From Octopus vulgaris (taxonomy: Eukaryota): a DNA stretch of 64,000 nucleotides. The number at the start of each line of letters is the position of its first letter. Position 1 is the first letter of the stretch. Below, in pieces: positions 1-64,000 of this stretch. A program made the translations under genes and the position numbers. The notes under the pieces are model-generated. The model saw only the letters and a list, made by a program, of their open reading frames with translations, was not told the DNA's origin and made no database searches. The stretch covers positions 30,008,001 to 30,072,000 of the forward strand of contig OX597824.1 of NCBI GenBank assembly GCA_951406725.2. Reading direction: 5' to 3'.

Positions 1-204
1 TATGTACGTATGTATGTATATATATAAAGAGAGAGAGATTAGTATAATACGTAAGCCATACATAACGCACACGGACTTATGCATACGTACATAATACGTA
101 CACACATCCATATATATTATATATCATATCTTCAACATATTTCCAAAGGGATCAACATACATTTATTTAATAGTTGCATATATTTTTTCACTCCTAATTT
201 ATTC

Positions 205-216
205 AACAATAATAAC

Positions 217-271
<55 letters not shown>

Positions 272-280
272 GTAATAGTA

Positions 281-328
<48 letters not shown>

Positions 329-340
329 GTAATAGTAATA
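205..340. repeat. (AAT)n microsatellite
   Basis: Long AAT run with a few AGT variants; source of the poly-N/poly-L ORFs. Confidence 0.97.
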
Positions 341-696
341 AAACTTCATTTGAAAAACTCTTTAAATTGAAAATCAATTCATAGCTATTTATTTCAATTT
401 TTTTCCGACTCAGTTCCGACTCAGGTCAACAATCGGAGACCCTTAATAAGAATTAGATAAATTAGAAACTTATTTAATAATATCTACGACTATGCGTGTG
501 GGGGTGTTGCAGGGTTTTGATGTTTCTTTAGGGGCCTTTTTATTTTTTTTTTTTTGGTGGGAGATTTTTCTGTTTGCATTCAAGCAATTTCCGTTTGCAA
601 AATTGCTTTGGAATATAATTTTTGGCCTTCTTCTTTCAACACTTAAACTGCGATATTGGATAGCATATTACAAACGAAGATAAAGTATATATATAT

Positions 697-1080
697 GGAG
701 GCAGTGTAGTCGAAAAACTCGCTTATAACTACGTGGTTTCATGTTCAGTCACACTGCGCGGCACATTGGACGTGTGTCATCTACTAAAACCCCCGGCAAA
801 CTAATGCACCGTGAGAAAATTTGATAGTCGGAAACTGTGCGGAAACCCGTCGTATATGTGCGTGTGTGTGTTGCTTTGTGTTTGTGTTTATCTTTCCACC
901 ATTTGACAACCTGTGTTGGTTTGTTTACGCATCTGTAACATAGAGATTCAGAAAAGGAAACCAATGGAATAAGTGCCAAACTGAAAAACTAAGTACTGGA
1001 ATCGATCTTGACGACTAGATCACTTCCAAGCGGTTCCCCGGGATGGCCGCAGACAAGTGGCAAACAAGTGAGAGATAAAG
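697..1080 (+). mobile_element. Diverged tRNA-derived SINE, family A
   Basis: Colinear with the reverse complement of the better copies at 1610-2051 and 27775-28295 (GTTCAGTCACACTGCG B-box region, GGAAACTG..GAAACCCGTCGTATATGTG body, GGCCGCAG..AAACAAGT tail). Confidence 0.75.
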
Positions 1081-1175
1081 GATAACAGATATCTATTTAT
1101 CGATATAGATAGATAGATAGCTAAATGCAGATGTAGATATATTTATACATATATATGTATACATATGTATAAATT

Positions 1176-1394
1176 GCATTCAAAATGTGACCGCGTGTGT
1201 ACCGTTGGCAATTTTTTTTCCTCTGTCTTCCCTTCTCTGGATCTTTCCTTCTCCTATGTTTCCGACGAAGAGCTCCGCTCGAAACGTTAGACACTCCTTC
1301 TTCCCTTCCTTCCTGAGCGTCCAATAATACTATATTTGTTCCACGTCCTCGCGTTGTTGTGTTTTCTCTTTGTGTTTTCATGTTTGGATTAACT

Positions 1395-1400
<6 letters not shown>
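1176..1400 (+). mobile_element. Penelope-like terminal remnant with minimal hammerhead motif
   Basis: Non-coding, pyrimidine-rich segment ending in a (TA)n tract; contains TGTTT-CCGACGA-A-GAGC-TCC-GCTC-GAAA-CG-TT-AGACA at 1257-1293. Confidence 0.6.
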
Positions 1401-1440
<40 letters not shown>

Positions 1441-1609
1441 TGTATGTATGTATGAGTGTATGTGTATGGTGTCATATACATATACGTACAAATACACACA
1501 CACACACAAACACATACATGCATACTACATACATACACATACATATATACATATGTACATACATATATATACACACACATACACACATACATTTATATAT
1601 ATTCTTTAA

Positions 1610-1835
1610 TTCTTTTACTTGTTTCAGTCATTTGACTGCAGCCATACTGGAGCACCGCCTTTAGTCGAGCAAATCGACCCCAGGACTTATTTCTTGTAAG
1701 CCTAGTACTTATTCTTTCGGTCTTTTTTGAGGAACCGCTAAGTTACGGGAACGTAAACACACCGACATCGGTTGTCAAGTGATGTTGGAGTGACAAACAC
1801 AGACACACAAACTTATACACGCACACACACACATA

Positions 1836-1891
<56 letters not shown>

Positions 1892-2051
1892 CACGACGGG
1901 CTTCTTTCAGTTTCCGTTTACCAAATCCACTCACAACGCTTTGGTCGGCCCAAAGTAGAAAACACTTGCCCAAGGTGACACGCAGTGGGACTGAACTCGG
2001 AACCATGTGGTAGGTAAGCAAGCTACTTACCACACAGCCACACCTGCGCCC
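1610..2051 (-). mobile_element. tRNA-derived SINE family A with internal (TA)/(TG) microsatellite
   Basis: Minus strand reads GGCGCAGG-TGGCTGTGTGG (A box)...GTTCAGTCCC (B box), conserved body, internal microsatellite, tail GGCTGCAGTCAAATGACTGAAACAAGTAAAAG; about 25 copies or fragments in the window. Confidence 0.92.
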
Positions 2052-2199
2052 GTGGCATATATTTCTGTGTTTTTAACATTGTAATGCCTATAACAGATAC
2101 TATCATAGCTAGTTTAAATATTTTGTCTATTTCAATGTAATACTGCTTCTGTTGTGAATATCGAATATGTATAATCTTTATGTGTATGTGTGTATGTGT

Positions 2200-2780
<581 letters not shown>

Positions 2781-3488
2781 ACGCACCTCTGTGTGTGTTT
2801 TTGTGTATGTGTGTGTGGTCTGCTAATATGTACAATTAGTTCAGAATTATGCTGACCTTCCATATTCTGACATTGACCGTCTGCTTCGATGAAATAACCC
2901 CCACCAGTCACCCATAGAAACAGCAGATCAGTAATCAACTGGACAAACAAGAAGAACCAGAATAAAAGTACAAATGCAAAACTAAACGTAATCCTTCAGT
3001 TGCGTTATCTTTCCATAGAATCCCATCCATGGCTGGCCGAAATCGTTTCCAATCAACCACAAAGATTCTTCATAACACAGAAGCATTTTCTAAAGGAAGT
3101 GCCATTCCATCGGAGCTCTTAATAACAATCTGTCATTTTCCCATTGCGTTCACCAATTACTAAGCACACAAACGCATAGACATATATATATAACTTCATA
3201 GATATGTATACGTTTATGTGTGTAAGTAGATACATATGCGATTGCACGAACACGTACACATACAGCTCAGTATATTTCGATACGCATTCGATTTGATAAA
3301 TCTATAGACATATGTTTCCTTGTGATTTTACTAATTTCATTGATGCCATGTAATAAGAGATATTGATCGAAGTAATGATGCTTACGTAATCATTATGGTC
3401 ATGCATGCGCATGGTAAATGCACCAATACATTATAATATACATACGTGCTGGTGTATATGTATATATATGTGTGTGTGTGTGTGCGTG

Positions 3489-3560
<72 letters not shown>

Positions 3561-3624
3561 CATATGTGCGTACATAGATAAACATATATATACAATACAT
3601 ACACACACACACACATACATACAA

Positions 3625-3670
<46 letters not shown>

Positions 3671-3967
3671 CGTATATATATATATATATATATGTATGTA
3701 TTAGAAGAAATAAGGTACTCAGAAATCTGGATGGTTTTATATTTACAGATATTTATTAATATGTCACATGTTTTTATAATATCATATATTACCGCTTGCA
3801 TCCACTCTACTGGAGTCGTCAGATTGAACTTTTTCAGGAATGTTGTTTCTTTTTATAGTAGAGTGCATAAAATAAGTACCAGCTAAGCACTGAGTCCAGT
3901 GTAATGGACTTACCTGCTACCTAAAATTGCTGGCCTTGTGCCAAAAATTTGAAACAAATATTATTTA

Positions 3968-4110
3968 AGGCGGCGAGCTGGCAGAAGTGTTAACAAGTCA
4001 GGCAAAACGCTTAGCGGCATTTCGTCCGTCTTTATGTTCTGAGTTCACATTCGCTAATGTCGACTTTGCATTTCATCCTTGCGGGGTCGATAAAATAAGT
4101 ACCAGTCGAG
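3968..4110 (+). mobile_element. tRNA-derived SINE family B
   Basis: GGCGGCGAGCTGGCAGAA head, GTTCTGAGTTCA B box, GTCGACTTTGCATTTCATCCTT..GGGGTCGATAAAATAAGTACCAG core (recalled as similar to the MetaSINE central domain). Confidence 0.85.
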
Positions 4111-4261
4111 CATTTGTAAATACCACAACTTATCTTGTCCGTCACACTAATCCATTACTTCAAGACTGGTACTTTATTTATCAACCCTAAAAAAGATAGA
4201 AGGCAAAGTTGACCGCGGTAGGATTTGATCTCGCAAAGCAGAAAGCTGGAACAAATACACC

Positions 4262-4294
<33 letters not shown>

Positions 4295-4471
4295 CGCGCG
4301 CGTGTTTGCGTGCGTAAATGAGAGCGTGTGTTTGTGCGTGAATGTGTGTGATATATGTTACATAGGAAAAGAAAGAGAAGTTCAAAATAAATAGACAGAC
4401 AGACTGACAGACAGACAAACAGATAGATAGATAGATAGATAGATAGATGGATAGATAGATAGATAGATAGG

Positions 4472-4540
<69 letters not shown>

Positions 4541-5533
4541 GGATGGATAGATAGATAGATAGAGGGAGAGTGTTTGAGAAAGAGAGAGTAGAGTGGGATG
4601 GCAGAAACATGACGAGAATAATAGTAAGAGAGAGAGAGAGAGGGAGAGAGAGAGAGAGAAAGAGAGAGACAGAGAGAGATGGTGCTTGAAATATTGAAAC
4701 AAATTTAATGCATGAATTTTTATTAAATGGTTGATTCCTTCTTGCTATCATCATTTTTTTGGGGTTTCATTTTTGTTTTATTTCTCTTAATTTTTTTTTT
4801 TTTTTTATATATAATTTGCTAAACTCGAGTTCTTTCCCCGAACTGCGATCATCTGTTAAATTATCATCCACGACAAAACAATGGTTTACCAATATTAAAT
4901 TCACCAATAACTTGATGTTGGAAATAATAAGTTGTTACTGGGAATATGGATTTAAAAACGATGCAAATCGCTTTTGATGTTTGTCCTTCAAACATAGTTG
5001 AATATTGATGTTTAGCCAACGCAAGGGAATGCGAAAACAAACATTTTGTTATAAATGATAAAACATGAAATTGTAAAATACAGCAAAATCGAATGACCTT
5101 ACAACGAATCTCAGATGGGTTTCTTTTTTTACATACTTACCAATACACTAAAAATATAAAAATATTTCTTAAGTATGTAAAAAATATAACGTTTATTAGA
5201 GGTTCAAAAACATATAAAATTACAGTCGAATATGTTAATATATATTTTGTAATACATTTTTTTTTTAAAAATTGATCCCGGAAACCGAAAATCAGAATTT
5301 CCTTTTAAAAGAATAAAATAATGTTGGAATTGTATTTAATATTTGTTTATTTATTTAATTATCTGTTTATTTTATTTTATCTTTTTTTTTTTTTTTTTTT
5401 TTTTCTAGTTTTCGAAATCAAAGCTGGACAATTTCTCGTTCTTTCAAATGTCGACAAAGAGGAAAAAATATTAAGTGGATATAGTCTTTGATCAATCATT
5501 GCTTAATCGTCAATTAATTTCTGAAATGCTTAT

Positions 5534-5575
<42 letters not shown>

Positions 5576-5598
5576 ACACTCTCACACACACACACGCA

Positions 5599-5630
<32 letters not shown>

Positions 5631-5909
5631 AACACACAAGCACACAAACGCGCGCGCACACATTTCTACGCATATACTCAGATTTGCATATATGCAAATG
5701 TATGAATACATGTATAAGTTGCATTTGTGATCTAAAATTGATTTTATAAATGAAAAATAGTTAATTACCATATGTGTGTATGTGTGTGTGTTTGCATGTT
5801 TGCGTGTGTGCGTGTGTATATGCATGAGTGTGTTACATATATACATACACACATACACACATATATACATACGCATGTATGCACACGTATATATATGTGT
5901 GTATGTATT

Positions 5910-5945
<36 letters not shown>

Positions 5946-6022
5946 TAATAATATTAGGGAGTATAACTCCAAACTTACAAGGAAAAATTCAAATTAGTAT
6001 TAAATCAAATTTCACAATATAC

Positions 6023-6144
6023 ATATATAAAATATAAATTAGAGATAAAACCACTATTATGCAACTCAAACAATATATATATTTGTTATTTATGTTTTGG
6101 TTTATATCTATCACTGAGTTGCATAATAGTGGTTTTATCACTAA

Positions 6145-6160
<16 letters not shown>
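6023..6160. repeat. 46-bp inverted repeat (one mismatch) with 46-bp spacer
   Basis: 6023-6068 is the reverse complement of 6115-6160; a similar arm sequence ends the hammerhead-bearing element at 57419-57450. Confidence 0.9.
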
Positions 6161-6188
<28 letters not shown>

Positions 6189-6207
6189 ATGTATATATAT
6201 ATAGGGT

Positions 6208-7114
6208 GCCTGTGTCATCCATGTTTTTAACCGTTACTGTCTCCAAAAAAGTTTTTTTCGTTTCATGTTCGTCTCTGTTGCGTTGCATTCTTTCCTTCTG
6301 TGGCTGGCTGAATCAGAGCGGATCTCAGAATTAAACAGCCGAAATCTGCGATGAGGAATCAGTTTCTGACTGAAGAACGAAGGCTTTGAATGACCCGTTG
6401 TCTGTTATGTTCGTCCCTTCGTGTATTTCACGTTATTTATTTATGTAAAGGTTTATTATATATTTCGCAGCGTACGTGCATAATAACTTCTTTATGTTTA
6501 TCATATCACCATCCCTGCACGATGTCTTTAAACTTTTTTCTTTCCTTCGCCATTGCTTCGTTGCCAAATTGTTTTGGCGCCTTTTTCTCCCAGCCTCTCT
6601 GATTCCTTCTCTCCCTCTCTCTCTTGGTCACTGCTTCTTCTCTGATTCCTTCTCTCCCTCTCTCTCTTGGTCACTGCTTCTGTCCTCGCCTTCCACCCTC
6701 CTTGGTCCCCTCTCTCTCTTACCCTCTTGCGACTTGCTGCCTCAGCCATTCTGTTGCCATCGGTCGCTTGTTCAACATGTCTCATCACCGAAAAGGTAAT
6801 TATTTTTCCACGCTTGCTGATATTGTTTTTGTGTCTCCTTTTGTCTCAAAGCCGTAGCGCGCCTGTGTCATCCATGTTTTTAACCGTTACTGTCTCCAAA
6901 AAAGTTTTTTTCGTTTCAGGTTCGTCTCTGTTGCGTTGCATTCTTTCCTTCTGTGGCTGGCTGATTCAGAGCGGATTTCAGAATTAAACAGCCGAAATCT
7001 GCGATGAGGAATCAGTTTCTGACTGAAGAACGAAGGCTTTGAATGACCCGTTATCTGTTATGTTTGTCCCTTCGTGTATTTCACGTTATTTATTATGTAA
7101 AGGTTTATTATATA
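6208..7114 (+). mobile_element. Non-coding element bounded by about 255-bp direct repeats (pseudo-LTR-like, probably non-autonomous Penelope-like)
   Basis: 6208-6463 and 6861-7114 are nearly identical; interior lacks a meaningful ORF; no TG..CA LTR ends; left end abuts (TA)n. Confidence 0.7.
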
Positions 7115-7449
7115 TAGTTGTCTGTGTTTATGTTTCTGTGAATGTATTTATGCTTGTATGTATGTATGTTTGCAAGTATGTATGTATGTATGCATGTATG
7201 CATGTATGTATGTAAGTATGTATCTCTTATCTTTTTCTTGCTTCAATCACTGAACTGCGGCCAACCTTGGGCACGGCCTTGTGTCGATTCGTTCGACTAA
7301 AGGCGGTACTACAGCATGGCCGCAGTCAAATGACTGAAACAAGTAAAAGATTAAAAGAATTATAGAATATATGTATGTATAATACGTACCTATTTATCTA
7401 TCTACACACACACATACAAACAAATATATATGTATGTATGTATAATATG

Positions 7450-7527
<78 letters not shown>

Positions 7528-7804
7528 TTGTTATATTTCGGAATGGTCATTTTGCCAATTTAGCCAACAAAAACACATGCACTATATATTTGGTGTTATT
7601 TTGCTTCAGTGTTATTTATTTTTTACATTAATCTTATTTCAGCCAGAGTTCTTTCCTCACACTCCTGTGACAGCATCAGTGGTCCTTTGTTTTCTTCTTT
7701 CTTATTTGTGTCTCTCCTTACTAACCGTCAGCCATTTTGTAATTCATTGATCATTGTTCTATCACACGGTGTTACCAATAGTAATGTCATCATAATCCAT
7801 ACGT

Positions 7805-7808
<4 letters not shown>
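7528..7808 (-). mobile_element. Penelope-like remnant with decayed hammerhead
   Basis: Minus strand 7642-7684: CCA-CTGATGC-T-GTCACA-GGAG-TGTGAG-GAAA-GAAC-TC-TGG; lies between (TA)n tracts. Confidence 0.55.
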
Positions 7809-7834
<26 letters not shown>

Positions 7835-7836
<2 letters not shown>

Positions 7837-8021
7837 TCAGGAAAAATAAAACAAAAGACGAGGACAGGTAGTGAAGAAAACAAATAGATGTATTAGTATA
7901 ACGCTCGGGAATTGAAAAAGTCTTTGACGTTTCCACCCTACGCCTTTCCACTGAAGGGAACACAGAAAGAAACAAGGAGAGAAAAAAATGTATGTAATGG
8001 CTACCGATCTATCATGGCGAA

Positions 8022-8025
<4 letters not shown>
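7835..8025 (-). mobile_element. Penelope-like remnant, same family as 29235-29440 and 43500-43805
   Basis: Shared motif GCGTAGG-n-GAAACGT..AAAGACTT; (TA)n on both sides. Confidence 0.65.
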
Positions 8026-8070
<45 letters not shown>

Positions 8071-8439
8071 CATTTAAATACATATATGTGCATATATTAT
8101 ATTCTATAAAGTATCGCGTTCAAATCCATAGCATGGCAAAATGGGCAGGTATCTCTAAACATTACTCGAGTCAATCCAAGACCTGCGACTAAAACGGCGA
8201 AGAGGGAAATTGTGCGTAAGCCCATCGGATGAGTTGTACCTCTAATTCATTGATCATTGTTCTATCACACGGTGTTACCAATAGCAATGTCATCATAATC
8301 CATACGTTATGACGTCATGAATACACGTGTCAGCAGTATACTCAGCCAATAAAATTATAATTCGATACTTAGTCCAGTTTATCAAACTATTTGAATCAGT
8401 CATCATCGACATAGACGGAAGATAATTTTTTTTTTAATT

Positions 8440-8584
8440 ATGCGTGGCTGTGCGGTAAGAAGTTTGCTTCTCAACGACCTGATTTCGGGTTCAGTCCCAC
8501 TGCTTGGAACTTTGGGCTTTATAGCCTCGGACTCACCAAAACCATTTGAATGGATTTTGTAGACGGAAACTGAAAGAATCGTGT

Positions 8585-8616
<32 letters not shown>

Positions 8617-8698
8617 GTGTGTATTGTATGTATGTGTGTGTGTCTGTATGTGTGTGTGTGTGTGTGTGTATGTGTCTATGTCTGTGTCTGTGTCTGTG

Positions 8699-8787
<89 letters not shown>

Positions 8788-8985
8788 TCATCGCTTGACA
8801 ACTGGTGCTGGTGTTTTTATGTCCCTGCATCGTTGCAGTTCGGCAAAAGAGGTCGACTTTGCATTTCATTCTTTCGGAGTTCTATAAAATAAGTACCAGT
8901 TGAGTACTGGGGTCGATGTAATCGACTTACCCACTACCCCACCCACCCCGAATCTACTGGCCTTGTGGCAAAACTTGAAACCGTT
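8440..8985 (+). mobile_element. SINE family A head/body joined to family B 3' part
   Basis: A-type head and (TG)n body up to GTTCGGCAAAAGAG, then the B core GTCGACTTTGCATTTCATTCTTTCGG. Confidence 0.7.
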
Positions 8986-10256
8986 ATTTATATCTATAAT
9001 TAAGTAATAAATGCAAATACAAGTCAATTTAACAAGAAATAACCACTCTCCACTTTTTCAAATTTCTCTCATTCTTTCCCTCTCTCTGTCTATCTCTGTT
9101 TCTCTCACTGCTCACACACACAAACCCACGCACACACACACGCACACACACATATACACACACAGTGACACAGATATTGGTAAATATATATGTATATATG
9201 TACACACATATATACACACACATATATATACATATATGCATATATATTATGTATATGCATGTGTGTGTATGTGTGTGTGCGCGCGCTCGTGTGTGTGGAT
9301 GTGTGTGTTTGAGTGCTTAATGAATCTAGCCCTAATTAAGTGTTTTAATTGTAATCAACATCAATGTTTTGTGATTCTTTTGATGATTTGAAAATCCTTT
9401 TAATTATTTTGTGATAATTATAATTTAAATAAAAATATTTATCATTTATTTTTCATTAATTACTTGTTTGAGTGGCGGTGGATTGGCAAACCCTTTAGCG
9501 CGTCGAACAAAATGGATAGCAGTTTGTTTTCCGGACCTTCACGTTCTAGGTTCAAATACCACAAGAGGTCAACCTTGCCTTTCGTGCTTTCGGTATCGAT
9601 AAAATAAGTACCTATTGAGTTCTGGGATCGATATAATAATTTTAGCCCCACTCTTTCGAACTTGCTGGCCTTGTGTCAAAATTTAAAACCAATATTTGTT
9701 CAAAAAAGAGAAAAAAAGGTGGTGAGCTGGCAGATTCGTTTGCGCGTCGGACAAAGTGCTAAGTAACATTTCTTTCGCCTCTTTTCGTTCTAAGTTCGAA
9801 TTCGCCGTGGTCGACTTTACTTTCAGGGTCGATGAAATAAGTACAAATCGAGCATTGGAAGTGATGCAATCGACTTGCCTCTCCTTTCAAAACTGCTGAC
9901 TTTATTTCGAAATTTTTAATCGTCTATTATATTTTCTCTTTTTAAACTTCTGCAAACTTTTTGCACTACAAATTTTAAAATTTTACTTCGTACTATCTTT
10001 TCAGGTTTCAAATTTTTGCATTATAAATGCCCTCACTTCAAATTCAAAGTACACTTCAGAGCAAAAAGTGAAAGTACTTTTTTCTTAGCTAAAATGTGTT
10101 TCTTCGGCAAAAAGCAAAAGTTCTAGTTTTTAAAATATAAGCGATAAAACGAACCTTTATATCTTTAAATACTTGTTCATATCTATCATTTTTGTTGTTG
10201 TTGTTGTTGTTTTTTTTACCTACGAATAACTGGATCCCATATCTTTCACTACTTTA

Positions 10257-10685
10257 AGGCGACAAGCTGGCAGAATGGCTAGCACGCCGGGCGAAATGCT
10301 TAGCGGTGTTTCGTCTGCCGTTACGTTCTGAGTTCAAATTCCGCCGAGGTCGACTTTGCCTTTCATCCTTTCGGGGTCGATAAATTAAGTACCAGTTACG
10401 TACTGGGGTCGATGTAATTGACTTAATCCCTTTGTCTGTCCTTGTTTGTCCCCTCTATGTTTAGCCCCTTGTGGGCAATAAAGAAATAAGAATGGTTAGC
10501 ACGCCGGACGAAGTTCTCTGCAGTATTTCGCCCGTCGCTACGTTCTGAGTTCAAATTCCGCCGAGGTCGACTTTGTCTTTCATCCTTTCGGGGTCGATAA
10601 ATTACGTACCAGTGAAACACTAGAGTCGATGTAATCAACTATCCCCTCCCCCAAATTCCAGGCCTTGTGCCTATAATAGAAAGAA
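10257..10685 (+). mobile_element. SINE family B, tandem dimer
   Basis: Full unit with AAAGAAATAAG tail joined directly to a second unit starting AATGGTTAGCACGCCGG. Confidence 0.9.
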
Positions 10686-11474
10686 ATATTTTTCAATACT
10701 TGTTCAATTAATATATCGTTGCGAATACAGATTTTATTCTTAATTCAAATTTGACAATGTATCCAGTCAAAATGTTCTATTTGTTTTATGTTAAAACTGG
10801 CCAAGTCTGGTCTCTCACACCTACCCTAGAATGTCATTCTAAAAGTATACAATCACATCATTGAGATCTCAGAGCTACAATATGGTGCATGATTAATTCA
10901 AAACAATGTGAGTCAATAAGCATTACATATGATAGAGTGATCTGAATGCTAAAGAGTTAAGCAACGTTAATCATAGAGAGAAGTCGGAGACTTGAAAGAG
11001 CAAGGGAAATAAAAACAAAAAAAAAATGAGACGATAGAGTCAAAAGATGGGAAAACAGCAAGTGCAAGAAATGAAAGAAAGTTTGAGTCAGATGACTCAA
11101 CATGACTGAGTACAAACGAGCAAGTTGCTTACGTAACCAAAGAGGAAGTCAAAAGATACGAAGAAAGAACATGGACGATGAATAGAGAGCTGATTATAAG
11201 CGACGGCATCGAGAGAGAGCGGTGGGGGGGGGCAGACAGAAAGACAGACAGACAGACAGAGAAGAGTGCAATGAAATTACAAGAACGAGGAACAGCAGAA
11301 AAAATATCAGGAACAAACTTCAAAGGAAGAAATTTTGTATGATAAGGAAATATGGAGAATGAACAACAGTTACTTAATTTGAGAAATGATAAAACAAGAA
11401 AGTAACGTCAGACGTTTTTTTGGGTTTCTATGACACATCATCAAAATTAACAATTTGCAGGTGAACCATACAAT

Positions 11475-11700
11475 ACCTATTTCTTTACTACTCACAAGAG
11501 GCTAAACACAGAGAGGACAAACAAGGACAGCCAAACGGACTAAGTCGATTACAGCGATTCCAGTGCGTAACTGGTCCTTAATTTATCGACCCCGAAAGGA
11601 TGAAAGACAAAGACGACCTCGGTGGAATTTGAACTCAGAACGTAGCAGCAGACGAAATACCGCTAAGCATTTCGCCCGGCGTGCTAACGATTCTGCCTTA
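11475..11700 (-). mobile_element. SINE family B
   Basis: Reverse complement of family B; flanked by TACAATACC direct repeat (TSD). Confidence 0.88.
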
Positions 11701-11764
11701 CAATACCAGAGCAAGATCCTGGTTATATATTGATACTTTGAGATCCAGAAATGAGGCACTAAAT

Positions 11765-12399
11765 CAGTGGTTCTCAATTAAGGCCCACATAGCCTTTTGG
11801 GCTCCAAATAAGATTTTGTTGTTAAGATTTATGTGCAACAAATTGGTTATACTTCTATAATACACAAAATTTTTAAGCATTTTTTCATAAATCCCTAATC
11901 TCTCTCTATATAAAGTTGAAGTTGTCTGTGTATGGTAGGTTTGGTAGCCTTCAACTAACACTATCTCATCCGAGACACTGCGGCGCAAGTTGACCAAAAT
12001 TGAGAGTATGATAGAAGAAGGTTTGCTCTTCCTTCCGTAGAAAGAAACAATTCAAATCGGACTATGTTAACACCAAAAATTATTTACATCAAAAAGGTGC
12101 TTTTTTTCCTATGAAAACCTCTATTTTTTACGATTTTTTGACTGCTGTGTCGCCATTTTTCGGTGTATTTCAACCAGAAAAAATGTTCCCTTACAGAGAA
12201 AAACAAGCTACATAATGCAAAATTTTTACTTTTCAAAAATTCCAATTCTAAAGGGTCGAAACAAACCCGAGCAACGCCGGGTGATACTGCTAGTGATATT
12301 TAATGTTAAAAATGTTATAAAAGTTTTTAGACATCGAATGGCTATGACGGTCCATAGGCAAAACAGGAATCAAAGGTAGGAAATGGTTAAGAAGCTCTG
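11765..12399. mobile_element. hAT-type MITE interrupted by a Helitron
   Basis: CAGTGGTTCTCAA...TTAAGAAGCTCTG termini; 8-bp TSD CACTAAAT/CTCTAAAT; related copy at about 34585-34824. Confidence 0.7.
11899..12293 (+). mobile_element. Non-autonomous Helitron
   Basis: 5' TC..TATATAAAG, 3' hairpin CCCGAGCAACGCCGGG then CTAG, inserted between A and T with no TSD. Confidence 0.85.
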
Positions 12400-13877
12400 C
12401 TCTAAATTGATGCAATAATGGTAAAGTGTGACTTTCTTCTCTACAAACTAATCCGAATGAATCAAAACAATTCTTTCACAGGAATATTGAGGATGCTAAT
12501 GATTTCAAGAAAAACACCCGAAATTATAACTATTCAGTTTTCTTTGCTTTATTTGGTCAAAAGAATGAATAGAAATGGACCTTTTGGTTCAAAATTTAAA
12601 GACAAATATCCGGTTTTATTTCATATCTGTGCATGAAAAATGATCGTCCAAGATATTGGCTGGCTTTATATTATTACTGGAAATGGAACTTTACAGCACA
12701 TCAAAACTCGTTTATCACTGATTCATTCATCAATGCTCTGTGATAACACGGTACGCTCTGTTGTTACATGTTACACTTATCCCGAATTGATCTGCGATAA
12801 CACGGGTTGACGATCAGTCAAAACTTGCTTGGATCGCAGAAGCGCATCCCAGCGGTGACTATCCCGACTCGGGGTCACAGAACGAAATCTGTGTTCCCAT
12901 ATGTTCTATTATTCATATATCACTGATTCATTTAACACGGAGTTTTTGTTTGTTTTGTTTTGTTTTTTGTTTTGTTTTGGTCGTTTTTCTTCCTTTTTTG
13001 CTTTTGGAACAAAACACCCGTAATAAACGAAGATAGATGTACCATATTGAAGCAATCAATATTCAAAATACTTACCTAATGTGATGAATATAAAACAAGA
13101 AATCACTATTCTTCACAATCTGCATACTGAGCTACATTTAAAAATGTGTTTCATAGGGCTACAAGAACAGGCAAGTATTCTCACAGAAATACAGTGCTCT
13201 GTAAACATAAAACTGCACTTCAGATGATGTCCAAAACATCAGATGGTAGTTTCCCTATAATCAATGAAAACGCGGCTGATTATTGGTGAAAATGTAACCC
13301 TTCTAGGAAAAAAAACATCGTAATTCCTCCAAGAAATGCACTGCCGACAAGCATATGATATTTATCTTGCCATCTCCATCCAATAAGCTACCTTCTTTTA
13401 TTTCACAATGGTGAGCTTAAATGACAAAGTATATACTACGCATCGAAGTTAATGATGTATCAGGAGTAAATCATGAAACAGCTGTAACCATGCCGAAATA
13501 CTAAATCTTCTTTTACCTTTTACATCTGTTGGCTCTTTAATTACACACACATACACATACACGCACAAACACACACATATGGTCCATCATTCTCACTGTT
13601 CCAATTCCATTGGTTCAAAATTTACAATGAATCTTAGACAAAAATTACTTCAAAAGTATTAATATATTTTTTAGGGGTTCATTAGAGGAAGGGGTGCATC
13701 GCCCTGGTTATCTGATTTCCATCACATATGCATGACTGAGATCACGACATCCTCCTTGGACGGGACGTCAGTCCATAGCAAAGTTATTCATTTACAGCTG
13801 AATGGACCGTAGCTATATGAAAGGAAATGCTTCGGACATATTAGACGCACTTCAACGTTAACAATTTATATATATGC

Positions 13878-13913
<36 letters not shown>

Positions 13914-13948
13914 ATATATATATATGTATAGATATATGTATATATATG

Positions 13949-14007
<59 letters not shown>

Positions 14008-14024
14008 GTATATATATATGTATA

Positions 14025-14072
<48 letters not shown>

Positions 14073-14115
14073 GTGAAGGAAAGAAATGGAGCTGAACGAA
14101 GATTCTACAGAATTC

Positions 14116-14153
<38 letters not shown>

Positions 14154-14216
14154 GGTGCCCCAGCATGGCCACAGCTCGTGAGCTGAAACTTGATAAAATA
14201 AAAAATATATATATCA

Positions 14217-14274
<58 letters not shown>

Positions 14275-14713
14275 ATATATTCAGCGAAAAAACAACATTT
14301 ATAGTACATTATTATTGTTGCTGTTGTTGTTGTTGTTGTTGTTGTTAATTGCAGTCAGTCGTCGCGACTATAACTGTTCATAGCTTTGGCATGACTTGAT
14401 AAGCTTTCTCCATATTGGTCAATGTTTCTCTTGAGTTTGCCATTTATTATGGTCAATTCTTTTCCACTTCATATTCCTTTGTTTTTTGTTTTTTGTTTTT
14501 TTTTTGCAGTAGCTTTCAATCTCAATTTCCTCTTACATACTTGAGAGTAAAGGAGTTGTCTGGTGAGTCTGCTGTTGTTCATCCTCTGTACATATCCAAA
14601 CAAATGTAAATTTGTATCAACGAAGGATATCCCTCATAGGAGTACATTAAAGCATGCAATAAAGCCCCAAATTTGCATATAGGATACGGAACGAATTTTT
14701 GAGACACGTCATA

Positions 14714-15107
14714 TCTTTATATATAAAAGTAAGGTTGTGTGTCTGTCTCCTACGATTTAGATTCCTAACTACTCCCACATTTTGCGGTGCAGTTTAACCA
14801 AAACCGGGTATCTTATAGTCGTGATTCATATCGAGCCCTTCTGGGTATTAGCGCGCGTCTACGATGAGTCTACGATTTAAAAAAAAATTTACCATCATTT
14901 TTTTCCATTTTAATGCATTTTTCGCTATTATATAAGGGAAGTAACTCTCTAAAAATGTCTACGATGAGTCAACGATTTAAAAAAAATTTACCATCATTTT
15001 TTTTCCATTTTTAATGCAATTTTTTCTATTTTTTGGCTATAACTCTCTAAAAATGCTTTATAGTTATTTCCCTTACAAACCCGAGCAATGCCGGGCGATA
15101 CTGCTAG
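14714..15107 (+). mobile_element. Non-autonomous Helitron
   Basis: TC start, CCCGAGCAATGCCGGG hairpin, CTAG end at an A|T site; internal tandem duplication; homologous to 24708-25220. Confidence 0.88.
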
Positions 15108-15645
15108 TACGCCATAAAAGATGGTGCTACATCATTGTATCGAACCCGAAGCCACAAACTTCCGAAGAAAACTGGTAACCACATATTTTTACCAAATAAT
15201 GTATGGAAACCACTGGTGGCTGCTGAAAATTCCACATTCCACCGACATAATAAACTATGTTTAACTGTTATTGTGTATAATAGCGAGGCATATTTGTCCA
15301 TGTATTGTTTTAATAAATACTTTTATTTCAAATTTTCAAATAAAACAATGCGAAATAAAATTTAAAACAATGAACAATATCCATTTCTTAATTTCTTTAT
15401 CGTTTTTTTTTTAATGTTTTGAAATAATTTTTGTTTAGTTTTTATTTACATATTTATTTATATATTTATATCATTTTTGTAAAGAATGAAGAAAACAATA
15501 AATATTTTATTTAAAAACCATTTAATTTCACGCAGTCTCAAAAACAGTAATATACATTTATAACTGCTTATTAATGTTATAATATCTGGAAGGAAATATA
15601 TATGCTGAACCAGAAACAAGTGGAAACAAAAGCAAGGATAATGAA

Positions 15646-15676
<31 letters not shown>

Positions 15677-16085
15677 ACCTATTGGAATCAGAATCTGAAG
15701 AAAATCTTTATATCTAAAAAAAAAAAAAAAAAGGTTGGGGAAGATAATTTTGAAGAGAAAAGAAAATACTTGCCCAAAAATGATAGTCTAATTTTGCTGA
15801 AGAATGTACAGAGGCGAAACTGTGTTTTATTAATGTGACAAATAACATGTAGAAGCGTCTCCTTTGTCTGGAGAAATTTGAGAGACAAATCACTAAATAG
15901 ATTACACACTTAAACACACACGGATGCACACACAATCACACACACACACACACACAATTACACACAGACGCACACACAATTACACACACACGTACACGCA
16001 CATACATATATACATACAAACAACACAAGATTATAATCATCCAGTTTTTCTTATTAGCCTATCCGAAATAATCATATATTTACAC

Positions 16086-16146
<61 letters not shown>

Positions 16147-16899
16147 CATATGTATGTGTATATACATATGTATGTTTACAAATATATGTATATATATATA
16201 TATCTATATACATTTACATATAAATATATATATGCCTATATTTATATTTATATATATACATATATATATGTGTGTGTGTATGTATATATATATATATGAA
16301 TGCATATATGCATGTATGTTTGTGTGTATATATGTATGCATACACGTATACACATACGCACTTATGTAAACTCACTCACAACCTAACACACACACTTACA
16401 AACATACGTATATACATACACACATATATATGCATGGTTGATAGTATATGTATAAATATATATATATTTATTTATTTATTTATTTATACAGAAACCCTTT
16501 GTGTGTGAGTGTGTGTGCTGTGTGCCTCTGTGTGTGTGTGTGTGAGAGAGTGTGTGTGTTGTGTGCCTCTGTGTGTGTGTGTGTGTGTGTGTTGTGTGCC
16601 TCTGTGTGTGTGTATGTGTGCCTCTGTGTGTGTGTGTGTGTGTGCGTGTGCGTGTGTATTTGAATCTGCGTTTGTCCCTTACCACTGCTTGGCAGTTGGT
16701 GTTGGTGTGTTTACGTCCCCTGTAATCTAATGTTTCGGCAAATGAAACCGATGTAATAAGTAGTAGGCTTTTAAAAAATAAGCACTGGGGTCGTATCATT
16801 GATCTAAAATTCTTCAAGGCGGTGCCCCAGCATGGCCGCAGTCTAGTGACTGAAACAAGTAAAAGATTTCATATAAATATATATATATATTCTTTTATT

Positions 16900-17128
16900 A
16901 TTTTACTTGTTTCAGTCATTTGACTGCGGCCATGCTGGAGCACCGTCTTGAAGGGCTTTAGTCGAAGAAATCGACCCTAGGACTTAATCTTTGTAAGCCT
17001 AATACTTATTCTATCAGATCCTTTGGCCGAACCGCTAAGTTATGGGGACGCAAACACAGCAACATCGGATGTCACGCAATAGTGGGGCGTCAATCACAGA
17101 CACAAAGACATAATCGCGCATAAACTCT

Positions 17129-17193
<65 letters not shown>

Positions 17194-17325
17194 GACGGGC
17201 TTCTTTCAGTTTCCGTCTACCAAATCCACTCACAAGGCTTATTGTAGAAGACACTTGCCCAACGGTACCAAGCAGCGGGACTGAACCCGGAACCATGTGG
17301 TTGGGAAGCAAGCTTCTTACTACAC
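16900..17325 (-). mobile_element. SINE family A
   Basis: Colinear with family A; tail-to-tail with a plus-strand A fragment at about 16650-16870. Confidence 0.9.
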
Positions 17326-17590
17326 ATATATTGTGCAGCTATATGCATACATCCATGTACACAACTATATAAATACAAAGCGAGCTTCGCCCCCTGGTGT
17401 CGAAAGACGCCGAGATTACATTGTAGTGAAATCGAACATGAAACATAGAGATAGTTGGAGTGTTCTTAGTCATCTGATACGATTTACGCACAAACACACA
17501 GACATAAAACAGCTTTTAGCTCCATCTCTCTCAACAGACAGTACAACCTAAACGGTGATTGTCGTACACACTTACACAGTGATGATACGT

Positions 17591-17646
<56 letters not shown>

Positions 17647-17924
17647 ACACACATACACACATACACGCACACACAGACACGTACACAGATGCCGTAAAGT
17701 GCAGGCTGATACGTATACGCGGAAAAAGTGGAGTTACTATGCGTTCGCGTATTACAGAGGCAGACAGGATAAGACTCCATGCAGCTGTATGTATATGAGA
17801 GTAGTGGAAAGAGTAGGAAGTGTAATGTATAAAGAAGGGATTGTGTGCGTGTGGGTCTGTGTATGACGGAGGATGTACGACTGTACGAATGGGGCTTCTT
17901 GAGAGTGGGGACAGTATAACCCTT

Positions 17925-18306
17925 TTTACTCTTTTACTCGTTTCAGTCATTTGACTGCGGCCATGCTGGAGCACCGCCTTTAGTCGAGCAAATCGACCCC
18001 CAGCACTTATTCGTTGTAAGCCTAGTACTTATCCTATCGGTTTCTTTTGCCGAACCGCTAAGTTTCAGACATGAACACACCAGCATCGGTTGTCGAGCGA
18101 TGTGGGGGGGGGGGACAAACACAGACACACAAACACACACACATATATATATATATATATACATATACAAGACAGGCTTCTTTCAGTTTCCGTCTACCAA
18201 ATCCACTCACAAGGCTTTGGTCGGCCCGAGGCTATAGTAGAAGACACTGAACCCAGAACCATGTGGTTGGTAAGCAAGCTACTTACCACACAGCCACTCC
18301 TGCGCC
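17925..18306 (-). mobile_element. SINE family A
   Basis: Near-consensus copy with a small internal deletion. Confidence 0.92.
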
Positions 18307-18337
18307 CTATGTATGACAGTAGTGAAGTAGTATATGT

Positions 18338-18617
18338 GGAAGCACTCCGTCGGTTACGACGACGAGGGTTCCGGTTGATCCGAATCAACGGAACAGCCTG
18401 CTCGTGAAATTAACGTGTAAGTGGCTGAGCACTCCACAAACACGTGTACCCTTAACGTAGTTCTCGAGGATATTCAACCACCATCCCCTGCCGGAGCCGC
18501 GTGGAGCTTTAGGTGCTTTCGCTCAATAAACACTCACAACGCCCGGTCTGGGAATCGAAACCGCGATCCTATGATCGCGAGTCCGCTGCCCTAACCACTG
18601 GGCCATTGCGCCTCCAC
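18338..18617 (-). mobile_element. tRNA-derived SINE family C
   Basis: Minus strand GTGGAGGCGCAATGGCCCAGTGGTTAGGGCAGCGGACTCGCG..GGTTTCGATTCCC tRNA-like head; 13-bp TSD AAGTAGTATATGT; same head at 35530-35656. Confidence 0.85.
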
Positions 18618-18958
18618 AAGTAGTATATGTATGACAGTAGTGAAGTGAGGATGAACTGTAGTGACTACAGAGGGAGCTGTGTCCGTTTGCGTCTGTATGG
18701 CGGAGATGAAGGGACTGAAACTATATAATTATATATATCTTTATCATTATTTTGTTTCAGGCATTACACAGCGACCATGCTGGGGTACCGCCTTGAAGAC
18801 TTTTTAGTCGAATGAAACGACCCCAGTATTTATTTTGTTTCTTAGCGTGGTACTTACTCTATCGACCGTTTTGCCGAACCGCAAAGTTACAGGTGCGTAA
18901 ACGCATCAACACTAGTTGTGAAGCGGAGGTGAGGGACAAACACACAAACACACAAACA

Positions 18959-19041
<83 letters not shown>

Positions 19042-19773
19042 ATATATACGTTGGGCTTCTTTCAGTTTCCGTCTACCAAATCCACTCACGAGACTATAGC
19101 AGAAGACACTTGTCCAAGGTTCTATGCTGTGGAACTGAACCCGGAATCCTGTGGTTGGGGAGCAAACTTCTTATCACACAGCCTCATAAATTCTTCATAA
19201 ATTATCAACGGAGCTAATGTCTATATCAAAGTTATTTTTACCCTTCTCACCTCCTTCTAGCATTATCCTTTCGTTCTCTTATAAATATTTTAGAAGAGAA
19301 CGAAAAAAATCTAGTTAAATATTTTATTCACCCTCCCTATCATCTTTGAAGCTTTGGATGTCACCGTTGTAGCTGTCTTGAAATTCTTTTTCACTGCTGC
19401 CATATTTCAGACTTTCAAATTCTTCACTGCTGTTCTCACCTTCTTCGTAAATCTATCCATCTTCCATGTCATCTGAAGTATTTCTAATATCCATTTCTTG
19501 AAATTTTTGACAATATCTTCATTCATGACAGCCAGTTTGCGACGTCTTCAACCCACTGAAAATTCTTTCGCAATACCGAGTCTCTTTATACGTCAACTAA
19601 ATGGCTGAGTTTAAGGATTAAGAGTAAAGTTTGGAGAAGTTAAAACAAAGTTGATCTCAAAGGGATTTGAACCCAGAACACAAAGGTACATAACAAAATA
19701 CCGCCAGACATTTAAATTTAAACCTGTCGTTTCACTGTTTCTACCGCGAGTTCTTTCAAAATTGACAAATAAC

Positions 19774-20558
19774 TATTTCTTTACTACCCACAAGGGGCTA
19801 AACACAGAGAGGACAAACAAGGACAGCCAAACGGATTAAGTCGATTATATCGACCCCAGTGCGTAACTGGTACTTATTTAATCGACTCCGAAAGGATGAA
19901 AGGCAAAGTCGACCTCGGCGGAATTTGAAATCAGAACGTAACGGCAGACGAAATACCTATTTCTTTACTACCCAGAAGGGGCTAAACACAGAGAGGACAA
20001 ACAAGGACAGACAAACGGATCAAGTCGATTACATCGACCCCAGTGCGTAACTGGTACTTAATTTATCGACCCCGAAAGGATGAAAGGTAAAGTCGACCTC
20101 GGCGGAATTTGAACTCAGAACATGACGGCAGGCTAAATACCTATTTCTTTACTAACCACAAGGGGCTAAACACAGAGAGGACAAACAATGACAGACAAAC
20201 GGATTAAGTCGATTATATCGACCCCAGTGCGTAACTGGTACTTATTTAATCGACTCCGAAAGGATGAAAAGCAAAGTCGACCTTGGCGGAATTTGAAATC
20301 AGAACGTAACGGCAGACGAAATACCTATTTCTTTACTACCTACAAGGGACTAAACACAGAGAGAACAAACAAGAACAGACAAACGGATTAAGTCGATTAC
20401 ATCGACCCCAGTGCGTAACTGGTACTTAATTTATCGACCCCGAAAGGATGAAAGGCAAAGTCGACCTCGGCGGAATTTGAACTCAGAACGTAGCGGCAGA
20501 CGAAATACTGCTAAGCATTTCGTCCGGCGTGCTAACGTTTCTGCCAGCCCGCCGCCTT
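19774..20558 (-). mobile_element. SINE family B tandem tetramer with long target-site duplication
   Basis: One head plus four units of about 183 bp; 58-bp identical direct repeats at 19716-19773 and 20565-20622. Confidence 0.92.
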
Positions 20559-20774
20559 CCGGACATTTAAACCTGTCGTTTCACTGTTTCTACCGCGAGT
20601 TCTTTCAAAATTGACAAATAACATGAAGTAAGAAGTGGGCCACTAACGAGTCAGATAATCGACATATTTTTTATATAATGGCCCGAAGAAAGTAACTGAA
20701 TACGATTGCAACATTTTGTATAATTATCTTCCAAAAATTGTTTTCCTAAAACAAAAAAAGAAATAAACTGTTTT

Positions 20775-21010
20775 CTTACTCTTTTACTATTTTACTTGTT
20801 CCAGTCATTTCACCGTGGCCATGCTGGAGCATCGCCTTTAGTCGAGCAAATCGACCCCAGGACATATTCTTTGTAAGCCTAGTACTTATTTTATCGGTCT
20901 CTCTTGCCGAACCGCTAAGTGACGAGGGCGTAAATACACCAGAATCGGTTGTCAAGCGATGCTGAGGGGAGGGGGGACAAACACAGACACACAAACATAT
21001 ACATACATAC

Positions 21011-21078
<68 letters not shown>

Positions 21079-21195
21079 TAGATAAGATAGATAGATAGAT
21101 AGCAATATAGATAGATAGTTTCCGTCTACCAAATCCACTCACAAGGCTTTGGTCGGCCCGAGGCTATAGTAGAAGACACCTGCCCAAGGTGCCAT
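20775..21195 (-). mobile_element. SINE family A, 5'-truncated
   Basis: Family A tail and body with an expanded internal TA/GA/GATA microsatellite. Confidence 0.88.
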
Positions 21196-21522
21196 TACTT
21201 GTAATTATGATGTACCCATAAAGAAAATATAAAACGTTATACGTATCTTTGATCGTTAGATTAATATATTCTAGCAGAGTCCAATAATTTTCATTTATTT
21301 TGTCCGTAATAAATGGAACACAGCGCTCGTTTCGCTCTTGAATGAGAACTGCTCTTAGCAAGACCTCACAGAAAACTAAGTATCCGATGAGATTTGATTT
21401 TGATGTACCTTTTTCTTTTGTCGAATGGGAAATACTTGTCAATCCAATATTTGAGTACCTTCTTCATCATTTTCAAACACGAGCATTCATCTACACACAC
21501 ACGCACGCACGCACATCATATA

Positions 21523-21619
<97 letters not shown>

Positions 21620-21772
21620 TAGTAGAATGAATTATCTTGTTCTGGATAATTCGGTTAACCGATACCTGGGTAGCAAATTCACATCAGAGAAGACACGTTT
21701 GAAGTTACATGCTTTCGTGTGGAAATTTGTATGTTTTTTTTTAAATATAAATATATGAAAGAACTTTTAGAT

Positions 21773-21818
21773 AACTGCTCACACGGAGCCCATCGCTATG
21801 GGCTCCGTGTGAGCAGTT
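21773..21818. repeat. Perfect 21-bp hairpin with 4-nt loop
   Basis: AACTGCTCACACGGAGCCCAT-CGCT-ATGGGCTCCGTGTGAGCAGTT. Confidence 0.97.
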
Positions 21819-21843
21819 TTTGTGCATCTTGATGTTGACATAA

Positions 21844-21944
21844 GTTCCTTGCTTTTCCTGATGAGAAAGCGGCATAATATACTCCTTATTCCTTCGCAAT
21901 TAGGAATATGCAGCCTTCGAAACATATGTCGAAAATAAAGGAAT
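21844..21944 (+). ncRNA. Type I hammerhead ribozyme, canonical core
   Basis: Stem I TTTTC/GAAAA extended by GTTCCTT/AAGGAAT across a 2x2 loop; CTGATGA 21858-21864; stem II GAAAGCGGCATA/TATGCAGCCTTC; GAAA 21919-21922; palindromic CATATG; GUC cleavage triplet ending at 21930. Confidence 0.85.
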
Positions 21945-21979
21945 TTTGTTAATTCGTAGTTCAACTCCAGTCTTTCATA

Positions 21980-22011
<32 letters not shown>

Positions 22012-22710
22012 ATGATATGTAGAAAAATACAAACTGAGACAAGAACGCATAAAAACTTAGAAGACGATACAACAAACACAGACAGGACATTCGAAGCCCT
22101 CAGTCTTCAGTCAAGAACCGGATCATCGTAGTAATTTCGGCTGATTAATCTTGAGATTACTAGAACCGGCCAGCCCTCCAGAAAAAACTAAGCAACGAGC
22201 ATTAGAAAAACTAAGCTAGGAGCGTAGATTTCCTGGAAGAAGGATCGAATGCATACGAACACAAAGACAGCAAAACGGACGGTGCCACACGAATATAAAA
22301 AACAAAAAACAATAATGAAATACAAAAACGTGGAATACAAAAGCAATAATGGTAAATAACAGTGCAAACAGGTCTGGCTGGCGTATTTTGGAAAAATTGC
22401 CTTAGCGGCGAACGAGGACAACGATGTTATATATATATATGATAAAATAATATATAAAACATATGCATACATACATACATATATGTGCATACCTACATCT
22501 ATATGTATATATACATGCATATATGGGTACAGGACACAAAAAAAACGTTGAACACAATGAGAAACGAAAACATAAAAACAAAAACATGGAAACAGACATT
22601 TTTTTTCGAACAACGAAAAAACAGAGTTCAAGACATACAACACAAGGAATATTCCCCTTCATCAGTTGCCCCTGTTTCGGCTACTCCACGTTTCAAATGT
22701 AGGGGCATAT
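22012..22710 (-). mobile_element. Composite Penelope-like remnants
   Basis: Minus-strand GCCGAAA...GACTGAAGA...CTTCGAATG motif shared with 6208-7114 and about 42800; GAAA...CTGATGAAGGGGAATATTCC motif shared with about 47490; TA flanks. Confidence 0.55.
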
Positions 22711-23275
22711 ATGTATATATACCCACACACACACACATATCATGGTATCACGATATCGACCATACTATCGGATGTTGTTAAACATCACTGGTCACAATGT
22801 GCTTCGCATTGTTTACCAATACCACTGGCTAGGTGAGTAAGCCAACATTCCACTTGATCGGAAATCTGGTCTGCTTCGAGGTTTCTCATTTACAGCTGAG
22901 TGGACTGGAGCGACGTGAAATTAAGTCATGCGCACACAATGCGCTGCCCGTTCCGGAAATCGAACTCACGATTTGGCAGTTATGAGTGCAATACACTAAC
23001 CACTAGTCACACCCCTTCATATGTATATAAATATATTATTGATTTAAAATTTGTTGGCATAAGGCCAGCAACTTCGGGGACGAGGATAAGTCGTTTACAT
23101 CGACCCAGTGCTCAACTGGTACTTATTTTAACGACCCCCACCGAAAGGATCAAAGGCAAAGTCGACCTCGGCGGGTGTGAGCTCAGAACACAAAGACGGA
23201 TAAAATGCCACTTAATATTTTTGCCCGGTGTGCTAACGATTCTGCCAGCTCGCCACCTTTATTTATTTATTTATT

Positions 23276-23361
<86 letters not shown>

Positions 23362-23645
23362 AAACAGTTTGATTCGACTCCATGTTGCATAAAGTTAAAG
23401 TTTCGTAGGCTTCTTACAAAAACATAACACGTCGGGCTCATTAAACCGAATAGAACGAAGAGATGCCGGAAGTCCAATATGGCTACCGGAAATTGCGGTG
23501 CTGTTGGTCAAGGTGAGTCACATGGTGTTTATTCAGAAGTGAGGTCGATATTCCAGCAACATCAAATGCATCAAATAGGAGAAATCCTTGGAACGCGTGG
23601 CTGGACAGGAAGCTAGAGAAAGAGGGAGATGGAAAGAAGAAGAAT

Positions 23646-23691
<46 letters not shown>

Positions 23692-23879
23692 GGGTAGCCA
23701 TTACTCGCATGCAATTATGGCCATTAGCTGGTACCGCACTTTCATTCTTTTACGTTAGGTGCCTGTGTAGTCATCAACAGACATAACCCTCCCAGTTTTG
23801 GTCTAGTAGTGGAACATCGAGAATATAACAGGTGGAAGGAAGATGGCTGTGCCAGTTTTAAAGAAATTCATCTTCAGTA

Positions 23880-24490
23880 AGGCGGGCGAGCTGGCAGAAT
23901 CGTTAGCACGTTGGACGAAATGCTTAGCGGTGTTCCTGAGTTCAAATTCCGCCGAGGTCGACTTTGCCCTTCATCATTTCAAGGTCGATGAAATAAGTAC
24001 CAGTTACGCACTGGGGTCCATAAAATCGACTACCCTCCCCCTGCCCAAAATTTCAGGCCTTGTGCCTATAGTGGAAAAGAATATTCATCTTCAGCAAGGC
24101 GGCGAGCTGGCAGAATCGTTAGCACGCCGGGCGAAATGCTTAGCGGTATTTCGTCTGCCGTTATGTTCTGAGTTCAAATTCCGCTGAGATCGACTTTGCC
24201 TTTCATCCTTTCGGAGTCGATTAAATAAGTACCAGTTACGCACTGGGGTCGATATAATCGACTTAATCCGTTTGTCTGTCCTTGTTTGTCCACTCTGTGT
24301 TTAGCCCCTTGTGGGTAGTAAAGAAATAGGTATTTCGTCTGCCGCTACGTTCTGAGTTCAAATTCCGCCGTTCAAATTTCGGGTTCAATAAATTAAATAC
24401 CAGTTGTGTACTGGAGTCGATCTAATCGACTGTGCCCCCTCACCAAAAAAATTCGGGTCTTGTGCCTAGAGTAGAAAAGAATATTCATCT
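23880..24490 (+). mobile_element. SINE family B cluster and tandem
   Basis: Two heads plus a tail-to-body junction AAAGAAATAGGTATTTCGTCTGCC; ATTCATCTTCA recurs at the boundaries. Confidence 0.88.
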
Positions 24491-24707
24491 TCAACTGAAT
24501 AGACAGAAACAACGCGAATAAAATGCACTGCCCAGTCCGGGAATCGAACCTCCGAACTTACGATCATAAACCAAACACACTACCAACTAGATCACGCACC
24601 TTACGCTTTTTGAAAGAGAGACAACCTGAAATCGTGCTTTAAAACCGTTTCAATCGTGATAAAGTCATGATACCTGTTTAAAACAGACATACAGTTTATA
24701 TATACTA

Positions 24708-25220
24708 CTAGCAGTATCGCCCGGCGTTGCTCGGGTTTGTAAGGGAAATAACTATATAAGCATTTTTAGAGAGTTACTTCCTTTATAGATGCCAATTTGG
24801 GCTTTCTTAGCCATTTCTGTTTTGGTGTCTTCAAGCCATGAAGTCGTTGTTCTAAAAGAACGCTGGTCTCCTTGACAACGCTTTACGACGTTGATTTCCT
24901 TACACTCCCTTCCCCACAGCTTCACGAGGGAGGGAAGAAGGGGGAGAAGCAAACAGGTGCAGGTGTGACCATGGACGCCAACTCCGCCGCCATCGACACA
25001 CGAAAAATTATGCATTAAAATGGAATAAAAAATGATGTTAAATTATTTTTAAAATCGTAGACTCATCGTAGACGCGCGCTAATACTCAGACGGGCTCGAT
25101 ATGAATCACGACTATAAGATACCCGAATTTGGTTAAACTGCACCGCAAAATGTGGGAGTAGTTAGGAATCTAAATCGAAGGGGACAGACACTCACACAAC
25201 TACAGTTTTATATATATAGA
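24708..25220 (-). mobile_element. Non-autonomous Helitron
   Basis: Reverse-complement copy of the 14714-15107 family with CTAG end, hairpin and TC start; A|T insertion site. Confidence 0.88.
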
Positions 25221-26002
25221 TATCTTCTGTTTTTGACAACACATAAAGATATTAAAAAAATAATACAATACTTACTAGCAGTGGTTTTTGTATATGGATA
25301 TCATGATTCTTCCACGATGTAAATGTACGTGCACACACGCGCACGCTCGCGTACGTGCGCGCACACGCACACACACAAAGACCTCATTCTCATCCCCGGT
25401 GTCCATTCCCAAATGAAGACCACCTAATATGTTTGCGCTCATTACCACAGTTTCGACCAACCCCCAGATTAAAACACATTTTATTAAAGCCAGAGAAATA
25501 AATGAGTTTTGAAGGCAAAATGTATACATACATACATAGTATAATGAGCAAATGGTAATTGCCGGGCTATGTCCAACCGACATCGTGTTAGTTTAATATA
25601 TATACACGCCACACCTTCAGTTTATACATGTTTTCGTCTCTTCCACCGCCGTCTACTGTATACACACATGAAGGAGACAAGTTCACAGAAATGTACGAAT
25701 TCACTCGAGAAATAAATAAAAAAAACGAAGGCAAAACAAACAGATGGTAAAATATTGGTGCTTGTTAATACGATGGTAAATACGAGTAAGTACATACAAC
25801 ATATAACTAGATACACATATACATCAGTATAAACAGTTAATCACTTAATTTCATGTGTGCACGTGTGTGTAAGAATGTCACTCTGTGTGTGTATGTGTGT
25901 GTGTGTGTGTTTATATATGAGTAGTGTGTTTGCTTTTGTTTTTTTGTCTGTTTGCATGTGCAGCTACGTTCTTCTTGTAGATGTTTTTCAATGAATGCAT
26001 AT

Positions 26003-26044
<42 letters not shown>

Positions 26045-26547
26045 TGTGTGGTTTACTTTTTACTTGTTTCAGTCATTGGACTGCGGCCATGCTGGGGCAT
26101 TGCCTTCAAGTGTTTAATCGAATAAATCGATTCCGGTACTTACTTTTTTGTCAAGTTTAGAACTTATTTTATCGGTCTCATTTGCCGAACCACAATATCC
26201 TAAACAAAGCAACACCGGTTGTAAAGCATTATGGGATGGACAAACACAAACACAAAGATGTACACATATATAACCACACACATACACACTCACACACACA
26301 TCCATACACACGTACACGCACATACATACAGACATGTATATATACAGACGTGCCTCTTCTCAGTTCTTGTCAACCAAGAGACATTAGTCGCCCTGGGGAT
26401 ATAGCAGAATTCACTTGCTCAAGGTGTGGTGCAGTGAGACTGAACCCGATACCATGTGATTGTAGAGCAAGCTTTTTACCCAGGCAGTCATGCCTGCGCT
26501 TATGTATGTTCAAATAAATATTTGTGTGTGTTTTTTAAAAGTTGAAT

Positions 26548-26690
26548 GAAATTAGTCAGCGTAAAATCGCAGAAAATCTTCGGATTCCATTTTCTTCAGT
26601 TAATAGAATGATTGTGCAATTCACCAGAGAGGGGAAGGAGTCCACATCACCTCGCCCAGATCAACCAGGGCTTTCTGACAGGACCCTAAT
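26548..26690 (+). mobile_element. Fragment of the Tc1-like transposase seen at 29641
   Basis: [44 protein letters not shown] nearly identical to ORF 29641-29970. Confidence 0.85.
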
Positions 26691-27774
26691 GTCAATAAAG
26701 AGCTCAAGGTGCTCTTCCGTTAATTGCTCGGGCCTTGTTTTTTCCAGGATTTAGATCTAATGTGTTGCTTGAAATAGAATAACTCTTGAATGCATTGATT
26801 TGTGGATCAGACTCCATATAATGTGCCAATCAGCACGATGATAATTCCATAAAGAAGTCAAAAATTTATATGACGATTTGCAAAAAAAGAAATGGGAAAC
26901 TTATAATGAAAATCCTTTTGTAGCTATTACGGTTCGAAAGGTTTTAAAAGAGCTTGAATTTGCATAAAAGAGTGACTGGTGGGGCCGCCAGTTCTGGTAC
27001 AGAGATTGTTACTAATTATTCTAAGCTACCGAAGAAAATAATTACTGAAGGGATCTAGACACCAAGGCAAGTATAAAATAATTATGAAACTGTACTTTTC
27101 TGGAAGTGCTTACCTACTAGAACTTTTATTTATCAAAAAGAAAAATCAACATCAGTTACAGCTTCCAAAATTCGCCCGAATCTTCCTCTAAAAAGAAATG
27201 TCCCGGGTAATATGAAATTAAAGCCCTATCCGTGTATCTCTCTGAAAATTCAAAGATTATCCAAAGTTTAATCTACATCTGATTCAACCTTCAAGTAAGA
27301 AAGTGGCTTATTAGTAGCCTTTTCGAAGAATGGCTTACAAACATTTATTTGTCCTGCGAAACATGCAGTGCAAAACACATTTCCAACAAAGCATTGTTTC
27401 TTGGCAATGCAAAAGGCCAGCTCTGTAATCCTCAAGAAAGAGCGAGTCGAACATAAAGTTTTCGATGGAATGTAATGACATCCGTTTCAAGAAGCTGCGC
27501 AGCTTTTACTGCCGAAGTTTGATACCAGTCTTTCCAGGATCTTGCAGATTAATGATTCTCAACTATATTGACACTGCCTTCATATTTACCGTCCCTTTAT
27601 GAGCTCACAAAGCCCGAAAGGGAGCGTTATCGCCCTGATTCAGATACATTGCACTAACCACAAACATTTTCTCTTGCGTGGTTTTAAAGAAATTTGAGCG
27701 CTATTTGTTATAGGTCGTCGATGTTCGCTGAGGAGATTCAGCAGATTGAAACACATCCGATAAGTTTTCTCTTA

Positions 27775-28295
<521 letters not shown>

Positions 28296-28637
28296 ATACT
28301 TACCAAAATATTTTAAAATAGTGTTAGCTATTGAGTTTATATTATCTTTTTAAGTTTGCTTTTCGATACGGCTATGCTGAGGCACTGCCTTGGAGAATTT
28401 CAGTCGAACGAGTTGACCCCAGTACTTTGCTCTTTTAAGCTTGATACTTCTTATATCGATCTCTTTTGCTGAAGCTCTAGTTTACGGGACATAAAAGACA
28501 CCAACACTGATTGTACTAGACTTTAAAAAAAAATAAGTACTGGGGTCGAATTGTTCGACTAAACCCTTCAATGTGGTGCCTGCCCCAGCATGTCCGAAAT
28601 CCAAGTAAAAAGGTAAAGGATATTATCATCAATATAT

Positions 28638-28748
<111 letters not shown>

Positions 28749-29113
28749 ATGTATGTATGTATGTATGTATGTATATATGTATGTATGTATGTATGTATAT
28801 GCATATTCAGAGTTGGCCAAAGGTTACCTGATAATAAATCAAAACCATTTAATTCCAAGATATATTTATGTTTAACAGCTGAATGAATTCAATAAAAGTA
28901 TCTAAATAAACAGTTATTTTAATTCACAGCATTCAATTATAAAACATTCATAATTGGAATGAATAAATAAAATTAAATATTAAGTATTTATGGAATTTTG
29001 ATTTACTATCGGATGACTTTTAGCCAACACTGTATATATATTACCTTATATATATATATATATATAATTGCTACACTCGTATACGTGTTGCTTTATATAT
29101 ATATATATATATG

Positions 29114-29145
<32 letters not shown>

Positions 29146-29163
29146 TGTATGTATGTATGTATG

Positions 29164-29220
<57 letters not shown>

Positions 29221-29234
29221 ATATAAATATATAT

Positions 29235-29438
29235 ATGAATGTTGATTCGCTAGCTTCTGCACGCATTTCTCTCCTTGTTTCTTTCTGTGTTTCTTTTCTG
29301 TGTACCTTTCTGTTGAAGAGCGTAGGCTCGAAACGTAAAAGACTTGTTTTATTTATATTCCTGAGCGCCATACTAATACAATTGTTTGTTTATATTCCAC
29401 CTGCCTTCGTCTTTTGTTTATTTTCATAAAGCTTCCCG

Positions 29439-29440
<2 letters not shown>
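29235..29440 (+). mobile_element. Penelope-like remnant with minimal hammerhead variant
   Basis: 29306-29341 CTTT-CTGTTGA-A-GAGC-GTAG-GCTC-GAAA-CG-TA-AAAG; between (TA)n tracts. Confidence 0.65.
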
Positions 29441-29498
<58 letters not shown>

Positions 29499-29513
29499 GT
29501 ATATATGTATATA

Positions 29514-30760
29514 CCAGATATGACAGAAGTAAATAGACACCCCATAAAACATCGTTTATGTTTATTCTAACTTGTAAAGGCTTATCCTTTTTATTAATTG
29601 ACATTTTTATGTTTCAGATTACATATGCGGCTGTTTAATCATGCCATGTACAAAAGAAGCCTTGGAACTGTCTGAATTTCAAAGAGACTGTATTGTAGGT
29701 CATTCTGAAGGTGGAATTAGTCAGCGTAAAATCGCAGAAAATCTTCGGATCCCATGTTCTTCAGTTAATAGAATGATTGGGCAATTCACCAGAGAGGGGA
29801 AGGAGTCCACATCACCTCGCCCAGATCAACCAGGGCTTTCTGACAGGACCCTTCTCTTTATTAAGAAAAATTTGAACGATAATCTTCGTTGCAAGGCCTT
29901 TGGCATAGTAGAACAAGTTGATGTAAGTCCCAGACCGGCTGTCAGGTATCTCCACAAATTTGGTTACTAAGGCAAAACAGCAAGAAGGAAGCCACCTCTT
30001 CGACCAGCCAACATTAAGTGGAGAAAAGATTGGGCCAGTGAGATGGGGAAAAGGCCACTAGCATTTTGGGACACTCTCATATTCTCTGATGAGTTCAAAT
30101 TTGCTGTATTTCCTGACAGTGATCGAGTGTGAGTCTGGAGACTCTGTGATCAAAAATTTGAAGGGGAAAAGATTGCAGCCAACAATGAAAGAAGGCAGCT
30201 ATTCTGTGATGGTTTAGAGGATAATTTTGAGCAATGGTTGATCAGAGCTGAGGGAGTGTGAGGGAAACAAACACAGATAAATATGCGTCCATATTGCAGA
30301 AAGGATTCTTTCCAGACTTCTCCAGTGGGGAAATGATTAAAGAAGAATATTTATGGAAGATGGGGCTCCTTGTCATACGGCTAAAATGATCAAAGATTTG
30401 TTGGATGAGAATGGCGTTAAAAAGCTTCCCTAGTCGGGCCAGTCATCAGATATGAACTCTATTAAACGCCTCTGGAACATAATAGACAGAACACTTCATA
30501 AAAAGAACAAGAAAGCATCTTCAAAGCCAGATCTTTTGACATAACTGCATGAAACTTGGCAAGAAATTCGCTAGAGAATATTCGTCAGCTGATCAGTAAC
30601 ATGCCTGATAGGGTCCTTGCATTGATAAAACAAAGGGCATGTCTACTAAATATTAAATATTCATATAATAACACTTAATAAATAATTTGAATGTATACTT
30701 TCAGATTTAAATAAATTTTAATGATTATAAGGGTGTCTATTTACTTCTGTCATGTATTTG
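29514..30760 (+). mobile_element. Tc1-like DNA transposon with pseudogenised transposase
   Basis: TIR core ATGACAGAAGTAAATAGACACCC at both ends, TA flanks; [24 protein letters not shown]; downstream IFSDEFKF, EDGAPCH and SSDMNSIK-LW-like remnants with stops and frameshifts. Confidence 0.92.
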
Positions 30761-31050
30761 TAGATACACACACACACACACACACATATACATATATACA
30801 CACATATATGTATCAATATATATGTATACATAAATATATATATATATACATACACACACACACATATATATATATATATCAATATATACGCGTATGTATA
30901 TACATACATACATGCATGTATACACATACATACCGATGTATAAACACACATAAGCACACACACACATACATACATATATATGTATATATATATACATAAG
31001 CACACACAAACATACATACATATATATGTATATATATATACATATATATG

Positions 31051-31088
<38 letters not shown>

Positions 31089-31195
31089 TATATAACTATA
31101 TATTACTTTATATATTATATTATTTGCGTTATATATATATCAATATATATATATGTATACATATATATATACGTATGTATATATATATGTGTATA

Positions 31196-31239
<44 letters not shown>

Positions 31240-31249
31240 CATACATACA

Positions 31250-31281
<32 letters not shown>

Positions 31282-31297
31282 CATACATATTACATAC

Positions 31298-31337
<40 letters not shown>

Positions 31338-32099
31338 CTTTATATATAATATTATTTGCGTTGTGGGTGAGTTTTGTAATCTTCAGCTCAAGAGGACGTC
31401 ATAACTCGATTACAGCTGTCAACATGGAATAATTGGATTCGAGACTAATTGGTGGAGAATGAGGAATGGGGGCAGAAATAGAAACATCATCATCGTCATG
31501 ACATCAATATCGTATTCATAATGTCGTCATCATCACCATCATAACATCATTGTCGTCGTCATCATCACCGTCGTCGTCATCATCATCATCATCATCATCA
31601 GCATTAACAACAACACCGTCACCATTACAACAACATCATCGTCATTATCATCATCATCATCGCCATAATCGCCTCCATCATCTTTGTTTCTTTCTCTCTT
31701 CTTTCTTGACCGACTATTTATCGGCAACAGATGCTAGATAGCTGATTTTCAACAGATGTTAGCCAGACAGACAAGCTGACAGACATATAGACAAGACACG
31801 CAGACAGACACACAGACAGCATTTCGTTCTATTGTCATATAATATCCCATTACAATAGAACAGAGTTGACCGAAAACCAATTTTCAATACAAAAAGAAAT
31901 AAATTTATATTATTTTATTTTTTTAAACATTTTATTTAATCTTATTTAATACAAAAACAGATGGACAAATAGTGGCACTAGTCTTTGCTGGAACAATCTT
32001 CGACCAAAAGAATGGTTAATTTTGTTGTTTCAGCAAATCTATAACCTAACCAAAGGTATTCTAATTGTGACCATCACCCATTTTTTTCTTTTTTTTTTT

Positions 32100-32740
32100 T
32101 TTTGGCCAAGCATAGTGTCTCTTATATTCACCTGGGGTGGGAGTTGAGCTGGCTCCGACCAACGAGTTCACCACGTCCCTCAGCCGTCCAAGAATTTGGA
32201 CCAGGAGATCTCCATTTCCATTCCAGTGGTGTCAGGCGTCAACGAAGAGCCCTCAACTACAACAAGACGACCAAAGTTTTTTTTTGTTTTCACGGTCTGT
32301 GATCTCCCGCCCCTAAGTCCTAGACCATCACCTAATCCCCCTTACCCGTCTTGTTGCTTAACAACAACAACAACAACAACCCCGTCCTTCACGGATCCGA
32401 CGATCGGTCGCCGATAACGCGGATGCCGTAGCCGTAGTTGTCATTCGCTGTTGAAGTGTTGAGTTCATGTTCGGAGTTTCAGCTGGAATACAAGTTCATA
32501 TGGGGTCCCCGGTTACATGCATGCCCACTTTGGGGAAGTGTGATCCGTAGCAGCCCATCTTGTCGTCAATTGCGCGACCGTCGCAGAGGTTTCGCTGACC
32601 AAATCACCGCCGATTATTGGAGCAGATTATGGAAAAGAATGGCGCAATCAAGGTCAGAATTGGACAGAATTGGACAGAGTTGGAAGCACATTGTGACCAG
32701 CGATCAATAACAGCATCTGACTGCCTGGTCGATACTGTGA
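32100..32740. promoter_or_regulatory. CpG-rich unique island, candidate promoter/first exon
   Basis: Locally GC- and CpG-rich non-repeat sequence; three ATTGG (CCAAT) boxes at 32616-32675; AAGATGG/AATGGCG YY1-like motifs; minus-strand donor-like GTAAGG (about 32345) and GTGAAT (about 32130). Confidence 0.45.
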
Positions 32741-32745
32741 TAATG

Positions 32746-33168
32746 GGATCTTTTCGGTTTAAACGGCAGTTTTTAACATAATTTCTAGGTAACTAAAAAA
32801 TTTTAAACTTCGTATACTGGTAGAATGTGTTTATAAAACATCTTTTTCTCTTGGCTTTATTGAGAAAATTCTATAGTTTGTAAGGTATTTGTTTTTTTTT
32901 TTTCCCTTCCATTTCTGCAATTTCAACCAATCACTGACGTCTATTGAGGTAAAAAAAACATTCTGTGCCGTATGGATATGGTGCTCGTTTAAGAAACAGT
33001 TTGGGTTTATTTACATTTGTGAAGAAAAAAATATACCCTTCCCCCCCACTCCTAACCCTAACCCTAAAACAGATTGAAATGCAATAGATCGATACTAGGG
33101 TCATAATTATGGGTGACAATTTCATATGACACCACTAGAAAAAACTGCCGTTCAAACCGAAAAGATCC
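32746..33168. mobile_element. MITE with 29-bp TIRs and internal CCTAAC repeats
   Basis: GGATCTTTTCGGTTTAAACGGCAGTTTTT versus AAAAACTGCCGTTCAAACCGAAAAGATCC (one mismatch); no TSD identified. Confidence 0.88.
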
Positions 33169-33695
33169 AAAACACGTATTCTGCTTTCTGTGTTTACACC
33201 TGTAGTTCTCATCTTGTTATTGTTTCAGTGTTTCAGTTACTTCTTGATACACAAGAGATTAAATTAAATAATTTAGGTGCACCTCACTTATTGCTTGCCA
33301 TGTTTTCTTAAGCATCCTTCTAAATAACAAAATTATGAATAACATGTTTATCGAGATGGATTTTTCTAAAACCTTAAATTACATTTTGAAAAATTGACTA
33401 CACACCTAGTTACCCCTGACGGTGCACCATTAGTGAGCCATTGGTTAACTAACACTTGTCTATAGATAAATATCTATCTATAATTGTATTACATGTTTTT
33501 TCCACATAACAATGATAGAATTTTATAGTCTTGGTTGTAAATATCTTTGAAGGTGCTCTGTTTGTGCATGTATGTATTGAAAATCAAAGCAATTTCACAA
33601 AATATTTCATTCCATCCGGTCAATGGTAGTCAGTTTTTTGGGTTTTTTTAAAAATATAATTGTTGTTTTTTTTTTTAAAGAAATTCTTTTTCCAA

Positions 33696-33696
<1 letters not shown>

Positions 33697-33792
<96 letters not shown>

Positions 33793-33900
33793 AAGTTTTG
33801 AAAAAAAGTTGAAAAGTTTCAAACAAAAGTCGTTTCAGAAAGCAAGAGTTTAAACAGTTTAAACAGAAGATCAAGAAAAAAAAGAGAATTAAAAACAAGC

Positions 33901-33991
<91 letters not shown>

Positions 33992-34070
33992 AGGAAAGAA
34001 GGAAAGAAAGAAAGAAAGAAAGAAAGAAGGAAGAAAAGAAAGAAAGAAAGGAAGAAAGAAAGAAGGAAAG
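33697..34070. repeat. (TG)n and (GAAA)n microsatellites
   Basis: Direct inspection. Confidence 0.95.
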
Positions 34071-34237
34071 GAATGTTTTGCTTTGTATGGGAAAAAGAGA
34101 GAGTTTGTGTAAGAAAAAGAAGAGAAGAGAACGAAAGGAGAATGCTAGGACGAAAGGTGAGAGAGGTAAGATAAGCCTTCATACAGCTATTGGCTTCGTT
34201 GATAGTTTGTAGAGAATCTGAGTGTGTGTGCGTGCGC

Positions 34238-34291
<54 letters not shown>

Positions 34292-35179
34292 CTATATATT
34301 TGAAAACAAGATTTTCTTCAATTAGGAAGATTAATAATTACGTAAATAAAAATTTTAGAAATTTTTTGTGCAAGAGCTCTGCTTTTCAAACACGCACACA
34401 CGCACATGCACACGCGCGCACACACACACACACGCACACACACACACACAGGGTGAGAGAGAGAGGGAGAAAGAAAGAGAAAAAGGAGCAAATTCCAGGG
34501 CTTTTAGTAGACTTGGTCTCGTAGATACTAGTAAAATATTTACTGTCTTGTTTAGATTTGCTTATACTTAGAATTGCTATAGAACAGTTATTCTCAACCA
34601 TTCGCCTATAGACCCTTTTGATCCCTACTTTAATCTACTGAGCCCTCGTTAAAAAATCTTAATATGTTTGTATAATTAAAATATTATTAGGAACTGTTTT
34701 TAAAAAATTGTTAAAATATTTTGTGTACTGTAGAACCACAACCAGTTTATTGTACGTAAATTTTAACTACAAAAGTCTTATATGAAGCCTCAAGGGTAAT
34801 GTAGATCCCCAGTTGAACACCACTTAGCGGAATCGTTAGCACGCCGAGCAAAATCCTTAGCGACATTTCATCCGTCTTTCCGTTTTGAGTTCAAAGAAGA
34901 CAACTTTACGTTTCATCTCTTCGGAGTCGATAAATTAAGTTCCAGTTGAACATCGGGGTCAGACTAGTTCCCTCCCAAAAATTTCAGGCCCTAGTGCCTT
35001 TAGTAGAAAGAATTGTTGTTGTTGTCGTCGTCTTCTTCTTTTCCCCTCCTCCTCCTCCTCCTCCTCCTTCTCCTCCTCCTCCTTCTTCTTCTTCTTCTTC
35101 TTCTCCTCCTTCTCCCCCTCCTCCTCCTCCTCCTCCTCCTCCTCCTTCTTCTTCTTCTTCTTCTTCTTCTTCTTCTTCT

Positions 35180-35656
35180 TCTTCTTCAGGACTCACTCCA
35201 TTAGCCACAAAGAATAATCTCTAATTTGAGTCTACTCTAAGCTATTAAGAATGCGTGTGGCAACTTGAAGATCCACCCATCACACGCGATAGACTGGCGA
35301 TTGCACGGACGCAAAAGCTACGTTGTTATCCTCATTCCGTAAACGGTGGCTTTTAACAGGTGGAGAGCTGAACCATCCTGGGGTACAGAGGATTCGCAGT
35401 CTAGACTAGGGTCTGAAAGTTTACCACACCATAGTGGGTTACACCATGGTTCCTCTGCTTTGTGGCAGAAGTAAGAAGAAAGAGTGAGAGAAAGTTGTGG
35501 TGAAAGAGTACAGCGGGGTTCACACACACCGCCGGAGCCACGTGGAGCTTAGGTATTTTTGCTCAATAAACACTCACAATGCCCGGTCTGGGAATCGAAA
35601 CCGCGTTCTTGCGACCGCGAGTCCACTGCCCAAACCACTGGGCCATTGCGCCTCTA
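35180..35656 (-). mobile_element. SINE family C with longer 3' region
   Basis: Same tRNA-like head as 18338-18617; the 3' extent, ending near the (CTT)n tract, is approximate. Confidence 0.7.
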
Positions 35657-35929
35657 CTGTTATTGTTGTTTTGAAGCAGTTGAGTGCGTTATTGTTATAT
35701 GTTCGATCTGTTGATGCCTTCCGCGTTTGATTCTTTTATACTTCAAAACTACTACTAAATACAAGAATAACACGTCCGATATAGTTATTTGAAAGGAAAA
35801 GAAAAATCATGCGTTTCGAAGAGGTCAATAGCCCTTCTTCCGATGTAAATATTACTTCCAAAATCAGCGAGGAGCAGAATATTTATGGAGGACTGTTTCG
35901 AAAGATGCAATTCTACTGCCCTTGCTATA

Positions 35930-36105
35930 AATTTACATTTATGATAATAGTTATTAGTGTCTTTATTTACGTTAGTAAATATTAAAATGACAGGCTGGAA
36001 AAGTAAGGGCTTTGAGATAGAGAAACAAACCAGCTAATACGTCTTGGACAGTCAGTACAGTTTGTAAGTGGAACAGTAAAAATATTGAAGACTTTTCTAA
36101 AAACG
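35930..36105 (+). pseudogene. Old diverged fragment of the RLE LINE C-terminus
   Basis: AGTGGAACAGTAAAAATA..AAGACTTTTCT and upstream sequence align with about 36980-37140. Confidence 0.6.
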
Positions 36106-36777
36106 CTTATCGTTGTTGTTATCGATATCTCAGCGATGAGGTTTTGTATCTTTTTAGAAATTATTCTAAATTAAAAAGAGAAAGAGAACAAAAATACATA
36201 CGCACATACATTCATCAGTATATACATACATACATAAATGCACGTATTGACATACATATATACACAAAGATACATATATAAATACTCTCATATCCACATA
36301 TATACATCCATTCACATGTGTGCATTCATACATACGTATATACATATATACATACTTACAAACGTACACACATACATACAAACATACATACATGCTTACA
36401 TACTTATGTATGTATATACAAACTTACATATACACATGCTTACATACATACATGTAAGCATACATACATACAAGTTTACATACATACATTCTTACATACT
36501 CACACATACACACACACACATACATACATATATACATACATACATACATACATTCATCAATATATACATATCTATATACATACATGCACGTATTGATATA
36601 CATATATGCAAAGATACATACACATATATATACCTACCTGCATACATATCTGTAAGCAGGCATTTACATGGGTACACTCATACATGCATATACATATATA
36701 CATACATAAGTACGTACTACGTACATACATACATACATACATACATACATACATACATACATACATACATACATACA

Positions 36778-36805
<28 letters not shown>

Positions 36806-36808
<3 letters not shown>

Positions 36809-37260
36809 GAATAACAAGCCGGATTTTGTTATTTGGGACAGAGGGGCAAAGGTATGTACCGTCATAGAGTTCAGCTGCTCTACAGATATAAATATCTCTT
36901 TGAAAATCAAAGAAAAACAGGATATCTATGGACATGTGCTTCGAAACCTCCAGCTTCTACATCCAGAGTATGAATTCATATTCATATCAATAATAATTGG
37001 AGCACTAGGTTTTGTCAGTAAAAGCTTAAAGGAGAATCTGGATAAACTGGAATTTTCAGAAAGAGAAATCGACCGGCTAATTCGTACATTACAAGTGCAA
37101 TATGTGAGTGGAACAGTAAAAATATGCAAGACTTTTCTCAAGTTCCAAATGTGAATTTGTCAGTGTTAACTACATCTCATCTCAAAGATGGAGCCTTGTA
37201 TCTTTGTTGGAAACCGACTCCCTACTCAGTGGAAGATTTATAATAATTTAAAAAATAAGA
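36806..37260 (+). mobile_element. 5'-truncated R4/Dong-like non-LTR retrotransposon (restriction-like endonuclease domain and 3' UTR)
   Basis: Open frame NKPDFVIWD..VIEFSC..KIKEKQDIY..IIIGALG fits the PD-(D/E)xK RLE motif of R2/R4-group LINEs; stop at 37154; (TACA)n on both sides. Confidence 0.85.
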
Positions 37261-37419
37261 GACATGCATACATGCATGCATACATACATACATACATACA
37301 TACATACATACATACATACATACCCGACACTACACTACATATCACCATATATCAAATATGAAACGTAAATGTATATATTTCTTGTTTAAATAATAGAAAT
37401 TAGCACATATACATATCAC

Positions 37420-37435
37420 ATATAAACGCGCACAC

Positions 37436-37473
<38 letters not shown>

Positions 37474-38159
37474 TACACACATACACAACCACGGATGTAG
37501 TCACACATATATGCAACTAAACAGTGCCGCACAAGTACATACATAACAAGCAGAAATATTAAGGGACGTACACACACACTGACACACGCCACACACACGC
37601 ATACACTGCTACATAGCTAAACAAACATACACACACACTCACACTTGCATACACACATAACACACTTACACAAACACACTGACACAGACACACGTATTCG
37701 CACACACACACATACATACAGTAACATATAGCCATACAAACACACATGCGCATAACTTATAGACAAACATACATTCTGACACGCACATTCACATAGACAC
37801 ACAAACACACATACATACACACTCACAAACACAGATACACATATCCATATAGCCAAACATACACACTGGTACAACGCACTGATACAAACACACACACACG
37901 CACACACACAAGCACACACACATACACACACACATACACACACACAAACGCACACACACACACACACACACGCACAAACACACACACACACACACACAAA
38001 CACACACGCACAAACACACACACACACACATACACACACGTACACAGTCATCTAACCAAACAAACACACACACACATACACGCACGCGTGCACACACACA
38101 CACACACGCACACACACACAAACACACACAAACGCACACACACACACACACGCACAAAC

Positions 38160-38192
<33 letters not shown>

Positions 38193-38234
38193 AACACACA
38201 CATACACACACACGTACACAGTCATCTAACCAAA

Positions 38235-38278
<44 letters not shown>

Positions 38279-38310
38279 CACACACACACACACACACACA
38301 TCCACACACA
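37420..38310. repeat. Degenerate (CA)n array with an internal duplication of about 180-bp period
   Basis: CGTACACAGTCATCTAACCAAACAAAC occurs at about 38039 and 38213. Confidence 0.85.
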
Positions 38311-38513
38311 GAGTGAGAGAAAAGCAGCCCATTACAACAGCGTATATCGAAGTGGTCAAAATGAAAGCCGTACTACAAGTTGTAAATGTCAAAGGTTTCT
38401 AACAACACTCACTTGACGGCTTCAAAGACAATTAATTCTTAAGTCTTGGCTAATGTGTCAGATTTTAGCGATGCCATTTCACTCAGCTGTGTATGAACTG
38501 TCTACAAATACTA

Positions 38514-38546
<33 letters not shown>

Positions 38547-38568
38547 GTTTCTGTGTATATATACACAC

Positions 38569-38623
<55 letters not shown>

Positions 38624-38825
38624 TATACATATAAATAGGCACTGGAGTAGCTGTGTTGTAAGAAGCTTGCTTCCCAACTGCATGCTTCTGTGTTCACTCT
38701 CACTGCGTGCCACCTTCAGCAAGTGTCTTCCACTATAGCCCGGGGCCGACCCAAGCCTTTCGAGTGAATTTGGTAGACCGAAACTGAAAGAAGCCAGTCG
38801 TATACATACATATATACATATAAAT

Positions 38826-38858
<33 letters not shown>

Positions 38859-38885
38859 TACACACATATATATATATATACACAT

Positions 38886-38974
<89 letters not shown>

Positions 38975-39101
38975 CACACACACACGCTCACACGTACAAA
39001 GACACATACATATCTATATGTATGAATGTATGTATATGCGTATGTATGCATTACATACACACGATTTTGCTTTTTCCTCGTGTTATATATATATACACAC
39101 A

Positions 39102-39229
39102 CGAGGGGTGTATGAAAAGTATTTAGCCTCCAAAAAAAAAAAAAAGAACATGGTACAAGATTTATGATGAAGGTACAAGACTTCAAGGCTCAAAGGCCTT
39201 GAAGACTCAAAACGTTTCATACACTCCTC

Positions 39230-39230
<1 letters not shown>
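39102..39230. mobile_element. 129-bp mariner-type MITE
   Basis: TIRs CGAGGGGTGTATGAAAAGT / ACGTTTCATACACTCCTCG (17/19 match); TA on the right flank. Confidence 0.8.
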
Positions 39231-39281
<51 letters not shown>

Positions 39282-39379
39282 CTTATAAAATAAGGGCAAG
39301 AGAAAAGTTCTAATGTCAAATATGCCGAAAATAGACAAAATTGTCAATAACCATTATAATTTATGCGTCTCGGAACAAG

Positions 39380-39495
39380 CTGATTACTAGTGATGGCAAT
39401 GTTATGCCTCCACTCATCTTCCTACACGGCTTCAGACTCAACATGGAGGCCTACATCAAGTGCTGTCCTGGGTCAAGAGGGTGGCTGCTGGTTGG
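39380..39495 (+). pseudogene. Tc1/mariner-like transposase fragment
   Basis: ITSDGNVMPPLIFLHGFRLNMEAYIKC resembles the segment between the first two catalytic aspartates of Tc1-like transposases. Confidence 0.55.
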
Positions 39496-40280
39496 AAATC
39501 TCCCTCTTTGGGTCATGATTTTGTTAGTACTGAACCTAGTTCATACTAGAGAGTAGACCTTCGAAGTTCCAGAGTTCTCAAGTGAACCATGGAGGACCGG
39601 TTATTACTTTGATCTGTCTCAACCAGTTCAACTGCTTTCCAGTGTGATAAGCATTTAGAGGATAATGTTCTTGTAAATACCCGGAATATATTCAGACATA
39701 TACATGCACCTATGTATGCACACGTATTATCCATATTTACATTTGCGAATATACAGGTGCATAAGTGTTTTCAGCTTAATGCACCTAATCTTATATTCTG
39801 TTTTCTTTGAATGTCATACGAGTACCTATTGCTTACATACTGGCTTTATTTTCGTTATAAAAGTGTGATGTTTGTTTTCTGTACGAATTGCTTTTGTTTA
39901 ACCATATATTTTCTTTCATGCTCTTTGTATTTTCTGTACCAGTCGCTAAGACTTAACTAAAAATATTTCGAATCTTTTTAGTTTCGTCACCATTGTATCA
40001 ATCCCCAACAACTGACGGTTGGCATCCCCAGTGCTAGAAATTCTGTCTTCGGCGCTGAAACCGAGAAAATCTCCAGATGAAATGTTGATGAAGAGCGTCT
40101 TTTTTTTTCTTTTTCCTTGCCATTTGATTTGTTACGTTTCATCGTTTGCATCTAATTTCTCCCACTTTTTATATCGACACACACGGGCTCATTTACATAT
40201 CCTAATAGTACATTTGATTACTGTGACTTCACTTTTTCTTTCTTTTCTTTCTGTCTGTCTGTCTCTCTCTCTCTCTATCA

Positions 40281-40344
<64 letters not shown>

Positions 40345-40345
<1 letters not shown>

Positions 40346-40750
40346 CTCTTCACGTTCGTCCGTCTTCACATTCCGAGTTCTAATTCCGTTGAGGTCGATT
40401 TGCTTTTCATCTGTTCGGGGTCGATAAAATACATATCAGTTGAGAAATGGAGTCGATATAATGGACCAGCACCCACTCCTGAAACTGCTGAACTTTTGTC
40501 AAAATTTGAAACCAGTATTCTACTAGGTCAAGGCAGCGAGCTGGCAGAATCGTTAGCACGCCGGGCAAAATGCTTAGCGGTATTTCGTCCGCCGTTGCGT
40601 TCTGAGTTCAAATTCCGCCGAGGTCGATTTGCTTTCCATCTTTTCGGGGTCGATAAAATAAGTACCGGTTGAGCACTGACGTCGATGTAATCGATTTACC
40701 CATTCCGTTGAAACTGCTGGCCTTGTGCCAAAATTTGAAACCAATATTTT
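40345..40750 (+). mobile_element. Two SINE family B copies
   Basis: B head at about 40531, B core motifs and AAATTTGAAACCA tails. Confidence 0.85.
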
Positions 40751-42137
40751 ATTTTATCATTTTATTTCAGTGCAGTGTACCCCAGTTAAAAGCAGCATGT
40801 TCTTTCTAACAGGTGGTACCTTACTGCACTAAAATACACAGGACCGTATCATATTAAACTTTCTCAAACATGAAAAATACTCAACACTATAGATTGGATA
40901 TGGAGTGCTGTATTGCTCCTCTGATTCGTTATATACTCATCTATCCACCACCACAAATACAAAAACTCACATACATGCATATATTCATATATATAGAAAG
41001 GGATATACACACATATATATAGATATACACGCAAACGCATATGCATATCTTATTCCAGGTACTTATTCTATCAGTCTCTTTTACCAAAACTAGCAAGTTA
41101 CGGGAATGCAAACAAACTAATACCGGTTGTATGGCAGTGGTCGGACGTACATAAACACAGAAGAATAAACATATATTTACTCGTACGCCCACACACACAC
41201 GCGCACACACACATATACATATATTCGGCAGGCTTCCACACAGTTTCCGTCTAGCAAATTCACTCAAAAGTTATTGGTCGACCCGATGCTATAGTAGAAG
41301 GCCCATGGCCCCGAAACTACATGGTTATAAAGTGAGCTTTTTAACCACGCAGCTATGTTGCACCTATATCTGGACCACTTTTTACGATTAAATTGGGTGA
41401 GTAGAGTTAGTACCGCTAAAATTTACCGGCCCACCCAGACTGGAGCGCTTAATGAAATTTATGTTTAATTTGGACATAAATTGGTTAGTATTTGCAGGAA
41501 AAGAATGCACCAAATCGTCCTAGTTTTTTTATTTATTTAATAGCCTAATCAGAGAAGAGAAGTCAGTACAATCTCCTAACCATGACATATTACAAGATCT
41601 CTGTGACTGCTGGGAGGACGTTATTCTCAGACTGAATACCTGGTGGTCTGAACAAGCTTACAATAGAGGGTTAGATAAAGTCAGAAGACAAAGAGATCAG
41701 TTGCAGAACTCTGACAATTTGCACAAAATAATGTTTGTCGTGCGCAAACAACTTGTTTGCAAATTAATGTTAACTGTTAAGTATTCAGTATAGAGAATTA
41801 GAAAAAAAACATCTGTTGCAAATTAACCACAAAAGATTATTAACAACTTGTAGATTAGTCAAATGGTCTATCGTGAAGAAGGTTACTTAGGAAAGCATTG
41901 AGCGTTCAAGCTCAATTAGTGATAATGAGAGTTAAATTAAGCTCAAACTGCTTTTGTAAGTGACATTTCACTTTGTAAAGTGTCAATCTGTGAAACGTGC
42001 CTTAGGGCAGCCTTCAAGTCTCGCTATTCTATGGAGTGAAATTAGCCTGGTAGATGCACACTTAAGTCACTAGTTTTCACTAGTAATCTGTAGAATAGCA
42101 GAAAGCATATTTGTGTAGGATGCGTGTGTGCGGTTGT

Positions 42138-42183
<46 letters not shown>

Positions 42184-42429
42184 TATGTATGTATTCACAA
42201 AGCCCTTGCAAACATGGGAACATGAATGTAAGAATGGTGATGATCATGATATATTTACCTGTCTGCTGTCCGTCTGTCTGTTTGTCTGAATATATATGTG
42301 TATGTCTGTCTGTCTGTCTATCTGTAGGTATGTATGTATGTATGTATGTATGTATATATGTATGTATGTATGCATGTATGTATCCAAACACTGATATAAC
42401 TTGAAACAGCACGAATCTCATACGTCAAT

Positions 42430-42965
42430 GGCGCTTCTTATGTCATACTTTCTGGCCATTAAAAAAATATTTTAAGAGCTCCTTCATTACATTTATCCAG
42501 TTGTTTGCTTAATGGAATCCTTCTGTGTTGTGTGTTGCCTGTGTATCCACACCCTCTCAGTTAATGCTTGTGAAATCTTCTATCCTTGCCGTAAGGCTTT
42601 ATTTCCACACACTCCAGCTTAATTTAATTCGTCCTTTGTCGAAAGACACCTGTTCTTATGTCTTGTTATTTGTATTTGTGTAACATTCTCCGTTTTTTCC
42701 CGTCCTTGTTTTCGCATACATTCGCTGCTGTCTTCCAAGGAATCTAATGCTCTTAGCTTAGTATTTTTCTTGGAGCTGGCTAGACTGGAGCAATATCGAG
42801 TATAACCTGCCGAAATTGCAAAGATAATCTGCAACTCGACTGAGGAAAGAAAACTACGAATGATCCGTCCTTGTTTTCTTTGTATCGTCTATCTGGATGT
42901 TTTGTTGTCCCTTTTCTGTTTCACCTCAATGTCCGGTTGTTTTGCGTTCTTGTTCTATTTTGTAT
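42430..42965 (+). mobile_element. Penelope-like 3' remnant
   Basis: GCCGAAA..CTCGACTGAGGA..CGAATG motif homologous to about 6340 and 22100; ends in (TA)n. Confidence 0.55.
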
Positions 42966-43499
42966 TTTTATATATATATATATATATATATGCCACGACA
43001 GTTCAGTACCTGATAATTCAGCGCCGACAATTTGGCACTAGATAATTCAACGCATAGACAATTCAGTACGGAGCCTTAGGTAAAAGTTATTTTGAAGGTG
43101 AAAAAAATTAGGAAAAATTTCGATTATTTATTTAAAAACATGTAAAGATTAAAAAAATATACAAAAAGAATAAAAAATGCTAAATTATATTCTTTGAACC
43201 TAGTTAGCTAGTTAAATTTTCGTAGGAAATTCGAAAGGTATAGTTATCTCTTCGTATGGGTATGTGTATATATAGGTTTGTTTTTTTTTTTGTTGTTTTT
43301 TTTTTTGCTGGGGTTTGTTTCATGTATATGTATGCATTTTGTTTATGTATAGTTAACCCATTCTATGACTGCTGTGTTTGTAGGTTGCATTTGCATGTGT
43401 TTTAGATATACAACCAACACCACTATAATGTAGTAATAAATGACATATATTTCATGCACTGAATTGTTAGTACTCCATATATAAATATAAATATATATA

Positions 43500-43535
43500 T
43501 ATATTATTCGCCATGATAGAGAAAGGAAGACACAT

Positions 43536-43621
<86 letters not shown>

Positions 43622-43805
43622 TAGCCACTACACATTCTTTATTTTCTTTCCTTGTTTCTTTCTGTGTTCCTTTCTGTGGAAGAGCGTAGGGTCGAAATGT
43701 TAAAGACTTTTTCACTTCCCTAGCGTTAAACTAATTCATCTGTTTGTTGTCTATACCACCTGTATTCGTCTTTTGTTTTTTTTTTGTGCGTGAATTCTCC
43801 CTATA
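43500..43805 (+). mobile_element. Penelope-like remnant, 29235 family
   Basis: CTTTCTGTGGAAGAGCGTAGGGTCGAAATGTTAAAG; (TA)n on both sides. Confidence 0.65.
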
Positions 43806-43941
<136 letters not shown>

Positions 43942-44559
43942 TATAGAGAGAGAGATAGAGAGAGAGACACACACACACACTCACACAAATACACGCAGAA
44001 AAGAACACATAATTTTATATGTATTCATCTATCTATCTATCTATTTATGCATACACACTCATGCATACATATGTACATAGACATAAATATCGAACTACAT
44101 ACATACACACACACTCACATATATATACACACACACATACATTAGATATTGAATATATTTCTCATTTTACCCTCTATACGAGAATGTTTAATGAAAAAGC
44201 ACCCAATGGTTGAGGGTGAATCAGTTAATGGGTGTAAATATATCATTTGTATATAGATTAGGTCCAAAATCTGTGCTATATTGCCACCTGCCAGCAGAGG
44301 GCAAGTACTGTGACAAATGGATTATATGACTGAGCCAAGATTGACTCTATCTGCCTTTAGTACAGTCCACACTTGAACTTATGTGTCATCAACAAAAGGT
44401 GACAATGTATTTGATCAAACTACAAGAAATATCAGCAAAATCACTACCAAATCCCATGTCACTGTTTTCAAGAATCAGTAGTACATTGGATAATGTAGTC
44501 TTAGATACACTATCAGGTGAGATCAGGGGGTGTGGGGTATGCATCATTGCAGTATGTTA

Positions 44560-44850
44560 CTACGTTCATTATTTGTTGGTATGTTCCCAGGTCCTTCTGG
44601 GTGACCTGCCAAGCAAATTTCCAATCAGTCTCCATCCGTGTGAGATATTTCCTCATCTGCCATGACCACGTGGCATGTGGTTGATCAACATGAGCCATCA
44701 GTCCAGTTGGATCATCAGTGAAGAGAACATGGTAAGCAGGGTCTAACTAGGAAAATCGAACAGCATGGCCAAATATGGCACTCCCGAATCATGCCAGTAA
44801 AAGGACACATCCCAGTTTCTGAGAATAGTCATTAGTTGAATACAAAATCC
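44560..44850 (-). pseudogene. RTE-like LINE ORF C-terminal fragment
   Basis: Minus strand FGHAVRF..DPAYHVL..PHATWSWQM with stops, matching the GHV..GRP..W region of RTE LINEs. Confidence 0.55.
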
Positions 44851-44857
44851 TATAAAT

Positions 44858-45330
44858 CATCATCATCATCATCGTTTAACGTCCGTTTTCCATACTAGCA
44901 CGGGTTGGATGGTTCGACCGGGGCCTGGGAAGCCAGGAGGCTGCACCAGGCTCCAGTCTGATCTGACAGTGTTTCTACAGCTGGATGCCCTTCCTAACGC
45001 CAACCACTCCGTGAGTGTAGTGGGTGCTTTTTACGTGCCACCGACACAGATGCCAGGGGAGGCTGGCATCAGCCACGTTCGGATGGTGCTTTTTACGTGC
45101 CACCGGCACAGAAGCCAGTCAAGGCGACGCTGGCATCGGCCACGTTCGGATGGTGCTTTTTACGTGCCACCAGCACGGGTATCACAACTACAATTTCCAT
45201 TTGATATTTATTTTGATGTTGATGTACTTGACTCAATACGTCTCCCCAAGCACAGCAGGCCGCCCTATGATCCAAGGTAATCACAGCAGGTTTTTCTGCA
45301 ATCCAAGGTACATTTGATGGGCTGGGGCTA
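44858..45330 (-). mobile_element. RTE-type LINE/SINE 3' end with (GAT)n tail
   Basis: (CAT)n-CGTTTAACGTCCGTTTTCCAT..GGGTTGGA; the same tail recurs at about 54615, 54880, 57680 and 60290; internal 3x repeat GGTGCTTTTTACGTGCCACC. Confidence 0.7.
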
Positions 45331-45891
45331 TGCGAAACTGGTGCAGGAGACAGCGATGAACTCACATTATTTGTCGGGTCTTTGCAGTCACAGCGTGAAG
45401 CATCCTGGTACCAAAGGAGTTCAGGCAGCACCTGGGAGCCCTACGACAGGGTGGACCAGAAACCTGAAGAACCGATCCTTTGTCCTCTTGCTCAGATATC
45501 AGCAACACCAAACAACCTTGTCCAATGACTCCACAACTGCACAAGCTTGTCCAATGAGCAAACAGATAATGAGGTGGGCATTAGTGGAATACTTTTAATT
45601 AAAGTTTATCTAAATCAGAGTTGATTTGGGAGGAGGCTGAACTTGGTGAAGTCACTATAAAAAATTTGTCCAGTTTGCTAGAAATATCAGTCAAATCTCT
45701 TTCAATAAATCTCTGCTGCCTTTGAAAATAAATGAAGGATCTTCTGGATGCAATGAAACAGTTTTATATACAGCCACTAGGCTTGGAGAAAATGAATGAA
45801 ATGGTTTTGGCAGGAGTACTTTTGATTATAGGACTGGAATGACTGGCTGACAGTCTGATAGACAGAGAGCTAGGCAGATAGATAGACAGAC

Positions 45892-45961
<70 letters not shown>

Positions 45962-46141
45962 GCAAACAGGAAGACAGACAGACATGTGGATGGATGGATG
46001 GATAGATGGATGGATGGATTGATGGATGGATGGATGGACAGATGGACAGATGGATGGATGGATAGGTAGATAAATAGACAGAGAGAGATATGGAGACAGA
46101 GGATGGAGAAGGAGAAAGGAAGACACATGATATGTGTATAT

Positions 46142-46203
<62 letters not shown>

Positions 46204-46745
46204 GCATATATACAAACAAATCAAATCAATATACTTTATTCACAAATATACGTGAACACACATGTATACAAGCAAACAGACAGATATGGATATAGATTTT
46301 AAAACAAACACACAGACACAGAAATACTTACATATAAACATGCACAAAGATCCAGAATTGTTCTAAACAAGCACACAGACACAGAAACATCCCGATACAT
46401 ACACGCATATCGATTGATCAGCCAGTAAAAGGACACAAAGTAAAACTTACAAGTAAATGTATATGCATGCATACATACTCATATGTTTATGTATGCATAT
46501 ATGTATATATACATACAACATATATATATATATATATATATTTCTCTTTTTTTCTCTTTTACTTGTTTCAGCCATTTGGACTGCGGCCATGCTGGAGCAC
46601 CGCCTTTAATCGAGCAACTCGACCCCGGGACTTATTCTTTTGTAAGCCCAGTACTTATTCTATCGGTCTCGTTTGCCGAACCACTAAGTAATATACATAA
46701 ATATATATGTATATATATATGTATATATATATGTATATATATATG

Positions 46746-46804
<59 letters not shown>

Positions 46805-46914
46805 TTTGATACTTTGATAGGTTTCGGCCATTATTGGCCCAGGCCATGTCTAACTTAATAGCACCACCTGTTACAAACTATATATATATGTATATTTTTA
46901 TTCTTATATTCTTA

Positions 46915-47250
46915 TATATTTTTCAGTCATTTGACTGCAGCCATGCTGGAGCAGTGCCTTTAGTCGAACAAATCAACCCCATGACTTATTCTTTGTAAGC
47001 CTACTACTTATTCTATTGGTCTTTTTTCTCAAGCGATGTTGTGAGGAACAGATACACAAACATATACACACATAGATATACATATATATACCACAACCTT
47101 CTTTCAGTTTCCGTCTACCAAATCCAGTCACAAGGCTTTGGTTGACCTGAGGCTATAGCAGAAGACACTTGCCCAAGGTACTATGCAGTGGGACTGAACC
47201 CAGTAACATGTAAGCAAGCTACTTACCACACAACCACTCCTGCACCTATA

Positions 47251-47296
<46 letters not shown>

Positions 47297-47940
47297 AAGG
47301 GAGAGAGAGAGAGAGAGAGATCTAAAAGATAAGGAGTTTTCTTCAAGGTGTATGCATTATATATATATATATATATGCATATATGGGTACAGGGTGTTAC
47401 AAGCTATAAACTACATGAAATATGGAAACAAATGAGTTGAGTATGCAAACAATGAGAGAAACAAATGGTAAACAGGGCAAGTAACATAAAGAATGACCCT
47501 CCATCAGTTGTCGCCAGTCCATCTACTCCTCATTTCGAGCATGTATATATGCGTATATATTCTTTTATTTGTTTCAGTCATTTGACTGTAGCCATGCTGG
47601 AGCACCACCTTTAGCCGAGCAAATTGACCCCAGGACATATTCTTTGTAAGCATAGTACTTATTCTATCGGACTCTTTTGCCAAACCACTATGTTACAAGG
47701 ACGTAAACACACCAGCATCAGTTGTCAAGCGATGTTTGGAGGACAAACACAGACACACAAACATATACATATATATATATATATATACATATACAACGGG
47801 TTTCCAAATCCACTCACAAGGCTTTGGTCAGCCTGAGGCTCTAGTAGAAGGCATTTGCCCAAGTTGCTGTGAAGTGGGACTGAACCCGGAACCATGTGGT
47901 TGGTAAGCAAGCTACTTACCACACATTCAGTCTTGCACCT
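46915..47940 (-). mobile_element. Two CpG-decayed SINE family A copies around a Penelope-like remnant
   Basis: A copies at about 46915-47245 and 47560-47940; remnant at about 47380-47545 homologous to 22500-22710. Confidence 0.8.
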
Positions 47941-48202
47941 ATACACAGACAGTCATGCACTCATACACAGCCAGTCATATATATATAGAGTGATTGTTGA
48001 ATAGATTCAAATCTATGTTGACTGGTGATACAGTATGGACGGATTTTCGAAGTCCAACGATACCCTACACACCTATTTGGTTATGAAGATTTACAAACAT
48101 ACTTTCTCAGTGAGACTCGATATACCTACCATTATGGGTAATACCAAATGTACCTTTCGGATTTTTCATAACGTGATGTAAATCTTTGGTATCGCAATTG
48201 CA

Positions 48203-48295
48203 TGCGGCTGAAGAGAGCTTTAAACCATCCTTTATGTCGATTATACATTGATGTAAGAATAGGTCATTTATAAAGCTTGAAACATGTGTACCGCA
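48203..48295 (+). ncRNA. Type I hammerhead ribozyme, canonical core
   Basis: Stem I TGCGG/CCGCA; CTGAAGA 48208-48214; stem II GAGCTTTA/TAAAGCTT with long extension; GAAA 48279-48282; stem III CATGTG; GUA cleavage triplet ending at 48290. Confidence 0.83.
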
Positions 48296-48326
48296 ACATC
48301 CTTTGAGTTCTGTTTTTGATTTCATT

Positions 48327-48364
<38 letters not shown>

Positions 48365-48934
48365 ATATGTATGGAGGGATGTAGATGGATGCTTGCATGT
48401 ATATATATATATATATATATACATTTATAATATACAAATTTAAATATGCATTTACATTTATATTTATATTTATGTGTGCGTGTATATATACACACACATA
48501 CATGCACACGCATGCATGCACATGCACACACACACACACATACACAGACACACACAAACACACATACAAACATATTCTATAGGGGCTGTATATAACTGGG
48601 TATATATATAATTATGAATGTTAAGTGTGTGAAGATGATTAATACCTCGATATGATTAACAGTGAAGTATATTTTAATATTAGAAAAACTGTCCAATATT
48701 CCATCAATTAAACACAATTAAATCGGATGTCGACAGATACTGAAGCTGAAATTTCTACAATGCTGTACCCTCGTCACCTCCACCCACCCCCACCCCACCC
48801 CCGCTGCTTTTGCAAAAAAAAAAAAGGAAAAAGGGAAAAAGAAAGAAAAAGGGAAGGAAGGAGCTGATATGATCTCCAGTTTTCTGCTTGCAGGCAATGA
48901 AAGCATCCAGCACTGAGAACATTCCAGTCTGTTG

Positions 48935-49025
48935 TCTTTGTTGTTGTTGTTGTTGTGGTGGTGGTGGTGGAAGGGTGGTGGTGGTCATTGTTGTTATACT
49001 CAATAATATAAAGACATCATTACTG

Positions 49026-49061
<36 letters not shown>

Positions 49062-49439
49062 TTACTACTACTACCACTACAACTACTACATACTGTAGTA
49101 CTAGTGGTAGCAGCAGCAGTAGTAGTAGTGGGTGGAAGAGATGGTGGTGGTGGTAGCGGTGGTGGTGGTGGTGATGGTGGTGGTTGTAGTTGTTGTTGTA
49201 GTGGGTGGAAGATATGGTGATAGTGGTGGTAGCAGTAGTGGTGGTGGTGGTGGTGGAGGTGATGGTGGTGGTGGTTGTAGTTGTAGTGCTTGATTTTGTC
49301 GATGTAGTTGTAATAGGGGTGGTAGTGGTGTTGGTGTTGATAATAGCAGTAGTAGTAGAGATGGTAGTCATGTGGTGGTGGTGGTGGTGGTGGTGGTGAC
49401 AGTAGCAGCAGCAGCAGTAGCAGCAGTAGCAGCAGCAGC

Positions 49440-49482
<43 letters not shown>
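48935..49482. repeat. Compound trinucleotide array (GTT, GGT, CTA, GTA, GCA)
   Basis: Direct inspection. Confidence 0.93.
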
Positions 49483-49678
49483 TTGGCATTGAAGATGAAA
49501 AACTAAAAGCTTTCAAATATTTAGTTTTCTCCTTATAACTTATCATCCTAGGTTCAAATCCCTCCAGGGACAATGAACTTGCCTTTCATTAATATCCACT
49601 ACCCTCTGTACAATATACATATGTGTGTGTGAGTGTATGTGTGTGTGAGTGTATGTGTGTGTGAGTGTATACATAATA

Positions 49679-50563
49679 CAGGGTGATTGAAAAAAACTCC
49701 CAATTTTAAAATACTTGTAATTTATTTCTTAACTATGATTTTTTTCTCAAATTTGTTGTGTTTGTTTTTTAATTCACGGAAATTGATTCTCTGTTGTTTT
49801 TTTCTTATAGTTTATTTTGGAGTTTAGGAGGCGATGTTGGATGGTATGAAGAATGGTCTGATGTCTTTAAAAATATCCTCTGGAGTGATGAAGTGGTGTT
49901 TCACATTGGTGGATTTGTGAACCATCACAACTGCTACTACTGGGCAGGAGAAGATCCTCGTATTACCTCTGAAAAAATACAGAATCGGCCCAAGGTAAAA
50001 GTATGGAGTGGAATGACTTTGGACAGGATTGTGGGTCCTTTCATCCTTTGCAATACCATGAATGCTGAAAAGTACCTCATGAAATCTGACCAGTTATCAG
50101 TACTTGGAAGAATATTGAAGATTTGATTTTTATGCAAGATGGCACTCCTCCACATTTTTCTATTGTTGTTCCTGAATGGCTGAATGCCCTCTTCCCTGGC
50201 AGATAGATGGGTCATCAAGGTCTGCATGATTGGCCAACCAGAAGCCCTGTGACTTTTTTCTTTGGGGTTAGTTAAAGGAGCAAGTCTACTCTACCAAACT
50301 TTGGAGGGACTTGAAGGGCAAATTTGAGAAGTTATGTCTTCCATCCCACAAGAGCTCCAAATGAAATCAGTTGATGCAGTTCCTGGGCTGCTTGAGAAGC
50401 TGGGAATGAATGCTGGTGCCTATCTCGAATGTATATATATATATATATGTATATGTATATATAATGCCCAATTGACTCTACTATACTGTGTAGACAACAG
50501 AATCCAAAACAAACAATGTGCATGAGTGAAATTACAAATATAAAATGGCAACAATTTACCCTG
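49679..50563 (+). mobile_element. Internally deleted Tc1/mariner-superfamily transposon (DD37D-like), pseudogenised
   Basis: TA|CAGGGT...ACCCTG|TA ends; ILWSDEVVFHIGGFVNHHNC, KVKVWSG..IVGPF, QDGTPPH and WPTRSP..DFFLWG motifs with frameshifts. Confidence 0.88.
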
Positions 50564-50596
<33 letters not shown>

Positions 50597-51669
50597 ATAT
50601 GTATGTGTGTCAGTTGATATAAGGAGGCGGTTCTGTTTCTATCTTTATCATCATCACCACCACCACCACTACCACAACTATCATCCATCATGATCATTAT
50701 CAACACCTTTGTTACAGCTCTCATTATCATCCGAACCACCAACACCACCACCACCACCACCATCACCATCATCATCATCATCATAATCAAGATCATCACT
50801 ATCATCATTGTCATCATCACTTCTATATCAGCTTTTTCCATGCTGACAAAGGTAAGATTCAATTAATTCAATGGTTGGATGCCTTCCCTGTTCCTTAACA
50901 TCTAAAATTTTTTTTATTCCATTGGTCTTCACATATGAAACCCAATGAAAACAATGAGTTGTCTTCAATTTTTGCACACATTGTATGTGTTGCAATGACA
51001 CCATTCGAACAAAAAAAAATCATGATATGTACATAAACATATACAGGTATATCAAATACCATACAACATCAATTCTTTATTTATCAAAATTATGTCTGCC
51101 TCTACACGGTGTGTCACAATTACCAAAAGGCAATTAAAACCAGCTCCATACAAGAAAGGAAGTTAATCTCAAGATTCAAGAATTCTCGAAAGTTGATTTT
51201 TGCGGAAAAAGATAGGCTTATGGTCTGAAGATAAGAGGACAGTTATGGACATAAGTTTTTGGCTCAGTAACTATCATCAGTACAACAATTGTCCAATCTT
51301 ATATCCAGTTGCAAACGAATTATGGAAATAAGAAACATGTTTAATTTATGTAATTTTAATTCTAGGGCACTAAGTCTTCAGAAATGAAAATCACTGGATT
51401 GGAAGCTTTATATCTTGAGATTGAAAGTGGCCCAGATTTCTGGATTTTCTAGTTTTCTGGGGTTAAACATATTCTCAAGATAAACATTTATTAAAACATA
51501 GTTAAAATAATAAACGTATTATCAGCATACATATATACTTAAAATAAATTATGAAAAGTAAATTTCATTTAACAGATTCAAATTTATACATTCTAAAGCA
51601 GGGTCTGTTTTAATATTTATAAATCCATTTTAAATTCTTATAATATATCATACTGCACAATTTATATAG

Positions 51670-52000
51670 TGCTAGTGCATGCATATACAGCTGCGTACAT
51701 GTGCACATACACTCGAGTACTGTCCAAATCTCCGACCAATCACATACAGCTAGCTGGCATTCAATTGGTGTATCAAGTTTCGGGCATTTTGATTGGGTTT
51801 TGGATAGAAAATTCACAAAAAAGTCACTTCTATTGATTTTTTAATGACTTTGCGAAGTGACTGGGGAAAAGTAAAGATGTGCACAGCCACCCTTGGACAG
51901 TTTTGAATGACCATAGAAAGTGCGAGCCCTCTAACTGAAAAACTGTGGATTTGTATAAAGGACATGCACACAGACATTTTGCTGTTTATATATGTAGAGA
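51670..52000 (-). mobile_element. Probable non-autonomous Helitron-like element
   Basis: Minus strand starts TCTCTACATATATAAACAGCAAAATGTCTGTG, like the other Helitron 5' ends; CTAG near 51673; no clear 3' hairpin. Confidence 0.5.
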
Positions 52001-52589
52001 TAATGTTTATAGGATGAAAATTAAATTAAAAAAAGCTTTAGCAGATACAGGTACAAATTAATACAATAGCAAAACAGAGTATCTTTAATCTTTATCAATC
52101 CAAGAAAAACAAAAAAATATTGAACAAAACTATTTTTAGCACATTGTATGCAAGGCACTCCATTACAGCTAGCCCATGAAATTCAAAACTAGCCACTTTC
52201 AAAAATGCCAAATTTTTGGTAATTCCAGATTTTTCTAAACTGGATAAGAGCCCTGGTACTGTATTTAGTCACATTCATCCACATTCTAATTGAGCTGACA
52301 TATTTCATACCACAAGTACAAATATATATTAATCACAAAAGAAGCTTGATCCATTCAAATTCATTGCTCTCTTATAATTATTGACCTTATGCCAATTCAA
52401 AATATGTCACTGTTTTTATTTTTGGAATATCTTAAAGTGGACTTTAGAATCTTTAATCTTTCGTTTGAGATATATCGTTATCTTTTACACAGGTAAAGTA
52501 TGCAAAAAGAATGTGTTTTGAATGTGTTGTGTGTCTGCACCCCTCCTTTCTCTATATATCTATATCTATCTATGTATATATAAATATAT

Positions 52590-52788
52590 ATACTCTTTTT
52601 ACTCTTTTACTTGTTTCAGTCATTTGACTGCGGCCATCCTGGAGCACCGCCTTTAGTCAAGCAAATCGACCTCAGGACTTATTCTTTCTAAACCTAGTAC
52701 TAATTCGATCAGTCTCTTTTGCCGAACTGCTAAGTTACAGCATCGGTTGCCAAGCGATGTTGGGGGGACAAACACAGACACACAAATG

Positions 52789-52822
<34 letters not shown>

Positions 52823-52995
52823 CATATATATGATGGGCTTCTTTCAATTTCCATCTACCAAATCCACGAACAAAGCTTTGGTCGGCCCAAGGTTATAGCA
52901 GAAGACACTTACCCAAGGTGCCACGCAGTGGGACTGAACCCGGAACCATGTGGCTGGTAAGCAAGCTACTTACCACACAGCCACTCATGCGCCTA
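52590..52995 (-). mobile_element. SINE family A
   Basis: Colinear with family A. Confidence 0.9.
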
Positions 52996-53163
52996 TATAT
53001 ACGTGTGTGTATGTACTAAGAAGTAGAAGACACTTGCCCAAGATGCCACACAGTGAGATTGAACCCAAAAATCACATGGTTGCAAAGCGAGCTGGACATT
53101 AAATGATGATGATGATGATGATGATGATGATTACGATGGTGATGATGATGGTGATGATGATGG

Positions 53164-53220
<57 letters not shown>

Positions 53221-54005
53221 GGAGGAGGAGGAGGAGGAGGAGGAGGAGGAGGAGGAGGAGGAGGATTTCCATGCCAGTATCTATTTCTTGAAATTGTCTT
53301 TTCTTTCCTTTGAGTGTTGCTGAACAATTGTAGTTCGTTCTTTTCTTTCTCCAATTGAATGACAAATATCAATTCAGTGTGGATTAATAATTTTTTTTTT
53401 TTTTTTGCATTCACCATTCATTCCTAACATGACCATCGCCTGTACCATCTAAATTCTTACCATTAGCAAACGTGGGGCACTTCCCTGTTTTTTTTGTTTT
53501 TTTGTAATTGTACATGCAGTTGGAAGGACAGAACCACTACAAGATTAGCATCATGGTCAAAGATCATATAATAACATTATTGATAGGACATGTACTGTGG
53601 ACTCTGGACTCTTCAAGTGCCAGGTTCTTTAGACACCTGACTTGGTCACTCAGCTGCAACTTTAACAGGTAGCCAAACTTCCTTCAGTACACATCCTTTC
53701 TCAGATTTATTGTTTGTAATTACAAAAGTAAAAAAATAAAACAATTTTGATAAAGTAGTACTTGATATTCTTACATTCATCACCATTATCATTGTTTTAA
53801 TGTCCACATTTCAATGCTTGTATGGATCATACAAAATTTACTGATGCAGATTTTCTACAGCTGGATACTCTTCCTGAAGCCAACACTTGCTTTACTCCGA
53901 CAGTAATATTCCCCACCCACCCTGAAATATTGAGGGAAAGAATGACACCAACTGTAGGATGGTGACACTTGCTTATGACTGTTAAGAATACTGAGGCAAG
54001 GAGGC

Positions 54006-54037
<32 letters not shown>

Positions 54038-55576
54038 ACATGCACAGACACATACACCATCATCACTACATCATCCTCATCATCAATTTAATGCCCACTT
54101 TTCTGTTTGCATGGGTTAAATGGAATTTGTTGAAGAAAACTCTCTTCAAACAGATGTCCTTTATGTTGCCAGCTCTCAACTCTTTCCATGGAAGTTGATA
54201 CTGACCACATGACCAGACATGTTTTCACAGAAGGTTAGAAAGAATAGTCACCACTTGTATGACAGTGATGCTTCCTTACAACTATTATATAATATCAAGG
54301 CAGTAACACACATACATAACACACATGCATGTAAGCATACACACACACACACACTCACATACACACACACAGAGACACACACAGACACACAAACACACAC
54401 ACACACTCACACATATATATCTGATGGGCTTCTTACAACTTTCATCAGCTAAGCCAACTCACAAGGATTTTGTTGGTTCTGGTCTATAGTGAAAGACATT
54501 TTTTCAAGGTGCCATGCTGTAGGACTGAACCTGGAACTGTGTGGTTCCAGGCTGAGTAAACTTCTTACCACACAGCCACATCAACATATATATGCAAATA
54601 TGCACATATGTTGTCCAATCCATGCTAGCATGGAAAACGGACGTTAAATGATGATGATGATGATGATGATGAAATCCTCTAGCATAAAAATACCACCACC
54701 CACCATCTCTTGGGAGCTTGTAATCTTTCGGACTTCATGGTGACCTCACTAGTGTTGGTGGCATGTAAAAAGCACTCAATATATGCTTGGCATTAGGAAG
54801 GGCACTAGGCCATGGAGACCCTGCCAAAGCAGATGCTGGTACTAAATTCGGTCCTTGGACCCAATGGATCCTGTCAACCCATCCAACCCATGACATCAAG
54901 TAACATGGACGTTAAGTGATGAGAATGATGATGATATTGATAAACAGCAGGCTTCTTTCAGTATCTAAATCCATTGACAAATGTTTGGTTGGCCCAGGTC
55001 TATGATAGAAGACCCTTCCTCAAAGGACACCATAGTCATATCTTGAATGCTTTTGTTCATAGGTTTGCTGACTCAAGAATGACCAGGGCTAAAACACCAC
55101 CAACAATAACAACAACAACAGCAACATGATTAAACGAGCACAAAAATTTAAATACCATGGTTAGACCAATTAAAGAATATAAAAAAAAAAAAAACAAAAA
55201 ACAGAATAATATATCAGGGAAGTGGGGACACAATACAAGCAAAACATAAAAACAGGAATTTAAAGATCTGGCATAAGAGTGGCAGAAACCAGATAAAACA
55301 TGATGGAAAAAAGATAAAGAAAATAACTTAGTGGTGAAGTAATTAGTAACTAATCATATAGTTCTACTTCATATACACCCTTTCCTATAACATTTACAGC
55401 TTGTTGTCCCCCCTACGGCTCTCATTTCTAATATGATCCTTCTTATCAGTGGACATCAGAAGAGCGAGGGAAGAAGCCAGGGAAATGTTATGTTATGTTT
55501 AATGTTAAGTAGGATAGATAGGAGTTCTATCATGTCATGTACGAAGCTGCTGGGTGTACAAAAGTAACTGCACAAC

Positions 55577-55623
<47 letters not shown>

Positions 55624-55910
55624 CATATAAATTCTTTTATTCTTTTATTTGTTTCAGTCAGTTGACTGCGGCCATGCTGGAACACCACCTTGAAGAGATT
55701 TTAGTTGACCGAATCAACTGCCGAACGTTATTTTTCAAGCCTAGTTCTTATTCTGTCGGTCTCTTTTGCTGAGTCACTAAGTCATGGGGATGTAAACACA
55801 CCAACACCAGTTGTCAAGCGGTGTTGGGAGGACAAGAGCAAACAAAAAGTTATGCACACATGATTTTTTGACATGCATATATATATATATTGACATGCAT
55901 ACATACATAC

Positions 55911-55959
<49 letters not shown>

Positions 55960-55965
<6 letters not shown>

Positions 55966-57243
55966 AATCCCATAAATAATGCAGTTTATTTATACTTCTT
56001 TTAATTTTCAAAATTAAAATAAACAAAGTTATTTTTTAATCTAGAATATACACCCCTTCATTTTCTACAATGCTCTTCTATCTATCTCGTAAACTTGCAA
56101 GGCCTCTCTTCCAAAATTCATTCGCCTGTGATGAAAAATATTCTTCCAATACTGTTCAAACTTCATCTATAAAATCCAAATTTTTTCCGTCCAAATGATT
56201 TTGAAGACTGCAAAATAAATGATAATCAGATGCAGCAATGTCTGGCGAATATGGTGGGTGGGGCATCGTTTCCCATTCACACTGCTCCAGCCTTTGGAAT
56301 GTCATCATTTCTGTTGGTGGCCGAGCATTATCCTGATGGAAAAACACTTTTGGTCTTGAAACCAAAGATGGCTGTTTCCTTCTAGCGCTGACTTAAGCTG
56401 CTCAGGCTGCTTGCAGTAGATCTCTTTTGTTATCATTTGTTATCGTGTAAAGGTTCAAAGTGGACTAAATTTTTCATGTCCCACCAAATAGATAACAACA
56501 CTTTATGTATGTGAAGACCTTCTTTAGCCTGGGATACCAGTGTTTCTCCTTTCCCTACCCCGCTGTCTTTGGTGCTTGACATTTTTATAGAGAATTCATT
56601 TCTCATCACCAGTTAGTATTCGGTCTAAAAAAGGCTCATTCGAGAGATGTGACAGCAAAAAAGAGACACATTCACTCTCTGCATGTGATTACACTTGACG
56701 AGTTTGTGAGGAACCCATTGACCCAATTTGCTGACTTTTCCAATGGCACGCAGGTGCCAAGGAATAATTGAATGTCCAAATCCAAGTTTCTCTGCTAGTT
56801 CCTCAGCAGTTACAATGGGATTTTGTTCCACCAGGGTTTGCAGGATGTCCTCGTTGAGCTCTACAGATGCTCCAGGATGAGGCTCGTCTTCTAGGCTGTA
56901 GTTTCTGGTTTGGAATTTCTGGATCCGCTGTTGACCCTGGTTTGCACTTATTCTCCAATCCCCATATACTGTATTAATATTCCTTGCACTTTCCATTGCG
57001 TTGTTGCCTTTATCGAACACATAAAGCAAAATATGCCGAATATGTTCCTTTGTCATTTCCATTATAGCTTTGAAAAAGTAACTTAAAATCGAACTGCATT
57101 CTTCAAAACTTCCACTAAGACTAAGAGTAAGGTAAAATTACTACCTGATCTTATTGGCAGTTGGTGCAGGTAGTTTATCTTGTCCTTCTCCAACTATTAG
57201 TTCATGCAATTGAACTAATATATAGATATACTAATTGACCCAA
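55960..57243 (-). mobile_element. Mariner (DD34D) transposon with pseudogenised transposase
   Basis: EHIRHILLYVF..WVPHKL, ILTGDEK, FHQDNARP and HPPYSPDIAASDYHLF motifs split by stops and frameshifts; degenerate TATTGG termini within TA tracts. Confidence 0.93.
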
Positions 57244-57280
57244 TATATATATAGTTTAAACTCGCCAAGAATATTTGAAA

Positions 57281-57344
57281 CCACCTGAAGAATGTCTACT
57301 ACTCAAAGATGTGATGAAAAGAAGACATGAAACGATCGTGGTGG
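57281..57344 (+). ncRNA. Hammerhead motif with non-canonical G at position 17
   Basis: CCAC-CTGAAGA-ATGTCT..AGACAT-GAAA-CGATCG-TG-GTGG. Confidence 0.72.
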
Positions 57345-57447
57345 ATATTAATAATTGTTAAATTTCTAAATTATATAAATTAATTTATGTATTGGATTAA
57401 GTCTTTCTTTGTTTGATTTGCATAATAGTGGTTTTGTCTCTAATTTG

Positions 57448-57497
<50 letters not shown>

Positions 57498-57722
57498 GAC
57501 GGACTTCTTTCAGTTTCTGTCTACCAAATCCAACGAAAAGGTTTGGCTTAACCTGAGGCTATAGTAGAACCCACTTGCCCAAGGTTCTATGCAGTGGGGC
57601 TGAACCCAGAACTATTTAGCTGGGAAAGAAGCTTCTGACCATAGGGCTATGCCTGCATCTATATATATATACATACCGTCCAACCCATGCTAGCATGGAG
57701 AACGGACGTTAAACGACGATGA

Positions 57723-57774
<52 letters not shown>

Positions 57775-58271
57775 GCTTGTGCATGTGTGTGTGTGTACAT
57801 ATTTATATATGTGGGTGTGTATGTGTGCATGTATATATATGTATGTATACATATATACACGCACACACACACACACATACACACAGATATATTTGCACAT
57901 GCATAAGTACATTGTAAGTTAGACTATAAAACTTAGGATGTAATTTTATTCATCAATAATTAGTTTCTCTCTGTTTAAGACTTAGCTTCTTAATTATGTC
58001 TGAATATCAATGACATATAAAGCTATTTATTCATAAAAACAAGACACACATGTTAATACTCAGTGTGTATGGGGTGTGGTAGGGGCAGGGATGCATTTGT
58101 ACATGTATATATACATGTTATTACACCATATGTATGTAATGATTTCACTCAGGCATAGTGATTCTAATATACAGCTGTAAGAAAATCAATATACACATGC
58201 TTTAGGTAAATAGAGAGTGTAATATAAATTAATGAATGACAAAAGAACAGGAGTATGTAATAACTCTCATT

Positions 58272-58353
58272 AGCTTACAGCGGTTTCTGCTACAAAAAAC
58301 CAGTGCACTCAGAGCTGAGTGTTTGTGCAACATCTTATAGCTCCCTCAGAGCC
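58272..58353 (-). ncRNA. Decayed hammerhead motif
   Basis: Minus strand GGCT-CTGAGGG-AGCTATAA..TTGTAGCA-GAAA-CCGCTG-TA-AGCT. Confidence 0.5.
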
Positions 58354-58559
58354 ATACACACACACACACACACACACACATATCATCATCATTTAGCGTC
58401 TGTTTTACGATGATGATGATGATGATATATATGTATATATATATATATTGATAGAAATGGTAAGACAACAAAAGAATGAAAGAGACTTAGATATTATGTA
58501 AATAGAGGAATTTATCAGTACATAGCTCTACTGGTCAGTTATTAGCTGTTCTAATACAT

Positions 58560-58730
58560 TACTGGTCAATATGGGCTTCTATTGTCTTCCAATCTCTTTG
58601 TTACCAGTTAACAACTTCATGTGTCCACCTGTTGGACACATGACTGGCCCAGTGTTATTTGTACTTTTGGATTTTGGAATCATATTATTCACTGCACTCC
58701 ATTCTCGAAATATCTTGAGTATTTGGTTAT
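58560..58730 (-). pseudogene. RTE LINE C-terminal fragment
   Basis: Minus strand HWASHVSNRWTHEVVNW*QRDWK matches the RTE WAGHV..NRWT..W-PR motif. Confidence 0.6.
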
Positions 58731-58812
58731 CTGCAAAGTAAAAGACATCTGGAAAGAGACTTTGAGAGAACTATAGAATGAAAAAGCTGCTGTGAAAGGG
58801 AAGAAAAGTTTA

Positions 58813-58862
<50 letters not shown>

Positions 58863-59629
58863 GGGACTCCAGGTCATCTGCATCACTCAGGCTCATCACA
58901 GATTTCACATATGACACATACCTGCTTGAAGAATATCATGCTTTTCTGCAATATTTCAAGCCCCAAAATGGCTTATTTTTTACATCTAGTCTTTCTCCAT
59001 TTCTAAGTTAGTGGTAAAAATAAAGCAACCCTGTAAAACACAACTGATCTTGATCTTTGCACTCAGATGCACAGAATAACAGCAATCAAATAACGACACC
59101 GGAGTGCACAACAAACTTCACCAATCTGACTGTCGCCTGTACTCTTGATAAGAGACACCAGTTAGTCTTTTACACCTGCCAGGGTTGTTCATATTAGCCC
59201 TAGTTGATGGGTAATTTTTCATTTCAAGAATATACTGGAATTTAAATCCTAATCGCTATAGAAATTTATTGTTTCAAGAAAACATTGAATTTGAATTACT
59301 TTTAATTTTTACGATTATAGATAACAACTCGGGCTGTAATTTCTGATCCTGAGTCAGGCATCTGTGAACGATGTCAAGAGAAAGTCTGCTACGAAAGATA
59401 TTTTTTGATACAGGACACCTCTAAGACGACCACCAGACGCTGAACAAAAATAAATAAACTGCAACCAGGCCCAATAAAAGGAGCCCAAGTTATTGGCTGA
59501 AATTACATACTTGAAGTCAGTGTTGGCAGAAATTAAATCAGCTTGAAAATACATGTTCACGTCACTAAATTTATACTAGGGCTAAGCTCAAACAGCCCAA
59601 GTGCCAGAGTCACCACTGGTAAATATATG

Positions 59630-59661
<32 letters not shown>

Positions 59662-59699
59662 TATATACATATATATTAATGTTAGGTTTCTTATAGTAG

Positions 59700-60265
59700 T
59701 AGATTTGATTCCTGTCTCCCAAATTCACTATGGTATCCCAGGGCTATAACAGTAAACACTTGCCCATGGTATCATACAACAAGACTGAACCCAAGACTAC
59801 ATGGTCACAAAACACACTTCTTAACCACACAACAACACCTGCACCTCTATATAGGTGCAGGACTAGTTGTGTGGTAAGTAACTTGCTTACCAACCACATG
59901 GTTCCGGGTCCAGTCCTACTGTATGGCACCTTGGGCAAATGTCTTCTTCTATAACCTCGGACTGACCAAATCCTTGTGAGTGGATTTGGTAGACAGAAAC
60001 TGAAAGAAGCCTGTCGTGTGTGTGTGTGTTTGTGTGTGCGTGTGTGTGTGTGTTTTTGTGTGTATGTGTGTGTAAATTTGTGTGTATGACTGTGTTTTCC
60101 CACCTCACCATCACTTGACAACTGATGTGGGTGTATTTATGCCCCTGTAACCTAGCGATTTGGCAAAAGAGACTAGGCTTACAAAGAATAAGTCCTGTGG
60201 TCAATTTGTTCAACTAAAGGCGATGCTCCAGCTTGACCACAGTTAAATGGCTGAAAGAAATAACA
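59700..60265. mobile_element. Head-to-head pair of SINE family A copies
   Basis: Minus fragment ending CCTGCACCT and plus copy starting AGGTGCAGG around a CTATAT spacer at about 59850. Confidence 0.82.
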
Positions 60266-60394
60266 GGATATATATATGTATATATCATCATCATCATCGT
60301 TTAATGTCTGTTTTCCGTGCCAGCACGAGTTGGACAGTTCGACCGGGGTCTGGGAAGCCAGGAAACTGCACCAGGCTATATATATATGTATATA

Positions 60395-60508
<114 letters not shown>

Positions 60509-60964
60509 TACACATACATACACACACATACATTGATTTGTGTGCACATGTATACATCACATATACAGGCAATATATATATATATATATATAAAATACTG
60601 TATTTACCTATTAAATATGTTAGAATCTTCTGCATATCTATGTATTTGATATGAAAGTAATCATAGAGGAAAATTAAAACAAAATTTATAGCTCAATTAT
60701 AATACAATTGTCTTCGATTATATTTATAGAAATATACTAGTTTCCACTTTTTATGTCTCTTTTATAATTACCAACTATTTAAACATACATCTTTCTGTCT
60801 CTTTCTTTCTCTTTTTCTTTCCTTCTCTCTCTCTCTCCCTCTCTCTTATTCTGCATGGTCTCACCCGCCCAACCATACAGACATGCACATATAAAATATG
60901 CATGCATGTTACATATATAATTGTGTTTGTTCATATATGTATATAGATAGATAGATAGGTAGAC

Positions 60965-61025
<61 letters not shown>

Positions 61026-61039
61026 CATACATACATACA

Positions 61040-61073
<34 letters not shown>

Positions 61074-61449
61074 CATACATGCATATATACATGTGTGTGT
61101 GTGTGTATGTATGTATCTTTTATCTTTTACTTGTTTCAGTCATTAGATTGTGGCCATGCTGGGGCACAGCCTTGATGAATTTTTAGTCAAATTAATTGAC
61201 CCCAGTGCTTATTTATTTTAAGCCTGCTACTTATTCTATCGACCACTTTTGCTGAACTGCTAAGTTATGGGGACATATACGCATCAACGCTGGTTATCAA
61301 GTGGAAGGCAAGGGGGACAAACACAAACACAAAGAGAGAGAGAGAGAGATACACACACACAAGGCTTTGGTCAGCCCAAGACAATAGTAGAAGACACCTG
61401 CTCAAGGTGCAACTTTTTTTTCCTTTTCTTCTTAGTTTCATGGGAGAAA

Positions 61450-61775
61450 ATTTAAGTAGTGGGATGTCCACATCTGTTACAAGCTTGTTGATGCCCAATG
61501 AGTCAGATTAAAAACAAACAGGCACATGCAGAGGCCACGTGGGAAGATAGACTGGTCAAAACTGGCTCTCCTTGTTAGTTCTCATTTTTCTCTTGTTGGC
61601 AAGGATGGTATTGCCTTCATTTTCAAAGGAGGCTGTGGTCCAGTGGACAATGAAATGCCAAGCTTCATGGTCAGTGGCTAGAACAGACCACTGGCTGCGA
61701 TCAATTTGATGGGCACCAAATGATTTCGTTGTACATCTTCTTTGAAGCCAGTGATCCTCCATCTGGTCATATATA
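61450..61775 (-). pseudogene. RTE/BovB-like LINE 3' fragment
   Basis: ORF 61556-61780 IDRSQWSVLATDHEAW..TASFE..KRK resembles the RTE C-terminus. Confidence 0.65.
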
Positions 61776-61793
61776 TACATTTCGAAATAACTA

Positions 61794-62308
61794 CCATAAA
61801 TCCCTGAGTATAATACGCAGGGGATTTTTAGGGAGCTGTACTCCTGAAAAACTTAAACCTTGTGTATAATACGCACCCCTTCTCTAACTTGAGTCGTGCG
61901 TAATTAAGCCAGCAGTACCTACCTAGTCGAACAAACACTTCCGCACATGCGTAATACAATAATGGTGATGTTCTTAACTGTTATATGGGAATGTAAATAT
62001 GTTTGCAAATTGTTTTTGTTACATGTTATTCTGTGTTCTGAATACTTTTATTTTAATAAATGTTGCTTATGGATGATTCTTTTATGACTTCATTGCTTAT
62101 GGATGATTCTTTTATGACTTCATTGCTTTCAGGCTTAGCTTAAGGTATTTTTGCACCCAACATCACAAAATGTGTCTGAACAGCAAATAGAGACTCGGAC
62201 ATTGCTTAGAAGATATTTTCCATTTTTAACCTCGTATATAGAATGCACTAGGGATTTTGACCATTAAATTTTGGAAAGAAAATGCAAATTATACTCGAGA
62301 ATTTATGG
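61794..62308. mobile_element. pogo/Tigger-type MITE
   Basis: TA|CCATAAATCCCTGAGTATAATACGCA ... TGCAAATTATACTCGAGAATTTATGG|TA; internal 30-bp tandem duplication. Confidence 0.82.
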
Positions 62309-62791
62309 TATATCATAACCAGCATATAGATATTAACAGCCACCTTTCTCATGCTTGCATAAATCAGATGGGCTATCTGCAGCCAGATGCCATTCTTCTT
62401 GCGGAACATCCACTTTCAACCAAGGTTATACTTCTCTATGTCCAAACATGTTTTGTTGTTAGAATAGAAAAGAATATCACTGATGTATAACAGCGACATT
62501 TGTTTACAACTATTGTGCAATATCAATAAAGACATCACAAACACACACACACTACCATTCACATACACACACTAACATTCACACACACGCACACACACAC
62601 ATACTCACAAACTCATAAATACAATATATGTATATAATCTACTACAACCACTAACACAGCTTTGGCCAGCCGAAGGGATCCATGGAATACACTTGTTTCA
62701 GATGTCATGTGATGGAAATGAACCAAGAACCACATGGTTGGAAAGCAAGCTTCTGAAATACACAGCTACATCTGCACCCTTCAATCTATTA

Positions 62792-62859
<68 letters not shown>

Positions 62860-63034
62860 ATAGATAGATAGATAGATAGATAGATGAATAGAGAAATATA
62901 TATATACACACATATGTATATACATATATATATACACACATACACACACGCACACATATACATACATACACCCACACAAAGACACACAGCTTTAGGTATA
63001 TCTATTTGGCTCTCTTTTACACTCTCCTATTTTT

Positions 63035-63113
<79 letters not shown>

Positions 63114-63689
63114 TATATATATATACACGTAAATGTACGTCTTTATATTCATAGGGACACTTACACATACTCTCTTTCACACACACACACACACACTCAC
63201 ATATGTGTGTCTGTGTGTGTGTGTGTGTGTGTGTGTTTATCTGCATGTGTGTGTATGTATCTGCACACACACACACACACACACACACATACATAGATAA
63301 ACTGGTTGGCAGTAGAGTAAGTTTCTTTTATAAGCAATAAAATAACAGACCATGTATTAATAGTCTAGATGCCAATAAGTAGATTTTATACCAATAAATA
63401 TATACATTTTATATTTTGCCAAATGATACAAACAAAGAAAAAACACTCACAATATTTTTATATAAAGTCTTAAATCTAATTATGTATGCATATTCACAAC
63501 TCATAATCTTTAATTATGCAGCATATTTGCTCCTAGACATCAATAATGACAAATAAATTTGGATGTTTAATTATCCATTTGAACTAATTGTGTGTGATAC
63601 ATCTGAGACAGATGTCTGATTTATGTAGATTGCAATTTGGTTATTTGCATTTGGGAGCATAAATATATCTACATCTTTACATATATTGC

Positions 63690-64000
63690 AGAAACACACA
63701 CACACACACATACACACACATGCATACCTACACACACGTATATGTACACAGGCAAAACATACAAATCTGCATGTATACATACATACATACCTACATACTT
63801 ACATACACACCTACATACATACATACATACATGCATACATGCATACATACATATATAGATACATAGATACATGCATACATACATGCATACATACATGCAT
63901 ACATACATACATACATACATACATACAAACATACATACATACATGCATACATACATACATACATGCATACATATGTACATACAAACATACATACATACAT
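63690..64000. repeat. (CA)n/(TACA)n microsatellite
   Basis: Direct inspection. Confidence 0.95.

Follow-up and report, generated by a model that had tools for sequence, protein, structure and literature searches.

A hammerhead ribozyme motif with a stem II arm of 64 nt lies at positions 48203–48295 of the window, that is, the whole 64-kb stretch of Octopus vulgaris DNA that was analysed. The question raised by this locus is what kind of sequence carries such a motif, and whether the long arm is a new functional part. Our analysis makes it very probable that the locus is the 5′-truncated 3′ end of a Penelope-like element (PLE) of the Hydra clade sitting in a TA repeat, with a hammerhead predicted to act only as a dimer. 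The long arm is likely a feature that the lineage tolerates and not a new catalytic part.

The motif is a type I hammerhead, which was read directly and was also recovered by a structure scan of both strands of the window. Stem I is formed by 5 bp between 48203–48207 and 48291–48295 (all positions on the + strand). The catalytic core CUGAAGA occupies 48208–48214, found by sequence and by the scan, and is near-invariant in 65 copies of the family. The arm of stem II (48215–48278) consists of a proximal helix of 8 bp (48215–48222 with 48271–48278) whose first pair is G-U, a variable middle, and a distal hairpin of 10 bp (48232–48241 with 48247–48256) that includes three G-U pairs. The arm is followed by GAAA (48279–48282), by the stem III octamer (48282–48289), a palindrome with one CpG-type C>T change at 48285, and by the GUA that closes the block 48279–48290, with the cut predicted after 48290. 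CUGANGA, GAAA, an NUH site and three helices, open at stem I, together give the type I layout. Every part of the original prediction that concerned an intact hammerhead, its 64-nt arm, the 8-bp stem II opened by G-U and the G-U wobbles in the arm is in place. Stem III had been given as CATGTG; this helix exists, but the palindromic octamer is the more useful reading. A second core-like stretch near 48021–48055 had neither an A15.1 position nor a stem I and was dropped.

Copies of the sequence were searched in the octopus's own genome (2.8 Gb, 227 contigs). The first look gave 1,295 candidates, 40 of which were scored, and the near-full-length matches were 88–94% identical and located on many contigs. 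A second query gave 2,175 first-look candidates, and a 22-mer of the family had 262 exact matches. The 5′ ends of the copies are ragged, whereas the 3′ ends cluster at two discrete positions, one about 45 nt and the other about 117 nt beyond the predicted cut. Among 74 distinct 3′ ends (81 loci), 33 were short, 40 long and 1 of another type, a ratio that reflects queries favouring these two end types and is not a genome estimate. TA adjoins 70 of the 74 ends, and all 15 head-to-head inverted pairs (15/15) combine one short end with one long end. An inverted truncated copy with a tail on one end is described as a PLE pattern in PMC8557442. 5′ truncation, an inverted 5′ copy and a tail on one end only were all found in the family. 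At least 8 instances, 99% identical, were found of a multi-kilobase block that holds a family copy (L023–L028 and L031–L038, on contigs C1, C21, C35 and C36). It lies mostly on small contigs, is segmental duplication or assembly redundancy, and inflates the copy counts. Family sequence is present in sequencing runs labelled as three organisms. Assembled contigs of four runs, two of them guessed to be RNA, cover the family end in a form from which strand, ends and level are not readable.

The link between the ribozyme and an ORF was made by walking upstream through simple-sequence 3′ UTR. The family comprises an ORF with RT and, at its C terminus, GIY-YIG, a long 3′ UTR, the hammerhead, a first 3′ end about 45 nt past the cut, and a second 3′ end about 70 nt beyond, with the tail between them. 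In tandem copies the tail continues into the 5′ UTR and the start codon, and the ORF starts about 200 nt after the cut site. Locus L181 has the order TA, tail, 5′ UTR, ATG, RT, Asn-rich spacer, GIY-YIG-like domain, 3′ UTR, hammerhead and short end, and its 3′ UTR holds nested insertions. In L263 a decayed ORF stands between hammerhead-bearing direct repeats, and L264 is likewise a decayed direct-repeat copy. An ORF with RT and GIY-YIG, flanked by pseudo-LTRs that hold the hammerhead, was found in L181, L263, L256 and L261. The suggestion that the motif is of Penelope type, and that an associated RT/GIY-YIG ORF would be reached by extension, was thus confirmed (L181, L263).

There is also a sister subfamily, whose ORF start shows about 75% identity. 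It has intact frames of 842 aa in L260, L262 and L267 (three of the eight sister loci examined over 10 kb), and its pseudo-LTRs hold the hammerhead and are up to 99.6% identical. Piece by piece, the ORFs of L181 and L263 are 49–87% identical to these intact frames (L181 51–67%). Homologues of the sister ORF include Argonauta proteins at 39–41% identity; the homologues carry PF26215, and some also PF01541. Pfam gave a weak result for the family's own decayed ORF, with RVT_1 at E 0.011 and no GIY-YIG match. Searching the genome with GIY-YIG returned mostly Neptune-like elements, and no link to the family appeared in the 30 loci and 14 regions examined.

The clade definition in PMC8557442, in the sections that treat the Hydra clade, names DKT for DKG, a GxKF/Y that is not conserved, RWK, CxCx5C, CxxC, CxH, no CCHH, and (TA)n insertion. 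DKT is present in L263 and L260, and DKI in the decayed L181. GxKF is absent in both the family and the sister and present in the Neptune-like control L127. The CxCx5C linker, CxxC..E and CxH were found in L181 and L260, the Neptune-type linker is absent, and CCHH was not found, by eye, in L181 and the sister ORFs. At the RWK position RW is present and the third residue is A (RWA). Judged by its ORF motifs and (TA)n target, the putative parent element fits the Hydra-clade definition.

Two side observations concern other elements of this kind. L260:1440-5856 is an intact unit-length element without a pseudo-LTR; both its boundaries fall at one and the same short-end site and overlap by about 10 nt. 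The starts in L226, L227 and L232 are likewise near the short end. L127:406-4088 and L137:581-4282 are a young Neptune-like PLE of 781 residues, with many repeats of the same frame length and an upstream open frame. The scan gave no standard hammerhead in it, and it may have a rearranged one or none.

The same window contains a second ribozyme, and we compared the two. It belongs to the 3′ end of another Hydra-clade family (21610–21985, + strand), with the hammerhead core at 21858, an arm of 54 nt, and an inverted piece of tail that makes up the first ~150 nt at the 5′ side. The structure scan missed it because its stem II has an early mismatch. Its family is very abundant, with 7,738 first-look candidates for an ORF piece of 84 residues. 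The two window elements gave no DNA match at E ≤ 1. Nevertheless, over 610 residues the ORF of this family shows 37% identity with the sister ORF, and its representative L270 has DKT, CxxC..E and CxH and lacks CxCx5C. These protein comparisons would place both window ribozymes in one clade (Hydra) despite the lack of DNA similarity. The shared architecture without shared sequence, as first noted, was therefore reproduced; the description as an unrelated family holds for the DNA but not for the proteins. A heterodimer of the two ribozymes was considered and rejected, since the octamers could pair and the stems I cannot.

The family was then set beside published systems. Hydra-clade PLEs as described by Craig et al. 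(2021; PMC8557442) have, like the family, a single ORF with RT and C-terminal GIY-YIG that carries DKT, CxCx5C, CxxC and CxH. They also share insertion into (TA)n, in tandem or inverted arrangements that bear a tail, and they too have a type I hammerhead close to the 3′ end, in which stem III is short and self-complementary. However, stem II with its loop measures 10–24 nt by eye in the 26 Hydra rows of File S2 of that paper, including 22 nt in Hydra-1_Obim, compared with 64 nt here, about three times as much. The elements of that source are shorter than 3 kb with tails of 30–40 nt, whereas a sister-subfamily unit is about 4.5–4.8 kb and the tail here is about 70 nt. Asn-rich ORF inserts, a long simple-sequence 3′ UTR and RWA for RWK also set the octopus elements apart from those described there. 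A precedent for long arms is the hammerhead of PLE-X1_sMoe, whose arm is about 50 nt in the same File S2. Unlike the family, this is a spike-moss element that lacks the endonuclease and targets rDNA, and it is flagged there as deviating.

Minimal PLE hammerheads, in the account of Cervera and de la Pena (2014; PMC4209133), are likewise of type I, occur in pseudo-LTRs and as solitary copies, and have a palindromic stem III. The descriptor given in that source allows a stem II of 3–7 bp, a loop of 3–10 nt (an arm of no more than about 26 nt) and GAAAnnUH only, and it fails to match the window motif on both counts. The 64-nt arm exceeds the short stem II of the descriptor and so marks a variant, the descriptor being a search setting. 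Poseidon PAc of Anolis (Frangieh et al. 2024; PMC11167929) belongs to a different PLE clade. It resembles the family in its AT-rich targets and in two RT starts inside the RNA past the hammerhead, which define the tail; for the octopus family such starts are our inference. Its ORF starts inside the hammerhead, in contrast to about 200 nt after the cut here. The known kind is the Hydra-clade PLE hammerhead, and the variation lies in arm length, element length and abundance.

Stem III of the family is a palindrome of 8 nt specific to it, and its CG form, which is perfect, occurs in 31 of 44 distinct family motifs. This is a short palindromic stem III able to pair between two copies, as in PLE hammerheads that act as dimers. 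When folding was calculated, the active monomer fold was 2.3 kcal/mol above the minimum, with an ensemble share of <1%, and the minimum-energy fold of the 111-nt strand mispairs the catalytic core. For two strands of the window copy, the double hammerhead is the minimum-energy homodimer (−49.2 kcal/mol versus 2 × −21.5, or −43.0). The sister ribozyme and the one at 21.8 kb have alternative dimer folds whose energy is the same or lower, and the unconstrained minimum-energy dimer differs. On these folding models, the window hammerhead is predicted to work as a dimer. The published PLE hammerheads are reported to cut weakly and as dimers in PMC4209133 and PMC6765202, the former describing them as dimer-dependent and slow in vitro.

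The palindrome was also analysed across families, in a sample made up of the 66 long-arm matches that head the list for contig 1, from 60 regions, which fall into 31 sequence groups. A Watson–Crick palindrome was present in 40 of the 66 motifs and a G-U-compatible one in 16 more, with 10 different palindromes. By group, the Watson–Crick form was found in 20/31, versus 2.9 with halves swapped. As a separate observation, stem III is not palindromic in one family (L302, L315, L066:2697-2777 and L174:5681-5761). Each of the four copies seen forms a helix of 3 bp there, closed by a GA loop (4/4), and this family might cut as a monomer.

The original prediction had asked for compensatory changes in stems I and II. 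In 65 distinct close copies 97.5% of the cells pair, which the shuffle control does as well, and two-sided changes were 0 in 23 pairs, where copies about 90% identical give little power. Among 7 subfamily representatives, 2 of the 5 pairs in proximal stem II had changed on both sides, compared with 0 of 4 in stem I and 0 of 10 in the distal hairpin. Shuffles gave totals as high, and in 3 of the 7 the opening position of stem II was mismatched. The outcome of this check is mixed: two-sided changes are absent among close copies and no commoner than in shuffles among subfamilies, and across families the stems are kept. Stem I of at least 4 bp was found in 12 of the 31 groups versus 0.4 after swapping, and stem II of at least 4 bp in 18 of 31 versus 4.5, in a sample in which some groups are inter-related and the ORF link is established for two clades. 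The strong signal of conservation is across families, which keep stems I, II and III with different sequences.

How the insertion would work can be proposed by analogy with the Anolis PLE. The endonuclease would nick (TA)n, and reverse transcription would begin inside the RNA at one of the two sites. For the window copy, it would have begun at the proximal one, ended about 320 nt later and left an inversion of 24 nt. In the RNA, as the dimer folding and known PLE ribozymes suggest, the stem III palindrome would hold two copies together, each would exchange its stem I strand with the other, and two active sites would result. The partners could be both pseudo-LTRs within a tandem transcript or could come from separate transcripts, and the paired sites would trim tandem RNA to unit length. 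The genomic copies give no sign of cut RNA as template. 5′ truncations are not enriched at the cut site, where one of the five matches without upstream A breaks exactly; breaks within 2 nt of it number about 1 among the first 100 listed of the 262 22-mer matches; and many full-length copies continue through the ribozyme into the upstream pseudo-LTR. The role of PLE hammerheads is stated as open in PMC8557442, and in the Anolis PLE, as described in PMC11167929, the hammerhead needs the element's own protein and is dispensable for insertion in vitro.

We then considered the long arm itself. Pattern matches with arms of 40–70 nt numbered 40,872 in the genome versus 1,643 for a reversed-pattern control (25-fold, about 39,000 above control), and those with arms of 9–39 nt numbered 18,110 versus 1,523 (about 16,600 above control). 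These patterns ignore stem pairing, one locus may match both, and decayed cores are missed. With two long-arm motifs, the 64-kb window lies close to what the genome shows on average (about 0.9). Arms of this length prevail in the genome and are unusual only relative to the literature. The claim that the arm is atypical thus stands against published Hydra-clade and minimal PLE hammerheads, but not within the octopus, where long arms outnumber short ones. The largest per-genome counts in PMC4209133 are about 4,000 and about 9,000, compared with about 56,000 above control here, obtained by a different search in which stems were not required. We found no description of such a long-armed hammerhead in the octopus literature covered, and examples of long stem II may exist in papers and supplements beyond that coverage. 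In an O. vulgaris repeat annotation that names Penelope-like families (PMC13282606), "hammerhead" and "ribozyme" have 0 occurrences.

It may be asked whether so widespread an arm is a selected module, such as a site bound by the protein of the element or a switch in folding that gates dimer cleavage, which would make the motif a real hammerhead sub-type. We consider this unlikely, although it is the alternative with the most in its favour. Long arms number about 39,000, are spread over at least 31 groups of sequences and persist in clades only 37% identical in protein. Proximal stem II is kept across groups as described above, and folding of the arms is more stable than that of shuffles (z has a median of −1.9 and is below −2 in 28 of 66). 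Protein dependence of the Anolis ribozyme points in the same direction. However, the arms of the two window elements have no common sequence, and the distal hairpin has no two-sided change. Indels shift the arm length, which is 51, 61, 62 and 64–66 nt in one clade. In the sister subfamily, where ORFs are intact and pseudo-LTRs are 99.6% identical, 11 nt corresponding to one strand of the distal hairpin are missing (an alignment that leaves out L189 and L264). Moreover, short arms are found in about 16,600 motifs with this layout. We rate a tolerated arm clearly above a selected module because the length shifts freely and a young subfamily has lost a hairpin strand. The proposal of a distinct functional subclass is not borne out.

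A more far-reaching reading is slightly more doubtful still. According to it, octopus-like Hydra-clade PLEs would have spread a long-armed, dimer-only sub-type to about 39,000 sites, with the arm as a selected protein-binding or gating module and with stem I and the stem III palindrome as a family barcode. If the barcode were true, each of dozens of co-resident families would cut only with its own kind; if the spread were true, the sub-type would escape both Rfam and the published descriptor. A pairing of the arm loop with sequence 5′ of stem I was tried and dropped, being absent by eye in sister subfamilies and broken in the window copy. Two other motifs, L178:2252-2371 (−) and L095:3109-3234 (+), have arms of 85 and 91 nt, one of them folding at −38 kcal/mol, and fall outside the 40–70-nt count.

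It is very improbable that the locus is a non-autonomous non-LTR retrozyme, whose ~340-bp unit would be cut, circularised and copied by a borrowed RT. The majority of copies are short and non-coding, and the family resembles the animal non-LTR retrozymes described in PMC7229834 in having a type I hammerhead in a low-GC repeat of ~300–400 bp. The retrozymes of that source, however, are non-coding tandem units, whereas the family forms the 3′ end of an element that encodes protein. The ragged 5′ ends reach kilobases into the 3′ UTR and ORF, which largely refutes a retrozyme. In addition, adjacent copies of the family in 60 loci lie inverted to one another, and head-to-tail arrays of short non-coding units (150–400 bp, as in retrozymes) were not seen there. 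A retrozyme-like array of a different family was seen on contig C1 (5011305-5012441), with three identical long-arm motifs head to tail, 534 nt apart.

The window copy itself is a PLE 3′ end of about 350 bp within (TA)n, ending at the family's proximal (short) 3′ end. A short (TA)n run at 47977–47987 is the left part of the likely target microsatellite. It is followed at the truncation point by an inverted piece of 24 nt (47985–48008, − strand), identical at 23/24 positions to family upstream sequence in L023 on the opposite strand. The truncated 3′ end, part of a pseudo-LTR, occupies 48012–48335 (+) and was assigned by its copies, its ends and ORF continuity. The right part of the likely target is (TA)13 at 48332–48357, and the 3′ ends of the family run into TA. 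The unit first drawn at about 47990–48330 is indeed bounded by TA on both sides, but its left part includes the inverted family piece. Co-option by the host, in which the copy would be a working ribozyme in a transcript, is if anything less credible than a retrozyme. The core and all stems are intact, and the base at 48295 turns a U-G pair into U-A. On the other side, the copy differs from the majority of its 10 closest matches at 9 of 320 positions, 3 of CpG type, as in neutral decay. One of the changes, C>T at 48285, weakens the dimer helix (−6.0 versus −10.3 kcal/mol), and the 64-kb window has no further copy of this family. The window copy is an ordinary, slightly decayed family member and, alone in the window without a partner, is probably inert.

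The structure scan reported stems of 5, 8 and 2–3 bp at a single site, listed twice for two stem III registers. Across 200 block-wise dinucleotide-shuffled windows the control gave 0 strict and 0.04 loose matches per window. A chance arrangement in AT-rich DNA can practically be set aside, for although the 111-nt strand alone folds no better than shuffles (z −1.0) and Rfam gave no hammerhead match for the motif even at E ≤ 10, no strict match arose in the shuffled windows, the genome excess over the reversed pattern is 25-fold, the motif has a fixed position at the 3′ end of PLE copies, and the stems are kept across 31 groups above swapped controls. A broader Rfam search of the window likewise had no hammerhead among the matches listed (150 of 263). 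The Rfam miss is a limit of the models and not a defining loss.

Other features of the window were noted in passing. An open frame at 36597–37154 (+) gave no meaningful Pfam match; its C-terminal part resembles the restriction-like endonuclease end of an R4/Dong-type non-LTR element. Fragments at 56625–57137 (−), 49773–50126 (+) and 29602–29970 (+) resemble mariner/Tc1 transposase.

The intact ORFs, the arm variants of 51–66 nt and the sharp paired 3′ ends make the arm, the dimer and the protein dependence directly testable in this clade. Most hammerheads of the genome are overlooked by a census whose limit for stem II is about 24 nt, and the published hammerhead counts for such animals may be far too low.
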